Made by a program: the position numbers and the translations under genes
Part shown: positions 1 to 64,000 of the stretch, one piece after another
How the letters are laid out: each line of letters opens with the position of its first letter
Numbering within the stretch: position 1 is the stretch's first letter
The notes under the pieces: model-generated
Told to the model about the DNA's origin: nothing
Seen by the model: only the letters and a program-made list of their open reading frames with translations
Database searches by the model: none
Source: Xanthobacteraceae bacterium
Lineage (GTDB): Bacteria > Pseudomonadota > Alphaproteobacteria > Rhizobiales > Xanthobacteraceae
Length of the DNA stretch: 64,000 nucleotides
Assembly (NCBI GenBank): GCA_035716025.1
Contig: DASTKH010000041.1
Location: 177,426 to 241,425, forward strand
Reading direction: 5' to 3'

Positions 1-381
1 CGGTTCGCCGTGGTGATGCGTGCGGCGACCCAACAGGTGCGCGGGCTCGACTATGTGGCGGCTGCGGAAGCGAGCGGGGCTTTGACGGCCCGCATCATTG
101 TCGGCGAAGTCCTTCCCAACGTCTTGCCGCACCTCATCGTCGTGGCGAGCGTGGAGGCTGCGAGCGCCATCCTGCTCGAGGCCGCTCTCTCCTTTCTCGG
201 TCTCGGCGTGCAACCGCCGCTCCCCTCCTGGGGGCTCATGATCGCCGAAGCCAAGACCTACATGTTCTTCTCATTCTGGCTGATCGCGCTGCCGGGAAGC
301 GCGCTCGCGCTGCTCGTCCTCTCCGTCAACATGCTGGGCGACGGCGTCCGCGACGTCACGGCGCCGGGCGGCAGGAGCTAG
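1..381 (+). CDS. ABC transporter permease, DppC/OppC type, C-terminal part (5' end lies outside the window)
   Basis: Open in frame from base 1 (ORF track 10..381). The translation ...LPNVLPHLIVVASVEAASAILLEAALSFLGLGVQPP...SVNMLGDGVRD is the typical C-terminal TM region of peptide/nickel ABC permeases. Two Dpp/Opp ATPase genes follow. Confidence 0.85.
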   Translation, partial: RFAVVMRAATQQVRGLDYVAAAEASGALTARIIVGEVLPNVLPHLIVVASVEAASAILLEAALSFLGLGVQPPLPSWGLMIAEAKTYMFFSFWLIALPGSALALLVLSVNMLGDGVRDVTAPGGRS

Positions 382-504
382 CATGATGTTCGGAGCACTT
401 TCCGCGCTATCCGCTCTCTCCGCGCATTTCCGCGCTGTGGGCGATCCGGAATCCAGTGGCGCCGCGGCGCCAAGCCTCCGCTTTCGCAGCGAGGAACGGA
501 AGGG

Positions 505-1521
505 GTGCCGGGCTTGATGAACGGCAGCGACCGCACGGGAGCGCCGCTCCTCCGTGTCGAGGACCTTGCGGTCGATATCGCAACCGCGCGCGGAACGTTG
601 CGCGCCGTGCGCGGCGTGTCCTTCGACATTTGCGCCGGCGAGACGCTGTGCCTTGTCGGGGAGTCCGGTTGCGGCAAGTCGATGACCGCGCTTGCGATCA
701 TGGGCCTTCTGCCGGATGCGGCGAGCCGCCGGGCACGGGCGCTGGCCTTCGAGGGCGCAGATTTGCTCACCGTGCCCCCGCGGCGGCTTGCGGCCCTGCG
801 CGGCAACCGCATGGCGATGATCTTCCAGGAGCCGATGACCGCCCTCAATCCCGCCTATACGATCGGCAACCAGCTCATCGAGGTGCACCGCCGCCACAAG
901 GGGTCGCGCGCGGCGCAGGCGCGCGCCCGCGCGGTGGAGCTGCTGGAGAAGGTCGGCATCACCGCGGCCGCGGATCGGCTCGGCCAGTATCCGCACCAGT
1001 TGTCGGGGGGCTTGCGCCAGCGGGTGATGATCGCGATGGCGCTGATGTGCGGGCCCGCGCTGCTGATTGCCGACGAGCCGACGACCGCCCTCGATGTCAC
1101 CATCCAGGCGCAGATTTTGCGGCTGCTCGTCGATCTGCAGCGCGATCTCGGCATCGCGGTCCTGCTCATCACCCACGATCTCGGCGTCGTCGCCCGCGTC
1201 GCCCACCGCGTCGCCGTCATGTATGCGGGCGAAATCGTCGAGAGCGCGCCGGCCGCCGATCTGTTCCGCGCGCCGCGCCATCCCTATACGCGCGGCCTTC
1301 TCGCCTCGATTCCCGTTCCCGGACGCACGCCGCCCGGCGGGCGCCTCGGCGCCATTCCGGGCATCGTGCCGTCCCTCATCGGGGAGGTGCGCGGCTGCGC
1401 CTTCCGCGAGCGCTGCGCCTACGCGGGTTCGGCCTGTGCCGAAGCCGTCCCCTGGAGGGCCTGCGAGTGGCACGGCTGGCGCTGCGTGTTCGAGCAATTG
1501 CCCGAACGGGAGGCCGCATGA
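505..1521 (+). CDS. Oligopeptide/dipeptide ABC transporter ATP-binding protein (DppD/OppD-like)
   Basis: Walker A GESGCGKS, signature LSGGLRQR, Walker B LLIADEPTTALD, and a C-terminal oligopeptide-ABC extension with Cys residues. Start is GTG 505 or ATG 517. The stop overlaps the next start (ATGA at 1518-1521). Confidence 0.9.
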   Translation: MPGLMNGSDRTGAPLLRVEDLAVDIATARGTLRAVRGVSFDICAGETLCLVGESGCGKSMTALAIMGLLPDAASRRARALAFEGADLLTVPPRRLAALRGNRMAMIFQEPMTALNPAYTIGNQLIEVHRRHKGSRAAQARARAVELLEKVGITAAADRLGQYPHQLSGGLRQRVMIAMALMCGPALLIADEPTTALDVTIQAQILRLLVDLQRDLGIAVLLITHDLGVVARVAHRVAVMYAGEIVESAPAADLFRAPRHPYTRGLLASIPVPGRTPPGGRLGAIPGIVPSLIGEVRGCAFRERCAYAGSACAEAVPWRACEWHGWRCVFEQLPEREAA

Positions 1522-2492
1522 CCGTGCTGCTCGAAGCGCGCGGGGTCTCGCGCACCTTTCTGGTCGGGCGCGGCGCCTTCGCGCGCAAGCGGCTGCTCCA
1601 GGCCGTGGTTGACGTCGATCTCGATGTCGTCAAAGGCGAAATCCTGGGCCTCGTGGGGGAGTCGGGCTCGGGCAAGTCGACGCTCGCCAAAATGCTGCTC
1701 GGCTTGCTTGCGCCCACGCATGGGACAATTCGCCTTGGTGGCGTGCCGGTGAGCGCGCTCGACCGGCGTGCGCTCGCGCGCCGCATCCAGCCGGTGTTTC
1801 AGGACCCCTACTCCTCGCTCAATCCCCGCAAGACGGTCGCCGCAATCGTGGCGCTGCCGCTTGCGGTGCAGGGCATCGGCAGGGCCGAGGAGCGGCGCGC
1901 CCGCGCGATCGACATGCTGGCGCGCGTCGGCCTGTCGCGCCGTCACGCGGACGTCTATCCGAGCGAATTGTCCGGCGGCCAGCGCCAGCGGGTCGCGATT
2001 GCGCGCGCGCTCGTGGTCGAGCCGGAAATCGTGCTGCTCGACGAGCCGACCTCCGCGCTCGACGTGTCGGTGCAGTCGCAGATTCTCAATTTGCTGCTCG
2101 ATCTGCGCCGGGACCTCGGGCTCACTTACGTTTTCATCAGCCACAATCTCGCGGTGGTCGAGCACATGGCGAGCCGCGTTGCCGTGATGTATCTCGGCCG
2201 CATCGTCGAAATGGCGGAACGCGAGGCGTTGTTCCGCAGTCCGCGACATCCCTATACCCGCGCGCTGCTCGAATCGGTGTTGACGCCAGAGCCCGGACAC
2301 GGCGTGCCGGACACCGGGCTCGGGCTTGCGATTCCCAATCCGCTCGCGCCGCCCTCCGGCTGTGTTTTTCATCCGCGCTGCCCGCAGGCGGGGCCGCGCT
2401 GCGCCGAAGAGACGCCGCGCACGCTGCGCGAGCCTGCGGGCGTTGTCGCCTGCCACCTTTACGACGGCGGAGCCGCCACGCGCGCTGCCTGA
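1518..2492 (+). CDS. Oligopeptide/dipeptide ABC transporter ATP-binding protein (DppF/OppF-like)
   Basis: MTVLLEARGVSRTF..., Walker A GESGSGKST, signature LSGGQRQR, Walker B VLLDEPTSALD. The track ORF 456..2492 is an in-frame upstream read-through. The ATG at 1518 is coupled to the preceding stop. Confidence 0.9.
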   Translation: MTVLLEARGVSRTFLVGRGAFARKRLLQAVVDVDLDVVKGEILGLVGESGSGKSTLAKMLLGLLAPTHGTIRLGGVPVSALDRRALARRIQPVFQDPYSSLNPRKTVAAIVALPLAVQGIGRAEERRARAIDMLARVGLSRRHADVYPSELSGGQRQRVAIARALVVEPEIVLLDEPTSALDVSVQSQILNLLLDLRRDLGLTYVFISHNLAVVEHMASRVAVMYLGRIVEMAEREALFRSPRHPYTRALLESVLTPEPGHGVPDTGLGLAIPNPLAPPSGCVFHPRCPQAGPRCAEETPRTLREPAGVVACHLYDGGAATRAA

Positions 2493-2530
2493 CACCCCTT
2501 CCGCACGACGAGAAAGCCCCAGAGGAAATC

Positions 2531-3922
2531 ATGAGCCGGGAAGCCGCGATCGCCGAAGCCGAACTTTATTTCGAGTCCGGCGGCTTCAAGGCCGATCTTG
2601 CGCGCCGCGTCGCCTTCGCGACCGAGAGCCAGAATCCCGAGCGCGCGGGCGAGCTCGCCCGCTACATCGAAGAAGAGATGAAGCCGGCCTTCGAGGCGCT
2701 GGGTTTTTCCTGCCGTGTGCTGACCCATCCGAAGGCGCGGGGACCCTTCCTCTTTGCGGAACGGAAGGAAGGCGAGGGCCTCCTGACGGTGCTGGGCTAC
2801 GGTCACGGCGACGTGATCCGCGGGCTCGATGCGCAATGGAACGAGGGGCTTTCGCCTTGGGCGATCACAGAGCAGGACGGCCGTTGGTACGGCCGCGGCA
2901 CGGCCGACAACAAGGGCCAGCATACGATCAATCTCGCAGCGCAGGCGGCGGTGATCCGCACCCGGGGCCGGCTCGGGTTCAACGCCAAATGGCTCGTCGA
3001 AATGGGCGAGGAAGTCGGTTCTCCGGGGCTGCGCGAAGTGTGTGCCGAGAACAAGGCACTGCTTGCGGCCGATGTGCTGATCGGGTCCGACGGCCCGCGG
3101 CTTGCGGCCGATCGGCCCACGATTTCGCTCGGCACGCGCGGGTCGATGAACATCGATCTCGAAATCCGCGCCCGGGCCGGCGGACATCACTCGGGCAATT
3201 GGGGTGGGCTTTTGTCGAGCCCGGCGATCCAGCTCGTCCATGCCCTTGCCTCGCTCACCGGCCCGACCGGGCAGATCCGGATTCCCGAATGGGTGCCGCC
3301 GCCCCTTCCGCCGTCGGTCAAGCGCGCGCTGGCCGATTGCGAGATCGCGCCCGGGCCGGACGATCCCGCCATTGATCCGAACTGGGGCGAGCCGGGCCTC
3401 ACCGCTCCGGAAAAGGTGTTCGGCTGGTCGAGTTTCGAAATTCTCGCCATGACGGCCGGCAATCCGGAGACGCCCGTCAACGCCGTGCCGCCGCGCGCCT
3501 GGGCGCGGGTGCAGCTCCGCTATACCGTCGGCGTCGAAAAGGAGCGGATCATTCCCGCCCTGCGCGCCCATCTCGACCGACACGGCTTTCCGATGGTGCG
3601 GATCAGCATGGCGCGGGACGAGGCCTATGCGGCGACCCGGCTCGACCCCGAACATCCCTGGGCGCAATGGGTAGCTGCTTCGCTGCGTCGCAGCACCAAC
3701 AGCCCGGTCACAATTCTCCCGAATGTCGGGGGCTCGCTGCCGAACGACATTTTTGCCGACGGGCTCGGCCTGCCGACCATCTGGATTCCGCATTCCTATC
3801 CGGGCTGCTCGCAACACGCGCCGAACGAGCACATCCTTCCCGGGCTCGCCCGTGAGGCCTTGAGACTGATGGCCGGGCTCTACTGGGACCTCGGGGAGAG
3901 CGGCGTCCCGGCGCCGCATTGA
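2531..3922 (+). CDS. M20-family metallopeptidase/dipeptidase (ArgE/DapE/ACY1/CPG2 family)
   Basis: 463 aa. Motifs YGHGDV and GRGTADNKGQ are typical of M20 dimetal peptidases. It lies directly downstream of the peptide ABC genes. Confidence 0.85.
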   Translation: MSREAAIAEAELYFESGGFKADLARRVAFATESQNPERAGELARYIEEEMKPAFEALGFSCRVLTHPKARGPFLFAERKEGEGLLTVLGYGHGDVIRGLDAQWNEGLSPWAITEQDGRWYGRGTADNKGQHTINLAAQAAVIRTRGRLGFNAKWLVEMGEEVGSPGLREVCAENKALLAADVLIGSDGPRLAADRPTISLGTRGSMNIDLEIRARAGGHHSGNWGGLLSSPAIQLVHALASLTGPTGQIRIPEWVPPPLPPSVKRALADCEIAPGPDDPAIDPNWGEPGLTAPEKVFGWSSFEILAMTAGNPETPVNAVPPRAWARVQLRYTVGVEKERIIPALRAHLDRHGFPMVRISMARDEAYAATRLDPEHPWAQWVAASLRRSTNSPVTILPNVGGSLPNDIFADGLGLPTIWIPHSYPGCSQHAPNEHILPGLAREALRLMAGLYWDLGESGVPAPH

Positions 3923-4023
3923 CGGACGGTCTGCGGCCGAGTCTATGGTGGCGGCCAGCGTTGCCGCAGGGCCGCGGCGGGTTTCTGCACGGCGCGGTCG
4001 GATGTCGGGGGCGGGGGGTCGGC

Positions 4024-4524
4024 ATGCAAACACGGAGGCTGGCTGCGGGCGGATTCGCACTTGCCGTGGTTTTCGCCGCAGGCGCCAAGGCGCAGGCACC
4101 CTCGCTCGAAGACCTCGCGCGGCTGCACGGCGGCGCGGCGGCCGGAAAGGTCGCGCCGGCGCCGGCGCCCGGGTCGCAGGCATCGCCGGGCCTGTTCTTC
4201 GGCGCCATCGCCTTCACTGCCGACGGCTCCTATTCGACCGCCTGGAAACACCGAAGCAAGGCAGAGGCCGAGGCCGATGTGGCGAAGCGCTGCGCCGCCT
4301 TCGGGCGCGGGGAATGCAAGGTCATCGGCTTTCCCGGCGCGCTTTGCGCGGGGCTTGCCGCCTATCGCGGCACGCATTCGGGCCGGCGCTATCGGCTCGC
4401 CTTCACCGGGGGCGGAACGACCGCCGCGGAAGCGCAACAGGCGGCGCTCGGTCGCTGCAACGCCGACCCGCGCACCCGCCGCCGGTGCGAACTCCGCACC
4501 GTGGTCTGCGGGGACGGGCGTTAA
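4024..4524 (+). CDS. Secreted hypothetical protein, DUF4189-like
   Basis: MQTRRLAAGGFALAVVFAAGAKAQA signal peptide. The repeated pattern GAIAF...G.Y...W......EA...A...C.....C is the pattern I associate with DUF4189. The start is chosen at the Met preceding the signal peptide (track ORF starts at 3919). Confidence 0.6.
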   Translation: MQTRRLAAGGFALAVVFAAGAKAQAPSLEDLARLHGGAAAGKVAPAPAPGSQASPGLFFGAIAFTADGSYSTAWKHRSKAEAEADVAKRCAAFGRGECKVIGFPGALCAGLAAYRGTHSGRRYRLAFTGGGTTAAEAQQAALGRCNADPRTRRRCELRTVVCGDGR

Positions 4525-4550
4525 ACGAGCCGCCGCGGTCGGGCGAGGCC

Positions 4551-4997
4551 TCAGCGCCGCTCGGAAAAGAACGCGCGCAGAAGCGCGGCGGCCTCCGCCT
4601 CGCCGATCCCGGCATAGACGTCGGGCCGATGGTGGCAGGTCGGCGCCGAAAAGAACCGTACGCCGTTCTCCACCGCGCCGCCCTTGGGATCAGCAGCCCC
4701 GTAGTACAGGCGGCGGATGCGGGCAAAGGAGATGGCCGCGGCGCACATCGTGCAAGGTTCGAGCGTCACATAGAGATCGCAGGCCGTCAGGCGCTCGGAG
4801 CCGCACGCGCGCGCAGCCGCCCGGATGGCAAGGAGTTCCGCGTGGGCCGTGGGATCGTGCTTGGCCAAGGTGCGGTTGCCGGCGCGGGCGATCACCGTGC
4901 CGTTTTCCACGATCACGCAGCCGACCGGAACCTCCCCGCGTTCGGCCGCAGCGCGCGCTTCAGCAAGCGCCATATCCATGAAGCCCGAGGCGGCCAT
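4551..4997 (-). CDS. tadA: tRNA adenosine(34) deaminase
   Basis: 148 aa with the CDA zinc motifs HAE (TAHAELLAI) and PCTMC. The longer track ORF (4551..5582) is an upstream extension that overlaps the divergent rluB-like gene. Confidence 0.9.
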   Translation of the reverse strand: MAASGFMDMALAEARAAAERGEVPVGCVIVENGTVIARAGNRTLAKHDPTAHAELLAIRAAARACGSERLTACDLYVTLEPCTMCAAAISFARIRRLYYGAADPKGGAVENGVRFFSAPTCHHRPDVYAGIGEAEAAALLRAFFSERR

Positions 4998-5132
4998 GAT
5001 GACCCTCTGCCTCCCGCGCGGGCGAATGCCGCGGCCGGGAAATCCATCCTCGGCACGCTCGCGCTTGCGATTGACAGCGATTATGGATTGGCAGGGGCAA
5101 GCCGAAGCGGCAAGCACATCCCGAGAGTCAAC

Positions 5133-6068
5133 ATGACGGAAGCGGGCGAATCCAACTCTTCCGGCGAGCGCATCGCGAAGGCGATCGCGCGCGCAGGGCT
5201 TTGCTCGCGACGGCAGGCGGAAACCTGGATTGCGGAAGGGCGCGTCAGCGTCAACGGGAAACCCGTCGTTTCGCCGGCCCTCAAAGTGACGGCGGGCGAC
5301 CGCATCAGCGTTGACGGCAAGCCGCTGCCCATGCGCGAGCGAACGCGCCTGTTTCTCTATCACAAGCCGCGGGGTCTGATGACGACCCATGCCGACCCGC
5401 AGGGGCGGCCGACCGTCTTCGAGAAGCTTCCGCCGGGTCTGCCGCGGCTCGTCAGTGTCGGCCGGCTCGATTTCAACAGCGAGGGGCTGCTGCTTCTCAC
5501 CAATGACGGGGGGCTTGCGCGCATTCTTGAACTGCCGTCGACGGGCTGGCGGCGGCGTTACCGCGTGCGCGCGCACGGGCACGTGACCCAGGACGCGCTC
5601 GATGCGCTCGGCCGCGGCATCACGGTCGAGGGTGTACGCTATGGGCCGATCGAGGCGACGCTCGATCGCGTCCAGGGCGACAATGTGTGGCTCACCTGCA
5701 CGCTACGGGAAGGCAAGAACCGCGAGGTGCGCAACGTGCTCTCGGCGCTGGGCCTCGACGTGAACCGCCTGATTCGTGTCTCCTACGGGCCGTTCCAGCT
5801 CGGCGATATCCCGCGGGGCGGGCTCGAAGAGGTGAAAAGCCGGGTGCTGCGCGAGCAGCTCGGGGAACGGCTCGCGCACCTTTCCGGCGTCGATTTCGCC
5901 TCGCCCATCCTCCCGCACGAGCCGGGCCCCGCCTGCGGGCCGCACGGAAAGCCGTCGCCGGGCGGGCCGAAAGCAAAGTCCCGGGTCGGCTCGGAGGACC
6001 GTTCGGCTCGAACGAGGCCGACGGGCGGGGGACGTCCCGCCGCGGGGCGGCGCGGGAAGGCGCGCTGA
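5133..6068 (+). CDS. rluB: Pseudouridine synthase, RsuA/RluB family, with S4 domain and basic C-terminal tail
   Basis: MTEAGE...GERIAKAIARAGLCSRRQAETWIAEGRVSVNGK (S4 domain), catalytic motif VGRLDFNSEGLLLLTNDG, and an Arg/Gly/Pro-rich tail. Only the last 311 codons of track ORF 3945..6068 look like protein. Confidence 0.85.
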   Translation: MTEAGESNSSGERIAKAIARAGLCSRRQAETWIAEGRVSVNGKPVVSPALKVTAGDRISVDGKPLPMRERTRLFLYHKPRGLMTTHADPQGRPTVFEKLPPGLPRLVSVGRLDFNSEGLLLLTNDGGLARILELPSTGWRRRYRVRAHGHVTQDALDALGRGITVEGVRYGPIEATLDRVQGDNVWLTCTLREGKNREVRNVLSALGLDVNRLIRVSYGPFQLGDIPRGGLEEVKSRVLREQLGERLAHLSGVDFASPILPHEPGPACGPHGKPSPGGPKAKSRVGSEDRSARTRPTGGGRPAAGRRGKAR

Positions 6069-6619
6069 TGCGCATCGTCGGCGGAGCGCTGCGTGGCCGC
6101 GTGCTCAAGGGTCCGGGCTCTGGCGCGATCCGGCCGACCGCGGACCGGCTGCGGGAGGCGCTCTTCAACATCCTGGTTCACAGCTACGGCGATCCGGTCG
6201 CGGGCGCGCGCGTGCTCGATCTTTTCGCCGGAACCGGCGCGCTGGGTGTTGAGGCGCTCTCGCGCGGGGCCGCCTTTGTGCTTTTTGTCGACGAGGCGGC
6301 GGAGGCGCGCGCGCTTTTGCGCGCCAATGTCGAGGCGTTGGGGCTCGGCGGGGTCACGCGCATCTTTCGCCGGGACGCGACGAAGCTCGGCGCCGCGCAT
6401 CCGGTTCCGCCGTTTTCGCTCGTCTTTGCCGACCCGCCCTATGGTCGCGGCCTCGCCGAGAAGGCGCTCACAGCGGCGCGCGCGGGCGACTGGCTCACCG
6501 CCGATGCGCTGGCCATCGTTGAGGAGGCCGCGGGCGCTTTTAGAGCTCCCGAAGGCTTCGAGGAAATCGAGCGGCGGCGCTACGACGACAGCGAAATTGT
6601 CTTTCTGAGGCTGAGCTGA
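6068..6619 (+). CDS. rsmD: 16S rRNA (guanine966-N2)-methyltransferase
   Basis: MRIVGGALRGRVLKGP...IRPTADRLREALFNIL, SAM motif LDLFAGTGALGVEALSRGA, and the DPPY motif (FADPPYG). The ATG overlaps the rluB stop (TGATG). Confidence 0.88.
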   Translation: MRIVGGALRGRVLKGPGSGAIRPTADRLREALFNILVHSYGDPVAGARVLDLFAGTGALGVEALSRGAAFVLFVDEAAEARALLRANVEALGLGGVTRIFRRDATKLGAAHPVPPFSLVFADPPYGRGLAEKALTAARAGDWLTADALAIVEEAAGAFRAPEGFEEIERRRYDDSEIVFLRLS

Positions 6620-6760
6620 AGGCGGTCTCCCAGAGGGGATGATTCGATCGGCCCCCAAGCCGTACTGCGCCCGGCAGATGAGGCGGAAAAAATCCCCGCT
6701 CTGCACAGCGCCGGACCGGGGGCGGTTGCGCGCTGCGCCGGAGCGCCGCAGGATCGGTGC

Positions 6761-7483
6761 ATGATTCGGACCCGCAAGGCCGACAAATCCGCAGAGGTCG
6801 CGAAGCCGCGGCTGCCGCTCAAGGAGGCGCCCGCCCGGCCGACCTTTGCGCGCGAGCGGCGCGCGATGGCGCGCGGGCTCGTGCCGGTGGCGGGCTGCGA
6901 TGAGGTTGGGCGAGGACCGCTCGCCGGCCCGGTGGTTGCGGCCGCCGTCATCCTCGACCCCGACCGCGTGCCCCGCGGCCTCGACGATTCGAAGCGCCTC
7001 ACCGCGGAGCAGCGCGAGGCCCTTTACGAGAAGATCTGCGCGACTGCGCATGTCGCGGTTGCCTTCGGCTCGACCGCGCGGGTCGACCGCGACAACATAC
7101 TCCAGGCGTCGCTGTGGGCGCTGGCGCGGGCCGTTGCGGCGCTGCCGGTCGCTCCCAAGCTCGTCTTCGTCGATGGGCGCGACCGCCTCGCAATCCCCTG
7201 CGAATGCGTGCCCGTGATCGGGGGCGACGGGCTCGTGGCCTCGATTGCGGCCGCGTCCATCGTCGCCAAGGTCACGCGCGACAGGCTGATGATGCAGGTC
7301 GGCGCGAGCGTTCCGGGTTACGGCTTCGAGCGTCACATGGGCTACAGCGTGCCGGAGCACTTTGCGGCGCTCGACCGCCTCGGGCCTTGCGTCCACCACC
7401 GGCGCTCGTTCGCCCCCGTGGCGGCCCTCTACGGAGATTGCGTGGCGCAAGAAGGCAGCGACAACGCGCCGGCCCTGCTTTGA
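6761..7483 (+). CDS. rnhB: Ribonuclease HII
   Basis: Motifs [38 protein letters not shown] and GY....H. Confidence 0.9.
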
Positions 7484-7507
7484 CGGGGCCCGCCCGGATC
7501 GGCGCGA

Positions 7508-8506
7508 TCAGTGATAGGACTCGCCTTCGCGGACCCGGCCGCGGAACACCCAGTAAGACCAGGCGGTGTAGCCGAGAATGAGCGGCAGCAGCACCACGGT
7601 TCCTGCCAGCATGAAGGCTTGGCTGGAGGGAACGGCCGCCGTGTCCCAGATCGTCAGCGAAGGCGGCACGAGATATGGAAATCGCGAGATGATCAGCCCG
7701 AGATAGCCGAGCAGGAACAGCACGATGGTGGCGAAAAAGGGCCGTCCGTCCTGCGCGGTTTCGATCCAGCGCCAAGCCGCGAAGGCGGTAAGAAGCGTCA
7801 CGACCGGCACGGGCCACAGCCAGAAAATGTTCGGCACGGCGAACCAGCGGGCGGCGATCTCATCGAAAGCGAGCGGCGTATAGAGGCTCACCCCGCCCAT
7901 TGACGCGAGCACCGCGGCGAGTGCGACCAGGGCGGCGCGGCGCGCGTGACCGACGATCGGCCCTTCTGTTCGCCAGATCAGCCAGGTCGCGCCGAGCAAG
8001 GCATAGCCGGCGGTCAGCCCAACCCCGCAGAGAAGCGAAAGCGGGCTCGCCCAGTCGAACGGGCCGCCGGCATAGGCATTGTTTTCCACCCGGATCCCCT
8101 GGATGAGCCCGCCGAGGATTGCGCCCTGCGAAAGGGTCGCGACAAGCGATCCGGCGGCAAAGGCGAGGTTCCACCATCGCTTGTCGCGCGCGAGCGTGCG
8201 GAATTCGAAGGCGACGCCGCGGAAGATGAGGCCGAGCAGCATGAAGATCACCGGCAGATACAGTGCCGGCATGATGACCGCGTAGGCGAGCGGAAAGGCG
8301 ACGAGAAGTCCCACGCCGCCCATCACCAGCCAAGTCTCGTTGCCGTCCCAGAAGGGCGCGACCGAGCGCATCATCTGGTCGCGCTGGCTCTCGTCGTCGA
8401 CGAAGGGAAACAAGAGCGCAACGCCGAGATCGAAGCCGTCGAGGATGACATAAAGCATCACCGCGGTGCCGATGATGACGGCCCAGATGAGCGGCAGAAA
8501 CTCCAT
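7508..8506 (-). CDS. cydB: Cytochrome bd-type ubiquinol oxidase subunit II
   Basis: 332 aa polytopic membrane protein, MEFLPLIWAVIIGTAVMLYVILDGFDLGV...WDGNETWLV, immediately downstream of subunit I. Confidence 0.9.
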   Translation of the reverse strand: MEFLPLIWAVIIGTAVMLYVILDGFDLGVALLFPFVDDESQRDQMMRSVAPFWDGNETWLVMGGVGLLVAFPLAYAVIMPALYLPVIFMLLGLIFRGVAFEFRTLARDKRWWNLAFAAGSLVATLSQGAILGGLIQGIRVENNAYAGGPFDWASPLSLLCGVGLTAGYALLGATWLIWRTEGPIVGHARRAALVALAAVLASMGGVSLYTPLAFDEIAARWFAVPNIFWLWPVPVVTLLTAFAAWRWIETAQDGRPFFATIVLFLLGYLGLIISRFPYLVPPSLTIWDTAAVPSSQAFMLAGTVVLLPLILGYTAWSYWVFRGRVREGESYH

Positions 8507-8509
8507 CGC

Positions 8510-9913
8510 TCAACTCCCTGCGATCGCCTCGCGGCCGGCGTCCTTCGCGGCCGCGATCGGCCGGTTGGCCGCTCCTTCGCGCCGCCCGGGCTCTTCTTCC
8601 GCTCCGGCCGCGGGCCCATGGCGGATGAGCCGATTGATGAAATAGATGCCGGCCGAGAAAACGACGCCGTAAACCAGTACGAAAAGCACGAGCGTCGAGG
8701 CGACCGTTGCGCCGGGCACGGGCGAGACCCCCTCCGCCGTGCGGAGCATGCCTTGCACGAGCCAAGGCTGTCGTCCGCTCTCCGTCACCACCCAGCCGGC
8801 GATGATGGCGACAAAGCCCATCCACCAGCCGCGCGCGGCCAGCCGCAGATACCACTCGGATTCGAACAGCCGACCGCGCCACCACAGCCACGCGCCCGCG
8901 AGCGCGATGCCGATCATCGCGAACCCGATCGCGAGCATGATCCGGAAAGCATAGAAGACCAGCGTCACCGGCGGTCGATCTTCGGGCGGAACGTCGTTGA
9001 GGCCCGGAAACAGCCCGTTCGGGTCATGCGTCAGGACGAGCGAGCTGCCGCGGGGAATGGAGAGCGCAAAGCGGTTGAGCCCGGCTTTTTCGTCCGGCCA
9101 GGCGATGATGTGGAAGTCGCCGGGCTTGGAACTGTCCCAATGCGCTTCCATGGCGGCGACCTTGATCGGCTGATGCACAGCCGTGTTGAGTCCGTGCAGA
9201 TCGCCGATCAGGAGCTGGAGCGGTGCTAGGATCGCAAGCAGGCCGACGGCCATGCGCATCATCGTGCGCGACTCCTCGACGTGCCGCCCCGCCAAGAGAT
9301 AGCGCGCCCCGACGGCCAGAACGCAGAAGCCCGTCGTCAGATAGGCCGCGTTCACCATATGCGCGAGCCGGTAAGGGAGGCTTGGATTGAAAATGGCGGC
9401 GAACCAGTCGACCGGAACCGCGACGCCGTCGCGCATTTCGTGTCCGGCGGGCGTCTGCATCCAGCTGTTTGCAGCAAGAATCCAGAAGGCCGAAAGCGCC
9501 GTACCGATCGCCACGAACACCGCCGAGGTGACGTGCAGCCAGCGCGGCACGTGCTTTTCGCCGAACAGCAGCACGCCGAGGAACGTGGCTTCGAGGAAGA
9601 AGGCGGTCAGAACCTCATAGCCGGCGAGCGGCCCGACAATGTTCCCGGCGACATGGGAGAAGCGGCTCCAGTTGGTGCCGAACTGATAGGAGAGCACGAT
9701 CCCGGAGACCACGCCCATCGCGAAAGACACGGCGAAGATTCGCGTCCAGAACCGCGAGACGCGAAAGAAGCGATCGTGTCCCGTCGTGACCCAGAGAATT
9801 TCCAGTGTCGCGATGTAGGCGGAGAGCCCGATCGTGAAGCCCGGAAAGATGATGTGGAACGCGACCGTGAACGCGAACTGCAGCCGCGCCAGGAATACCG
9901 GATCGAGGTCCAT
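8510..9913 (-). CDS. cydA: Cytochrome bd-type ubiquinol oxidase subunit I (short Q-loop, CIO-like)
   Basis: 467 aa, MDLDPVFLARLQFAFTVAFHIIFP... with the GWVVTESGRQPW motif. The length is consistent with the short-Q-loop, cyanide-insensitive subclass. Confidence 0.9.
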   Translation of the reverse strand: MDLDPVFLARLQFAFTVAFHIIFPGFTIGLSAYIATLEILWVTTGHDRFFRVSRFWTRIFAVSFAMGVVSGIVLSYQFGTNWSRFSHVAGNIVGPLAGYEVLTAFFLEATFLGVLLFGEKHVPRWLHVTSAVFVAIGTALSAFWILAANSWMQTPAGHEMRDGVAVPVDWFAAIFNPSLPYRLAHMVNAAYLTTGFCVLAVGARYLLAGRHVEESRTMMRMAVGLLAILAPLQLLIGDLHGLNTAVHQPIKVAAMEAHWDSSKPGDFHIIAWPDEKAGLNRFALSIPRGSSLVLTHDPNGLFPGLNDVPPEDRPPVTLVFYAFRIMLAIGFAMIGIALAGAWLWWRGRLFESEWYLRLAARGWWMGFVAIIAGWVVTESGRQPWLVQGMLRTAEGVSPVPGATVASTLVLFVLVYGVVFSAGIYFINRLIRHGPAAGAEEEPGRREGAANRPIAAAKDAGREAIAGS

Positions 9914-10017
9914 GGTCGAAAGCCTACGCCCGATCGGAAGCGGCGAGAAGTCTCCCTTGCAAATTCGTCAGCAGCGGGGCGAAATCGGACCCTCGGGGCA
10001 CCCTTCGGGTCCATGCG

Positions 10018-11556
10018 ATGACGTTCACGCGCCGGTCTTTGATCGGCGGGGCGCTGGCCGCCGTTGCGGCCGCAGGCCCCGCGCGGGGACAGCCGCGGCG
10101 GCGGACGAGCCCGCCGCAGGGCGAGACACAGCCGGCGGCTCCCACGCAGGGCGCGATGCCCGCGCTTTATGTGCGCGAGTCGATTGCGCTGCAAATTCGT
10201 TACAAATCGCCCCTCATCGAGGCGTTCCGGCGCGGCGTCGACGCCATGATGCGCCTGCCGACCTGGGACCGGCGAAACTGGTGGTTCCAGGCCTATATGT
10301 ACGGCGTTGCGGCGCGCCAGATTCCCCCGGAGATGCAGACTGCTGCGGCGGCGCATTTCAACAAAAGCGCGCAACGAAACTTCTTCTTCCTCGCCTGGAA
10401 CCGCATGCATCTCTACTTTCTGGAGCGCATCCTGCGCGCGGCGAGCGGGGATTCGCGCTTCGTGCTGCCCTATTGGGCGTTCGAGGACGAGGCGCAGTCG
10501 CGTGTGCCTGCGGTCTTTCTCCCCGATCCGGCCGAGCTCGCGCCCGGCGCCGACCCTTACGCGCGGCGCAATGCGCTCGCGCGCGCCTTGCGGCATCCGC
10601 AGATCGATCGCGGACTTGCGGGTTTGCGCAGCGATCTTCCCGCGCGCTGCGCCGCCGTGCTGCAGCTCGCGAGCTTTGCAACGCGCGACAAGGACGATCC
10701 GGGACAGGCGTTCGGCGGGATCGTCACGCAGAATCCGGCGGAAGGCGGCGGCATCGGCGGGCTTGAGGCGATCCACAACGACGTGCACGACACGCTCGGC
10801 CTGTTCGGCGGCGACCTGGGTTCCGTGCTGACGGCCGCGCGCGACCCGCTCTTCTGGGTGATCCATGCCAATCTCGATCGGCTCTGGTCGAAGTGGATCG
10901 ATCCCGCGCGCGGCCGCGATCTGCCCACGCTCGATCCCTATTGGATGAATACCGCCTTCACCTTCGTGGACGAGGAGGGGCGCGAGGTGCGGATGTCGGG
11001 CGCGCATATCGTCGATGCACAATACCTGCTGCGCTATCGCTACGAGGACGAGCCGCCGCGGCCCGCCCCGCTCGCCTTCGCGCAGACCGTCCCGCGCCGC
11101 ATGCCTTCGCGAACCGCGAAACTGGTGGCGCGGCTCGGCGCGATGCAACTTGGCGCGCGCGACAACCGCATGGCCTTTGCCGCCGTCGTGCCGCTGACGA
11201 TGGCGGAAGTGCAGTCGAACACTTTTCGCCTCGTCTTGCGGGACGTTTCGGCGCGCGACCGCACGTCGCCCTACGACGTGCTGCTCGGCGCGGGCGTGGC
11301 TCTTCCCGTCACCGTCGGAACGCTTGCGCTCTACGCCGGCGGCCGCGCGGAGCGTTCCGCGTCCGCCGGCCCGGTGACGGCGAGCTTTGATGCGACCGGA
11401 GCCGTTCGGCAGCTCGCGCGTGCGGTCGGCGCCTCGCTCGCCGGCCTCGGAGTCATCGTCCTGCGGCGTGGCCTCGCCGACGCATCGGGACAGGAACTCG
11501 TGAGCGCGGACCCCGATCCGCCGACCATCGGAGCCATCGAACTCGCGATGGGCTAA
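10018..11556 (+). CDS. Tat-exported tyrosinase/polyphenol-oxidase-family protein with a PPO-like C-terminal domain and an atypical CuA region
   Basis: Twin-arginine signal MTFTRRSLIGGALAAVAAAG. CuB motifs HNDVH and FWVIHANLDRLW. PPO-like PYWAFED and DPYWMNTAFTFVDEEGREV (DWL-like) motifs. The CuA block reads QAYMYG...AQRNFFFLAWNRMHLYFLERIL (see findings). Confidence 0.8.
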   Translation: MTFTRRSLIGGALAAVAAAGPARGQPRRRTSPPQGETQPAAPTQGAMPALYVRESIALQIRYKSPLIEAFRRGVDAMMRLPTWDRRNWWFQAYMYGVAARQIPPEMQTAAAAHFNKSAQRNFFFLAWNRMHLYFLERILRAASGDSRFVLPYWAFEDEAQSRVPAVFLPDPAELAPGADPYARRNALARALRHPQIDRGLAGLRSDLPARCAAVLQLASFATRDKDDPGQAFGGIVTQNPAEGGGIGGLEAIHNDVHDTLGLFGGDLGSVLTAARDPLFWVIHANLDRLWSKWIDPARGRDLPTLDPYWMNTAFTFVDEEGREVRMSGAHIVDAQYLLRYRYEDEPPRPAPLAFAQTVPRRMPSRTAKLVARLGAMQLGARDNRMAFAAVVPLTMAEVQSNTFRLVLRDVSARDRTSPYDVLLGAGVALPVTVGTLALYAGGRAERSASAGPVTASFDATGAVRQLARAVGASLAGLGVIVLRRGLADASGQELVSADPDPPTIGAIELAMG

Positions 11557-11685
11557 GTCAAGGCGCGCACGCAAGGCCGGTGCGCAGGCGCGGCCGCTCG
11601 GCATGGGCCGGTCCGGCCGCCCCGCCGAAAGGTGGTTTGCAGGGTCTTCCGCCGTGTCTAGGATGGTGCGACGGAAGGATCGAAC

Positions 11686-12051
11686 ATGCTGCGAATGACC
11701 GGGTTTTCCTCCATCGCCAACGCGCCCGAGGAACACATCAGCGACAAGATTTCGCGGCGCGTGATCTCCGGCGAGCAGTGCATGATCGTGTGGTGGACGA
11801 TCCTGGCGGGCGCGCATGCGGCCGCGCACAGCCATCCGCACGAACAGATTTTCTGGATGCTGTCCGGCAGGATGGACATGCGCATCGGCAGCGAGCGGCG
11901 TGTTTGCGGCCCCGGAGAGGTCGGCGTTATTCCGGCCGGCGTTGAGCACGAGGCCTGGTTTCCCGAAGACACGCAGGTGATCGATATTTTCGCGCCTCCC
12001 CGCGAAGATTTCCTCGCCGGCGGGCCGCCGCCCTATATGCGAGCGGACTGA
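11686..12051 (+). CDS. Cupin domain protein
   Basis: 121 aa with cupin motifs GAHAAAHSHPHEQIFWMLSG and GEVGVIPAGVEHEA. Confidence 0.75.
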   Translation: MLRMTGFSSIANAPEEHISDKISRRVISGEQCMIVWWTILAGAHAAAHSHPHEQIFWMLSGRMDMRIGSERRVCGPGEVGVIPAGVEHEAWFPEDTQVIDIFAPPREDFLAGGPPPYMRAD

Positions 12052-12127
12052 CGGACGGCGCGGCGTCCCGCTGGCACGATTCTGGCCGGGATCGTTGACA
12101 GGTCTGCGGCGCGGCGCGCCTGGGGCC

Positions 12128-12964
12128 CTACTCGGAGAGCGCCTTTTTGATCGCCAGCATGTCGCGCCAAGCATGGCGCTTGTCGAGCGGCGAGCGCAAC
12201 AGATAGGCGGGGTGGAAGGTCGCAATGGCACGAATTTCGCGCCGTCCCGTGTGATAAGAAAACCAGCGGCCGCGCGTGCGCTTGATGCCGTCGCTGACGC
12301 CGAGCAGCGCGGCGGTCGAAGGTTTGCCGAGGCACACCAAGACGGCCGGATCGACCAGTTCGATCTGCCGCCGGATGAACGGCAGGCAGATCTGGGTCTC
12401 CTGGAGGGAGGGGTCGCGATTCCCGGGCGGTCGCCAGGGGATGATGTTGGCGATATAGGCGCTGCGCCGGTCGAGCCCGATCGCCGCCATCATGCGGTCC
12501 AACAACTGGCCGGACCGGCCGACGAAGGGCAGTCCGGCGAGATCTTCCTCGCGGCCGGGGGCCTCTCCGACGAACATCAGCCGCGCCCGTGGATTCCCGT
12601 CGGCAAAGACAAGCTGTTTTGCCATGAATTTCAGCGGGCAGCCGTCGAAATTCTCCAAAATTGCCCGCAAGTCCTCAAGGGTGGCGGCGGATGCGGCGGC
12701 CTCGCGCGCCTGCATGGTGGCAAGGTCGGGGGAGAGGGGCGCACGAGCAGTCGCATTCGCGAGGGAGGCGGGGCTGCGCGCCGCCTCGGCCGGAACTGCC
12801 GGAAGGCGCTGTGCCGCCGGGTTATCCGGGCTCTGTGCCTCTTGAAGCGGGGTGCTGGCGGCGGCCAGCCGGTCGATCGGTTCCTCGCCAACCAGGCTTT
12901 CGACGCCTGCTTCGACGTAGAAGGCGAGCAATTCGCGTGCGGCGCGGGCTTCCTCGGGAGTCAT
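12128..12964 (-). CDS. Uracil-DNA glycosylase, family 4
   Basis: Motif LMFVGEAPGREEDLAGLPFVGRSGQLLD and C-terminal HPAYLLR, with an N-terminal Ala/Pro-rich extension. Confidence 0.85.
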   Translation of the reverse strand: MTPEEARAARELLAFYVEAGVESLVGEEPIDRLAAASTPLQEAQSPDNPAAQRLPAVPAEAARSPASLANATARAPLSPDLATMQAREAAASAATLEDLRAILENFDGCPLKFMAKQLVFADGNPRARLMFVGEAPGREEDLAGLPFVGRSGQLLDRMMAAIGLDRRSAYIANIIPWRPPGNRDPSLQETQICLPFIRRQIELVDPAVLVCLGKPSTAALLGVSDGIKRTRGRWFSYHTGRREIRAIATFHPAYLLRSPLDKRHAWRDMLAIKKALSE

Positions 12965-13155
12965 GGCGCCATTCTAGCGGATTGCGCGGGTGCTTTCCGC
13001 ATCCGCCGCGCGGACCGCGCCGACGCGGACGGGTGCCTTACGTCGTTTCCCTGGGCCGCCCGGCCGCATTGCCGGGCGGGCGCAAACGTGGAAAAAGGCG
13101 CAGCGAACGGAAGAAAACCGCTGAACGTCCGATTCGGCCCATTTCGAGGGAACGC

Positions 13156-14811
13156 ATGTCCGAAAGCGAGCTGCCGCCGCGCGAATCCATGGAATTCGAC
13201 GTCGTGATCGTCGGCGCCGGCCCGGCCGGACTGTCCGCCGCGATCCGCCTGAAGCAACTTGCGCCGGAACTCGGCGTGGTTGTCGTGGAGAAGGGCTCCG
13301 AGGTCGGCGCCCACATCCTTTCCGGCGCGGTGATCGATCCCGTCGCGCTCGACCGGCTTCTGCCCGGCTGGCGCGAGGAGGACAGCCCGATTCAGACGTC
13401 CGTCACCGACGACCGCTTCTACTGGCTCGGCGCCTCGGGCGCGCTGCGTCTGCCCAACGTGATGATGCCGCCGCTGATGAGCAATCACGGCAACTTCATC
13501 GTCTCGCTCGGGGAGGTCTGCCGTTGGCTTGCCGGCAAGGCGGAGGCGCTGGGCGTCGAAATCTACCCCGGCTTTGCCGCCGCGGAAGTCCTGTTCGGCG
13601 AACAGGGAGAGGTGGTCGGGATCGCCACGGGCGACATGGGCATCGGCAAGGACGGCCGGCCAAAGGAGTCCTTCGCCCGCGGCATGGAGCTGCGCGCGAA
13701 ATACACTCTGTTCGCGGAGGGCGCGCGCGGCAGTCTCACCAAGGGACTGATCGCCCGGTTCGGGCTCGATCAGGGGCGCGAACCGCCCAAATTCGGCATC
13801 GGCCTCAAGGAACTGTGGCAGGTCGCACCGCATCGCCACCGCCGGGGCCTCGTCCAGCATACGTTCGGCTGGCCGCTCGACAACCGCACCGGCGGAGGCT
13901 CTTTCCTCTATCACTGGGGCGAGGGGCTCGTGTCGGTGGGTTTCGTGGTGCACCTCAATTATCAAAACCCTTGGTTGTCGCCCTTCGACGAATTCCAGCG
14001 CTTCAAGACCCATCCGCTCGTGCGCGATACGTTCGAGGGCGGCCGGCGGCTGGTTTATGGCGCGCGCGCCATCACCGAGGGCGGTTACCAGTCCGTGCCG
14101 AAGCTCACTTTTCCCGGCGGGGCGCTTATCGGCTGCGCGGCGGGGTTCGTCAACGTGCCGCGAATCAAGGGCACCCACAATGCCATGCTGTCCGGCATGC
14201 TGGCGGCCGAGCACGTCGTCGCGGCGCTTGCCGAGGGCCGGGCGAACGACGAGCTGTCGGCCTACGAAACCGAATGGCGCGGGTCGGCGATCGGCCGTGA
14301 TCTGTGGAAGGTCCGCAACGTCAAGCCGCTGTGGTCGAAATTCGGAACCGTGCTGGGGGTAGTGCTCGGCGGTTTCGACATGTGGAGCAATACGCTCGGA
14401 TTTTCCCTGTTCGGCACCCTCGGCCACGGCAAGCGTGACGCCGAGACTCTGAAACCGGCCGCCGAAATGCCCCGCATTTCCTATCCGAAGCCGGACGGGA
14501 CGTTGACCTTCGACAAGCTTTCCTCGGTCTTCCTCTCGAACACGAACCATGAGGAGGACCAGCCGGTGCACCTTCAGGTGAAGGACATGAACCTTCAGAA
14601 GGTTTCGGAGCACGACGTCTATGGCGGGCCGTCGCAGCGCTATTGTCCTGCGGGCGTTTACGAATGGGTGGAGGAAGGTGGCGCCCCGCGCTTCGTGATC
14701 AATGCGCAGAACTGCGTGCACTGCAAGACTTGTGATATAAAGGACCCGAACCGCAACATCACATGGGTGCCGCCCGAGGGCGGAGGCGGCCCGAACTACC
14801 CGAACATGTGA
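13156..14811 (+). CDS. Electron transfer flavoprotein-ubiquinone oxidoreductase (ETF-QO)
   Basis: FAD fingerprint DVVIVGAGPAGLSAA and a C-terminal 4Fe-4S ferredoxin-like motif CPAGVYE...NCVHCKTCDIKDP ending in PEGGGGPNY. The start is at the in-frame ATG 13156 within track ORF 12661..14811. Confidence 0.9.
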   Translation: MSESELPPRESMEFDVVIVGAGPAGLSAAIRLKQLAPELGVVVVEKGSEVGAHILSGAVIDPVALDRLLPGWREEDSPIQTSVTDDRFYWLGASGALRLPNVMMPPLMSNHGNFIVSLGEVCRWLAGKAEALGVEIYPGFAAAEVLFGEQGEVVGIATGDMGIGKDGRPKESFARGMELRAKYTLFAEGARGSLTKGLIARFGLDQGREPPKFGIGLKELWQVAPHRHRRGLVQHTFGWPLDNRTGGGSFLYHWGEGLVSVGFVVHLNYQNPWLSPFDEFQRFKTHPLVRDTFEGGRRLVYGARAITEGGYQSVPKLTFPGGALIGCAAGFVNVPRIKGTHNAMLSGMLAAEHVVAALAEGRANDELSAYETEWRGSAIGRDLWKVRNVKPLWSKFGTVLGVVLGGFDMWSNTLGFSLFGTLGHGKRDAETLKPAAEMPRISYPKPDGTLTFDKLSSVFLSNTNHEEDQPVHLQVKDMNLQKVSEHDVYGGPSQRYCPAGVYEWVEEGGAPRFVINAQNCVHCKTCDIKDPNRNITWVPPEGGGGPNYPNM

Positions 14812-14851
14812 TCCGGAAATCCGCCCCGGCCGCGGAAGCCGTAAACTTCGC

Positions 14852-16729
14852 GTGCGCGCGGCCTTCGGCCTTAAAAGGGCCATTCTGCGCGCCAACGCCG
14901 TATGCCGGCAGCCTGGGAGATCCGCCGACGTGACCCATTCGATCCTCATTCGGAGCGCCGCCGTCCTCCTCTTGGTCGGCTGCATGGTGCCGGCTGCGGC
15001 CGCGCAGAAAACCGAGATTTCTGCGCTCGAAAGGCCGACGCCGCTCACCCAGCAACAGCTTGCGCGCTTGTCGCCGTCGGGAAGCTATCTCGCCGCGCGC
15101 CACGCCGGCATGCAGCGGGACAATGCCGCGGCGGCCGCATACTATCGTGCCGCGCTGAAGGCCGATCCGCACAATCCCGAATTGCTGGAGCGGACATTTC
15201 TCTCGCTTGTGCTCGACGGCGAAGTGGACGAGGCCGCGAAACTGGCCGAACGCGTGATCCAGGTGGACCGCACCCACCGTATCGCCCGGCTGGTGCTCGG
15301 CGTGCGTGGCATCAAGACCAGGCACTACGGTTCGGCGCGCCAGCACCTCGCGCTTTCCGTGCGCGGTCCGATCGCGGACCTGACTGCGACCTTGCTGATC
15401 GGTTGGGCGGAACTCGGCGCGGGCGACAGCCGCGGTGCCGTCGATGCGATCGACAAGCTCACGGGCCCGGATTGGTACGCGATCTTCAAAGACCTCCATA
15501 CCGGGCTCATCCTCGATCTCGCCGGCAAGCGCCGCGAGGCCGGAAAGCGGCTGGAGGCGGCCTACAAGCGCGACAGCAATGCCCTGCGGGCCGTCGAGGC
15601 CTATGGCCGCTGGGCGGCGCGCCAAGGCAAGAAGGAGGAAGCGCTCGCGGTCTTCGAAAAGTTCGACAAGCTTCTGCCCCGCCACCCGCTGATCGTCGAG
15701 GAGATGGACAGCCTCAAGAAGGGCGGCAAACTGCCGCCTCTCGTCGATTCGGCGCAGGCCGGCGCCGCCGAAGTTCTCTACGGGCTCGGCGCCTCGCTCG
15801 GCCGACAGGGCGGCGAAGATTTGAGCATCCTCTATCTGCAGCTTGCTCTCTATCTGCAGCCGAAGCACGGGCTCGCGCTGCTGTCGCTGGCGGATCTCTA
15901 CGAGAACCTCAAGAAGCCCGAGCTTGCGATCCGCACCTACGAACAGGTGCCGCAGGACTCGCCGCTGCGCCGCAACGCGGAAATCCAGCTCAGCGTCAAT
16001 TACGACGCGATCGAGCGGACGGATGAAGCGAAAAACCGCCTGAGGGCCCTGGTCGAGACCCATCCCGACGACGTCGAGGCGATCATGGCGCTCGGAAACA
16101 TTCTCCGGGCGCGCAAGGAATTTCACGCCTGCGGCGACGTCTACAGCAAGGCCATCGCCACGATCGACCAGCCGGAAAAGGCCCATTGGCTCGTCTTTTA
16201 TTTCCGCGGCATCTGCTACGAGCGTGACAAGCAGTGGGCGAAGGCCGAGGCCGACTTGAAGAAGGCCCTGGAGCTCTATCCGGACCAGCCGCACGTGTTG
16301 AACTATCTCGGCTATTCCTGGATCGATCAGGGCGTGAACCTCGAAGAGGGCATGCAGATGATCCGCAAAGCCGTCGAACAGCGGCCCGACGACGGCTACA
16401 TCGTGGATTCGCTCGGCTGGGCCTATTACCGCATCGGCGATTACGAGGAGGCCGTGAAGCATCTCGAGCGCGCGGTCGAGCTCAAGCCGGAGGACCCGAC
16501 CATCAACGACCACCTCGGCGATGTGTATTGGCGGATCGGCCGCACGCTCGAGGCACGTTTCCAGTGGTCGCACGCGCGCGATCTCAAGCCGGAGCCCGAC
16601 GACCTCAAGAAAATCGAAGCGAAGCTGAAGCACGGGCTGACCGACGGCGAGCCGACCTCCGCGGCGCAGGCCGAGAAGGAGAAGCCCGCCGAGCCGGCTC
16701 CGCCGGCCAAGTCGGACAACGGGGGCTGA
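14852..16729 (+). CDS. TPR-repeat (lipo)protein
   Basis: Multiple TPR-like repeats (AAAYYRAALKADPHNPE..., EADLKKALELYPDQPHVLNYLGYSW, EEAVKHLERAVELKPEDP). A lipobox-like LLLVGC follows a possible GTG start at 14930. The C-terminus is low-complexity. Confidence 0.8.
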   Translation: MRAAFGLKRAILRANAVCRQPGRSADVTHSILIRSAAVLLLVGCMVPAAAAQKTEISALERPTPLTQQQLARLSPSGSYLAARHAGMQRDNAAAAAYYRAALKADPHNPELLERTFLSLVLDGEVDEAAKLAERVIQVDRTHRIARLVLGVRGIKTRHYGSARQHLALSVRGPIADLTATLLIGWAELGAGDSRGAVDAIDKLTGPDWYAIFKDLHTGLILDLAGKRREAGKRLEAAYKRDSNALRAVEAYGRWAARQGKKEEALAVFEKFDKLLPRHPLIVEEMDSLKKGGKLPPLVDSAQAGAAEVLYGLGASLGRQGGEDLSILYLQLALYLQPKHGLALLSLADLYENLKKPELAIRTYEQVPQDSPLRRNAEIQLSVNYDAIERTDEAKNRLRALVETHPDDVEAIMALGNILRARKEFHACGDVYSKAIATIDQPEKAHWLVFYFRGICYERDKQWAKAEADLKKALELYPDQPHVLNYLGYSWIDQGVNLEEGMQMIRKAVEQRPDDGYIVDSLGWAYYRIGDYEEAVKHLERAVELKPEDPTINDHLGDVYWRIGRTLEARFQWSHARDLKPEPDDLKKIEAKLKHGLTDGEPTSAAQAEKEKPAEPAPPAKSDNGG

Positions 16730-16733
16730 TCCG

Positions 16734-17726
16734 TTGGTCGACCGTTCCGCCGCGGGCCCGGCCCCGGTGGTGGAATTCGCCCCGGCAAAGGTGAACCTCA
16801 CGCTCGCCGTGCGGGGGCGCCGCGAGGACGGCTATCACGCGCTCGAAAGTCTCGTCGCCTTCGCAGCGGTGGGCGACCGGCTGGTGCTGCAAGCGGGTCC
16901 GACGCCTGCCCTCAGCATCGAAGGGCGGTTCGCCGGTGCGGCGGGTCCGGTCGAGGACAATTTGGTGCTGAGGGCCGCGCGGGCGCTGGCCGCGCGGGTC
17001 GAGGGCCTTAAACTCGGCACCTTCGCTTTGACGAAATGTTTGCCCGTCGCGGCGGGGCTCGGCGGCGGCTCTGCGGACGCCGCGGCGGCGTTGCGACTCC
17101 TCGCCCGGCTCAATGGCCTTGACCGTAACGACCCGCGGCTCCGCGCTGCGGCCGCAGCGTGCGGCGCGGATGTCCCCGTGTGTCTTTCGCCCTGCTCGCG
17201 GTGGATGGGCGGCACGGGAGACGTCCTGTCGCAGCCGATCGCATTGCCGGTACTGCCGGCGGTGCTCGTCAATCCGGCCGTGGCGCTGCCGACCCGCGAT
17301 GTTTTCGCGGCGCTCGAGGCCGGGCCCGCAGGCGCGGACGGAGCCGTTTCGCCTGCGTTCCCGACTGTCCCTTCCGACAACCGGGAACTCGTCGCCTTCC
17401 TTGCGAAAAGCGGCAACGATCTCGAGCCCGCCGCGGTCGCGCTCGCGCCCGTGATCGCCGACGTCCTGGCTCGGCTGCGGGCGTTCGAAGGTGTGCGGCT
17501 TGCCCGCATGTCGGGCTCTGGCGCGACCTGTTTCGGGCTTTTCGAGAGCGAGGACGCTGCGGAACGCGCGGCTTGCGCGCTGCGGGCGGAGCGGCCGCGC
17601 TGGTGGATTCGGGCCACCACGCTCGGCGGCGCTGTCCCGCTGCGGGAGGCGGAGGACCTCTCGGCGCCCGGCGCTAGTGCGCGCGCGAGATGCAAAACTC
17701 GACGGCTTCCGTCATCGCCGCCTTGA
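16734..17726 (+). CDS. ispE: 4-diphosphocytidyl-2-C-methyl-D-erythritol kinase
   Basis: APAKVNLTLAVRGRREDGYHALESL and the GHMP motif PVAAGLGGGSADAAAAL. The start is uncertain: TTG 16734 or a downstream GTG. The 3' end overlaps the convergent ispB by 53 nt. Confidence 0.85.
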   Translation: MVDRSAAGPAPVVEFAPAKVNLTLAVRGRREDGYHALESLVAFAAVGDRLVLQAGPTPALSIEGRFAGAAGPVEDNLVLRAARALAARVEGLKLGTFALTKCLPVAAGLGGGSADAAAALRLLARLNGLDRNDPRLRAAAAACGADVPVCLSPCSRWMGGTGDVLSQPIALPVLPAVLVNPAVALPTRDVFAALEAGPAGADGAVSPAFPTVPSDNRELVAFLAKSGNDLEPAAVALAPVIADVLARLRAFEGVRLARMSGSGATCFGLFESEDAAERAACALRAERPRWWIRATTLGGAVPLREAEDLSAPGASARARCKTRRLPSSPP

Positions 17727-18684
17727 TCCCTGAATCCGGGAACAAGGCGAGTGCGTCCTTGGCGATGGCGCCGTAATGCTGGGCGCGTTTGACGGTGTCT
17801 TCCAGCGCCCGGTGACGGTTCATCAGCGCGATCGCCTCTTCGAGGTCGTCGTCGCGGATGTCGCTCCGCTCGAGCGTCCGACGCCAGAATTCGCGTTCCG
17901 ATTCGGTGCCGCGCCGATAGGCCAGCACGACCGGCAGGGTGATCTTGCCCTCCCGAAAGTCGTCGCCCGTATTCTTGCCGAGCCGCGCACTTGCGCCGCC
18001 ATAATCGAGCGCGTCATCGATGAGCTGGAAGGCGATGCCGAGATTCATCCCGAACGAACGGCAGGCGGCCTGCTCGGCCTTGGGCAGGCCGGCGATGGCG
18101 GGCCCGACCTCGCAGGCTGCCGCGAACAGTTCCGCGGTCTTGGCGCGGATCACCGCCACGTATTCGTCCTCGGTGGTCGCCGTGTTCTTGGCGGCGGCGA
18201 GCTGCATGACTTCGCCTTCCGCGATGATCGCGGCCGCGTTCGAGAGGATTTCGAGAGCCCGCAGGGAGCCGACCTCCACCATCATCTTGAAAGCTTGGCC
18301 GAGCAGGAAGTCACCGACCAGCACGCTGGCTTCGTTGCCCCAGAGCATCCGGGCGGCGGCCTTGCCGCGCCGCATCTCGCTTTCGTCCACCACGTCGTCG
18401 TGGAGCAGGGTCGCGGTGTGCATGAACTCGACTGCGGCGGCGAGCTTGACGTGTCCCTTGCCCTGGTACCCGGCGATCTGCGCCATGGCGAGCGTCAGCA
18501 TCGGCCGCAGGCGCTTTCCGCCCGAATTGATGAGGTGGTTCGCCACCTCGGGGATCATGGTGACCTGCGAGCCCGTGCGATCCAGAATGGTGGCGTTGAC
18601 ACGCTCCATATCGGGTCCGACCAGCGCCGCAAGCGGCTCGATCGAGGCCTCGGGCTTGCTCTGGAAGGGAACGACGACGGCCAA
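17674..18684 (-). CDS. ispB: Polyprenyl (octaprenyl-type) diphosphate synthase
   Basis: 336 aa. First DDxxD motif in LLHDDVVDESEMRRGK, second in AFQLIDDALDY. Confidence 0.9.
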   Translation of the reverse strand: MAVVVPFQSKPEASIEPLAALVGPDMERVNATILDRTGSQVTMIPEVANHLINSGGKRLRPMLTLAMAQIAGYQGKGHVKLAAAVEFMHTATLLHDDVVDESEMRRGKAAARMLWGNEASVLVGDFLLGQAFKMMVEVGSLRALEILSNAAAIIAEGEVMQLAAAKNTATTEDEYVAVIRAKTAELFAAACEVGPAIAGLPKAEQAACRSFGMNLGIAFQLIDDALDYGGASARLGKNTGDDFREGKITLPVVLAYRRGTESEREFWRRTLERSDIRDDDLEEAIALMNRHRALEDTVKRAQHYGAIAKDALALFPDSGIKAAMTEAVEFCISRAH

Positions 18685-18789
18685 GTAACCCTCCGGGACG
18701 GCGGATGCCGCAATTGCGATGGCGCCGTCACAATAGAAACGGCATGGTGGTGGGGCAAGGGTCGGCTTTTCACCCCAGGGGCGCCATCA

Positions 18790-19767
18790 ATGTTGAAGCC
18801 CAGCAAGAGCTCCGGAGCCGGTGGTCGCGCTGCCCTTCGGCCCGTCGCCGTGCTGATCCCCTGCTACAACGAGGAAACCGCGATCGGCCGAGTGGTCGCC
18901 GATTTTCGCGCCGCCCTGCCGACCGCCGATATTTACGTCTACGACAACAACTCGGCCGACCGCACTGCCGAGGTGGCGGGTTCCGCCGGCGCCCTCGTGC
19001 GCCGCGAAACCCTGAAGGGCAAGGGCAATGTCGTGCGGCGGATGTTCGCGGACGTGGATGCGGAGGTCTACGTCCTGGTCGATGGCGATGCGACCTATGA
19101 TGCCGTCAGCGCACCCGGCATGGTAGCCCGCCTTGTGGCCGACCGACTCGATATGGTGGTCGGTGCCCGCGTCGGCCGCGAGGAATTGGCCTATCCGCGC
19201 GGACACCGGGTCGGCAATTGGCTGCTCACGCGCGCGGTTGCCGACATGTTCGGTCGCGCCTTCTCGGATGTGCTGTCGGGCTACCGGGTCTTTTCACGCC
19301 GTTATGTAAAGTCCTTTCCGGCGCTCTCGCGCGGGTTCGAGATCGAGATCGAACTGACCGTGCATGCGCTTGAACTCGGGCTGCCGGTTGCCGAGACGTC
19401 CACGCCCTATTTCGCGCGACCCGTCGGTTCGGCCTCCAAGCTCAACACGTGGCGCGACGGCCTCCGCATCGCGTGGACGATTCTGCGACTTTACAAGTCG
19501 GAGCGGCCACTGCGTTTCTTCGGTTCGATCGGCGCGATCCTGGCCGTCACGGCCGTTATGCTCGCGCTGCCGCTTGTCGTCACCTTCATGCGAGAGGGGC
19601 TGGTGCCGCGCCTGCCGACGGCGATTCTCTCGACCGGCCTGATGCTGCTTGCTTTTCTGTCGTTGACCTGCGGGCTCATTCTCAGCACGGTCACGCGCGG
19701 ACGGCGCGAAATGAAGCGGCTCGCCTATCTGGCCCAGCCCGCGCCGGGCGGATGCGATCGGGAATGA
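18790..19767 (+). CDS. Family-2 glycosyltransferase (GtrB/DPM1-like polyprenol-phosphate glycosyltransferase) with C-terminal TM helices
   Basis: VAVLIPCYNEETAIGRVV...YVYDNNSADRT...VLVDGDATYD plus two C-terminal hydrophobic helices. The start is at in-frame ATG 18790 of track ORF 17776..19767. Confidence 0.8.
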   Translation: MLKPSKSSGAGGRAALRPVAVLIPCYNEETAIGRVVADFRAALPTADIYVYDNNSADRTAEVAGSAGALVRRETLKGKGNVVRRMFADVDAEVYVLVDGDATYDAVSAPGMVARLVADRLDMVVGARVGREELAYPRGHRVGNWLLTRAVADMFGRAFSDVLSGYRVFSRRYVKSFPALSRGFEIEIELTVHALELGLPVAETSTPYFARPVGSASKLNTWRDGLRIAWTILRLYKSERPLRFFGSIGAILAVTAVMLALPLVVTFMREGLVPRLPTAILSTGLMLLAFLSLTCGLILSTVTRGRREMKRLAYLAQPAPGGCDRE

Positions 19768-20006
19768 GGCAAGCGATGCGCGAAGTCATCCGCAGCAACG
19801 ATCCGGTGCTCTTGTCCGCCGTCGGCGCGCTGCTCGATGCCGCGCAGATTCGGCACGTCGTGCTGGACGGGCATATGAGCGTGCTCGAAGGGTCGATCGG
19901 CATTCTCGCGCGCCGCCTCCTGGTGTCCGACGAGGACGCCGGGCGCGCACGTCGGCTTCTTGAGGAGGCCGGGTTCGGCCATGAACTGCGGCCCGATGAC
20001 GCCTAG
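19764..20006 (+). CDS. DUF2007-like small protein
   Basis: 80 aa, MRQAMREVIRSNDPVLLSAVGALLDAAQIRHVVLDGHMS...ARRLLEEAG. The ATG overlaps the GT2 stop (ATGA). Confidence 0.65.
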   Translation: MRQAMREVIRSNDPVLLSAVGALLDAAQIRHVVLDGHMSVLEGSIGILARRLLVSDEDAGRARRLLEEAGFGHELRPDDA

Positions 20007-20778
20007 CAGCGGGCCCCGCGAGGTGACGGACGATGCGGCCCTGGGCGGCCGGCTGCGCCTCTTCCAGCCTCGTCGCGGGCACCGTTTCGGCCACGACGCC
20101 ATGCTGCTCGCGGCCGCCGCCGGCGCCGCCCCGGGCGACCGGATCGCAGATTTCGGAGCCGGCGTGGGCGCGGCCGGGCTTGCCCTCGCGGTCCGCGTGC
20201 CGGGTTCCCGCCTCACGCTCGTGGAACACGATGCCGCCCTCGTGGTTCTCGCGGAGGAAAACATCCGTCGCAACGGATTGGCGGATCGCATCCGTGCCGT
20301 CGCGCTCGATGTGGCGAGCCCGGCTGCGGCCTTCGCGGCGGCCGGACTGGCTCCGAATGCGTTCGAGGGGGTGATCATGAACCCACCTTTCAACGACCCC
20401 GTCCGCCTTCCGCCGGCCCCCGATCCCGCGCGCGCGGGGGCGCATGCCGCGGGCCCGGACACGCTTGCCGTCTGGTGCCGCGCCGCGCGGAGACTGCTTG
20501 CCGCGTCAGGGCGGCTGACGCTGATCTGGCAGGCCGAAGGACTTGCGGACGTGCTCGCCGTCCTGGCGCGGGGATTCGGTGGGGTTGCCGTGCTGCCCGT
20601 GCATCCGCGGCCGGGTGCGCCGGCCATCCGCGTGCTCGTCGGCGCCGTGAAGGGAAGCCGCGCGCCGCTTCGCCTGCTGCCGGGTCTGGTGCTCGCCGAG
20701 ACCGACGGCCGCCCTTCTGCGCTGGCCGAGCGCGTTTTGCGGGACGCCGCGCCGCTGCCGCTCGGAGTCTCGACGTAG
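19981..20778 (+). CDS. SAM-dependent N6-adenine methyltransferase, TrmN6/YfiC-like
   Basis: FQPRRGHRFGHDAMLLAA, SAM-binding DFGAGVGAAGLALA, and catalytic NPPF (VIMNPPFN). The start is ambiguous: 19960, 19981 or 19996. Confidence 0.75.
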   Translation: MNCGPMTPSSGPREVTDDAALGGRLRLFQPRRGHRFGHDAMLLAAAAGAAPGDRIADFGAGVGAAGLALAVRVPGSRLTLVEHDAALVVLAEENIRRNGLADRIRAVALDVASPAAAFAAAGLAPNAFEGVIMNPPFNDPVRLPPAPDPARAGAHAAGPDTLAVWCRAARRLLAASGRLTLIWQAEGLADVLAVLARGFGGVAVLPVHPRPGAPAIRVLVGAVKGSRAPLRLLPGLVLAETDGRPSALAERVLRDAAPLPLGVST

Positions 20779-20794
20779 CACCCTTCTTTCTGCG

Positions 20795-21724
20795 ATGGTG
20801 GAGCAGCGCCGATTGGCGGCAGGAGTCACCGTGGTCGCGTCACAGGCCGGACAAGACCCCCGGAAGCAATGGCGCAGGGCGCTGCCGCGCTGGCTCGGCG
20901 GAAACGCGCCGGTGGTGCCGGTGGTGCGTCTGATCGGGCTCATCGGCTTCTCGACCCCGCTGCGCCCCGGCCTGACGCTCGCCGCCTGTGCGCGTGCGAT
21001 CGACAAGGCTTTTGCCTACCGCCGGCCCGCGGCGGTCGCCGTCGTGGTCAATTCGCCGGGGGGATCGGCCGCACAGGCGCATCTGATCTCTCGACGCATC
21101 CGCCAATTGGCGGCCGCGAAGGGAGTGGCAGTCCTTGCCTTCGTCGAGGACGTGGCGGCCTCCGGCGGCTACATGGTGGCGTGCGCGGCCGATGAGATCG
21201 TGGCCGACGAGAACTCCGTCGTCGGCTCGATCGGCGTCGTGGGAGGCTCCTTCGGCTTCAGCAAGCTCATGGAGAAGCTGGGCGTCGAGCGGCGGCTTTA
21301 TACGTCGGGGGAGCGCAAGGCGATGCTCGACCCGTTCCTGCCAGAGAACCCCGAGGACGTGGCCCGGCTCAAGGCGATGCAGCGCGAAATCCATGACAAC
21401 TTCATCGCCCTGGTGCGCGAAAGCCGGGGCGCGCGGCTGCGGGAAAGCGAAGCCGACCTGTTCTCCGGCGAATTCTGGACCGGTCGGCGGGCTCTGGCGC
21501 TCGGTCTCGTGGATGCGATCGGCGATCTGCGGTCGGTGCTGCGCGCGCGATTCGGCGAGGACGTGCGGATGCCGTTGGTGGGAGGCGGCCGGACCATGTT
21601 CGGAAGGCCGCTTCCCGGCGTTGCCGCGGCGACGGACTCCGCGCCTTTCTCGCGCCCAACTCTCGCAGAAGATTGGATTTCAAGCTTGGAGGCACGGGCC
21701 TTGTGGAGCCGCTACGGCCTGTGA
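20795..21724 (+). CDS. sppA: Signal peptide peptidase SppA, 36K type (S49 peptidase)
   Basis: VVNSPGGSAAQAHLI...VAASGGYMVACAADEIVADENSVVGSIGVV, typical of S49. Confidence 0.85.
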   Translation: MVEQRRLAAGVTVVASQAGQDPRKQWRRALPRWLGGNAPVVPVVRLIGLIGFSTPLRPGLTLAACARAIDKAFAYRRPAAVAVVVNSPGGSAAQAHLISRRIRQLAAAKGVAVLAFVEDVAASGGYMVACAADEIVADENSVVGSIGVVGGSFGFSKLMEKLGVERRLYTSGERKAMLDPFLPENPEDVARLKAMQREIHDNFIALVRESRGARLRESEADLFSGEFWTGRRALALGLVDAIGDLRSVLRARFGEDVRMPLVGGGRTMFGRPLPGVAAATDSAPFSRPTLAEDWISSLEARALWSRYGL

Positions 21725-21765
21725 CACCCTGCGCCGCGTCACGCATTCAACACGAGGAATTGCTG

Positions 21766-21963
21766 ATGCCCTTCGCGATCCCCCCTGCGCTGGCACTGAT
21801 GCTGGGCTTCGTCGGGTCGGTGGCTCTGGTCCGCTGGGTGGCGAAGGAGGCGCGCCGAATCAACGATACGTTGCATCCTTGGCGGGCGGATGCCGCCGGC
21901 GATGCGGAGTTCATCATCAAGCTTAAGCGCGATCCGGTCAGCGGCGTCTACCGGCCCGAATAA
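21766..21963 (+). CDS. Small membrane-anchored hypothetical protein (65 aa)
   Basis: GAGGA lies 7 nt upstream of the ATG. The protein has an N-terminal hydrophobic helix (MPFAIPPALALMLGFVGSVALV) and a charged tail. Confidence 0.45.
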   Translation: MPFAIPPALALMLGFVGSVALVRWVAKEARRINDTLHPWRADAAGDAEFIIKLKRDPVSGVYRPE

Positions 21964-22135
21964 CCGGCACGGGCCGCAGGTTCAGCCCCGGAAAGAGATC
22001 TGGCTTCGTGCCGGCGGCCTGCGCTGCCGTCGGCCGGTACGGCCGGAAAAGCGCAACCTCGCGAGCGAGAAGGTGACCGAGAATGGTGAGGCCGGTGACG
22101 CTTCCGACCAGAACGACGTAAAGCGCGAACAGCAT
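21938..22135 (-). CDS. Possible small membrane protein (65 aa)
   Basis: GGAGGA lies 4 nt upstream of the ATG. The N-terminal helix is [23 protein letters not shown]. Its 3' end overlaps the 3' end of the opposite-strand small ORF by 26 nt, so at most moderately supported. Confidence 0.3.
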
Positions 22136-22166
22136 CGGTTCCTCCCCGCGGAACAAAGCAGCCCGA

Positions 22167-22256
22167 TCAGCGGTCCGGGGACGAGGAGCGCCCCGACACC
22201 AGGGATGCCAGGAACAGGAGCGCTCCGAACAGTCCAACGATCTGGAACATGAGCAT
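22167..22256 (-). CDS. Possible 29-aa hydrophobic micro-protein
   Basis: [29 protein letters not shown] is a single TM-like helix. It lies 31 nt upstream of the previous small ORF on the same strand. The RBS is weak. Confidence 0.2.
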
Positions 22257-22478
22257 GAAGTGCTTCCGTGCTTGCCGTCCGTCGGTCGCCTCAGCGCCGC
22301 GCACGGTTCGAAATCCGACGAAGCGCATACTAGGCGCCTTCGGTTTCCGCTTTGTGTCCGGATCGGTTTCGGGGACGAAACACGCCGCCTTGACCATGCG
22401 GGAGAGCCTCCGATAGGGTCCGCGCGCGCCGGCTCGGGCCGGCTTGGCCGCCTCTTTTTCCGCAGAACGAACTCGGCA

Positions 22479-23423
22479 ATGAGCGCAGATCTGCCGCCGC
22501 ACATGCGCCCTGAACGATCGTTCCAAGGGCTGATTCTTGCACTTCAGCGGTTCTGGGCGGATTGGGGATGCGTGATCCTCCAGCCGTACGACATGGAGGT
22601 GGGGGCCGGCACCTTCCATCCGGCGACGACCCTGCGGGCGCTCGGTCCGCGCCCGTGGAACGCGGCTTATGTCCAGCCGTCGCGCCGGCCGAAGGACGGC
22701 CGCTATGGCGAGAACCCGAACCGGCTCCAGCACTATTACCAATTCCAGGTGATCCTGAAGCCGTCGCCGCCTGACCTGCAGGACCTCTATCTCAAGTCGC
22801 TCTATGCGATCGGCATCGACCCGGCGCTGCACGACATCCGCTTCGTCGAGGACGACTGGGAAAGCCCGACCCTCGGCGCCTGGGGACTCGGCTGGGAATG
22901 CTGGTGCGACGGCATGGAGGTGTCGCAGTTCACCTATTTCCAGCAGGTCGCCGGCTTCGAGTGCCGGCCGGTCTCGGGCGAACTGACTTACGGTCTCGAG
23001 CGCCTTGCGATGTATGTGCAGGGGGTCGAGAACGTCTACGACCTCAATTTCAACGGTCGCGAGGACGACCGCAAGGTCACGTACGGTGAGATCTTCCTGC
23101 AGGCCGAGCAGGAATACTCAAGGCACAATTTCGAGCATGCCGACACCGACATGCTGTTCGAGCAGTTCAAGATGGCCGAGGCAGCCTGCCGGAAATATCT
23201 CGAGGCCGGCTGGAGCGACGGAACGGCGGGCGCAACCGGCCGCCGCCACCTGATGGCCCTGCCCGCCTACGATCAGTGCATCAAGGCGAGCCACGTGTTC
23301 AATCTTCTGGATGCGCGCGGCGTGATCTCGGTTACGGAACGCCAGAGCTACATTTTGCGCGTGCGCGAACTCGCGAAGGGCTGTGGCGAAGCGTGGCTTT
23401 CGACGGAAGGGGGCGGAGGCTAG
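22479..23423 (+). CDS. glyQ: Glycine--tRNA ligase alpha subunit
   Basis: [43 protein letters not shown]...[11 protein letters not shown]...[19 protein letters not shown]. The start is at in-frame ATG 22479. Confidence 0.95.
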
Positions 23424-23570
23424 CGGGCGGCGCCCCCGCCGCCGCGCGCCAAACCTGCGGGGAGCGCGGGTCGCTACCGTTTGCGCGGAATTTGGATTAC
23501 GAGGGGCCGCCGGCCGCCGAGAATGACGTTTTCGCTTCGAACCGAAGACCAGAGAAGAGTTTCCGAACGC

Positions 23571-25805
23571 ATGCCTGACCTCCTCATCGAACTCTTCTCC
23601 GAGGAAATTCCCGCCCGGATGCAGGTCAAGGCGGCCGAAGACCTGAAGGCGCTGGTGACCGATCGGCTGGTCGAGGCGGGCGTGCTTTACGAGGGCGCCC
23701 GGGCCTTCGCCACGCCGCGCCGGCTCGCGCTCTGGGTGCAAGGGCTGCCGGCAAATCAGCCGGACCGGCGGGAAGAGCGCCGCGGCCCGCGGGTCGGCGC
23801 TCCCGATAAGGCCATTCAGGGGTTTCTGAAGAGCGCAGGTCTGTCGTCGATTACGGAAGCTCGGATCGAAAAAGACTCCAAGAAGGGTGAATTCTACGTG
23901 GCCCTGGTGGAGAAGCCCGGGCGCCCGCTGATCGATCTGCTCGGCGAAATCCTTCCCGCGGTAATCCGCGATTTCCCCTGGCCGAAATCGATGCGCTGGG
24001 GCGGCGGCGAGCTCGCCTGGGTGCGCCCGCTGCATTCGGTGCTCGCAACCTTCGGGCCGGAGACCGAAGAGCCGGAAGTGGTGAAGTTTTCCGTCGATGG
24101 GCTTGCCGCCGGCAATCTGACCCGTGGTCACCGCTTCCTTGCGCCGGACAGTTTCACCGTCCGCCGGTTCGACGACTATGCGGTGAAGCTGGAGCGCGCG
24201 AAGGTCGTGCTCGATTTCGCGCGGCGCCAAGAGATCATTCTCGCGGATGCGCGCAATCTCGCCTTTGCCCAGGGATACGAGCTTGTCGAGGATCCCGCGC
24301 TTCTTGCCGAGGTCGCAGGCCTCGTCGAGTGGCCGGTGGTGCTGATGGGCACGTTCGACGCGAGCTTCCTCGCCATTCCGGAGGAGGTCATCCGTGCCAC
24401 GATCCGCAATAACCAAAAGTGCTTCGTCATGCGCAAGGCGGACGGTGCGCTCGCGCCGCGCTTCATTCTGGTCGCCAATACCGAGGCTGCCGACGGCGGT
24501 CGCGCCATCGTGGCGGGGAACGAACGGGTGATCCGCGCGCGGCTCGCCGACGCCAAGTTCTTTTACGAGACCGACCTCAAGACGCGGCTCGAGCACCGCC
24601 TGCCGAAACTTCAGGAAATCGTGTTTCACGAAAGGCTCGGCACGCAGGCGGAACGCGTCGAGAGGATCGAGCGGCTCGCGCGGGAACTCGCGCCCGTTGC
24701 GGGCGCCGATCCCGACGCGGCGGCGCGGGCGGCGCGCCTCGCGAAAGCCGATCTCGTTACGGAAATGGTCGGCGAATTTCCCGAGCTTCAGGGCGTGATG
24801 GGCCGCTATTACGCGGCGGCGCAAGGCGAGGACGAAAGCGTGGCGCGCGCCATCGAGGAACACTATAAGCCGCTCGGTCCTTCCGACCGCGTGCCGCGCG
24901 AACCGGTTTCGGTGGCCGTCGCGCTCGCCGACAAGATCGACACGCTGGTCGGGTTCTGGGCGATCGGCGAGAAGCCGACCGGCAGCAAGGACCCTTACGC
25001 GCTGCGCCGGGCAGCGCTCGGGGTGATCCGCATCGTCCTCGACAACGAGCTGCGGCTCAACCTGCAGCCGGCACTCTGGCGGCATTTCGCGGTCGTGCGC
25101 CGCGACGAGGCGCTGGCCGAAGCCGTGGCGCATCTCGAAACGCTGCAGGACGATATCCGGGCGCTCAGCACCTCCGACATCGAGCTTGCCATCAAGCTCG
25201 AAGTTCTGGTGTCGCAGAGCGGTGTCGCGCAGGTGATGCGCGAGAGTCTCGTGCAGGCGCACGGCGACCTGAACGAGGCAGCCGATCTCCTGGCATTCTT
25301 CGCCGACCGGCTCAAGGTGCAGTTGCGCGAGCAGGGCGCGCGGCACGATCTGGTCGATGCCGTTTTCGCCCTCGAGGGGCAGGACGATCTCGTTCTCATC
25401 GTCCGCCGCATCGAGGCGCTGGGGCGCTTCCTCGAAACGGATGACGGCAAGAACCTGCTCGCGGGCTACCGGCGGGCCGCCAACATCATCCGTATCGAGG
25501 AGCGGCGGGACGGCCGAACCTTTGCGGACGCGCCGCGGCCGAGCCTCTACGAGCTTGTCGAAGAGCGCGCTCTCGCCGATGCCATCGCCGCGGCGAAAGA
25601 GGAGGCCGCTGCCGCGGTGGCCCGCGAGGACTTCGCGGGTGCCATGGCCGCCATGGCCCGGCTCCGGCCCTTCGTTGATGCCTTCTTCGAGAACGTCACG
25701 GTCAATGTTGACCGGCCGGAGACCCGCGAGAACCGTCTGAAGCTCCTCAACGAAATTCGCGCGGCGACGCGCGCCGTGGCCGATTTTTCCAGGATCGAGG
25801 GCTGA
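23571..25805 (+). CDS. glyS: Glycine--tRNA ligase beta subunit
   Basis: [18 protein letters not shown]... is the canonical GlyS N-terminus. The ORF is 744 aa from ATG 23571. Confidence 0.95.
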
Positions 25806-25968
25806 CCGCACCCGCGTCAAATCGCGCGACTCTGCCGCAAATCGGTCCAGGCGCCGTTACCTTCCGGAAACCATGTCTGCAAGTCGCGGATAGCCGCCGG
25901 GGTGCGTTCCGCGTTGTGCTTAGCCGCGGGCTTACCGGGGCACGGTGCGAGGCGGATGGGAGGGCACG

Positions 25969-26553
25969 ATGCTGCAGCAGGCGATTTCGCTCAACAGCAG
26001 CGCAGTTCGGGCGCTGCTGCGCGCTCACGGCGCGCGGGAAGACGTGTTGGATGCGGTGTTGACGCTCTACGACCACGTGCGTCCTGCGCACGCGATGGAA
26101 GAGCCCGATGCGGCGAGCGATCTCGCCGAGGCCTTCCGCTGGGCCGAAGCCTTCGACCGCCTGCTCGCAAGCGAGGACGGCCGCGCCTTGCTTTCAAGCT
26201 ATCGCCACGCGGCGCAAATTCTCGCCGCAGCCGCGGCGCGGGACGGGAAGACCTACGAAGAGAAGCCGCAGCCCGCTCTCTACCGCCGCAAAGAAGAGCG
26301 CGAGCTTGCCGTCGCCATGGCCCTATGCCGGCGCGAGACGGAGGGTGCACTCGCGCGTGGGGATTTCGGCCTGGCGATGCGGGCAGTGGCGTGCCTGCGC
26401 CCCTTCGTCGAGGCGTTCATGGACCGCGTCGAATTCCAGTCCTGCGTCCTCGACCTGCGGGAGAACCGGCTGCGGCTTCTGCAGGAGCTCTGCTCCGTTC
26501 TCGGTCTTGCCGGCGATTTCGGGAAGATCGAGGAGCGGGATCAGGCTGCCTGA
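25969..26553 (+). CDS. Stand-alone paralog of the GlyS C-terminal (anticodon-binding, DALR-type) domain
   Basis: 194 aa. A GGAGG core ends 5 nt upstream of ATG 25969. The last 120 aa align without gaps to the last 120 aa of GlyS, with 54 identities counted by hand, including LRPFV[DE]AF, RENRL[KR]LL and DFxxIE. Confidence 0.75.
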   Translation: MLQQAISLNSSAVRALLRAHGAREDVLDAVLTLYDHVRPAHAMEEPDAASDLAEAFRWAEAFDRLLASEDGRALLSSYRHAAQILAAAAARDGKTYEEKPQPALYRRKEERELAVAMALCRRETEGALARGDFGLAMRAVACLRPFVEAFMDRVEFQSCVLDLRENRLRLLQELCSVLGLAGDFGKIEERDQAA

Positions 26554-26670
26554 TCCCGCTGTCCACGCCCCCTTTCCGTCCAAAGCCAGCCCGTTGGATC
26601 GGGGCGATCCGCGACGGGACCTGTGGTAAGGAGGAACCTCCCGCCGTTTCCTCCCTACGGGCCCCGATCC

Positions 26671-27018
26671 ATGTCGCTTCCCAGCGCGCTGACGCCAATT
26701 CTTCTGCTTGCCTGCTCGAACGTGTTCATGACCTTCGCCTGGTACGGGCACCTCAAGTACAAGTCCTCGCCCTTGGCTTTCGCGGTCCTGGCGAGCTGGG
26801 GCATCGCGTTCATCGAGTATTGGTTTGCAGTGCCGGCGAACCGCCTCGGTAGCGCCGTCTATACGACTGCCCAGCTCAAGACGATTCAGGAGATCGTCAC
26901 TCTCGTCGTGTTCGCGGGCTTTTCGATCCTCTATCTGAAAGAGTCGTTCACCTGGAATTACGCCGTGGGCTTCGCGTTCATTGCCGCCGGCGCCTTCTTC
27001 GTGTTTCACCGCTGGTAG
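26671..27018 (+). CDS. Small DMT-superfamily membrane protein (DUF486-like)
   Basis: 115 aa with four predicted TM helices: ILLLACSNVFMTFAWYGHLK...FIEYWFAVPANR...LKTIQEIVTL. Confidence 0.7.
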   Translation: MSLPSALTPILLLACSNVFMTFAWYGHLKYKSSPLAFAVLASWGIAFIEYWFAVPANRLGSAVYTTAQLKTIQEIVTLVVFAGFSILYLKESFTWNYAVGFAFIAAGAFFVFHRW

Positions 27019-27122
27019 CGCCGCTCGCCCCGGTGCGGCCGGCCGCGGCCGGCGGCCAAAGCTTGCGGCTGCGCCGTCGACGTGACAGCATCCGCCGCAA
27101 TTCGTTCCCATTTGACGGACCC

Positions 27123-28151
27123 ATGCCCCGCCGCCTAGCCTGGACCTCCCTTTCGGACGAGGACCTGCTCAAAGTCCGTTTCAAGGACCTCAAGATCGGC
27201 ATTAAGGGCACGTGGCTCGAAGCCTGCGTCGCCGAGGTCAAGCAGGAGCTCGACGAACGCGGCGTGCGGGTCAAGCCGCATGTCTGGCTTTCCGACGAAT
27301 GGTTCAGCCCCGACAACACCCCCGGCATCGCCATTCCCTTCTATCTTGCGCATCCGCGGCTGATGCGGCTCGAGCGCAAGATGATCCTCGACGTCGAGGG
27401 CGGCACCGAGCAGGAGTGCAAGCGCATTCTGCGGCACGAGGCCGGCCACGTCGTGCAGCACGCCTATCAGTTGCAGCGCCGCAGGCGCTGGATCGACATT
27501 TTCGGCAGTTCGTCGATCCGCTATCCGCGCTCCTATCGCCCCAACCCGGCGAGCAAGAATTACGTGCAACATCTGCCGCTCTGGTATGCGCAGGCGCATC
27601 CTGACGAGGACTTCGCGGAGACGTTCGCCGTTTGGCTTTCGCCGCGCTCCGACTGGCGCAATCGGTATGCGGGCTGGCCCGCGCTCAGGAAGCTCGAATA
27701 TGTGGACGAGCTGATGTCAGAGATTGCCGGGCAGAAGGTCGTGCTCGCTCGTCGCGTCAAGGTCGATCCGATCAGCGAAATGACGCAGACGCTCGGCGAG
27801 CATTACGAGCGCAAACGCGCCAACTATTTGACGGCGGCGCCGAAGACATACGACAAGGACCTGTTGCGGATCTTTTCGACGGACGAGGGCCGGTACAGGC
27901 GGTGGCCGACCGCGGCCTCGTTTCTGACCCGCAACCGCGTAAAAATGCGTCGCCTCGTCGCGAAATGGACCGAAGAGCACCAGCTCACGCTCGACGCCAT
28001 ATTGGACGACATGATCGCTCGCTGCCGCGAGCTCAAACTTCGCGCGGTCGGATCGGAGAGCAAGTTGCGGACGGAGTTTACCGTGTTGTGGACCGCGCAA
28101 ACCGTGCACTTGCACTACAGCGAGTCACGGCGGAAATGGTTTGCATTATGA
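27123..28151 (+). CDS. Putative zinc metallopeptidase (HExxH; Peptidase_Mx-like)
   Basis: 342 aa. HEAGH at 27435-27449 is followed by VQH, with a downstream DEDFAETFAVW. The stop overlaps the next gene's ATG. Confidence 0.7.
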   Translation: MPRRLAWTSLSDEDLLKVRFKDLKIGIKGTWLEACVAEVKQELDERGVRVKPHVWLSDEWFSPDNTPGIAIPFYLAHPRLMRLERKMILDVEGGTEQECKRILRHEAGHVVQHAYQLQRRRRWIDIFGSSSIRYPRSYRPNPASKNYVQHLPLWYAQAHPDEDFAETFAVWLSPRSDWRNRYAGWPALRKLEYVDELMSEIAGQKVVLARRVKVDPISEMTQTLGEHYERKRANYLTAAPKTYDKDLLRIFSTDEGRYRRWPTAASFLTRNRVKMRRLVAKWTEEHQLTLDAILDDMIARCRELKLRAVGSESKLRTEFTVLWTAQTVHLHYSESRRKWFAL

Positions 28152-29167
28152 AACGTCTTCGCGTCCTGGTCCTGCACCATCCCGATCTCAAGCCGCCCGA
28201 TTCGCTCAAGGGTTATTCGGAGCGCGAGATTCACGTTTGGAAAACCGAATATGACGTCGTCTCGACCTTGCGCGAAAGCGGCCATGACGTGCGTTCCCTG
28301 GGCGTGCAGGACGCGCTGCGGCCGATCCGCGAGGAAGTCGAATCGTGGAAACCGGATGTCGTGTTCAACCTCCTCGAAGAGTTCCACGGCGAGACGGCCT
28401 TTGATCAGAACGTGGTCAGCTATCTCGAATTGCTGCGTGTGCCTTACACGGGCTGCAATCCGCGGGGCCTCATGCTCGCGCGCGGCAAGGATCTCTCCAA
28501 GAAACTCGTCGCCTATCACCGCATTCCGGTCCCGCGCTTTGCGGTCTTTCCGATGCGTCGGAAGGTGAAGCGGCCGGCTCGACTCGACTTTCCGCTCATC
28601 GTCAAGAGCGTGAGCAAGGACGCCTCGGAAGGCATCGCCCGTGCTTCGATCGTGCATTCCGACGAGAAGCTCGAGGAGCGGGTGCATTTCATCCACGAGC
28701 GGCTCGGCACGGCGGCGATCGCCGAACAATATATCGAGGGGCGCGAGCTTTATGTCGGCGTGCTGGGCAACACGCGGCTGCGCGTCTTTCCGGTCTGGGA
28801 GCTGGAGTTCGGCGACTCTCCCGAGGGCGCGGCGATTGCCACCCAGAAGGTCAAGCACGACACCGAGTACCAGGAGCGTCACGGCATCATGCAGGGGCCG
28901 GCAGAGGGCCTTTCGCCCGAGCTCGAAGCGCGTATCAAGCAGACCGCAAAGCGCATCTGCCGTACGCTCGAACTCGACGGTTATGCGCGCGTCGATTTTC
29001 GCCTGTCGCCGGACGGCATTCCGTATTTCCTCGAAGCCAATCCCAATCCCGAGATCGCCCGGAACGAGGAATATGCCTCGGCTGCCGAGTACGAGGGGCT
29101 TGAATATCCCGCGTTGCTTGACCGCATTCTTGCGCTCGCCCGCACCCGCGCGAGCAACGCGCTGTGA
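28148..29167 (+). CDS. ATP-grasp enzyme, D-alanine--D-alanine ligase-like family
   Basis: 339 aa with a pre-ATP-grasp N-domain (RVLVLHHPD...WKPDVVFNLLEEF). ATP-grasp elements are ARGKDLSKKLV, PLIVKSV...AS.GI, EQYIEGRELYVGVLG and RVDFRL...G.PYFLEANPNP. ATGA overlap with the upstream peptidase gene. Confidence 0.8.
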   Translation: MKRLRVLVLHHPDLKPPDSLKGYSEREIHVWKTEYDVVSTLRESGHDVRSLGVQDALRPIREEVESWKPDVVFNLLEEFHGETAFDQNVVSYLELLRVPYTGCNPRGLMLARGKDLSKKLVAYHRIPVPRFAVFPMRRKVKRPARLDFPLIVKSVSKDASEGIARASIVHSDEKLEERVHFIHERLGTAAIAEQYIEGRELYVGVLGNTRLRVFPVWELEFGDSPEGAAIATQKVKHDTEYQERHGIMQGPAEGLSPELEARIKQTAKRICRTLELDGYARVDFRLSPDGIPYFLEANPNPEIARNEEYASAAEYEGLEYPALLDRILALARTRASNAL

Positions 29168-29211
29168 CCAGTCTGCCGATCGGGGCAGGCGGAAGGGGAC
29201 CGCGGGCGGCC

Positions 29212-29430
29212 TCAGGCAGACGCGTCGTCTTCCTCTCGTGTGGGCTCAGCACCCTTGGCTTCGAAGCTCACCGCAGGGTCGCCTGGCGCGGGTTGCGTGA
29301 GCGCCGGCGGGTCGCTCGCCGGAAACGTCTGCTCCAAGGCGTCGTCGAGCAGGGCGTCGAGGTGGTCCTTGGTCGGCCGCGCGGCCGTTGTGGGTACGGA
29401 TGACCGTCGCCTGTCGCCTCGCCCGGGCAT
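29212..29430 (-). CDS. Small acidic hypothetical protein (72 aa) with a FPASDP motif
   Basis: AGGAGG lies 5 nt upstream of ATG 29430 on the minus strand. The translation is ...KDHLDALLDDALEQTFPASDPPALTQP.... Function unknown. Confidence 0.5.
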   Translation of the reverse strand: MPGRGDRRRSSVPTTAARPTKDHLDALLDDALEQTFPASDPPALTQPAPGDPAVSFEAKGAEPTREEDDASA

Positions 29431-29568
29431 GATCGCCTCCTGGCCTTGCACGCGGGGAAATGGCTCGCCTCCGCGAGATAGGCGCCGCATCGCAAAGCGC
29501 AATGGTCACCTGGCGGAATTAGCCCGCGCGAGCGGAAACGAGCGCGCGTCGCCCGTGCCAAGCGGCAC

Positions 29569-30750
29569 TCAGGCCGCTCTGCGGCCTGCAAGAAATTCGC
29601 CCATCCGATCGAGCGCCTTGCGGATGTTCTCGGTGGAATTGGCGTAGGAGAGGCGCAGATAGCCTTCGCCCAGCACGCCGAAGTCCGGCCCGCCGATCAC
29701 CGCGACCCCGGCCTCTTCGAGAAGCGAAGAGGCAAGCGCCTTCGCCTTCCAGCCGGTCTGCTTGATGTTGGGGAAGGCGTAGAACGCCCCCTTCGGCGTC
29801 GCGCAGGAGAGTCCCGGCAGTTTGTTGAGACCGTCGACGACGACCTTGCGCCTCCGGTCGAACTCGGCGACCATTTTGTGCACCTCGTCCTGCGGTCCGT
29901 TGAGCGCGGCGAGCCCGGCATATTGGGCGGCCGCGTTGACGCAGGAATGCAGGTTGACTGCGAGCTTGCGCGCGTAGTCATAGAGCTTCCCCGGCCACAC
30001 CGCATAGCCGAGGCGCCAGCCGGTCATCGCGTAGGTTTTCGACCACCCGTTGAGAAGGATGGTGCGGTCGCGGATCGATGGATAGGCGAGAAGACAGGTG
30101 TGGCATTCGCCGTCGTAAACCATATGGTCGTAGATTTCGTCCGACAGGATGGCGAGGTCCGGCCAATTCTCGAGTCCCGCCACCAGCTTGTCGATCTCGG
30201 CCTTCGGCGTCACCCCGCCGGTCGGATTTGCGGGAGAATTGAGGATCAGAAGCCGCGCCTGCGGCGTGACGAGCCTCAGGGTCTCTTCGGCCGAAAAGGC
30301 AAAGCCGTTTTCCTCGCGAATCGGCACCGGCACAGGGCGCGCGCCGGTGAACTCGATCATCGATCGGTAGATCGGGAAGCCGGGGTCCGGATAGAGGATG
30401 TCCGCGCCCGGCTCCCCGAACATGAGGATGGACATGAACATGGTGGGCTTGCCGCCGGGCATGATCATCACCGAATCGGGCGAGACCGAAAGGCCGAAGC
30501 GCCGGTGAAGATCGGCTGCGACCGCCTCGCGCAGCGGCTTGATGCCGACCGCCGGGGTATAGCCGTGGTGGCCGTCGCGGAGGGCCTTCACGGCGGCTTC
30601 GACGATGTGGTCGGGGGTTCGGAAGTCGGGCTGTCCGATTCCGAGATTGATGATGTCGCGGCCCTGCGAGGCGAGCTCCGTCGCGCGCGCGAGCACCGCG
30701 AAGGCGTTCTCCTCGCCGATACGGTCGAAGGCGGCGATGGTTTTCAGCAT
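29569..30750 (-). CDS. Pyridoxal-phosphate-dependent aminotransferase, class I (aspartate aminotransferase-like)
   Basis: 393 aa with INLGIGQPDF, NSPANPTG, and the PLP-lysine context NGWSKTYAMTGWRLGY. Confidence 0.88.
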   Translation of the reverse strand: MLKTIAAFDRIGEENAFAVLARATELASQGRDIINLGIGQPDFRTPDHIVEAAVKALRDGHHGYTPAVGIKPLREAVAADLHRRFGLSVSPDSVMIMPGGKPTMFMSILMFGEPGADILYPDPGFPIYRSMIEFTGARPVPVPIREENGFAFSAEETLRLVTPQARLLILNSPANPTGGVTPKAEIDKLVAGLENWPDLAILSDEIYDHMVYDGECHTCLLAYPSIRDRTILLNGWSKTYAMTGWRLGYAVWPGKLYDYARKLAVNLHSCVNAAAQYAGLAALNGPQDEVHKMVAEFDRRRKVVVDGLNKLPGLSCATPKGAFYAFPNIKQTGWKAKALASSLLEEAGVAVIGGPDFGVLGEGYLRLSYANSTENIRKALDRMGEFLAGRRAA

Positions 30751-30965
30751 GTTCGGTCTCCTCCGGGCTCCGGTTCAGCCATCGGACCCGCGCGGCACCC
30801 GCCATAAGGGTGATTCTGGCGCTCGCGCCCGGCTGGACCTATGTCCTATAAGGCCCGGGCTGCCGGCGATTTAGCGGGAAGCCTCGCGGAAAATCAATGA
30901 GATGCGCCAGGCGGGCCGCTTCCGGCGTTGCGCCCGCCGCGCAGCAGGCTATCTTGGAGCCCATT

Positions 30966-32285
30966 ATGGGCATGTGGATCGAGCTCGGCATTGTGTTCGG
31001 GCTCGTCATTCTGAACGGCTTTTTTGCGCTCGCCGAAATGGCGGTCGTCTCGTCACGCCGCGTGCGCCTGCAGCAGATGGCCGAAGGGGGCGACAGCGGA
31101 GCCGCGCGCGCGCTCGCGCTGGCGGAGAATCCGGGCCGCTTCCTGTCCTCGGTTCAGGTCGGCATCACCCTCATCAGCATCGTGTCCGGCGCCTTCGGTG
31201 GGGCGACCTTGGCGGCCCGATTCGGCCCCGCGCTCGACACGGTCGGGTTCATCGCGCCATATGGCGAACGGGTCGCCTTCCTGCTGGTGGTCATTTTCAT
31301 TACCGCCCTGTCGGTCGTCGTCGGCGAGCTGGTGCCGAAGCGCATTGCCTTATCAAGTCCGGAAGCGATTGCCGCCTGGGCGGCGCGGCCGCTCGAGGTC
31401 GTTTCGGCCCTCGGCCGTCCGATGGTGTGGGCGTTCGAGGGCTCGACGGCGCTGCTGCTGCGCTTGCTCGGCGTGCCCGACCGGGCGAGCTCGGCCGTCA
31501 CGGAAGAAGAGGTGCGGTTCGCGATCGCGGAGGGAACCGAGGCGGGGGTCATCGACGAGGTCGAGGAGGAGATGATCCACGGCGTCCTCGAACTCGCCGA
31601 CAAGTCGGTCGAGTCGATCATGACGCCGCGTCCCGATGTGTATTGGATCGACCTTGACGACGATCCCGACGAAATCGCGCGCGACGTCGCCGAATGTCCT
31701 TATTCGCGCATCATCGTCGCACGCGACGGCGACATGAGCCATCCGCTCGGCGTGGTGCAGAAGAAGGATCTCGTCGACAGCCTCCTGAAGGGCCAGGGAA
31801 TTCGCCTGGAAGAGCATCTGCTGCAGCCATCGCACGTGCCGGAAGGCATTCCGGCGATGCGCATGTTGCAGATTTTCCGTACAACCCCGCTGCATGTCGC
31901 CTTCGTGTTTGACGAATACGGGGATTTTCAGGGCATCGTGACCTTGACCGACGTCATGCGCGCGGTGGCAGGCGAGCTTCCCGAGGAAGCGCGCCCGGTC
32001 CCGCAGGAACTGCTCAAGCGTGAGGACGGCACGTGGCTGGTCGACGGCCGCGCCGCGATCGATGAAGTGCGGGAGACGCTCGGGCTGCGCATGGAGGTGA
32101 ACGGCGACTTCCATACCGCGGCGGGTCTTGCGCTCGAACGCCTTGCCCGCATTCCGCGCGAGGGCGAATCGTTCGAGCTCGACGGCTGGCGCGTCGAGGT
32201 CCTCGATATGGACGGCAACCGTATCGACAAGCTGTTGTTCGTCCCTCCCGAGCATTCTTCGGCCGTCGAGCAGCCGGCCGCCTGA
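30966..32285 (+). CDS. Hemolysin-family/CNNM protein (DUF21-CBS pair-CorC_HlyC)
   Basis: N-terminal DUF21 (NGFFALAEMAVVSSRR), a CBS pair region and a C-terminal CorC/HlyC transporter-associated domain. Confidence 0.85.
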   Translation: MGMWIELGIVFGLVILNGFFALAEMAVVSSRRVRLQQMAEGGDSGAARALALAENPGRFLSSVQVGITLISIVSGAFGGATLAARFGPALDTVGFIAPYGERVAFLLVVIFITALSVVVGELVPKRIALSSPEAIAAWAARPLEVVSALGRPMVWAFEGSTALLLRLLGVPDRASSAVTEEEVRFAIAEGTEAGVIDEVEEEMIHGVLELADKSVESIMTPRPDVYWIDLDDDPDEIARDVAECPYSRIIVARDGDMSHPLGVVQKKDLVDSLLKGQGIRLEEHLLQPSHVPEGIPAMRMLQIFRTTPLHVAFVFDEYGDFQGIVTLTDVMRAVAGELPEEARPVPQELLKREDGTWLVDGRAAIDEVRETLGLRMEVNGDFHTAAGLALERLARIPREGESFELDGWRVEVLDMDGNRIDKLLFVPPEHSSAVEQPAA

Positions 32286-32359
32286 CGGCGGCACGCCCCT
32301 CGCGGGCCACCGCGGGCAGGACCTCAAGGGCAGATGCGCCGCGTTGCGGGAGGTGCGGA

Positions 32360-33460
32360 TCAGTTGCCGAAGACGGCGATCCATCCATCGCGCGCCTTTT
32401 TCAGCTCGCTGTCCGACATGCCCTTCCAATCGATCTTGATGACTTTCATCGCGTCGATGTTCGGCGCGTAGTCGGGCAGCGGGCTTGCGAATCCCGAGCG
32501 GCCCGAAACCAGCGCCTCGCTCCCCGCAAGAATTCGCTGCCCTTCTTCGGAAAGGAGAAAGTCCACCCACAACTTTGCCGCATTGGGATGCGGCGCGGCT
32601 TTGAGGATGAACATCGCCTGGGCGAGCAAGACGACGCCTTCCTCCGGCAGGAGGAACTTCAGCTTTGCGCCTTTCTGATTGTACTGAAAAGCACGTGTGG
32701 GCATTCCCGAAAACGACATCAGGTCCTCACCGGTGACCAGCCGACCGGCAATCTGTTCCGACCGGACAAGAAATGACGGCTTCATCGCCGCAAGCTTCCG
32801 GAAAAAATCGGCCTCGAGCACAGATGACAGGCCGATATGGGTCGCCAGATACGTCGCCGACTTCGATGAATCGCCGACGCTGATGCGGCCATTGGGAACC
32901 GCGCCGAGCACATCCTTCCAAGAGCGTCCGGCGAACTTCAGATGTTCTTCGCTCCACATCGGCACCAGCAAATAGGAGCCGTTCACACCGAAATATCCCG
33001 GCTCCGCCACTCCGGCCTCAACCATGCGCGGGTAATGCACGAGCTCGGGCGAGTCGTAGGGCAGGATGTGACCCGCCCTGAGCAAGCCATACACCCAGGC
33101 CGTGCCGGCGCTTCCGACTACATCGATCCTGACCTGTCCGGCCTTGATCTCCTGCTCGACGCGGGTGATGACGGTCGCGGTGCCGGCCAGGGTGTGGTTC
33201 ACGCGAAACGTCGCCGGCAGTCCGTACCGTTTCAGAAACGCGGCGGTCAGCGCGTCTTTCGTGTGCGGCTGAATCACCGCGTCCCAATAGCTGACGCTTC
33301 CTTCCTGCTTCGCCGCCTCGATGACGGGCGCGAGCCGGGCGCGTTCCTGCGGTGAAGCGCGCTCGAGCGCCGGCGCCGTCTGCGCAAAGGCCTGCGAGGC
33401 CGACCCGGCAGCGAGCGAGAAAGCGGCCATGCCCACCGCAAGGTAACGCTGCATTGTCAT
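32360..33460 (-). CDS. Periplasmic ABC substrate-binding protein (FbpA/PotD-like), orphan
   Basis: Signal peptide MTMQRYLAVGMAAFSLAAGSASQAFAQ. GGAGG lies upstream of ATG 33460. The body is that of a solute-binding protein. No cognate permease or ATPase gene is adjacent. Confidence 0.8.
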   Translation of the reverse strand: MTMQRYLAVGMAAFSLAAGSASQAFAQTAPALERASPQERARLAPVIEAAKQEGSVSYWDAVIQPHTKDALTAAFLKRYGLPATFRVNHTLAGTATVITRVEQEIKAGQVRIDVVGSAGTAWVYGLLRAGHILPYDSPELVHYPRMVEAGVAEPGYFGVNGSYLLVPMWSEEHLKFAGRSWKDVLGAVPNGRISVGDSSKSATYLATHIGLSSVLEADFFRKLAAMKPSFLVRSEQIAGRLVTGEDLMSFSGMPTRAFQYNQKGAKLKFLLPEEGVVLLAQAMFILKAAPHPNAAKLWVDFLLSEEGQRILAGSEALVSGRSGFASPLPDYAPNIDAMKVIKIDWKGMSDSELKKARDGWIAVFGN

Positions 33461-33485
33461 GTGGAAATTCCTCCCCATTCGTATT

Positions 33486-33502
33486 GTCTCATAATATGAG
33501 AC
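33486..33502. promoter_or_regulatory. 17-bp perfect palindrome GTCTCAT-AAT-ATGAGAC, candidate IclR operator (SBP side)
   Basis: Perfect inverted repeat in the unusually AT-rich 172-bp divergent intergenic region. It ends 26 nt upstream of the SBP start codon. A second near-identical copy is at 33605. Confidence 0.6.
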
Positions 33503-33604
33503 ATACTTCTGCTGCCGAACCGACCTTATACTTGCGCAGCGTGCGTAGACAACCACGTTGAGCAATGATAATCAACAAAATCAGTAAGACTCGCGCGAGG
33601 ACTT

Positions 33605-33621
33605 GTCTCATATAATGAGAC
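33605..33621. promoter_or_regulatory. 17-bp perfect palindrome GTCTCAT-ATA-ATGAGAC, candidate IclR operator (autoregulatory side)
   Basis: Same 7-bp arms as the copy at 33486, and the flanking TT is also shared (TTGTCTCAT). It sits immediately upstream of, or overlapping, the earliest possible starts of the IclR gene. Confidence 0.6.
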
Positions 33622-33632
33622 GCAAACAGTCG

Positions 33633-34544
33633 ATGCACTTGGCCAGCCAGTCGTTCGGTGCGCCCAGGGAGGCGATGGAAGGCGCACGCAGTATCAAGCG
33701 CGCCATCGCCATTTTGCGAAGCTTGGCGTCGGGCGGACGTGCCCTGTCCGTCAGCGAGGTCGCACGTGCGGCCGGCCTCCATCGCGCGACGGCACACCGC
33801 ATTCTGCGCGTGCTGGTGGAGGAGGTGCTGGTCGAACAGGATCCGCAGTCGCGGCGCTACCAGCTCGGCAGTGAAATTTTCGCGCTCGGCGCGGCCATCG
33901 GCGCGCGGCGCGACCTCAAGGCCATCGCCCGCCCCTCGATGGAGCGACTCTGGGAGGAGACGGAAGACACCGTGTATCTCACGATTCGCAGCGGCTATGA
34001 CGGCCTCTGCCTGGACATGCTGGAGGGCTCGTTTCCCGAGCAGACTTTGAAACTGAGCGTCGGTGATCGCTGGCCGCTCGGCGTTGGTGCCTCAAACATG
34101 CCGTTGCTCGCGTTTCTGCCGGACGCAGAAGTCGCGGACATCATCACCCACAACGCGCCGCGACTGAAAGATTATGCGGAGTACGCGCCCGACCGCCTGC
34201 TGGCTCTGGTCGCGGAAACCCGCGCTCAGGGCTTCGCGGTGAAGATCAGCTACTGGTATCCGACGATGTGCGGCGTTGGAGTGCCGATCGTCAACCGCAG
34301 CGGCCGGCCGATTGCGGCCCTCTCGATTACCGCAACTCTGTCACGCATGCCGGCGGAGCGACGGGCTCTGCTTGCCGCTCTGCTGCGACGCGAAGCCGCC
34401 ATTGTCGCGCAACGTTGGGACGAGGCCCGTTCGGCGGTTGCCGACCGGGAAAGCTGGCGCTTTCGGAAGGACGAAGCCGGCATGGCGGCGCAAACCTCAT
34501 CGCGAGCGGGCTTGCGACGACGCCGCGCCGCAACAGGCGAATGA
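33633..34544 (+). CDS. IclR-family transcriptional regulator
   Basis: N-terminal wHTH (SIKRAIAILRSLASGGRALSVSEVARAAGLHRATAHRILRVL) and a C-terminal IclR effector domain. ATG 33633 is preferred because the track start at 33603 lies inside the palindrome. Confidence 0.85.
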   Translation: MHLASQSFGAPREAMEGARSIKRAIAILRSLASGGRALSVSEVARAAGLHRATAHRILRVLVEEVLVEQDPQSRRYQLGSEIFALGAAIGARRDLKAIARPSMERLWEETEDTVYLTIRSGYDGLCLDMLEGSFPEQTLKLSVGDRWPLGVGASNMPLLAFLPDAEVADIITHNAPRLKDYAEYAPDRLLALVAETRAQGFAVKISYWYPTMCGVGVPIVNRSGRPIAALSITATLSRMPAERRALLAALLRREAAIVAQRWDEARSAVADRESWRFRKDEAGMAAQTSSRAGLRRRRAATGE

Positions 34545-34582
34545 ACGGCGTTGGAGCCGAGCGGCAATCAGGAGGAATGCCA

Positions 34583-35629
34583 ATGAAATTCGGTTTGTTT
34601 GGCGGGGCGAGCGTCGGCCCGAGCGATATTGTCGGCGACAGCCATGCGTATCGCGACTATATTGATTATGTCTGCGAGGCCGAAGCGCTCGGATTTTGCA
34701 GTGTTTTCCTCGTCGAGCATCATTTCACCGGCATCAACCAAGTCTCGGCTTCGCTCGGCTTCCTGACCTATCTCGCGGCGAAGACGAGCCGCATCCGGCT
34801 CGGCACCGCGGTCGTCGTGCTGCCCTGGCATAACCCGGTGCTTCTGGCGGAACAGGCTGCGACACTCGATCTTTTGTCCGGCGGCCGCTTCGATTTCGGG
34901 ATCGGCCGCGGCTATCGGCACAACGAGTATTACGGCTTCGGAATCGACATGGGGGAGGGCGGCGAACGCTACGAGGAATGTCTCGAAGTGATCCGCAAAG
35001 CCTGGACGACGAAAGGGCGCTTTTCACACCACGGGAAGTACTGGCGGTTCAACGATATCATCGTGGAGCCGTCGCCGGTCCAAGAGCCGCATCCGCCGTT
35101 TTGGATCGGCGCCAACAGCCACGCCTCGATCCGCCGCGCGGGAGAATCCGGCTTCAATCTTCTGCTCGGGCAGCTTCCGTCGCTGGAGGAGGCTGCGGAA
35201 AACGTGCGCGTGTACCGCGAGGGGGTCGAGTCGCGAGGCCGGATATTCGATCCGCATTCGGTGGCGCTGTGCCGCGCTCTGCACGTCGTTCGGAACACGC
35301 GCGAACGGGAGGAAGCGTACGAAAAGCGGGCGAAGTTCCTGCTGGCGGCGGCCGCGCTCGCGGGTGGGGGCAGTCATTCGCACGTTCCGCTGCCGAATAC
35401 GCCGGAGGAAAATCGTGAGGCAATGGAGGCATCCGCGCTTATCGGCGATGCGGAGGAGATCATCGCGCGCCTCAAGCGACTGGAGGCCGGCGGTGTACGC
35501 CACGTTCTTTTAATGGACGTGAGCGGCTCACGCGAGGCGCTTCGAATTTTTGCGCGGGAGGTCATGCCAGCCTTTGCGGAGCCCTCCGAACTCGCCCAGA
35601 CTCGCGCCAGGGCTGCGCGGTCCGCCTGA
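34583..35629 (+). CDS. LLM-class (luciferase-like) flavin-dependent oxidoreductase
   Basis: MKFGLFGG...FLVEHHFTG...LGTAVVVLPWHNPVLLAEQAATLDLLSGGRFDFGIGRGY. GGAGGA ends 6 nt upstream of ATG 34583. Confidence 0.85.
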   Translation: MKFGLFGGASVGPSDIVGDSHAYRDYIDYVCEAEALGFCSVFLVEHHFTGINQVSASLGFLTYLAAKTSRIRLGTAVVVLPWHNPVLLAEQAATLDLLSGGRFDFGIGRGYRHNEYYGFGIDMGEGGERYEECLEVIRKAWTTKGRFSHHGKYWRFNDIIVEPSPVQEPHPPFWIGANSHASIRRAGESGFNLLLGQLPSLEEAAENVRVYREGVESRGRIFDPHSVALCRALHVVRNTREREEAYEKRAKFLLAAAALAGGGSHSHVPLPNTPEENREAMEASALIGDAEEIIARLKRLEAGGVRHVLLMDVSGSREALRIFAREVMPAFAEPSELAQTRARAARSA

Positions 35630-35660
35630 ACCGGATCGGCACTCGAAGGGAGGACAGTAA

Positions 35661-36476
35661 GTGACTGGCGAAGGCACCATCGAGAGCAACGGTGCGCGCA
35701 TCTTCTATCGCGCGGAAGGACCGGAAGGCGCGCCGTGGGTCGTGCTGTCGAATTCGCTCGCTGCCGACATGTCGATGTGGGATTTGCAGGTTCCGGCGCT
35801 GCGGCAATCGTACCGTGTGCTCCGCTATGACAATCGCGGACACGGCTGCTCCGGCGATGCACCTGGTCCCTACACGCTCGACATGCTACTCGACGACGCG
35901 CTCGGGTTGATCGCTGCGCTCGGTATCGAGCGCTATTGTTTCATTGGCCTTTCGCTCGGTGCGAAGCTTGCGCTCGCCGCGGCTCTTCGGCGTGCCCCGG
36001 GACTCGCCGGCATCGCCGTGTGCGACGGACAGGCCGATCCGGCGCCGCCCGCGGTTGCCGCCGAATGGGCGAAGCGGGCGGAAGCTGCCCAACGCGAGGG
36101 GATTGCATCGATCGTTCCATCCACAATCGAGCGTTGGGTGACGCGGTCCTTCGCGGCCGAGAACCCGCAGGAGGTGGCGCGCGTCCGCGCATTCATCGAG
36201 CGAACCCGCCCCGCCGCCTATGCGGCCTGCATTCGGGCGCTCGCGTCCGCTCCCCCGATGATGGACCGCTTGCGCGAGATCGCGTTGCCCGCCCTTTTCA
36301 TGACCGGCGCGCACGACCCTGCCGCGCCGCCGCTGCTTGTGCGTGACATGCAATCGCGCGTCGCAGGTTCGTGGTATGCCGAGATTCCCGGCACGGCGCA
36401 CTTGCCCAATCTGCAAGAGCCGCAAGCGTTCAACGACGTGCTGATGATCTTTCTCAAGCACGCCGTTAGACTCTGA
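35661..36476 (+). CDS. Alpha/beta hydrolase, 3-oxoadipate enol-lactonase-like
   Basis: GTG start. Nucleophile elbow GLSLG (FIGLSLGAKLA) and C-terminal GTAHLPNLQEPQAFN. Confidence 0.8.
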   Translation: MTGEGTIESNGARIFYRAEGPEGAPWVVLSNSLAADMSMWDLQVPALRQSYRVLRYDNRGHGCSGDAPGPYTLDMLLDDALGLIAALGIERYCFIGLSLGAKLALAAALRRAPGLAGIAVCDGQADPAPPAVAAEWAKRAEAAQREGIASIVPSTIERWVTRSFAAENPQEVARVRAFIERTRPAAYAACIRALASAPPMMDRLREIALPALFMTGAHDPAAPPLLVRDMQSRVAGSWYAEIPGTAHLPNLQEPQAFNDVLMIFLKHAVRL

Positions 36477-36536
36477 AACGAGAACGCCGGCCATCGTCGG
36501 ACCGGCGCGAACAGATGCGAACCAAGGGAGGATTCG

Positions 36537-37504
36537 ATGGCGCGAGGCATCGCCCGCTGGGGCGGAATTCTTGTCCTAATCTCGATCGGCGCAATCGCTG
36601 CCCGGGCCGCGGATTATCCGACGCGCCCGATCACGGCCGTCGTGCCGTTCGCCGCCGGCGGACCGACCGACATCGTGGCGCGCGCCTTCGGTCAGAAGAT
36701 GGGCACTGTTCTCGGACAGCCAATCGTCATCGAGAATCGGGGCGGTGCCGGGGGACGTGTCGGCGGGGAAGCGGGGGCGCGGGCGGCGGCCGACGGATAC
36801 ACGATTACCGTGATCAATACGGCGACGCACGGAATCATCCCCGTCACAGTTCGGTCGCTCGCCTACGATCCGGTTAGGAGTTTCGAAATGATCGGCCTGA
36901 TCGGCACCTATCCGCTGGTGCTGGTCTGCAATCCGAAGCTTCCCGTCAACAACATCCGAGAAATGATCGCGTATCTGCGCAAGGGCGGGAAGCTCAGCTA
37001 TGCGAGTCCGGGCGCAGGCGGGCAGGGGCACTTCGCGGGCGAGTTCTTCAAGGCGCGTGCGGGCGTGCAGATGCTCCACGTGCCGTACCGCGGAACGGGT
37101 CCCGCCTTGCAGGACGTGATCGCCGGCGTCGTCGATTGCGTTTTTGACGGCACGTCCAAGCCTCATATCGACGCCGGCAGGGTGCGGGCCTTTGCTCTGA
37201 CTCGGCGGCGCGTAGTGCCATGTATCCGGGCGTGCCGACGATGGACGAATCGGGCCTTAAGGGTCTCGACATGACAACATGGATCGGCCTCGCTGCGCCG
37301 GCGGGCACGCCGCCAGAGGCAGTGCGCAAGCTGACCCAAGCGCTGCGCGCGGCACTCAAGGACGAGGGGTTGGCTGCGGCTGTTCTGCGTACCGGTACAA
37401 CGGTGGTGTCCGACACGAGCCCCCAGGATCTGCGGCAGCGGATCGAGCATGACTTGGCAATGTACCGCCAAATCGCCGAGGAGGCCGGCATAGAGCCGCA
37501 GTGA
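36537..37504 (+). pseudogene. Bug/TctC-family tripartite tricarboxylate transporter substrate-binding protein, disrupted by a 1-nt frameshift near 37202
   Basis: ORF 36537..37274 carries the signal peptide and the N-terminal two-thirds (YPTRPITAVVPFAAGGPTD...HVPYRGTGPALQD). ORF 37220..37504, one frame over, carries the C-terminal third (YPGVPTMDESGLKGLDMTTWIGLAAPAGTP). Joining them at ...RAFALT|SAARSAMYPGVPT restores a full-length family member. Confidence 0.75.
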
Positions 37505-37655
37505 AGCCGTTGTTCGAAGGGAATCAATATCCCCCTTGCGCCGCTCTAGCACGCCTCTAGAGTCGTTTGCGACGAGGCGTCGACGGACGGCTCTCGCCTG
37601 TCATGACGGGTCGAAAGGCGTGTCCGTGCGGCGGACGCCTTGGAGGGAGGTTTCA

Positions 37656-39509
37656 GTGACAACGGGCAAAGGCAAAACGCCGGCAAGACGCGCGGGGGCG
37701 ACCGGAGGCGAAACCCCGCACCCTGGAGGACGAAAGCTGCGTTCGCAGCTGTGGTTCGACAATCCGGACAATCCCGGCATGACGGCGCTCTATCTCGAGC
37801 GCTACCTCAATTTCGGGATCACGCTCGAAGAGTTGACGTCCGGCAAGCCGATCATCGGCATCGCTCAGACGGGTTCGGATCTGTCGCCGTGCAACCGCCA
37901 TCATCTCGAACTCGCGAAGCGCGTACGCGAGGGCATCCGCACGGCCGGCGGCATCGCCTTCGAGTTTCCCTGCCACCCGATCCAGGAAACCGGCAAGCGG
38001 CCGACGGCCGCGCTCGACCGCAACCTGGCTTATCTCAGCCTTGTCGAGGTGCTCTACGGCTATCCGCTCGACGGCGTCGTGCTCACCACCGGTTGCGACA
38101 AGACCACGCCGGCCTGTTTGATGGCCGCCGCGACCGTGAACATTCCCGCCATCGTGCTCTCGGGCGGGCCCATGCTCAATGGCTGGTACAAGGGCGAGCG
38201 CTCGGGTTCCGGTACCGCGGTGTGGAACGCGCGCCAGGAGCTTGCGGCGGGACGCATCGATTACAAGGAGTTTCTCGCGCGCGTCGCGTCCTCCGCGCCT
38301 TCGGTCGGCCACTGCAACACGATGGGCACCGCTTCCACGATGAATGCGCTCGCCGAAGCGCTCGGCATGTCGCTGCCCGGCTGCGCGGCGATCCCGGCGC
38401 CCTATCGCGAGCGCGCGCAGATCGCCTACGACACCGGCGTGCGCATCGTCGAGATGGTGCACGAGGACCTCAAGCCCTCCGACATTCTTACCCGCAAGGC
38501 GTTCGAGAACGCGATCGCCGCGAACTCGGCGATCGGCGGCTCGACCAATGCCCCGATCCATATCAACGCCATCGCCAAGCATATCGGCGTGCCGCTTTCG
38601 ATCGAGGATTGGGAGACGATCGGCTACGACGTGCCGCTGCTCGTGAACATGCAGCCGGCCGGCATATATCTCGGCGAGGATTATTACCGGGCGGGCGGTC
38701 TTCCTGCCGTCATGAACGAATTGTTGAAGGCCGGCCGCATCCACGGCGACGCGCTCACGGTCAACGGCAAGACGATGGCGGAGAACGTCAAGGACCGCGA
38801 AATCGCCGACAAGGACGTGATCCGCCCCTACGGCAATCCGTTGAAGGAGAAAGCCGGGTTCAAGGTCCTCCACGGCAATCTGTTCGATTCCGCCGTGATG
38901 AAGCTTTCCGTCGTGTCGGACGAGTTCCGCGCGCGCTATCTGTCGAACCCGAAAGACCCGATGGCCTTCGAGGGACGGGCGGTGGTCTTCGAGGGGCCGG
39001 AGGATTACCACGCCCGCATCGAAGATCCGTCGCTCGGCATCGACGAAAACACAATTCTCTTCATTCGTGGCGCCGGGGTGATCGGCTATCCCGGGGGCGC
39101 GGAAGTGGTCAACATGCAGCCGCCCGCAGCCCTCATCAAGAAGGGCATCACCTCGCTGCCGTGCATCGGCGACGGGCGGCAGTCTGGAACTTCCGGTTCG
39201 CCGTCGATCCTCAATGCCTCTCCGGAAGCGGCGGCGGGGGGCGGTCTTGCGCTCCTGAAGACGGGGGATCGCGTGCGCATCGACCTCAACAAGGGCACCG
39301 CGAACATCCTGATTTCCGACGCCGCGCTCGCGGAAAGACGCGCCGAACTGCAGAAGCACGGCGGGTTCCCCTATCCCAAGAGCCAGACACCCTGGCAGGA
39401 AATCCAGCGTGAGCTCGTGGAACAGCTCGGCGACGGCATGGTGCTCAAACCGGCGGTGCATTTCCAACGCGTCGCGCAAACCGGCGGAATCCCGCGCGAC
39501 AACCACTGA
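37656..39509 (+). CDS. IlvD/Edd-family sugar-acid dehydratase (D-xylonate/L-arabinonate dehydratase-like)
   Basis: [28 protein letters not shown]...[21 protein letters not shown]...TGCDKTTPA...[13 protein letters not shown]...PRDNH closely resembles my recollection of Caulobacter XylD-type dehydratases. GGAGGGAGG lies 5 nt upstream of GTG 37656. Confidence 0.85.
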
Positions 39510-39584
39510 GCCGCACGCCCTCGGGACGAAAAGGCGGCCTTGCCGTGTTCATTCCCGGCAGGCTCTTTCGCGCAGGAGGCTTCC

Positions 39585-39851
39585 ATGTTGCGTTTCGGAG
39601 CGGTGACGGCGCTCGCCGCGTTTGTGTTGATCGGCGCGCTTCAGAGCGCTTTGCAGGCGCGCGCGGCGGCCGGACAGGCGGTTGCTGCCGATCGGACGGC
39701 CTCGCCGTCCACCGATGTCAGCGCCGCAAAAGCGAAAAAGACAAAAGAGACGAAGAAAAAGAAGGCCGCCAAGCCGCAACCGAGCCGGTCCGGCGGATCG
39801 TCCGGCGCGCCGGCGGGCGACACGCCGGACCGCGGCATGGGCGGATATTGA
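39585..39851 (+). CDS. Small secreted Lys-rich low-complexity protein (88 aa)
   Basis: AGGAGG lies 5 nt upstream of the ATG. Signal peptide MLRFGAVTALAAFVLIGALQSALQARA, then AKAKKTKETKKKKAAKPQPSRSGGSSG. The coding DNA is locally A-rich. Confidence 0.5.
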   Translation: MLRFGAVTALAAFVLIGALQSALQARAAAGQAVAADRTASPSTDVSAAKAKKTKETKKKKAAKPQPSRSGGSSGAPAGDTPDRGMGGY

Positions 39852-39866
39852 CGCCGGGGTCTGCGC

Positions 39867-40826
39867 TCACCGCGCAGGCGGCGGCGTAAGCTTCTCTCGC
39901 CCGATCGCCTCGACGAGTTTCGTCCAGCGGGCGACGTCGTCGCGGACGAAGCGCTTGAAACCCTCGACGTCGAGATCGAGGAACTCCTGGCCGAGCGTGA
40001 CGAGCCGGCTGCGCACGTCCGCGTCGCCGAGGGCCTGGCGTACCCCGGCATTGATTTTGTCCAGCACGGGCTTGGGCGTACCGGCCGGCGCGAGCAGCCC
40101 GTTCCAGCCGGACAGGACGAAGTCGGGGTAGCCGGATTCCGCAATGGTCGGCAGCTCGGGCAGAAGTTCGGAGCGCTTCGGTCCGGTCGTTGCGAGGCCG
40201 CGCACGGTGCCGGCCTGCATCTGCGCCTTGGCGACGAGCGACACCGCGACGAACATCTGCACCTCGCCGGCGATCAGCCCGTTCATGGCCGCGTTCACGT
40301 TGCGATAGGGCACGTGCACCACCTTGACGCCCGGAATCCTGTTGAAGGTCTCGCACGCGATCTGCGGCGCCGTGCCGAGACCGGCGGAGGCGCAATTGAT
40401 CTTGCCCGGATTGGCCTTGAGATAGCCGACGAGTTCCGCAACCGATTTCGCCGGCACGCTCGGATGCACCGTCAGCGTATAGGCGCCGGTCCCAATCAGC
40501 ACGGCGGGCGCAAAATCGCGGACCACGTCGTAGGTTGCGGTCTTCAGCACCGTGCCGAGAGCGTAGGTCGGGGTGGCAAACAGAAGCGTGTGCCCGTCCT
40601 TGTCCGCCGAAGTCACGGCGTTCGCAGCGATCTGACCGCCCGCACCGGTGCGCGCCTCGATCACCAGAGGCTGTCCCCACAACTTTTGCATAAACGGCGC
40701 AAGCACGCGCAGCACGGCGTCGGGTGAAGGGCCGACGATCACGCGGATCGGCTGATTCGGAAAATCCTCGGCGCGCAGAACCGTTGTCGCGGCCAGGCAA
40801 AGCGCGAGTGCGAGCACTGTTCGCAT
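39867..40826 (-). CDS. Bug/TctC-family substrate-binding protein (intact)
   Basis: Signal peptide MRTVLALALCLAATTVLRA, then FPNQPIRVIVGPSPD...HVPYRNVNAAMNGL...WNGLLAPAGTP. The start is at in-frame ATG 40826. Confidence 0.85.
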   Translation of the reverse strand: MRTVLALALCLAATTVLRAEDFPNQPIRVIVGPSPDAVLRVLAPFMQKLWGQPLVIEARTGAGGQIAANAVTSADKDGHTLLFATPTYALGTVLKTATYDVVRDFAPAVLIGTGAYTLTVHPSVPAKSVAELVGYLKANPGKINCASAGLGTAPQIACETFNRIPGVKVVHVPYRNVNAAMNGLIAGEVQMFVAVSLVAKAQMQAGTVRGLATTGPKRSELLPELPTIAESGYPDFVLSGWNGLLAPAGTPKPVLDKINAGVRQALGDADVRSRLVTLGQEFLDLDVEGFKRFVRDDVARWTKLVEAIGREKLTPPPAR

Positions 40827-40990
40827 GGCGGACGAACGCGCGCCGAAACGGCGCCGACTAAACCGCGCAATGGGCCTGTTCACTGCATTCCTCCAATGTG
40901 CGCGCGCAGCCTGACACAGCGGCCCATTCGTGGCAATAAAGCCCGGCCGCATGCCATTCATCATGCATGCGAAATCGGGAGAAAGTCTGC

Positions 40991-41551
40991 ATGGCCGAAG
41001 GGATGAAGCCGATCCGGCGCGTGGTCACCGGCACGGATGCGCAGGGCCGCTCCTGCGTCATCTATGACGGGCCGGCGCCGAACACCGTGCCGCGCAAGGA
41101 CTGCCCGCGCGCCGGCATGACCGATCTGTGGGTGTACGGCGTCTCGCCGGCGCCGATCGCCGGCCGGCGGGACGACGGCAACCTGACCTATCATTTCGAG
41201 CCGCCCCACTCCGGCGGCCATTTTCGCATCGTGCAGACCTGCAAGCCGCCGGCCGACTACGACCAATCCAAGGATGCGAGCTACGTGCCTCTGCACGAGC
41301 CGCGCGTCCGCGATGACGGCGTGCTGGTGCGCGGCGGGCAGAGCTACTTCACCTCGCCGATGCACAAGTCGGAGACCGTCGACTACGGCATCTGCCTTTC
41401 CGGCGAGCGCGTCCTCGTGCTCGACACGCAGACGCTGGTGATGAAGCCCGGCGACGTGGTGGTGCAACTCGGAAACTGGCACCTCTGGAGCAGCGAACGC
41501 TCGGATGTCGCGATGGCCTTCGTCATGATGGGCGCGAAATTCGAGGGATGA
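40991..41551 (+). CDS. Cupin-fold protein, paralog 1 (186 aa)
   Basis: N-terminal KPIRRVVTG.DAQGRS and a C-terminal cupin barrel, MHKSETVDYGICLSGERVLVLDTQTLVMKPGDVVVQLGNWHLW. Confidence 0.7.
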   Translation: MAEGMKPIRRVVTGTDAQGRSCVIYDGPAPNTVPRKDCPRAGMTDLWVYGVSPAPIAGRRDDGNLTYHFEPPHSGGHFRIVQTCKPPADYDQSKDASYVPLHEPRVRDDGVLVRGGQSYFTSPMHKSETVDYGICLSGERVLVLDTQTLVMKPGDVVVQLGNWHLWSSERSDVAMAFVMMGAKFEG

Positions 41552-41615
41552 CCCTCGCCGTTTGTCCCGGCGCGGCCGAAAGGCGCCGAACGCCAAAAGA
41601 GATTCAGGGTGTGAA

Positions 41616-42191
41616 ATGACCGAAAAGCCGAAACCGGTGCGCCGCATCGTGTGCGTCGACAATGCCGAAGGAAAGTCGGAAGCCATCAGCGACGGGCCGT
41701 CTCCCGACGTGCGGCTCGACCCCGCCCGTCCGGGCTTTGCCGCAACGCGCATCTGGGTGACCGACCGCACGCCCGCGCGCATCCAGGGCGTGCGCGAGAC
41801 GCTGCATCTGCCGCACACACTCGAGCCGCCGCCCGGCGGCTCGGTGTGCCGGATCGTCACCTTCCCGCCGGACGAGGTCTATCGCGGCAAGGTCGGGGCG
41901 AAGGAGGTGCAGGCCTATTTCGCCGCCATGGGCTCGCCCACGGCATCAACCTATTCGCCGAAGGCGCCGCATCCCTACATGCAAAGGACGCGCACGCTCG
42001 ATTTTTGCCTCATCCTCGAAGGCGAAATCACGCTCGTGCTCGACACCGAGGAGGTGCATCTCAAGGCGGGCGATACGGTCATTCAGCGCGGCACCAACCA
42101 CGCCTGGAGCAACCGCTCGTCGGCCCCTTGCGTGATGGCCATCTCGTCGCATGACGCGGCTGACGTGGAGGGCGAGCCGCCCTACAAGTGA
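41616..42191 (+). CDS. Cupin-fold protein, paralog 2 (191 aa)
   Basis: Same architecture as the upstream gene: KPVRRIVCVDNAEGKS ... MQRTRTLDFCLILEGEITLVLDTEEVHLKAGDTVIQRGTNHAW. Confidence 0.7.
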   Translation: MTEKPKPVRRIVCVDNAEGKSEAISDGPSPDVRLDPARPGFAATRIWVTDRTPARIQGVRETLHLPHTLEPPPGGSVCRIVTFPPDEVYRGKVGAKEVQAYFAAMGSPTASTYSPKAPHPYMQRTRTLDFCLILEGEITLVLDTEEVHLKAGDTVIQRGTNHAWSNRSSAPCVMAISSHDAADVEGEPPYK

Positions 42192-42244
42192 GGGCTCGGC
42201 GCTCGAAGAGCGCCTGCACCCATGGCCTACCTGCGCCGTGGGCC

Positions 42245-42997
42245 TCAAGACCGCGAGCCGGCGGGCGCAATCTTCGCGCCCTTGAGTCTCGCGGCCGCAA
42301 AAGCACGCTCAACGGTCCCGTCCGTCTTCGCCTCCTCGATGAAGCGGGAGACATAGGCGAGGGCGGCGGGCCGACCCTTCGGGGTGGCGATCGCGACGCC
42401 CACGGCCCAGAAATGGCCGTCGAGCACGCGCGAGCCGGGCACCATCTGCGCGAAATCCTCAAGCGAGTCGCGCCCGAGCGCGACCGCATCGACGCCGCCC
42501 GCCCTGAGCAGCGCGAGGATTTCGCTCGCGCCCTTCATGCCGGTCACGGCCGTATTCTTCAGGAGCCTGCGGGCGGCGCGGATCGTCGTTGTGTTCTCGA
42601 CGCCGGCAACGCGCACGCCCGGCCGATCCACGTCCGCGATCGCGGCGATCGGTGAGCCCGGCGCGACGAGGAACGTGCTCTCGCCCAGAGCATAATTGGG
42701 GCCGAAGTCGACTTTGGTCTTCCGCTCTTCGTCGACCGGCATAAAGCTCACGTCCCAGGCGTCGCGCGCCGCCGCGTCCGTGATCTCTCCCGAACTTGCA
42801 AAGACGATGAGATCGAGGGGAACGCCGAGCCTGCCGGCCAGCGCACGGCCGAGATCGACCGTGACGCCGCGCGGCGCGCCCGTGCTCGGATCCCGCGTGG
42901 CCCAGAGCGGGGAGCCCGTTGGACCCACGGCGATGCCGACCCGGAGCATGCCCTTGGGCGCAAGTTCGCGCAGTGCCGCGGCCCAATCATCTGTCAT
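42245..42997 (-). CDS. Family-3 (amino-acid-type) solute-binding-protein homolog lacking a signal peptide
   Basis: 250 aa with an SBP_bac_3-like body (LRVGIAVGPTGSPLWATRD...GVTVDLGRALAGRLGVPLDLIVF...). The N-terminus MTDDWAAALRELAPKG is hydrophilic, and no in-frame upstream extension is available. Confidence 0.65.
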   Translation of the reverse strand: MTDDWAAALRELAPKGMLRVGIAVGPTGSPLWATRDPSTGAPRGVTVDLGRALAGRLGVPLDLIVFASSGEITDAAARDAWDVSFMPVDEERKTKVDFGPNYALGESTFLVAPGSPIAAIADVDRPGVRVAGVENTTTIRAARRLLKNTAVTGMKGASEILALLRAGGVDAVALGRDSLEDFAQMVPGSRVLDGHFWAVGVAIATPKGRPAALAYVSRFIEEAKTDGTVERAFAAARLKGAKIAPAGSRS

Positions 42998-43259
42998 GAC
43001 GTCCTCGTTGCGGTGGCGGAGACCCGAAGGCGGCCGATGCGGGCGTGTCGGTCGCCGCCCCGGCGCGTCGAACGGTCAGGGAGCCTAACCGATTTCCGGA
43101 ATCGGCCGAAAGCCGATTGGCGGCCGGCAAGGCGGGCGATGTGTTCGCCATGCAAACATGGCCGTACGCCCCCGATCGCAGCGCGGCACTGCGGCGATTG
43201 ACTCGGGCGGTATCGGCGGAGTGTCATGAATACCCGTTCCAACTCATCCGGAGAACGAA

Positions 43260-44330
43260 ATGATCCGCCGCAGACTTGTTTTCGGGCTGCTGCTGGCCGC
43301 GTTCGCGGCGGCTACGACCACGGCGAGCGCGCAAGAGACGATCCGCCTGCGCATTGCCTCGGGACATCCGCCGCCCACGCCTTACGTTCATCTTTTGACG
43401 ACCTTCTTCGTGCCGGAAGTGAAGAAGCGAGTCGCCGACCGGACAAAGTACAAGGTGGAATTCGTCGAGGGCTACGGCGGCGCGATGGTCAAGGTCGCGG
43501 ATACGCTCGAAGGTGTGCAGTCCGGCATCATCGACATGGGCGCCTACTGCTTCTGCTTCGAGCCTTCGAACCTGCCGATGCAGGCGTTTCAGATCATGAT
43601 TCCGTTCGGCACCATGAAGCCGACGGTGAGCCTCAAGGTCGCGCGCGCCGTCTACGACTCGGTGCCGTATATGAGCAAGGTGTTCGAGGACAAGCACAAG
43701 CAGAAGCTGCTCGCCCTCATTGCCGACAACGGATACAACCTCGGCACGACATTCGAGTGGAACAGCATCGGCGAGCTCAAAGGCCGCAAGATCGCCGGCG
43801 CCGGCCTCAATCTCAAATGGCTGGAATTCGTCGGTGCGACGCCCGTGCAGTCGTCCCTGGTCGATGCCTACACCTCGATGCAGACCGGCGTCTATGACGG
43901 TTGGATCATGTTTCCGTCGGGCTGGATCAGCGCCAAGCTCTACGAGGTCGGAAAGTACTATACGGAGATCGGCTTCGGTGCGATCACCTGGCACGGCCTG
44001 ACGGTGAACGCGGCACGCTGGAACCGCCTGCCGAAGGAGGTGCAGTCCGTGATCCTCGAAGTGGCGCAGGAGTACGAGAAGCTCACCGGCACCTTCAACG
44101 AGGAGAACTATCCGAAGCAGCTCGATCAACTGCGCGGCTTCGGCGTGAGCGTCCGGCAGCTGCCGGATTCGGTGCGCACCGATTGGGCCAAATCGCTCGC
44201 CGCCTGGCCGAAGGAGAAGGCACAGGAGCTCGAAAAGCAGGGCATTCCGGCGACGCAGGTTCTAGAGATCGCGCTTGATGCCGCCGAGAAGGCCGGCCAC
44301 GTCTGGCCGGTGCGCTACAACGTGAAATAG
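43260..44330 (+). CDS. TRAP transporter substrate-binding protein, DctP family (paralog 1)
   Basis: Signal peptide MIRRRLVFGLLLAAFAAATTTASA. The 356-aa protein is followed by a paralog and then the DctQ and DctM genes. Confidence 0.85.
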   Translation: MIRRRLVFGLLLAAFAAATTTASAQETIRLRIASGHPPPTPYVHLLTTFFVPEVKKRVADRTKYKVEFVEGYGGAMVKVADTLEGVQSGIIDMGAYCFCFEPSNLPMQAFQIMIPFGTMKPTVSLKVARAVYDSVPYMSKVFEDKHKQKLLALIADNGYNLGTTFEWNSIGELKGRKIAGAGLNLKWLEFVGATPVQSSLVDAYTSMQTGVYDGWIMFPSGWISAKLYEVGKYYTEIGFGAITWHGLTVNAARWNRLPKEVQSVILEVAQEYEKLTGTFNEENYPKQLDQLRGFGVSVRQLPDSVRTDWAKSLAAWPKEKAQELEKQGIPATQVLEIALDAAEKAGHVWPVRYNVK

Positions 44331-44556
44331 GCGCCGCCGGTGGGCGGCCGCCCGTCGCCCGGGGCCTGGATCGCGCAACGCGGTGGGCCTCGGGCGGACG
44401 CTTGCGGTTGCCGTCCGCAAGACGCCCGAACCGCCCCGCCGGGGGAGCGTCCAAGCGCCGCGCGCCGACACAATTGACAGTGACTTCCCGGCCGAAGGAA
44501 GCTCGTCGGCCAAACAAGAACGAAACAATCGTCTTTCGTTCACCGGGGAGGAGTTC

Positions 44557-45624
44557 ATGGCAATCCGCAGCATCGCGTCCGCGCTGGCGCTCGCCGGCGC
44601 GACGGTTCTCGCCGCGGCGGCGCACGCCGAAACGTTCCGGCTCCGCATTGCGTCCGGGCATCCGACGGCCAACACCTATGTCGAGCTGATGCAGAACTAT
44701 TTCGTGCCGGAGGTGAAGAAGCGCGTGGCCGAGCGCACCAAGCACAAGATCGAATTCATCGAAGGCTACGGCGGCGCGATGGTGAAAGTCGCCGAGACGC
44801 TCGAGGGGGTACAATCCGGAATCATCGACGTCGGCGGCTTCTGCTTCTGCTTCGAGCCGTCGAATCTGCCGCTGCACGCCTTCCAGGTTATGCTGCCATT
44901 CGGCACGATGGATCCCGTGGTGAGCGTGCAAATGGCGCGCCGAGTCTACGACCGGGTGCCGCTGATGTCCAAGGTGTTTGAGGACCGGTTCAAGCAGAAG
45001 CTGATCGGTCTCATCGCCGACAACGGTTACAATATCGGCACGAATTTCGAGTGGAACAAAGTCGGCGATCTCAAGGGCGTCAAGATCGGCGGCGCAGGGC
45101 TCAACATGAAATGGCTCGAATTCGCCGGCGCGGTGCCGGTGCAGACATCGCTGCCGGAGGTTTATACGTCGCTGCAGACCGGCGTCTACAACGGGGTCAT
45201 TCTGTTTCCGTCCGGCATGGTGAATTTCAAGCTCTTCGAGGTCGCGAAATATTATACCGAGATCGGCTTCGGGGCGATCACCTGGCACGGGCTGACGATC
45301 AACGCAGCGCGCTTCGCCAAGCTGCCGAAGGACGTGCAGGAGATCATTCTCGAAGTCGGCCGCGACTATGAGGCGCAGACCGGGATCGTCAACAAGGACA
45401 ACTATCCGAAGCAGATGAGGGCTTTTGCGGACGCGGGCGGCGTCGTGCGCAAACTGCCTGAGACGGTTCGGCAGGAGTGGGCCAAGTCGTTGTCGGAATG
45501 GCCGGCCCAAAAGGCGAAGGAGCTTGACGGCCTCGGCCTTCCCGGTACGCAGGTTCTCGAACTGGCCTTGAACGAGGCGGAAGCGCTCGGTCACAAATGG
45601 CCGGTTCGTTACAAAGTGAAGTAG
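44557..45624 (+). CDS. TRAP transporter substrate-binding protein, DctP family (paralog 2)
   Basis: Signal peptide MAIRSIASALALAGATVLAAAAHA. It is colinear with paralog 1, sharing long identical runs (RLRIASGHP, FVPEVKKRVA, EGYGGAMVKVA.TLEGVQSGIID, CFCFEPSNLP, YYTEIGFGAITWHGLT). GGGGAGGAG lies upstream of ATG 44557. Confidence 0.85.
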   Translation: MAIRSIASALALAGATVLAAAAHAETFRLRIASGHPTANTYVELMQNYFVPEVKKRVAERTKHKIEFIEGYGGAMVKVAETLEGVQSGIIDVGGFCFCFEPSNLPLHAFQVMLPFGTMDPVVSVQMARRVYDRVPLMSKVFEDRFKQKLIGLIADNGYNIGTNFEWNKVGDLKGVKIGGAGLNMKWLEFAGAVPVQTSLPEVYTSLQTGVYNGVILFPSGMVNFKLFEVAKYYTEIGFGAITWHGLTINAARFAKLPKDVQEIILEVGRDYEAQTGIVNKDNYPKQMRAFADAGGVVRKLPETVRQEWAKSLSEWPAQKAKELDGLGLPGTQVLELALNEAEALGHKWPVRYKVK

Positions 45625-45678
45625 GATTGCGCAAGGGGGCCGGCTTCGGCCGGCCCCGAACGGGGACGGGGAGCATTC

Positions 45679-46212
45679 GTGATTGACACAATATCTGCCA
45701 TCAATGCGCGTCTGGTCCATCTGCTGCTGGCCGCGGCGGCTCTGCTCGGCTTCGCGCTCGCCTATCTCGTCGTCATCGACGTGATCGGCCGTAGCTTCTT
45801 CAACCATCCGGTCCAGGGCACGCCGGAAATCGTGTCCATGTCGATCGTCATCATCTGCTTCCTGCTCGCAGGCTACGCCGTGCAGAGCCGCAGCATGATC
45901 TACACGGACGTGCTCGTCGGTCTGTTCGGATGGCGCGGTCCGCTGGTGACGGCGCTCTCGTCGGGAATTCTCGGGGCCATGTTCTTCGGGCTCATTATGT
46001 GGGGCACCTGGGAGCCGCTGGTGCATGCGATCACCAGCGGCGAATATGAGGGCGAGGGCGCGCTGCGGGTGCCGACCTGGCCCGCGCGTACGGCGGTTCT
46101 CGCGGGCTCCGCGCTGGTGATGGTCAATTATGTCGGGCAGGCCGTCGGCGCGGCCGCCGCGCTGATCCGCAACAGGCCTCCGGCCTCTACACCTGCTCAG
46201 CCGGCGCATTAG
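45679..46212 (+). CDS. TRAP transporter small permease (DctQ)
   Basis: 177 aa with four TM helices. GTG start, with GGGGAG 5 nt upstream. It lies between the DctP and DctM genes. Confidence 0.8.
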   Translation: MIDTISAINARLVHLLLAAAALLGFALAYLVVIDVIGRSFFNHPVQGTPEIVSMSIVIICFLLAGYAVQSRSMIYTDVLVGLFGWRGPLVTALSSGILGAMFFGLIMWGTWEPLVHAITSGEYEGEGALRVPTWPARTAVLAGSALVMVNYVGQAVGAAAALIRNRPPASTPAQPAH

Positions 46213-46220
46213 GGGCGATC

Positions 46221-47588
46221 ATGCAGAACCTCGACATGATCATCATCATCCTCACCGTGCTGGGGCTTGTCTTCGCCGGTGTCCACATCGCCATCGCTCT
46301 CGGCATTACGGCCGTACTCGGCATCTATCTGATGCTGGGCGACATGGACGTGGTCCGCAACTTCGTCGCCAACACCGGCTACGAGGCGCTGCGCGACTAT
46401 GTCTTCGCCGTGTTGCCCCTGTTCATGCTGATGGGCGACTTCCTGTCGAAATGCGGGGCCGCGCGCGATCTCTACGCACTCGCCAACCGGCTGAGCGGCT
46501 GGCTCCCGGCCCGTCTTGCGGTCGCGACCATCGTCGCCAACGCGCTGTTCGGTTTCGTGACCGGCGTGAGCATTGCCGCGGCGGCCGCATTCTCGCGCAT
46601 CGCCTATCCCGAGATGATGCGCTACGGTTACGGCCGGTCGCTGGCCCTCGGGGCGATCAGCGGAAGCGCCTGTCTCGGCATGTTGATTCCGCCCTCGGTG
46701 CTGATGATCGTCTGGGCGGTGCTGACAGAAATCTCCATCGGACAATTGTTTCTCGCGGGGGTGATCCCTGGGCTCCTGACCGCCGCGCTGATGTGCGCCT
46801 GGGTGGTGCTGGTAGCGCTGGTCAAGCCGGAGCTCGCGGGCGGCGCGCCGCGCGGCGCCGTCACCGCCGCGCCACTCGGCGCTGCGGTTGCGACACCCGC
46901 CAATCCACCGGTGACGGACACGCCGGAGGATCGCCCGCTCGGCGAGCTTCTCATGAGCACTGGACTCGTCGTCGCGCTCGTCGTGGGCGTGCTGATGTCC
47001 ATCTGGTTCGGCATCGCCACACCGACCGAAGGCGCCGCCGTCGGTGCCGTCGGCGCCATGATCCTCGCGCTCATCAAGGGCATCAGTCTGCGGGAAATCT
47101 GGCAGGTCGTTCTCGACGTGGGCCGTACCCTCGGCCCGCTGCTGCTTTTGCTCATCTGCGCGCAACTCTATTCGCGCGTCCTTTCCATGACCGGCTTCAC
47201 GGAAGCTGCGCGGGAATTTCTGCTCGGCACCGGCCTCGGCCCCTGGGGCATCCTGGCCGTCATGGTCGCGATCTGGTTCGTGCTCGGCTGCCTCGTCGAT
47301 TCGATCTCGATCATTCTCTTGACGGTGCCGATCTTCGCCCCGATTGCGACGCATCTTGGCTTCGACCCGATCGCCTTCGCGATCATGGGAATTCTCGCGA
47401 TTGAGACCGGCATGTTGACGCCGCCGTTCGGTCTGCTGGTGTTCACCGTAAAAGCCGCGGTTCCGGACCGCACCGTCACGCTTGCCACAATCTTCACAGG
47501 GTCGATTCCGTACTGGATCATTCTGCTCATCATGGTGGCGGCGATTGCGATGTTCCCCGGCCTCGCGACATACTTGCCCGGCGTTTAG
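46221..47588 (+). CDS. TRAP transporter large permease (DctM)
   Basis: 455-aa polytopic membrane protein, directly after DctQ. Confidence 0.88.
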   Translation: MQNLDMIIIILTVLGLVFAGVHIAIALGITAVLGIYLMLGDMDVVRNFVANTGYEALRDYVFAVLPLFMLMGDFLSKCGAARDLYALANRLSGWLPARLAVATIVANALFGFVTGVSIAAAAAFSRIAYPEMMRYGYGRSLALGAISGSACLGMLIPPSVLMIVWAVLTEISIGQLFLAGVIPGLLTAALMCAWVVLVALVKPELAGGAPRGAVTAAPLGAAVATPANPPVTDTPEDRPLGELLMSTGLVVALVVGVLMSIWFGIATPTEGAAVGAVGAMILALIKGISLREIWQVVLDVGRTLGPLLLLLICAQLYSRVLSMTGFTEAAREFLLGTGLGPWGILAVMVAIWFVLGCLVDSISIILLTVPIFAPIATHLGFDPIAFAIMGILAIETGMLTPPFGLLVFTVKAAVPDRTVTLATIFTGSIPYWIILLIMVAAIAMFPGLATYLPGV

Positions 47589-47683
47589 GACCGCGCCCGC
47601 ATTTTGCCCCGGCATCGGCGCAAACTCGCAAGGCAAGGAGAGGCACCGGTGTCGCCCTTCCTTGCCGAAAGGATGCAGACGCC

Positions 47684-48514
47684 ATGACGACCACCGCCGA
47701 AAGGCGCCGGATCTTCCGGCAGTTGCATGAGGCCGGCTGCTTCGTGATCCCCAATCCGTGGGATGTCGGCAGCGCGCGCTATCTCAAGAGCCTCGGCTTT
47801 AAGGCGCTGGCGACCACGAGCGCGGGCGCCGCCTGGTCCATGGGCTATGCGGACGGCCGCACGCCGCCCGCGCAAATGCTCGCCCATATCCGCGAAATCG
47901 TGGAGGCGACGGATCTTCCGGTGAATGCGGATTTCGAGGGCGGCTATGTCGATGCGCCCGACGCGCTGCAGCGGGCCGTGCGGGACTGCATGGATACCGG
48001 CGTCGCCGGACTTTCGATCGAAGACTATACCGGCGACCGCAACGACCCGATCTATCCGTTCGATCTCGCGGTCGCCCGGATCGCGGCGGCGCGCGCGGCG
48101 ATCGACAGGGCGGGCGGAGAAGTTCTGCTCGTCGGCCGGGCGGAAGGGCTGATCCGCAATCGGCCGGATTTCGACGAGATCCTGCGCCGGCTCAAAGCGT
48201 ATGCGGCCGCGGGGGCGGATTGCCTCTATGCACCCGGGCTGAAGACCCGCGAGGAGATCGCCGCCGTCGTCGCGGCGGCTGCGCCCAAGCCCGTCAACGT
48301 GCTGATGGGCACGCCGAGCCCGCTCACGGTCGCCGACCTCGCGGCGCTCGGAGTGCGGCGGATCAGCGTCGGCGGCTCGCTCGCCCGCTCGGCCTGGGGC
48401 GGGCTCATGCGGGCCGCCAAGCGGATCGCCGAGGCGGGCGACTTCAACGGCTTTGCCGACGCCGCGTCCGGCCCGGAGCTCAACGCTCTGTTTTCGGCTT
48501 CGAGCAAGACTTGA
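47684..48514 (+). CDS. Isocitrate lyase/PEP mutase superfamily enzyme (2-methylisocitrate lyase / oxaloacetate decarboxylase-like)
   Basis: FVIPNPWDVGSARYLKSLGFKALATTSAG...DLPVNADFEGGY...GVAGLSIED. Confidence 0.8.
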   Translation: MTTTAERRRIFRQLHEAGCFVIPNPWDVGSARYLKSLGFKALATTSAGAAWSMGYADGRTPPAQMLAHIREIVEATDLPVNADFEGGYVDAPDALQRAVRDCMDTGVAGLSIEDYTGDRNDPIYPFDLAVARIAAARAAIDRAGGEVLLVGRAEGLIRNRPDFDEILRRLKAYAAAGADCLYAPGLKTREEIAAVVAAAAPKPVNVLMGTPSPLTVADLAALGVRRISVGGSLARSAWGGLMRAAKRIAEAGDFNGFADAASGPELNALFSASSKT

Positions 48515-48591
48515 CCCGCCCGCCGGTTTTCGAGGAATGACGGAAGGCAGTGTGCCTGCCGTCACAGTCCTTCGATTTCGGAGTCTTTGCC

Positions 48592-49305
48592 ATGACGCTC
48601 GTGAACGAGCCGGACCCGGCAACCGGTCTGCCCGTCGGCAAGCTTGTCAATACCTGGCCGGCCTCGCGGCCCGGCGAGGCGAAACTGATGGGCCGTTTCG
48701 GGCACGTGGAAAAGCTCGAAGAGCGACACGCCGCGGCCCTCTGGGAGGCCGTGCGCGGTCACGATGCGCTCTGGGTCTATATGAATTACGGTCCGTTTGC
48801 CGACGAGGCCGCTTTCACCGCCTGGGTGCGCGAACGCGCCGCGCTCGAGGACCCGTACTCCTATGTCGTCGTCGACGGGGACAGCGACCGCGCGGTCGGC
48901 ATCGCCGCGCTGATGGAAATCCGGCCGGTCATGCGGGTCATCGAGGTCGGCCATATCGTCTACAGCCCCGCCCTGCAACGCACGCCGCTCGGCACCGAGG
49001 CGCAGTTTCTGCTCGCCCGCTACGCCTTCGAGTCGCTTGGTTACCGACGCTACGAGTGGAAATGCAATGCGCTCAATGCTGCCTCGCGGCGGGCGGCGGA
49101 GCGCTACGGCTTCACGTTCGAAGGCATTTTCCGCCAGCACCAGATCATTCGTGGGCGAAACCGCGACACCGCCTGGTTTTCGATCCTCGATTCCGAATGG
49201 CCGGCGCGCAAGCGCGCCTTCGAGCGCTGGCTGTCGGCGGACAATTTCACCGCCGAGGGCAAGCAGAAACAGAGCCTTGCGGCGCTGCGCGGCGCGCCGC
49301 GATGA
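48592..49305 (+). CDS. GNAT-family N-acetyltransferase (RimJ/RimL-like)
   Basis: 237 aa with EVGHIVYSPALQRTPLGTEAQFLLARYAFESLGYRRYEWKCNALNAASRRAAERYGFTFEG. Confidence 0.8.
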   Translation: MTLVNEPDPATGLPVGKLVNTWPASRPGEAKLMGRFGHVEKLEERHAAALWEAVRGHDALWVYMNYGPFADEAAFTAWVRERAALEDPYSYVVVDGDSDRAVGIAALMEIRPVMRVIEVGHIVYSPALQRTPLGTEAQFLLARYAFESLGYRRYEWKCNALNAASRRAAERYGFTFEGIFRQHQIIRGRNRDTAWFSILDSEWPARKRAFERWLSADNFTAEGKQKQSLAALRGAPR

Positions 49306-49757
49306 GCCTGTGCCTGATGCGTCCGGTGCTGCCGGCGGATCATGCGGCGGCGCTTGCCCTGCAGCGGGCCGCCTTCGGCCGCAATGTCGCGATTATGGGC
49401 GTCGAGCCTCTGCCGCTGCGGGCCGATTACGACGCCATCTTCGCCACCCACGAAGCGTGGCTTGCCGAACGCGAAGGGGCGCCCGTCGGCATGCTGATCC
49501 TCAAGCCGCGTCCCGAGGATCTTTACATCTGGAGCATCGCGACCGCTCCGGCGATGCAACGCCAAGGAGTGGGGCGGCTGATGCTCGCCGCGGCCGAGGA
49601 GCGCGCCCACGCGCTCGGGCGGACGTGCCTGCGCCTGCGCACGGGCGAAAAGCTCGTCGACAATGTCGCCTGGTATTCGCGACACGGCTTTTCGATCGAA
49701 TCGGTCGAGGATCTTGCCGATCGGCGCGTCGTGCACATGGTCAAGACGTTGGGCTGA
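49302..49757 (+). CDS. GNAT-family N-acetyltransferase (small)
   Basis: 151 aa with the acetyl-CoA motif APAMQRQGVGRLMLAAAEERA. The ATG overlaps the preceding stop (ATGA). Confidence 0.8.
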   Translation: MSLCLMRPVLPADHAAALALQRAAFGRNVAIMGVEPLPLRADYDAIFATHEAWLAEREGAPVGMLILKPRPEDLYIWSIATAPAMQRQGVGRLMLAAAEERAHALGRTCLRLRTGEKLVDNVAWYSRHGFSIESVEDLADRRVVHMVKTLG

Positions 49758-49870
49758 CCGCGCCGGGGTGTTGCGGCTTTGCGACGGGCCCTTGACCCGC
49801 CGTCTCATCTCGTCTCGCATTCCGCCCTGCCGGCCGGCATTGCGGTCGGCTTTTTCGGCGAGGATGGCAC

Positions 49871-50617
49871 ATGGCAGGGCGGCTTGCGGGTAAGACGGCA
49901 TTCATCACGGCGGCCGGGCAGGGGATTGGACGGGCGACCGCCGAGAGTTTCCTGCGCGAGGGTGCGCAGGTGATTGCAACCGACATCGACGAGAGCAAGC
50001 TCGCCGGCCTTGGCGGTGCCACGACACGCAGGCTCGATGTCTGTTCCACCGAGGCGGTGAACGCGCTCGCCAAGGAATGCGGCCCGGTGGACGTTCTGGT
50101 CAACTGCGCCGGCTGGGTACCGCACGGCACCGTTCTCGACGCGACGGAAGAAGAGTGGGACCGCGCCTTCGACATCAACGTCAAATCCATGCACCGAACG
50201 ATCGGCGCCTTCCTTCCCGGGATGTTGGAGAAGGGCGGGGGCTCGATCGTAAACATTTCCTCGGGGGCCTCGTCGGTGCGGGGCATTCCGTTCCGCTACA
50301 TCTACGGGGCGACGAAAGCGGCCGTGATCGGCCTCACCAAGGCCGTGGCCGCGGACTTCATCCGCAAGGGCATCCGCGCGAACGCGGTGTGTCCGGGCAC
50401 GATCGACACGCCCTCGCTCGATCAGCGCATCGCGGCGCTCTCGCGCGAGACCGGCCGCCCGCTCGATCAGGTCCGCCAGGAATTCATCGATCGTCAGCCC
50501 ATGGGGCGGCTCGGCACTGCGCAGGAGATTGCCTGGCTTGTCGTCTATCTTGCCTCGGACGAGGCGAGCTACACGACCGGGCAGATTCACCTTGCCGACG
50601 GCGGCTTTGCGCTGTGA
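49871..50617 (+). CDS. SDR-family oxidoreductase, DHRS6/BDH2-like (2-keto-3-deoxy-L-fuconate dehydrogenase-like)
   Basis: TAAGQGIG cofactor motif, the catalytic YxxxK in YGATKAAVIGLTK, and strong colinearity with my recollection of DHRS6-type SDRs (VCPGTIDTPSL, YLASDEASYTTG). Confidence 0.85.
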   Translation: MAGRLAGKTAFITAAGQGIGRATAESFLREGAQVIATDIDESKLAGLGGATTRRLDVCSTEAVNALAKECGPVDVLVNCAGWVPHGTVLDATEEEWDRAFDINVKSMHRTIGAFLPGMLEKGGGSIVNISSGASSVRGIPFRYIYGATKAAVIGLTKAVAADFIRKGIRANAVCPGTIDTPSLDQRIAALSRETGRPLDQVRQEFIDRQPMGRLGTAQEIAWLVVYLASDEASYTTGQIHLADGGFAL

Positions 50618-50702
50618 GGTCCGTTGCGGTCTCGTCTGCTCCGGCGGCGGCGCCGCATCTCATGCTGAGGAGCGGCTGAAGCCGAAGGCCGGAAGCGTGT
50701 CT

Positions 50703-51716
50703 TCATCCTTCGAGACGCACGGCTTCGCTGCGCTTATCAGGATGAGGGAGACGCCTGGCGACCGCCTCCGGACGAGGGAACGCGCGGCAGGCCTCCTCAT
50801 ATTCGCTCTTGAGCCGCGCGCAGAGTTCCGCCGCGGTCGGGATGTCGCGGATCGCGCCGACCCCCTGGCCGGCCGACCACACATGCTTCCAGGCGCGCTT
50901 GTCGCGCGCCTCCCGCGACATGTTCATCTCGGGCTTGGGCGGCAAATTGTCGGGGTCGAGACCGTTCGCGATCAGGCTCTTCCGCAGAAAATTTCCGGAG
51001 ACTCCGCTGATGGCCGGCGTGTAGATGATATCGGCCGCGCGAGCCTCGACGATCATCTCTTTGCATTCCGGCGGCGCGAGGCTCTCTTTCACGGCGATGA
51101 AGCGGGTGCCGAGATAGGCGAGATCGGCGCCGAGCATCAGCGCCGCCGCGATATGCCGCCCGGTGGACATCGCGCCCGAGAGCAGGATCGTCCCGCCGAA
51201 GAACGAGCGGATTTCCGGCACGAGCGCGAAGGGGCTCAGCGTGCCGGCATGGCCGCCCGCGCCGGCGCAAACCGCAATAAGGCCGTCCACTCCGGCCCCC
51301 GCCGCCTTTTCCGCATGGCGGATGTTGATCACGTCGTGGAAGACGAGCCCGCCGTACGAATGTACGGCATCGACCAGCTCCGAGACGGCGCCGAGCGAGG
51401 TGATGACGAGCGGCACCTTGTGCTTCTCAATGATCTTGAGGTCCGCGTCGACACGGGGGTTCGAGCGGTGAACGATCAGGTTGACCCCAAAGGGGGCGGG
51501 AGCCTCGCCGGCGCGTTCGGCTGCCGCAAGTCGCGCCTCGATCTCATCGAGCCAGGCCTCGAAGCCTTCGCTCGTCCGCTGGTTGAGGGCGGGGAACGTG
51601 CCGAGCAGGCCGGCCCGGCAGACCTCGACGACGAGATCCGGCCCCGAGACGAGGAACATCGGTGCGGCGACGGCGGGCAGAGCGAGCCGATCGGCGAGGC
51701 GGGGCGGAAGCGGCAA
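50703..51716 (-). CDS. Nitronate monooxygenase / 2-nitropropane dioxygenase family (FMN) protein
   Basis: PMFLVSGPDLVVEVCRAGLLGTFP...AGGHAG...LGADLAYLGTRF. There is no ATG between the far-upstream track start (51860) and the conserved N-terminus. A TTG at 51716, with GGAG 7 nt upstream, gives a normal-length protein. Confidence 0.8.
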   Translation of the reverse strand: MPLPPRLADRLALPAVAAPMFLVSGPDLVVEVCRAGLLGTFPALNQRTSEGFEAWLDEIEARLAAAERAGEAPAPFGVNLIVHRSNPRVDADLKIIEKHKVPLVITSLGAVSELVDAVHSYGGLVFHDVINIRHAEKAAGAGVDGLIAVCAGAGGHAGTLSPFALVPEIRSFFGGTILLSGAMSTGRHIAAALMLGADLAYLGTRFIAVKESLAPPECKEMIVEARAADIIYTPAISGVSGNFLRKSLIANGLDPDNLPPKPEMNMSREARDKRAWKHVWSAGQGVGAIRDIPTAAELCARLKSEYEEACRAFPRPEAVARRLPHPDKRSEAVRLEG

Positions 51717-51880
51717 GGCACGACTCCGAAAAAGGACTTCAAGGGAATATCCTATGCGGGCCGCGCTATCCAGGCTCCGACCGGCGGAGGCGGGCGCAGG
51801 GCGGGTCACCAGGCCGCGGCGCTTGACCGCCGCCGCCCGCCCCCTAAGGTCCGCCGGCATGAACTGAGGGAGGGAAAGCG

Positions 51881-52864
51881 GTGCACGTCCTCATTACCGG
51901 AGCGGCCGGCATGGTCGGCCGCAAGCTCACGGAGCGACTGGTGCGTGACGGCGGCCTCAACGGCCGGCCGATCGACAAGCTCACGCTTGTCGACGTCGTC
52001 GCGCCCGCCGTCCCGAAGGCCAAAGGGCTGCAAATCGCGGCCGCCGCCGCCGACATTTCCGATCCGGCCCGGACGGCGAAGCTCATCGCGGCGCGCCCCG
52101 ACACAATCTTCCATCTCGCTTCCGTCGTTTCAGGCGAGGCGGAGCTCGATTTCGACAAGGGCTACCGCGTCAACCTTCTCGGCATGCTGGGGTTGCTCGA
52201 GGCCGTCCGGCGGACGGGCGACGGCTACCGGCCCAAGCTCGTGTTCACCTCCTCGATCGCCGTCTACGGCGCGCCCTTTCCGGATTCGATTCCGGACGAC
52301 TTCCATCTCACGCCGCTCACCTCCTACGGGACGCAGAAGGCGATCTGCGAGCACCTCTTGGCCGACTACACCCGTCGAGGGTTCGTCGACGGCATCGGCA
52401 TCCGCCTGCCCACCATCTGCGTGCGGCCCGGAAAGCCCAACAAGGCGGCCTCGGGCTTCTTTTCGTCGATCATCCGCGAACCGCTCATCGGGGAGGAGGC
52501 GGTGCTGCCGGTGAGCGAGGGCGTCCGCCACACCCATGCGAGCCCGCGTTCGGCGGTCGGCTTCCTCATCCATGCGGCGGGGCTGCGGCGCGAGGAAATC
52601 GGCCCGCGCAATAGCCTCACCATGCCGGGCACCTCGTGCACCGTGGGCGAGCAGATCGAGGCGCTGCGGCGGGTCGCCGGCGACAAGGTGGCGGCCCGCA
52701 TCCGGCGGGAGCCCGACGAAATGGTCATGCGCATCGTCAACGGCTGGGCCCGGCGCGTCGACGCAAGCCGCGCCCGTGCGCTCGGCTTCAAGGCGGAGTC
52801 GAGCTTCGAAGAAATCATCCGCGCGCATATCGAGGACGAACTGGAAGGCCGAATTGCCGCCTGA
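51881..52864 (+). CDS. NAD-dependent epimerase/dehydratase-family protein (D-erythronate dehydrogenase DenD-like)
   Basis: GTG start with GGAGGG upstream. Rossmann motif ITGAAGMVG and catalytic YGTQK. Confidence 0.8.
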   Translation: MHVLITGAAGMVGRKLTERLVRDGGLNGRPIDKLTLVDVVAPAVPKAKGLQIAAAAADISDPARTAKLIAARPDTIFHLASVVSGEAELDFDKGYRVNLLGMLGLLEAVRRTGDGYRPKLVFTSSIAVYGAPFPDSIPDDFHLTPLTSYGTQKAICEHLLADYTRRGFVDGIGIRLPTICVRPGKPNKAASGFFSSIIREPLIGEEAVLPVSEGVRHTHASPRSAVGFLIHAAGLRREEIGPRNSLTMPGTSCTVGEQIEALRRVAGDKVAARIRREPDEMVMRIVNGWARRVDASRARALGFKAESSFEEIIRAHIEDELEGRIAA

Positions 52865-52954
52865 GAGGGCGGGTGGTCTCCATCCGCCGCAGGCGGCAGA
52901 CCCTTGCCCCCCGCTCTCGGCTTCCTAGATTGCGTGCAAAAGGACGGTTCCGGA

Positions 52955-53779
52955 ATGACTTATGTGGATGCGGCGGTCGCGCCGCTGCGCAAGAACGGGC
53001 AGATCAAGCTGCACAGCGCCGAGGCGTTCGCGGGCATGCGCCGCGCGGGCCGGCTCGTCGCCGAATGCCTCGACATGCTGGTCGACGAGGTGAAGCCCGG
53101 CGTGACGACGGAGCGAATCGACCGACTGGTGTTCGAGTTCGGGATGGACCACGGCGCCTATCCGGCGACCCTTATGTATCGGGGCTACCGCAAGTCCACC
53201 TGCACGTCGATCAATCACGTGGTCTGCCACGGCATCCCGAACGAGAAGCCGCTCAGGGAAGGCGATATCGTCAACATCGACGTAACGTTGATCCTCGACG
53301 GCTGGCACGGGGATTCGAGCCGCATGTATGCGGTCGGAGAAATCCCGCGCCGCGCCGAGCGGCTTATCGATGTGACCCACGAGGCGATGATGCGGGGGAT
53401 CGCCGCCGTGAAGCCGGGCGCGACCACGGGCGATATCGGTGCCGCGATCCAGGCCTATGTCGAGCCGCAGCACATGAGCGTGGTGCGCGACTTCTGCGGT
53501 CATGGTCTCGGCCGGCTGTTCCACGACGAGCCCAATATCGTGCATGTCGGGCGGCCGGGAGAGGGCATCGTGCTCAAGCCGGGCATGCTGTTCACGATTG
53601 AGCCGATGATCAATCTCGGGCGCCCGCATGTGAAGGTGCTCTCGGACGGCTGGACGGCGGTCACGCGCGACCGCTCGCTTTCCGCACAGTTTGAGCACAG
53701 CGTCGGGGTCACCGAAGCCGGCGTCGAAGTTTTCACCAATTCCCCGAAGGGGCTGGACAAGCCGCCGTACCGGGTTTGA
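52955..53779 (+). CDS. map: Type I methionine aminopeptidase
   Basis: FAGMRRAGRLVAECLD..., CHGIPN, DIVNIDVT, GHGLGRLFHDEP, FTIEPM, and EHSVGVTE. Confidence 0.92.
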   Translation: MTYVDAAVAPLRKNGQIKLHSAEAFAGMRRAGRLVAECLDMLVDEVKPGVTTERIDRLVFEFGMDHGAYPATLMYRGYRKSTCTSINHVVCHGIPNEKPLREGDIVNIDVTLILDGWHGDSSRMYAVGEIPRRAERLIDVTHEAMMRGIAAVKPGATTGDIGAAIQAYVEPQHMSVVRDFCGHGLGRLFHDEPNIVHVGRPGEGIVLKPGMLFTIEPMINLGRPHVKVLSDGWTAVTRDRSLSAQFEHSVGVTEAGVEVFTNSPKGLDKPPYRV

Positions 53780-53791
53780 TCATCGGCGGCC

Positions 53792-54508
53792 ATGCCTGAC
53801 CGAAAGGCCGTCCAGTCTGCCGCAAACGACGATACGGCGCCGCACTATCGCGGCCATCGCGAGCGTCTGCGTGCGCGCTTCCGGGAAGCGGGGCCGGAGG
53901 CCCTTGCGGATTACGAATTGCTCGAGCTCGTGCTGTTTCGCGCGATTCCGCAGCGGGACGTGAAGCCGATCGCCAAGCGGCTGATCGAGATCTTCGGCTC
54001 CTTCGCCGAAGCCATCACTGCGCCGCCTGCGCGGCTTGCCGAAATCCCCGGCATCAAGGAGGCGGCCATCACCGAGTTCAAGATCGTCGCCGCGGCCGCC
54101 CAACGCCTCGCGCGCGGCGCCGTGAAGCGGCGGCCGGCCCTTTCCTCCTGGTCGGCGGTGCTGGACTATTGCCGGACCACGATGGCCTTCGCGGACAAGG
54201 AGCAGTTCCGTATCCTCTTCCTCGACAAGCGCAACCAGCTCATCGCCGACGAGGTGCAACAAGTGGGCACCGTCGATCATACGCCGGTTTACCCCCGCGA
54301 GGTGCTCAAGCGGGCGCTTGAATTGTCGGCAACCGCCATCATTCTCGTGCACAACCACCCGTCGGGCGATCCCACACCCTCGCAGGCCGACATCCAGATG
54401 ACGCAGGCGATCGTCGACGTGGCAAAGCCGCTCGGTATTGCCGTGCACGACCACATCATCGTGGGCAAGGAAGGGCACGCCAGCTTCAAGGGATTGAAAC
54501 TGATGTAA
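53792..54508 (+). CDS. radC: RadC-family JAB/MPN-domain protein
   Basis: N-terminal HhH region (YELLELVLF) and the JAMM motif [17 protein letters not shown]. Confidence 0.85.
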
Positions 54509-54541
54509 ACGCGGCCGCGCGTGGACCGGCTGTCCGCAGGT

Positions 54542-55153
54542 TCACTTGATCGGCGAGAAGGCGGTCGGCACGTAGATGTCGTTCTTCTGGTCGAGCAGCG
54601 TGGCCTCGCCGCCGCCGGGCGGCGGCCAAATCCCGTCCTTCACGGCCTTGGTCCGTACGCTGTAGCGCTCGTCCATGCTCTGATACGGCCAGATGTGGAT
54701 GAAGCGGGTGGTGACCCCGCTGACCGAATTCATCGCGATAAGGAGCGGCGAGCGCTTGATGCGCTCCGGCAACGCCTTCTGCCAGCGGTCGATATTTCCG
54801 GTCACGACGCCCGGCTTCATGAGATAGGTCCGGACCTCGAAGAACGGCCCGTAAGTCCCGGGTTGCAGCGGCGCCAGGAAGGGCAGGGGCGCGTAGCTGT
54901 CGCTTGTCGCCGAGATCGCGAACTCGCCGACCCCGAGCGGACTTTCGCTCATCACCATGGCCTCGCGCGCGGCGGCGGCGGCTTCAGCGGAGTCAAATTC
55001 GCGGATCACCAGGATCTGGTTGAGCTGGCCGATGTCGGTCGTCCAACAGGCCAGCAGCTTGCCGGCGCCGGTGCTCAGCGCCTGCTGCAATTTGGGCAGG
55101 GCGCGCGGCATCGTGCCGGGTCTCAGCGCGATCAAGGTGACGTCGTAAGCCAT
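54542..55153 (-). CDS. NIPSNAP-family protein (two NIPSNAP repeats)
   Basis: 203 aa from ATG 55153, with ...CWTTDIGQLNQILVIREFDS... and ...FEVRTYLMKPG...FIHIWPYQSMDER. Confidence 0.7.
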   Translation of the reverse strand: MAYDVTLIALRPGTMPRALPKLQQALSTGAGKLLACWTTDIGQLNQILVIREFDSAEAAAAAREAMVMSESPLGVGEFAISATSDSYAPLPFLAPLQPGTYGPFFEVRTYLMKPGVVTGNIDRWQKALPERIKRSPLLIAMNSVSGVTTRFIHIWPYQSMDERYSVRTKAVKDGIWPPPGGGEATLLDQKNDIYVPTAFSPIK

Positions 55154-55341
55154 GGTGATCCACCGTGTCGGGAAAGGGCGTGGCGAGCGGGGGCCTGCGC
55201 ATTGCGTCTTCTTAAGCTCGGCGTTGCAGGCGGCCGCAAGGCTAGCGGAGCGGGACATCCGGCGCAATCCGCCCATTTTGCGTCTCGTCAGGCCGGCGCC
55301 GCTTCGATAGGTTCCGGCGAAACCTGTCGAGGGGGAGTCGC

Positions 55342-56097
55342 ATGCCGAACGCCATCGACCTTTCCGGGCGCTTTGCCGTCGTGACGGGGGGCGCGCAGGG
55401 CATCGGACGCGCGATCGTCGAGCGGTTCGTCACGTCGGGCGCCGCGGTCGCGATCTGGGATCGCGACGTCGCACTCGCCCGGGAGGTCGCGGCGGAACTC
55501 GGCGTGCGCGGCCGCGTCCGGGAGGTGGAAGCCGACGTCACCAAGCTCGCCGCGGTCGAGCATGCGCGCGACGAGACGCTCGCGACCTTTGGGCGGATCG
55601 ATATTCTCGTCAACAATGCCGGCATCGCCGGTCCCAACAAGCCGACCTGGGAGTACCCGCCGGAGGCCTGGTCGCAGGTGATGACCGTCAATCTCGACAG
55701 TCAGTTCTACTGCTGCCGCGCCGTCGTGCCCGGCATGATCGCGCAGAACTACGGCCGCATCGTCAACATCGCGTCGGTCGCCGGAAAAGAGGGAAATCCC
55801 AACGCGCCGGCCTACTCGGCCTCGAAGGCCGGCGTCATTGCCCTCACCAAGTCGCTCGGAAAAGAGCTTGCGAATTACGACATCGCGGTGAACTGCATCA
55901 CGCCCGCGGCCGCCCGAACGGCGATCTTCGAACAGATGACCGAACAGCACATCGCATACATGCTCTCGAAGATCCCGCGGGGGCGATTCGTCGAGGTCGC
56001 GGAGATTGCCGCGCTCGCGGCTTTCTGCGCCTCCGCCGAATGTTCCTTCACCACCGGCGCGGTGTTCGACATTTCGGGCGGACGTGCGACCTACTGA
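55342..56097 (+). CDS. SDR-family oxidoreductase (FabG-like)
   Basis: TGGAQGIGRA, NNAG, and the catalytic YSASKAG. Confidence 0.85.
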   Translation: MPNAIDLSGRFAVVTGGAQGIGRAIVERFVTSGAAVAIWDRDVALAREVAAELGVRGRVREVEADVTKLAAVEHARDETLATFGRIDILVNNAGIAGPNKPTWEYPPEAWSQVMTVNLDSQFYCCRAVVPGMIAQNYGRIVNIASVAGKEGNPNAPAYSASKAGVIALTKSLGKELANYDIAVNCITPAAARTAIFEQMTEQHIAYMLSKIPRGRFVEVAEIAALAAFCASAECSFTTGAVFDISGGRATY

Positions 56098-56126
56098 CTT
56101 GTCGGAAGGCCGTCCGCGAGAGGTCC

Positions 56127-57032
56127 ATGCGCTTGAGCGACGATACGCCGACCTTCGCCCGGGAACGCCGCCAGCGGCTCACCGGAATCCTGCTGATGAT
56201 GGGCGCAGTCGCGACCTTTTCCTGCATCGACGCGTCCTCGAAATACCTCAACGCCCACATGTCGGTCACGCAGGTTGTCTGGGCTCGCTACACTTTCGCG
56301 TTTCTCTTGACGCTGATCGTGTCGAACCCGATCACGCGCCCGGGGCTCACCCGCACCACGCGCCCGGCCCTGCAGATCGGCCGCTCGCTGCTGCTCGTCG
56401 CTTCGACCGCTTTCAACGTGATCGCGCTGCGCTATCTGCAACTCGATCAGACCGTCTCCATCATGTTCTCGCTGCCGCTCATCGTGGCGCTGCTTTCGGG
56501 GCCGCTGCTGGGAGAGTGGATCGATTCGCGGCGCTGGGCGGCGATCGCGATCGGCTTCTTGGGCGTGGTGGTGGTGATGCGGCCGGGTCTCGGAGGCATT
56601 CACCCCGCTGCGATTTTGTCGGTCCTCGGCACAGTCTGCTACGGATTTTACGCCATCGCGACGCGCGTGCTGGCGCGCACGGATGAGACCGACACGACGC
56701 TGTTCTATTCGAACGTCGTGGGCTGCGTCGGCACAAGCGCGATGCTGCCGTTTGTGTGGACGACACCCGACAGTTGGACGGTCGTCGTCGTTATGGTGGC
56801 GATCGGTTTCTTCGGCTCCTTGGGCCATTTCTTGATGATTGCGGCGCACCGCCTGGCGCCGGCGCCGATCCTCGCGCCCTTCGTCTATACCCAGATCGTC
56901 TGGATGGCGACGCTCGGTTTTGTCGTCTTCGGCGACGTGCCGAACGAGTGGACGCTTCTCGGCGCGGCGATCGTCATCGCCTCCGGCCTCTATCTCCTGT
57001 TGCGGGAGCGGCGGGTCAAGCGCCGCGCCTAG
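56127..57032 (+). CDS. DMT-superfamily transporter (EamA-like, 10 TM)
   Basis: 301 aa from ATG 56127, with two EamA repeats. Confidence 0.8.
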   Translation: MRLSDDTPTFARERRQRLTGILLMMGAVATFSCIDASSKYLNAHMSVTQVVWARYTFAFLLTLIVSNPITRPGLTRTTRPALQIGRSLLLVASTAFNVIALRYLQLDQTVSIMFSLPLIVALLSGPLLGEWIDSRRWAAIAIGFLGVVVVMRPGLGGIHPAAILSVLGTVCYGFYAIATRVLARTDETDTTLFYSNVVGCVGTSAMLPFVWTTPDSWTVVVVMVAIGFFGSLGHFLMIAAHRLAPAPILAPFVYTQIVWMATLGFVVFGDVPNEWTLLGAAIVIASGLYLLLRERRVKRRA

Positions 57033-57035
57033 CGG

Positions 57036-57983
57036 TCATTCCTTTACCGCGCCGGTCATCGCCGAAACATAGTGTTCGACGAAGAAGGCATAGAGAACGA
57101 CGAGCGGCAGCGAGCCGACGAGCGCGCCGGCCATCAGCGAGCCCCAGCGATAGATGTCGCCGTCAACGAATTCGTTGACGATCGCGACCGGCACCGTCTT
57201 GTTCTGCACCGAGGTGAGGAAGGTCAGCGCGTAGATGAACTCGTTCCAGCACAGGGTGAAACAGAAGATGAAAGCGGAGATGAGTCCCGGAACCGAGAGC
57301 GGCAGCACGATCTTGAGCAGGATTTGCCAGCGGCTTGCCCCGTCGATCAACGCACATTCCTCGAGCTCGAAGGGAATCGTTTTGAAATAGCCCATCAGCA
57401 GCCAGGTCGAGAAGGGAATGAGGATCGTCGGATAGGTGAGGATCAGTGCATAGGGGGTGTCGAACAAGCCGTATTGGAAAACGACGGTGGCGAGCGGAAT
57501 GAAGAGGATCGAGGGCGGAACGAGATAGGCGAGAAAGATCATGCCACCGATCCACTGCGCCCCGCGAAAGCGCAGGCGCACGATGGCATAGGCGGCAAGC
57601 ACGCTGGCGACGATCGACAGGATCGTCGAGGCGATCGCCACATACATCGTGTTCCACAGCCATTGCGGATAATGGCTCTCGAACAGCAGCTTCTCAATGT
57701 GCTTGAGCGTCGGCGCCGTCGTCCAGAACGGGTTGTAGGTGTCAAGGTCGAGAAGCTGCTCGTCCGGTTTGATCGCGGTCAGCGCCATCCAGTAGAACGG
57801 AAACAAGAGGATGACGACGATGATCGACAGCGGCAGATAGAGCGTCACGAGCCGCCGCGGAAGCGACTGCAGATAGCTCATGCCCTCCGTGTCGTCGGCG
57901 GCCGGAGTCGCACCGGCGAGCACGCGTCGCGGCGCAGCGGCCGCTGCGGCAAGCTTGGAAGCGACGGTATCCGTCATCGACAA
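57036..57983 (-). CDS. Carbohydrate ABC transporter permease (MalG/UgpE-like)
   Basis: 315 aa. EAA-loop region ECALIDGASRWQILLKIVLPLSVPG. Confidence 0.88.
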   Translation of the reverse strand: MSMTDTVASKLAAAAAAPRRVLAGATPAADDTEGMSYLQSLPRRLVTLYLPLSIIVVILLFPFYWMALTAIKPDEQLLDLDTYNPFWTTAPTLKHIEKLLFESHYPQWLWNTMYVAIASTILSIVASVLAAYAIVRLRFRGAQWIGGMIFLAYLVPPSILFIPLATVVFQYGLFDTPYALILTYPTILIPFSTWLLMGYFKTIPFELEECALIDGASRWQILLKIVLPLSVPGLISAFIFCFTLCWNEFIYALTFLTSVQNKTVPVAIVNEFVDGDIYRWGSLMAGALVGSLPLVVLYAFFVEHYVSAMTGAVKE

Positions 57984-58049
57984 CCTCCCTCCGCCGTGTC
58001 CCGGCGCGGGTGTGTTCGAAGCGCGCCGCGAGACGACGGCGAATATGTG

Positions 58050-59006
58050 TCAATCATTCGACTCTCCCTGCTGCCACTTGCGGCGCTGCAGGCCGAACCA
58101 GGAGATCATGATGGCGGCCAGCAGGAACGGAATCATCGCGGTCGAGATCGCGGCGCCTTCGCCGAGGTACCCGCCGATGATCGCCCGCTGGTAGGACAGC
58201 GTCGCCATGAGATGGGTGGCGTTCACCGGGCCGCCGCGCGTCATCGCCCAGATGAGCTGGAAATCGGTGAAGGTGAACAGCACCGAAAAGGTCATCACGA
58301 CCGCGATGATGGGCGTGAGCAGGGGGTAGGTGATGTGGCGGAACATCTGCCAGCGGCTCGCGCCGTCGATTGTCGCGGCCTCGTACAGCGAGGGTTGAAC
58401 GGTCTGAAGCCCGGCGAGCAGCGTGATGGCGACGAAGGGTACGCCGCGCCAGATGTTCGCGAAGATGACGCAGAAGCGTGCCCAGTTCGGATCCCCGAGA
58501 AAGTTGATGTTCTCGCTGATGAGCCCGAGTTGGCGAAGCGACCAGGAGATGATCGAGAACTGGGCATCGAAGATCCACCAGAAGGCGAGCGCCGACAAGA
58601 CGGTCGGGACGATGAAGGGAATGAGGACGACCGCGCGCAGCATCGCCTTGAAGGGCAATCTCTCGTTGAGCAGCAGCGCGAGGTAAAGTCCGACGGCGAA
58701 CTTGATGCTGCTTGCCACGACCGTATAGAGGAGCGTGTTGAACACGGAGAGCCAGAAGATCGAATCGTCCTTGAGCCATTCGTAGTTCTCGATTCCGACG
58801 AACACGCCGGCACGTCCGATGCGTGCGTCGGTAAAAGAAATCCAGATTCCGAGGCCGAGCGGATAGGCGAGGAACAGGACAAGGAAGGCCATCGCCGGCA
58901 GCATGAACCAGAAGCCGAGCCAGTTGCGGTTCACCTTCAGGCGGTCCCACAGGCTCACGGGCCGGGTCGGCGGTTTGACGGCGCTGTCGAGGGCGATTTC
59001 GGCCAT
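58050..59006 (-). CDS. Carbohydrate ABC transporter permease (MalF/UgpA-like)
   Basis: 318 aa from ATG 59006. EAA loop YEAATIDGASRWQMFRHITYPLL. Confidence 0.88.
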   Translation of the reverse strand: MAEIALDSAVKPPTRPVSLWDRLKVNRNWLGFWFMLPAMAFLVLFLAYPLGLGIWISFTDARIGRAGVFVGIENYEWLKDDSIFWLSVFNTLLYTVVASSIKFAVGLYLALLLNERLPFKAMLRAVVLIPFIVPTVLSALAFWWIFDAQFSIISWSLRQLGLISENINFLGDPNWARFCVIFANIWRGVPFVAITLLAGLQTVQPSLYEAATIDGASRWQMFRHITYPLLTPIIAVVMTFSVLFTFTDFQLIWAMTRGGPVNATHLMATLSYQRAIIGGYLGEGAAISTAMIPFLLAAIMISWFGLQRRKWQQGESND

Positions 59007-59141
59007 GGGTTCGGTCGTCCCGACGATGATCAGAGCGGAATGGAGCGGATCCGGACGCTCCGGACGTCCGCCCGCATGGACGCTTCGGCGCCGGCGCGGA
59101 GCCGGGTCCCAAAGTGGCGCTTGCGCGAAAACGACGACAGC

Positions 59142-59161
59142 ATGAGACGATCCGGTCTCAT
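59142..59161. other. 7-bp-stem inverted repeat ATGAGAC-GATCCG-GTCTCAT in the SBP-permease intergenic region
   Basis: Perfect 7-bp arms with a 6-nt spacer, inside the 215-nt gap between the downstream SBP gene and the first permease gene. It could be an intercistronic mRNA stem-loop. Confidence 0.35.
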
Positions 59162-59221
59162 CGCAATCTGCTTTCGATGCGCCGTGCTTCCGTGCCGACG
59201 GAGCGAGGCGGCGCGGGTTTG

Positions 59222-60535
59222 TCAGCGGTAGAGGCGCTTCGCCTGCCGCTCGGCGATCGCGATGGCGCCCTTGGCATCCTCGCGTCCGGTGCAGTAGTTC
59301 GCGAACATGTCGAGCACGATGAAATCGGCGAGCGCGGCCGCCGCCCGCTCGCCCACGGAGCCGAGCCCTCCCGCCGTGAGCGTGCGCATCGCGACGTCGC
59401 GGCACACCGTGAGCTTCGGGTCGGCTGTCCAGATCGGGTTCTTCTCGTAGGCGCGCAGCCCGGGCGTGAGGTAGCCAACCGACTTCTCGACCCAGGGGTT
59501 GAGCTGGTCCGCTTCCATGAGAAAGGCGATGAACGCCTTCGCGGCCTGCGGGAACTTCGTGTACTTCATGATGAGCAGCGGATAGGCGATGTGAAACTCG
59601 GTCGGCTTTCCGGCCGGGCCGATCGGCCACAGCGCGTGCTCGATGTCCGCCGTCATGTCCATGTGCTGCGCCTTGGCGGCGGCATAGATGGACACGCCGT
59701 TCGCGGTCCAATGGATCTCCCCAGAGAGGAAGGCCTTGTTGTTGGAGGAGTCGTTCCAGGAGGCGGTGCCGGGAATGAAGTTGGCGTAGAGCTGCTTGGC
59801 GTATTCGAGCGCCTTCACCGTCTCCGGCGAATTGATGATCACCTTGTCGCTGGCATCGACGAGATTGCCGCCGTGGGACCAGAGGCACCAATGCACCCAG
59901 GCGTTGCCGTCGCCAGAGGCATGGCCGAGCGCGAGCCCGCCCGGCGTGTTGTTCGCCTTCATGGCTTTGACGAATGCCAGGAATTCGTCGGTCGTCTTGG
60001 GAAACGTCTTGAACCCCGCCTTCTCCATGGAGGACTTGCGGTAATTCAGGACATTGCCGTTGTAGGCGACCGGGATGTCGATCCAGTGATCGCCGCTCTT
60101 GCCGTACGCCACGGCAGACGGCACCCAGCCCCCGTACTTCTTGCCGAGATAGTCGGCGACGTCGGTCACGTCCACACACTTCTCGGGAAAGAGGTGCGGG
60201 AGGGAATAGAGGCCCCAGAACATGTCGGGCCCCGAGCCCGTATTGGCGGCCACGGAAGCCTTTGGCTGAACGTCGTCGAGAGACTCGTTGACGATCGTGA
60301 GTTTCACGCCCGTCGCCTTGGTAAAGGCGTCGACGATCGTCATGAACGCGTCTTCCTCCGCCTGGATGAAGCGTTTCCACCGCAGCAGCGTCAGTTGCGC
60401 GTCCTTTTCCGGTTTCCACGGCGCGGTTTGCGCCCACGCGGCGGCCCAGCGCGTCAGGCCGGAGCCGGCGAGGGTGGCGGCCGCGGCGAGGGTACCGGCC
60501 CCGCGAACGAAATTGCGACGGGTAAGGGAATTCAT
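59222..60535 (-). CDS. Sugar-type ABC substrate-binding protein with a twin-arginine signal (paralog A)
   Basis: MNSLTRRNFVRGAGTLAAAATLAG...AWAQ is Tat-like. The 437-aa family-1 SBP is colinear with the upstream paralog. Confidence 0.85.
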   Translation of the reverse strand: MNSLTRRNFVRGAGTLAAAATLAGSGLTRWAAAWAQTAPWKPEKDAQLTLLRWKRFIQAEEDAFMTIVDAFTKATGVKLTIVNESLDDVQPKASVAANTGSGPDMFWGLYSLPHLFPEKCVDVTDVADYLGKKYGGWVPSAVAYGKSGDHWIDIPVAYNGNVLNYRKSSMEKAGFKTFPKTTDEFLAFVKAMKANNTPGGLALGHASGDGNAWVHWCLWSHGGNLVDASDKVIINSPETVKALEYAKQLYANFIPGTASWNDSSNNKAFLSGEIHWTANGVSIYAAAKAQHMDMTADIEHALWPIGPAGKPTEFHIAYPLLIMKYTKFPQAAKAFIAFLMEADQLNPWVEKSVGYLTPGLRAYEKNPIWTADPKLTVCRDVAMRTLTAGGLGSVGERAAAALADFIVLDMFANYCTGREDAKGAIAIAERQAKRLYR

Positions 60536-60638
60536 CGGCTCGTCCTCTCGATCGCCTGGCGCGCTCGAAGCCGGGCGCGCGCCCGTTCGCTTGGGTCGCG
60601 GAGGCGGGCGGCCGACACGCCGCCGCCCCGCCCGACGC

Positions 60639-61958
60639 CTAGCGGTAAATGCGCTTGAGCTGCCGCTCGGCCACCGCGATGGCGCCCTTGGCGTCCTCGC
60701 GTCCGGTGCAGTAGTTCGCGAACATGTCGACCACGATGAAGTCGGCAATCGCGGTCGCCGCCTTCTCGCCGACCTTGCCGATGCCGGAGGCCGGCAGCGC
60801 GCGCTTGCTGGCGTGGCTGAACACCTCGTTCTTCGGGTCGGCCTTCCACACCGGCGCTGCGTCATAGGCATTGAGGGTGTGGGTGAGATAGCCGCGCGCG
60901 CCCGCGAGCCACTTCTCGAAATTCTCCTTCTCCAGCATGAAGGCGATGAAGGCCTTCGCGGCGTTCGGGTACTTGGAGAACTTGAAGGCTAGGATGGGAA
61001 CGCAGAGCTGCAACTCGGTCGGCTTGCCGACAGGCCCCACCGGCCAGAGCGCGTGATAGGTGTCGGCGGCGAGGTCCTTCTTGCTCGCGTCGTCCTTGGC
61101 CGCGACATAGATCGAGATGCCGTTGCCCGTGAGATAAAGCTCGCCCGCAAGAAAGGCCTTGTTGTTGGAGCTGTCGTTCCAGGATGCGGTGCCCGGCACG
61201 AATGTATCGACCAGCGCCTTGCAGTATTCGAGCGCTTTCACGGTCTCGGGCGAGTTGATGATCACCTTGTCGTTCTTGTCGACGGTGTAGGCGCCGTGCC
61301 CCCATAGCACCCAGTGCAGCCAAGCGTTCGCATCGCCGGAGGCATGGCCGAGCGCAAAGCCCGCCGGCGTGTTGTTCTTCTTGAGCGCCTTGCACAGCTC
61401 GAGGAATCCGGGGAAGTCCTGCGGAACCTCCTTGAAGCCCGCCTTCTCGACCGCCGATTTGCGATAGGTGATGTAACCGCCGATCGTCGCGACCGGGATG
61501 CCGAGCCAATCATTGCCCTGCTTGCAGGTCAGAGCCGCCGCCTCGGTCCAGCCGCCGTATTTCTTGCCGAGATAGTCGGCGACGTCGTTCATCAGCAGCA
61601 CCTTGGTGGGGAACAATTGCGGCAACGTGTGCAGCCCCCAGACAATGTCGAGGCCCGACCCGGTGTTGGCGGCGACGGAGGCCTTGGGCTGCACATCCTC
61701 GAAGGATTCGCTGAACACGTTCATCTCGGCGCCGGTTGCCGACTTGAAGGCGGCAACCATCTCGTTGAACGCCTTGTCCTCCGACTCGACGAATCGCTTC
61801 CAGCGCATGACCGTGAGCTTTGCGCCCTTTTCCACCTTCCACGGCGCCGACTGGGCCCACGCCTTTGCGAAGGCGAACAGAGCGGGGCCGGTGAGCGCCC
61901 CGGCCGCGGCAAAGGCGGTGCCGGCTTGCAGCACGGCGCGACGCGTCAGATCGTTCAT
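60639..61958 (-). CDS. Sugar-type ABC substrate-binding protein with a twin-arginine signal (paralog B)
   Basis: MNDLTRRAVLQAGTAFAAAGALTG...AWAQ. 439 aa. Shared blocks with paralog A include DVQPKASVAANTGSG, DYLGKKYGGW, LGHASGD.NAW.HW, PGTASWNDSSNNKAFL and DMFANYCTGREDAKGAIA. Confidence 0.85.
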   Translation of the reverse strand: MNDLTRRAVLQAGTAFAAAGALTGPALFAFAKAWAQSAPWKVEKGAKLTVMRWKRFVESEDKAFNEMVAAFKSATGAEMNVFSESFEDVQPKASVAANTGSGLDIVWGLHTLPQLFPTKVLLMNDVADYLGKKYGGWTEAAALTCKQGNDWLGIPVATIGGYITYRKSAVEKAGFKEVPQDFPGFLELCKALKKNNTPAGFALGHASGDANAWLHWVLWGHGAYTVDKNDKVIINSPETVKALEYCKALVDTFVPGTASWNDSSNNKAFLAGELYLTGNGISIYVAAKDDASKKDLAADTYHALWPVGPVGKPTELQLCVPILAFKFSKYPNAAKAFIAFMLEKENFEKWLAGARGYLTHTLNAYDAAPVWKADPKNEVFSHASKRALPASGIGKVGEKAATAIADFIVVDMFANYCTGREDAKGAIAVAERQLKRIYR

Positions 61959-62003
61959 GGGTTTCTTCCTCCCTCTCGTTATGCGCCCGGGCGGGCGCGG
62001 CTT

Positions 62004-63071
62004 TTAGGAACCCACTCGTTTCCCGGTTGCCTCATCGAACAGATGCACCAGGTTCGGGTCCGGCTTGAGCCGGATCTTGTCGCCCGGCTTGAATTGATGG
62101 CGTTCGCGGAACACCGCGACGATCTCCTCGCCTCCGAGATTGGCAAAGACCTGTGTCTCGGAGCCCGTCGGCTCGACGACGACGATCTCCGCCGGGGCGC
62201 CTTCATCGGCGATGACGAAATGCTCGGGGCGAATGCCGTAAACTGCGGGGCGCCCCGCGGACTGTGCAGGCGCCGAGGCGAGCGGCAGCCGCACGCCGTT
62301 GGGGCCCTCGAAAAACACGGATCCGTTCGTCCTCACATGCCCTTTGAGGAAGTTCATCGCCGGCGAACCGATGAAACCGGCGACGAACATGTTGTCCGGC
62401 CGGTCGTAGAGATCGAGCGGCGCGCCGATCTGCTCAACGAGCCCATCGTGCATCACGACGATCTTGTCGGCCATCGTCATGGCCTCGATCTGATCGTGGG
62501 TCACGTAAACGGTCGTAGTTTTGAGCCGCTGGTGCAGCTCCTTGATCTCGGTGCGCATCGCAACCCGCAGCTTGGCATCGAGGTTCGACAGCGGCTCGTC
62601 GAACAGGAAGACCTGCGGATCACGCACGATCGCGCGTCCCATGGCGACGCGCTGGCGCTGGCCGCCGGAAAGCTGGCGCGGAAAACGCTCGAGCAGCGGC
62701 TCGAGCCCGAGAATTTGCGCCGCCCGCCGCACGCGGGTGTCGATTTCACTCTTCGGGGCACCGCGCAGCTTCAAGGAGAAGCCCATATTGTCGGCGACGG
62801 TCATATGCGGATAGAGCGCGTAATTCTGAAAAACCATGGCGATGTCGCGCTCTTTCGGTGGCAGCAGGTTCACCACCCGCTCGCCGATGCTGATCTCGCC
62901 GGCCGTGATGTTTTCGAGCCCGGCGATCATGCGCAGCAGCGTGGATTTGCCGCAGCCCGAAGGGCCGACGAGAACGACGAATTCGCCGTCGCCGATCGAG
63001 ATGTCCACGCCGTGAATGACGTAGGTCGCGCCAAACGCCTTCTTGACGTCGTTGATCTGCACCGACGCCAT
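62004..63071 (-). CDS. Sugar ABC transporter ATP-binding protein (UgpC/MalK-like)
   Basis: Walker A GPSGCGKST, signature LSGGQRQR, Walker B FLFDEPLSNLD, and a C-terminal TOBE-like domain. GGAGG lies upstream of ATG 63071. Confidence 0.9.
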   Translation of the reverse strand: MASVQINDVKKAFGATYVIHGVDISIGDGEFVVLVGPSGCGKSTLLRMIAGLENITAGEISIGERVVNLLPPKERDIAMVFQNYALYPHMTVADNMGFSLKLRGAPKSEIDTRVRRAAQILGLEPLLERFPRQLSGGQRQRVAMGRAIVRDPQVFLFDEPLSNLDAKLRVAMRTEIKELHQRLKTTTVYVTHDQIEAMTMADKIVVMHDGLVEQIGAPLDLYDRPDNMFVAGFIGSPAMNFLKGHVRTNGSVFFEGPNGVRLPLASAPAQSAGRPAVYGIRPEHFVIADEGAPAEIVVVEPTGSETQVFANLGGEEIVAVFRERHQFKPGDKIRLKPDPNLVHLFDEATGKRVGS

Positions 63072-63286
63072 ACGTTCCTCCCTCAACGCGCCGCGGAGGC
63101 TTTTCGCCTCTCTTCGAGAACGTCCGTGGAGCGTTCACCGGCTGGCAAGACATTGTTGCCCGGGAAGAAAGGAAATCAAGTCCTATCATGGTCGGGCATT
63201 GAAAACGCCACACGGCCCGCCCAGACTCGGGCGCCGGAGCGCGTCGCCGCGTCCCGCGCGTCACGATGGGAAAGGGAAATTCGCAG

Positions 63287-64000
63287 ATGGCCGACGACAA
63301 GCCCGCCGCGCTCTTCATCGGCCCGCCAAAGAAGGACATCCAGGCAGGGCTTGCGGCCGAGTTTACCGTCCATTCCGTCGAAACGCCGGACCGGCTGGAC
63401 GACGCCACGCTGGCGCGCCTTGCCCCGCATCTGCGCTTCGTCGCCGTCGGCGGCCATCCCGGCCGCGCCGACAGCGCCTTGATGCAGCGGCTGGGCAAGC
63501 TCGAAATCGTCGCCAATTTCGGCGTCGGCTACGACAATGTGGATGCGAAATGGGCGGCCGCGAACGGGATCATCGTCACCAATACGCCCGACGTGCTCAA
63601 CGAGGAGGTGGCGGATACCGCGCTCGGGCTCCTGCTCTGCACGGTGCGGGAACTGCCGCGGGCCGAACGCTATCTGCGTTCCGGGGAGTGGGCGCGGAAA
63701 GGCGACTATCGGCTCACCGCCTCGCTGCGCGACCGCACGGTCGGCCTCGTCGGGCTCGGCCGCATTGGCCGGGTGATCGCCGACCGCCTCGCCGCCATGA
63801 AAGTGCCGGTGGTCTACCACAGCCGCCGCCCGAAGCCCGATGCGCCGTATCGCTACTATGCGAGCCTCCTCGAAATGGCACGCGCGGTCGACGTTCTGCT
63901 CACGATCGTGCCCGGGGGGGCCGAAACCCGCCACATGATCAATACCGAGGTGCTGGAGGCGCTCGGTCCAAACGGTATCTTCATCAACATGGCACGCGGC
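63287..64000 (+). CDS. D-isomer-specific 2-hydroxyacid dehydrogenase (glyoxylate/hydroxypyruvate reductase-like), 3' end outside the window
   Basis: My own translation from ATG 63287 is open to the window end. It reads MADDKPAALFIG...VANFGVGYDNVD...IVTNTPDVLNEEVADTALGLLL...VGLVGLGRIGRVIADRL...GIFINMARG. It is absent from the ORF track because it has no stop in the window. Confidence 0.85.
   Translation, partial: MADDKPAALFIGPPKKDIQAGLAAEFTVHSVETPDRLDDATLARLAPHLRFVAVGGHPGRADSALMQRLGKLEIVANFGVGYDNVDAKWAAANGIIVTNTPDVLNEEVADTALGLLLCTVRELPRAERYLRSGEWARKGDYRLTASLRDRTVGLVGLGRIGRVIADRLAAMKVPVVYHSRRPKPDAPYRYYASLLEMARAVDVLLTIVPGGAETRHMINTEVLEALGPNGIFINMARG

Follow-up and report, generated by a model that had tools for sequence, protein, structure and literature searches.

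[quoted passage not shown] Within the window (the entire 64,000 nt stretch of DNA that was analysed) glyQ, glyS and the paralog follow one another on a single strand (Table 1). A preliminary description of the sequence had placed the ORF 163 nt after glyS and called it intact, with a GGAGG core ending 5 nt upstream of the ATG at 25969; direct reading confirms both, glyS ending at 25805 and the ORF beginning at 25969. The mechanical glyS ORF begins at 23481 and encodes 774 aa, and it is on that ORF that GlyS residues 615-773 are numbered, while the 744 aa length used for the gene agrees with the gene call in locus L001. The glyS gene of the window retains its own intact ABD with every canonical contact residue present. 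The paralog is an independent gene, with its own start, Shine-Dalgarno-like sequence and stop, that codes only for a synthetase accessory domain beside its intact parent. GC3 is 0.80 in the paralog and 0.81 in glyS.

Table 1. Coordinates of the features at the glyQ-glyS-paralog locus, numbered on the window.
Feature	Position	Strand	Basis or remark
glyQ, GlyRS alpha subunit	22479..23423	+	PF02091, E 2e-141
glyS, full-length GlyRS beta subunit, 744 aa from MPDLL	23571..25805	+	PF02092, E 8e-195, plus DALR_1
glyS segment homologous to the paralog (GlyS residues 615-773)	25323..25799	+	BLASTP; source domain of the duplication
Spacer between glyS and the ORF, 163 nt	25806..25968	+	Promoter/terminator scan, spacer alignment
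Shine-Dalgarno-like GGGAGGG	25958..25964	+	4-5 nt 5' of the ATG; read directly
Free-standing GlyS ABD paralog	25969..26553	+	ORF ATG...TGA, 194 aa plus stop
13-residue insertion Y34-P46 relative to GlyS	26068..26106	+	BLASTP gap; between helices 2 and 3
H80-A-A-Q83, equivalents of E. coli R585 (C36) and N588 (A37 phosphate), both replaced	26206..26217	+	
V154-E-F-Q157, equivalent of the C35-binding loop V655-M658, remodelled	26428..26439	+	
DMT_6/DUF486 membrane protein gene	26671..27018	+	Pfam, E 3.9e-44; conserved neighbour 3' of the 195-aa family

In the spacer the promoter scan found no sigma-70-like promoter, and the terminator scan returned a single weak hairpin at 25898-25911. Alignment of the spacers of the window, L011, L009 and L006 contained a single conserved block at 25864-25883. 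A sigma-54 or ECF-type promoter was considered for this block but rejected, because the GG-GC spacing exceeds the expected length by one base and there is no fitting CGTT/-10 partner. Of the four aligned spacers, those of the window, L011 and L009 share the GGGAGGG sequence, while L006 reads GGGGGG at that place. Scanning the whole window for Rfam families and tRNAs returned nothing, with no riboswitch, T-box or tRNA(Gly) gene nearby, and a PADLOC search with the ORF and its three downstream neighbours gave neither a match nor a defence-system context. The paralog is probably co-expressed with glyQS.

When the ORF was compared with the adjacent GlyS using BLASTP, 71 of 172 positions were identical (41%, E 2e-28), bearing out the proposed homology to the GlyS tail. 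The ungapped alignment of the final 120 residues with 54 identities was reproduced exactly (61 identities over 142), and the insertion first put at roughly 12 residues proved to be one 13-residue gap opposite Y34-P46. In the family alignment this insertion holds the conserved residues H41 and E45, and residues 38-47 are predicted to form a loop. The NCBIfam model for glyS (TIGR00211) matches ORF residues 13-187 with model positions 528-684 of 684 (E 3.4e-16), scoring 58.9 bits, below the 300-bit equivalog cut-off. The ORF has no PF02092 match and aligns only to GlyS 615-773; the other GlyS domains (body/tail, HD and linker) are missing. The Pfam hit that had been anticipated was not obtained for the window ORF, which matches neither DALR_1 (PF05746, gathering score 22.3 bits) nor any other Pfam family at E <= 0.1 or at E <= 1, although DALR_1 matches five of six family members with a best E of 2.1e-06, and the neighbouring GlyS tail at 26.5 bits. 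Because Pfam gave no match to the ORF, homology was rested on BLASTP, NCBIfam, profile searches and fold.

[quoted passage not shown] In the structural comparison that the preliminary description had suggested, the best Foldseek matches in the PDB are GlyRS beta subunits, 9a71_B and 7yse_C, the latter with a TMq of 0.70, an rmsd of 3.3 Å over 175 columns and a probability of 1.00. These are followed by 8ie2, 7lu4 and 7xof, and then by the ABDs of ArgRS (4oby, 5b63). Fold and hydrophobic core are retained, together with the LRPF..FF and R-x-N-R-L motifs. Sequence, profile and fold together support the identification of the ORF as a complete GlyS ABD, present as a free-standing, intact and old paralog.

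About 12 orthologues, 189-210 aa long and 46-63% identical, are found in uncultured Xanthobacteraceae/Hyphomicrobiales, one of them in a Variibacter MAG, and the family forms a clade with 92% bootstrap support. Among 1.84 billion representative proteins just three clusters (50% identity) outscore GlyS tails. Only one GTDB species representative carries the gene: the scan of genome contigs, run with two peptide patterns so strict that absence elsewhere is not proven by them, gave L011 as its sole true family locus, beside an ordinary GlyS in L012. None of the 229 pattern matches from a metagenome contig scan with the family alignment was a relative. Database entries are labelled either ‘hypothetical protein’ or, automatically, ‘glycyl-tRNA synthetase beta chain’. 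No description of such a protein was found in a literature search, in agreement with the earlier statement that no stand-alone GlyS-tail protein had been described.

A search of related genomes for a short paralog next to glyS had been proposed, and the orthologues do lie directly 3' of glyS in every case with visible upstream sequence. In the window, L001, L006/L007 and L011 the gene immediately before the paralog, read from the same strand, is a glyS that is full-length or matches PF02092, and the 3' end of glyS directly precedes the paralog in L009. In L002-L005, L008 and the contigs of P0002 and P0004 an end-truncated, unannotated gene lies on the same strand at the same distance upstream. 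The DMT_6 neighbour is also found 3' of the paralog in L001-L003, the P0004 contig, L009 and L011. However, glyS, DMT_6, Peptidase_Mx and ATP-grasp likewise remain together, and the linkage to glyS could merely reflect a tandem origin combined with generally stable synteny.

Whether the ORF is a gene at all was addressed through its substitution pattern. Across 10 pairs the paralog gave dN/dS values (NG86) of 0.32-0.56, which are approximate because dS is near saturation (0.6-1.2) and GC3 bias is strong. None of 1000 bootstrap replicates reached 1 in any of the 10 pairs, so that the check for neutral decay proposed beforehand returned purifying selection. For the GlyS tails of these genomes the values were 0.11-0.21 with dS in a similar range, which is what joint divergence of the two genes would produce. 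Relative to the GlyS tail, the paralog evolves faster by a factor of about 2-3. On these comparisons the ORF is a real, selection-maintained gene and not a decaying fragment.

Two readings would deny it that status. A non-functional remnant of a partial glyS duplication might have stayed open only since stop codons are rare at 67% GC, and long spurious ORFs do abound in the window (for example, one of 900 aa antisense to glyS). The faster evolution of the paralog, its narrow distribution and the apparent recurrence of partial glyS tail duplications or rearrangements would suit such a remnant as well. Nevertheless we consider it very unlikely, given that all 10 pairs, at a dS of about 1, have a dN/dS significantly lower than 1, that the members of ~189-195 aa contain no frameshifts and indels of one residue only and conserve start, Shine-Dalgarno-like sequence and length, that 55 columns are invariant across six family members with family-specific residues included, and that the AlphaFold2 model is confident. 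That the ORF is an artefact of assembly or annotation, produced for instance by a chimeric contig or by misjoining of a glyS fragment, can be practically dismissed. An unrelated locus, P0046/L016, does have a GlyS tail fused to foreign sequence, a SET-like N-terminus beside a split ppdK; it was judged a probable error-rich long-read contig and set aside as evidence. Here, five contigs, each from a different sequencing run, carry identical ORF DNA in the same context, independent metagenomes and a MAG contain orthologues, and the ORF and glyS share no remaining nucleotide-level similarity able to cause a misjoin. It is therefore neither an assembly artefact nor a recent duplication, as the preliminary description had held.

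In E. coli GlyS, R585 contacts C36, N588 the A37 phosphate and the V655-M658 loop C35 (PMC9908026). These contacts were mapped by alignment to 7yse_C, and columns were counted in 209 GlyS tails and 12 family members. The R585 column holds R in 206 of the GlyS tails and, in the family, R in eight, H in three and Q in one. At N588 the GlyS tails have N in 202 of 209 cases and the family in none of 12. The C35-loop equivalent is VTVN in alphaproteobacterial GlyS; its V657 column is V in 209/209 GlyS tails and F in 10/12 family members, and column 658 is N in 209/209 GlyS tails and E, D, Q, V or K in the family. Replacements at contact positions are often acidic. At the equivalents of R585, N588 and the F652/V655/V657/M658 loop the window ORF carries H80, Q83, M151, V154, F156 and Q157, and the GlyS contact set is not conserved. 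An N, E, K, K and D invariant in GlyS are lost in the family, several of them on the helix of the R585/N588 equivalents, as are nearby conserved basic/polar residues. The equivalents of F651/F652 and the R-x-N-R-L motif are kept, and residues specific to the family have become fixed, for the most part in the N-terminal helices and the inserted loop (e.g. H41, E45 and W58), with F156 in addition. As judged from the alignment, the family has a remodelled distal pocket, the one with which GlyS reads C35, C36 and the A37 phosphate. Side-chain changes are in themselves no proof of lost binding, because the E. coli C35 contacts are made by backbone atoms.

Other ABD-only ORFs were identified in related metagenomic lineages: a short form of 143-146 aa, a form of 176-199 aa and a 208 aa ORF in L013. 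They differ from the 195-aa family in having other N-terminal boundaries, in keeping the VTVN loop and in forming separate clades. The 143- and 208-aa forms are each immediately preceded by a full-length glyS of the same orientation, P0191 is preceded by an end-truncated upstream gene, and the visible sequence of the 176-199-aa form excludes the upstream region. Downstream genes differ: Methyltransf_24 follows in both L014 and the P0191 contig, and L015 has a convergent acetyltransferase. N588 is also lost in the short form, the 176-199-aa form and P0012, whereas the less diverged L013 ORF keeps R585, N588, V657 and N658. These ORFs are much closer to their own glyS than the paralog of the window is: nucleotide identity to the respective glyS is 81.6% over 364 nt in L014 and 68.8% over 401 nt in L013, compared with none in the window. 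Within the family, the 3' part of the L011 ORF has 74% identity with the glyS of its own locus and, like GlyS, finishes with ADFSKIEG. Deep nodes of the NJ tree have 30-53% support, and possible gene conversion confounds the choice between single and multiple duplications. One further sequence, P0214, is 136 aa long and is reported on a 52-kb contig. Across the paralogs, nucleotide identity to the accompanying glyS falls from 82% (L014) to 74%, then to 69%, and finally to none for the window, and this series provides a compact system for studying domain duplication, possible gene conversion and neofunctionalisation.

The preliminary description had proposed a trans-acting tRNA(Gly)-binding factor, or one modulating GlyRS. 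An anticodon-binding factor for tRNA(Gly) would be in keeping with the complete ABD fold, with the retained R-x-N-R-L and F651/F652 equivalents, with Arg at the R585 position in 8/12 members, and with the less diverged L013 ORF, in which all four contact residues are kept. Stand-alone synthetase domains that bind tRNA also have precedent, e.g. DALRD3 with METTL2 (PMC7237682). Yet this first proposal is not supported as stated and appears unlikely, since the equivalents of R585, N588, V657 and M658/N are replaced: Asn at N588 is absent throughout the family, V657 is mostly Phe, N658 has given way to other residues, and the window protein itself has H80, Q83, F156 and Q157. That N, E, K, K and D residues invariant in GlyS are lost counts against it too, and in GlyRS the domain acts tethered to a large tRNA-binding enzyme (PMC9908026). 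The domain is also acidic, with a net charge of -7 over the homologous region; net charge and pI were set aside as proxies for RNA binding, since they do not separate the family from genuine GlyS ABDs, which are acidic to the same degree. We find it similarly improbable that the protein is a helical scaffold neofunctionalised for a task that involves neither GlyRS nor tRNA, for instance together with DMT_6 or the Peptidase_Mx/ATP-grasp pair, its position beside glyS being a relic of origin. The 195-aa family is always followed by DMT_6, canonical RNA-contact residues have been lost and new conserved residues gained, and a precedent exists in CsaA, a tRNA-binding-domain homologue turned protein chaperone. 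On the other hand, the other GlyS-tail forms keep their link to glyS with different downstream genes (L014, the P0191 contig and L015), and neither PADLOC nor any other family match points to another system.

We regard as the probable explanation that the paralog has been neofunctionalised into an accessory protein of GlyS origin, its anticodon pocket remodelled, and that it is linked to GlyRS and maintained by selection. It would have arisen by duplication of the glyS tail domain and stayed immediately 3' of glyS on the same strand, and would be made from the glyQS transcript or locus. The protein would presumably no longer read the tRNA(Gly) anticodon in the manner of GlyS, nor be an autonomous tRNA(Gly) trap, and it might bind protein, modulating GlyRS or serving it as an adaptor, or bind RNA with a changed specificity. 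The GlyRS-modulating factor of the preliminary description is among these candidates. More speculatively, and with rather less confidence than in an accessory protein as such, repeated partial glyS duplications in soil Hyphomicrobiales may have given rise to stand-alone ABD proteins, of which the 195-aa family might be a new component of glycyl-tRNA metabolism: either a modulator of the alpha2beta2 GlyRS or its third, regulatory subunit, or else an adaptor that uses the remodelled pocket to recognise some other RNA or nucleotide. In the adaptor version a conserved Phe and an acidic residue would stand in for the Val-Asn of the pocket. The bacterial alpha2beta2 GlyRS is an ‘orphan’ whose heterotetrameric design is still puzzling. 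If the family modulates GlyRS or recognises RNA, it would provide a new accessory component for this enzyme and a natural experiment on re-specifying a DALR-type anticodon pocket, within a narrow distribution and in uncultured carriers.

Free-standing synthetase-domain paralogs have repeatedly proved to be editing factors, regulators or specificity adaptors. Most of those known are editing, catalytic-core or OB-fold domains and not DALR-type ABDs. AlaX, YbaK/ProX, HisZ, Trbp111/CsaA and YqeY resemble the paralog in that a single synthetase accessory domain is maintained by selection as an independent gene, but none derives from the ABD of the GlyS beta subunit. A review of aaRS duplication lists many aaRS-like proteins and, for GlyRS, only GlyRS2 and the aa:carrier-protein ligases (PMC9437257). 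Our literature search, that review included, found no free-standing paralog of the ABD from the beta subunit of an alpha2beta2 GlyRS.

The closest relative is the C-terminal ABD of GlyS itself (E. coli 7YSE, L. plantarum 8IE2, T. daxensis 7LU4), which has the same all-helical fold of helix-loop-helix and four-helix bundle. The two share the LRPF..FF, R-x-N-R-L and DFSKIE motifs, with 41% identity to the neighbouring GlyS tail. They differ in that the paralog is missing the other GlyS domains, contains the 13-residue insertion, has altered equivalents of the contacts R585, N588, V657 and M658/N, evolves faster and carries family-specific residues. The ABD of ArgRS is the next-best structural match after GlyRS, and a eukaryotic protein with a DALR anticodon-binding domain, DALRD3, targets METTL2 to tRNA-Arg (PMC7237682). 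Like the paralog, DALRD3 is a non-synthetase protein built on a DALR-type (ArgRS/GlyS-like) ABD; DALRD3 acts through its partner and does not aminoacylate. DALRD3 is, however, eukaryotic, ArgRS-derived and larger and recognises tRNA-Arg, whereas the paralog is bacterial and GlyS-derived and its anticodon pocket is not conserved. Should the adaptor version be true, the 195-aa family would be a bacterial counterpart of specificity factors of the DALRD3 type.

Position, strand and length of the paralog open reading frame (ORF; see the table) agree with the preliminary description, the spacer between glyS and its start codon being 163 nt. By BLASTP the ORF matches the adjacent GlyS (glycyl-tRNA synthetase, GlyRS, beta subunit) at 71 of 172 positions (41%, E 2e-28), with a sole gap of 13 residues opposite Y34-P46; the 54 identities formerly counted by eye over the final 120 ungapped residues were reproduced exactly. 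Residues 13-187 of the ORF correspond to the last 157 positions of the NCBIfam glyS model TIGR00211 (E 3.4e-16). Because it lacks a PF02092 match and scores far under the TIGR00211 full-length cut-off, the paralog is not itself a GlyS. Nor is it part of a split gene, since glyQ (alpha subunit) and glyS are both complete and GlyS retains its own anticodon-binding domain (ABD). The Pfam DALR_1 match expected earlier was absent from the window ORF, but was obtained for five of six members of its family. An identical protein is deposited at NCBI as HET9903767.1, a 'hypothetical protein' of a Xanthobacteraceae bacterium MAG. The adjacent Peptidase_Mx and ATP-grasp genes of the window keep this arrangement in L001-L003 and on the P0004 contig (L, loci with relatives; P, relative proteins).

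Coordinates of the paralog, its neighbours and related features
Feature	Sequence	Position	Strand	Remarks
glyQ	window	22479..23423	+	complete
glyS	window	23571..25805	+	complete, 744 aa
ORF antisense to glyS	window	23118-25820	-	900 aa
Conserved spacer block	window	25864-25883		CCGGAAACCATGTCTGCAAG
Spacer hairpin	window	25898-25911		weak
Paralog ORF	window	25969..26553	+	ATG to TGA, 194 aa
Peptidase_Mx (putative zinc metallopeptidase) and ATP-grasp (Dala_Dala_lig_C-like) genes	window	27033-29167		
Paralog, Variibacter sp. MAG HOG14	L011	6001-6570		
208-aa ORF	L013	3887-4513		256 nt past full-length 793-aa glyS
Short form, 143-146 aa	L014	2494-2925		161 nt past full-length glyS, before Methyltransf_24 gene
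176-199-aa form (P0165; also P0014, P0168)	L015	147-677		own N-terminus (MF.D.SER...)
P0046	L016	6001-6714		GlyS tail fused in frame to SET-domain-like N-terminus
Palindrome after glyS stop	L009	~85-125		CCCTCTCCCC...GGGAGAGGG, G+C-rich, REP-like

GGGAGGG is found 4-5 nt ahead of the ATG and is conserved in three of four aligned spacers. Besides this Shine-Dalgarno-like sequence, the L011 and L009 spacers share only one block with the window, CCGGAAACCATGTCTGCAAG, which is reminiscent of a sigma-54 GG/GC promoter; its spacing is one base too long, and that reading was rejected. A scan of the glyS-ORF spacer turned up a single weak hairpin and nothing resembling a sigma-70 promoter; the most economical reading is putative co-transcription with glyQS. 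Rfam families and tRNA genes were absent throughout the window, and the ORF and its three downstream neighbours gave no defence-system match.

The preliminary description had proposed looking for a short glyS-adjacent paralog in relatives, and word-indexed and exhaustive profile searches revealed about 12 members (the 195-aa family) of 189-210 aa with 46-63% identity to the window protein. These include P0002-P0006, P0009 (a fragment), P0010, P0158-P0160 and an additional member from the Variibacter MAG (L011). In a representative library of 1.84 billion proteins only three 50%-identity clusters scored 218-350 bits, below which scores fall to 161 bits or less, those of ordinary GlyS tails; a scan with two strict peptide patterns picked up the family motifs in only one GTDB species representative. 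A glyS gene (full-length or PF02092-matching) is the immediate upstream neighbour in the window, L001, L006/L007 and L011, as is a glyS 3' end in L009; on the remaining contigs an equally distant gene on the same strand is cut off by the contig end. Measurable spacers are about 150-290 nt long, and a DMT_6/DUF486 gene is the downstream neighbour.

An AlphaFold2 model built from a 57-sequence alignment has eight helices (pLDDT 91.3, pTM 0.87) and superposes best on GlyRS beta ABDs. The first Foldseek matches in the PDB were the GlyRS beta subunits 9a71_B, 7yse_C/D (TMq 0.70-0.72, rmsd 3.3-3.4 A), 8ie2, 7lu4 and 7xof, followed by ArgRS ABDs; 7yse, 8ie2 and 7lu4 were also picked up from sequence by the family profile. 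The homologous region, ORF residues 17-188, spans the entire ABD as bounded in the literature (I546-K694 in L. plantarum, PMC10464925). On this predicted model the paralog belongs to the DALR-type ABD fold, with contact residues that are not conserved.

In the E. coli GlyRS-tRNA(Gly) structure R585 holds C36 and N588 the A37 phosphate (PMC9908026). We compared the pocket columns between 209 GlyS-type tails and 12 paralogs of the 195-aa family. R585 (206/209 tails) is R in eight paralogs, H in three, including the window ORF (H80), and Q in one. N588, present in 202/209 tails, occurs in no family member (Q, E, D, A, G or K; window Q83). D649 (208/209) gives way to Q7, E2, K2 and R1 (window E148), the invariant V657 to F10 and L1, with V kept in one member (window F156), and M658, which is N in all 209 tails, to E4, D4, Q2, V1 and K1 (window Q157). 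More GlyS-invariant polar or basic residues are gone, such as the N of DGKNLL and the E-K-K of IRIEEKKD, while F651/F652, LRP and R665-x-N667-R668-L669 are retained. Residues whose conservation is specific to the family (Q3, L8, V13, E24, V26, L27, H41, E45, F56, W58, R64) are concentrated in the inserted loop and helices 1-3, with F156 a further one. The pocket columns show the constraint that keeps the pocket in every GlyS to be lifted or redirected in the family. Net charge does not discriminate paralog from GlyS ABD, because genuine GlyS ABDs are acidic as well.

A search with a broader alignment brought up additional free-standing GlyS-tail ORFs (see the table). The L013 ORF retains equivalents of R585, N588, V657 and N658 and has a basic C-terminal extension. 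The short form, with eight diverged members, has a novel N-terminus (MPQ...); the P0191 contig carries it with the same downstream Methyltransf_24 gene and a truncated upstream gene. In L015 a convergent acetyltransferase gene follows the 176-199-aa form, and the contig ends before any glyS would come into view on the upstream side. The N588 equivalent is E in 8/8 short-form members and is also missing from P0012 and the 176-199-aa form, but the L013 ORF keeps it. P0046 lies on a 300-kb contig next to a ppdK broken into two genes, and probably results from a rearrangement or from long-read assembly with many errors. The palindrome of L009, found also in the L013 glyS-ORF spacer, could be a terminator or recombination substrate.

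A neighbour-joining tree of 87 tails (200 bootstraps) recovers the 195-aa family as one long-branched clade (92%) and the short form as another (98%), next to the GlyS of its own lineage; deeper nodes have low support (30-53%). Nucleotide identity to the resident glyS 3' end is 81.6% over 364 nt in L014, 68.8% over 401 nt in L013 and 73.7% over 247 nt in L011, there in the 3' part only (6324-6570); the window and L006 paralogs show no such similarity. The L011 C-terminus, ADFSKIEG, is exactly that of GlyS, and its C-terminal segment is marginally nearer its own GlyS than family members, which hints at gene conversion between tandem copies. Either partial glyS duplication may be recurrent, or a single old duplicate may undergo occasional homogenisation.

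By the Nei-Gojobori method dN/dS is 0.32-0.56 (dS 0.6-1.2) among the five family members whose DNA was available (window, L006, L009, L010, L011) versus 0.11-0.21 (dS 0.65-1.7) for the GlyS tails of the window, L006, L011, L013 and L014, ratios that are approximate as dS is near saturation and GC3-biased. None of 1000 codon bootstrap replicates reached 1 in any of the ten family pairs. Similar dS suggests that both genes diverged together since their common ancestor; replacement sites evolved 2-3 times faster in the paralog, and host GlyS proteins share 76-82% identity versus 46-52% for paralogs. GC3 is 0.80 in the ORF and 0.81 in glyS.

These results describe a stand-alone paralog, linked to glyS and maintained by selection, that has a predicted ABD fold, a changed anticodon pocket and newly conserved features at its N-terminus. 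We consider it probable that it is an accessory protein tied to GlyRS and glycyl-tRNA metabolism, with a remodelled pocket that would no longer read C35/C36 in the GlyS manner; it would have arisen by partial tandem duplication of glyS and may act either as a modulator through protein binding or by recognising RNA with changed specificity. A canonical, autonomous tRNA(Gly) binder, the reading nearest to the trans-acting tRNA(Gly)-binding factor suggested in the preliminary description, is unlikely given the replaced R585, N588, V657 and M658 equivalents, although these substitutions do not prove lost binding, because C35 contacts are backbone-mediated; a new, unrelated role likewise seems improbable. 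Intact frames are weak evidence at 67% GC, where the 900-aa antisense ORF and many other long overlapping ORFs in the window are high-GC artefacts. The decaying fragment weighed earlier is nevertheless rejected by the combination of absent frameshifts, dN/dS below 1 (purifying selection) and a length, start and Shine-Dalgarno-like sequence that are all conserved, and a non-functional remnant is very improbable. That the ORF is an artefact is scarcely credible: five contigs, each from a different sequencing run, carry exactly this DNA with matching surroundings.

No account of such a stand-alone GlyS-tail protein turned up in the literature searches, and GlyRS structural papers and a domain-evolution preprint make no mention of a stand-alone ABD; the GlyRS entries in a review on duplicated synthetases are limited to GlyRS2 and aa:carrier-protein ligases (PMC9437257). 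The case is clean and testable, yet narrowly distributed in uncultured bacteria, its function being predicted from sequence and model. The ORF is of the same class as other free-standing synthetase-domain paralogs, and the closest to it in concept is DALRD3, which has a DALR-type ABD and directs METTL2 to tRNA-Arg (PMC7237682).
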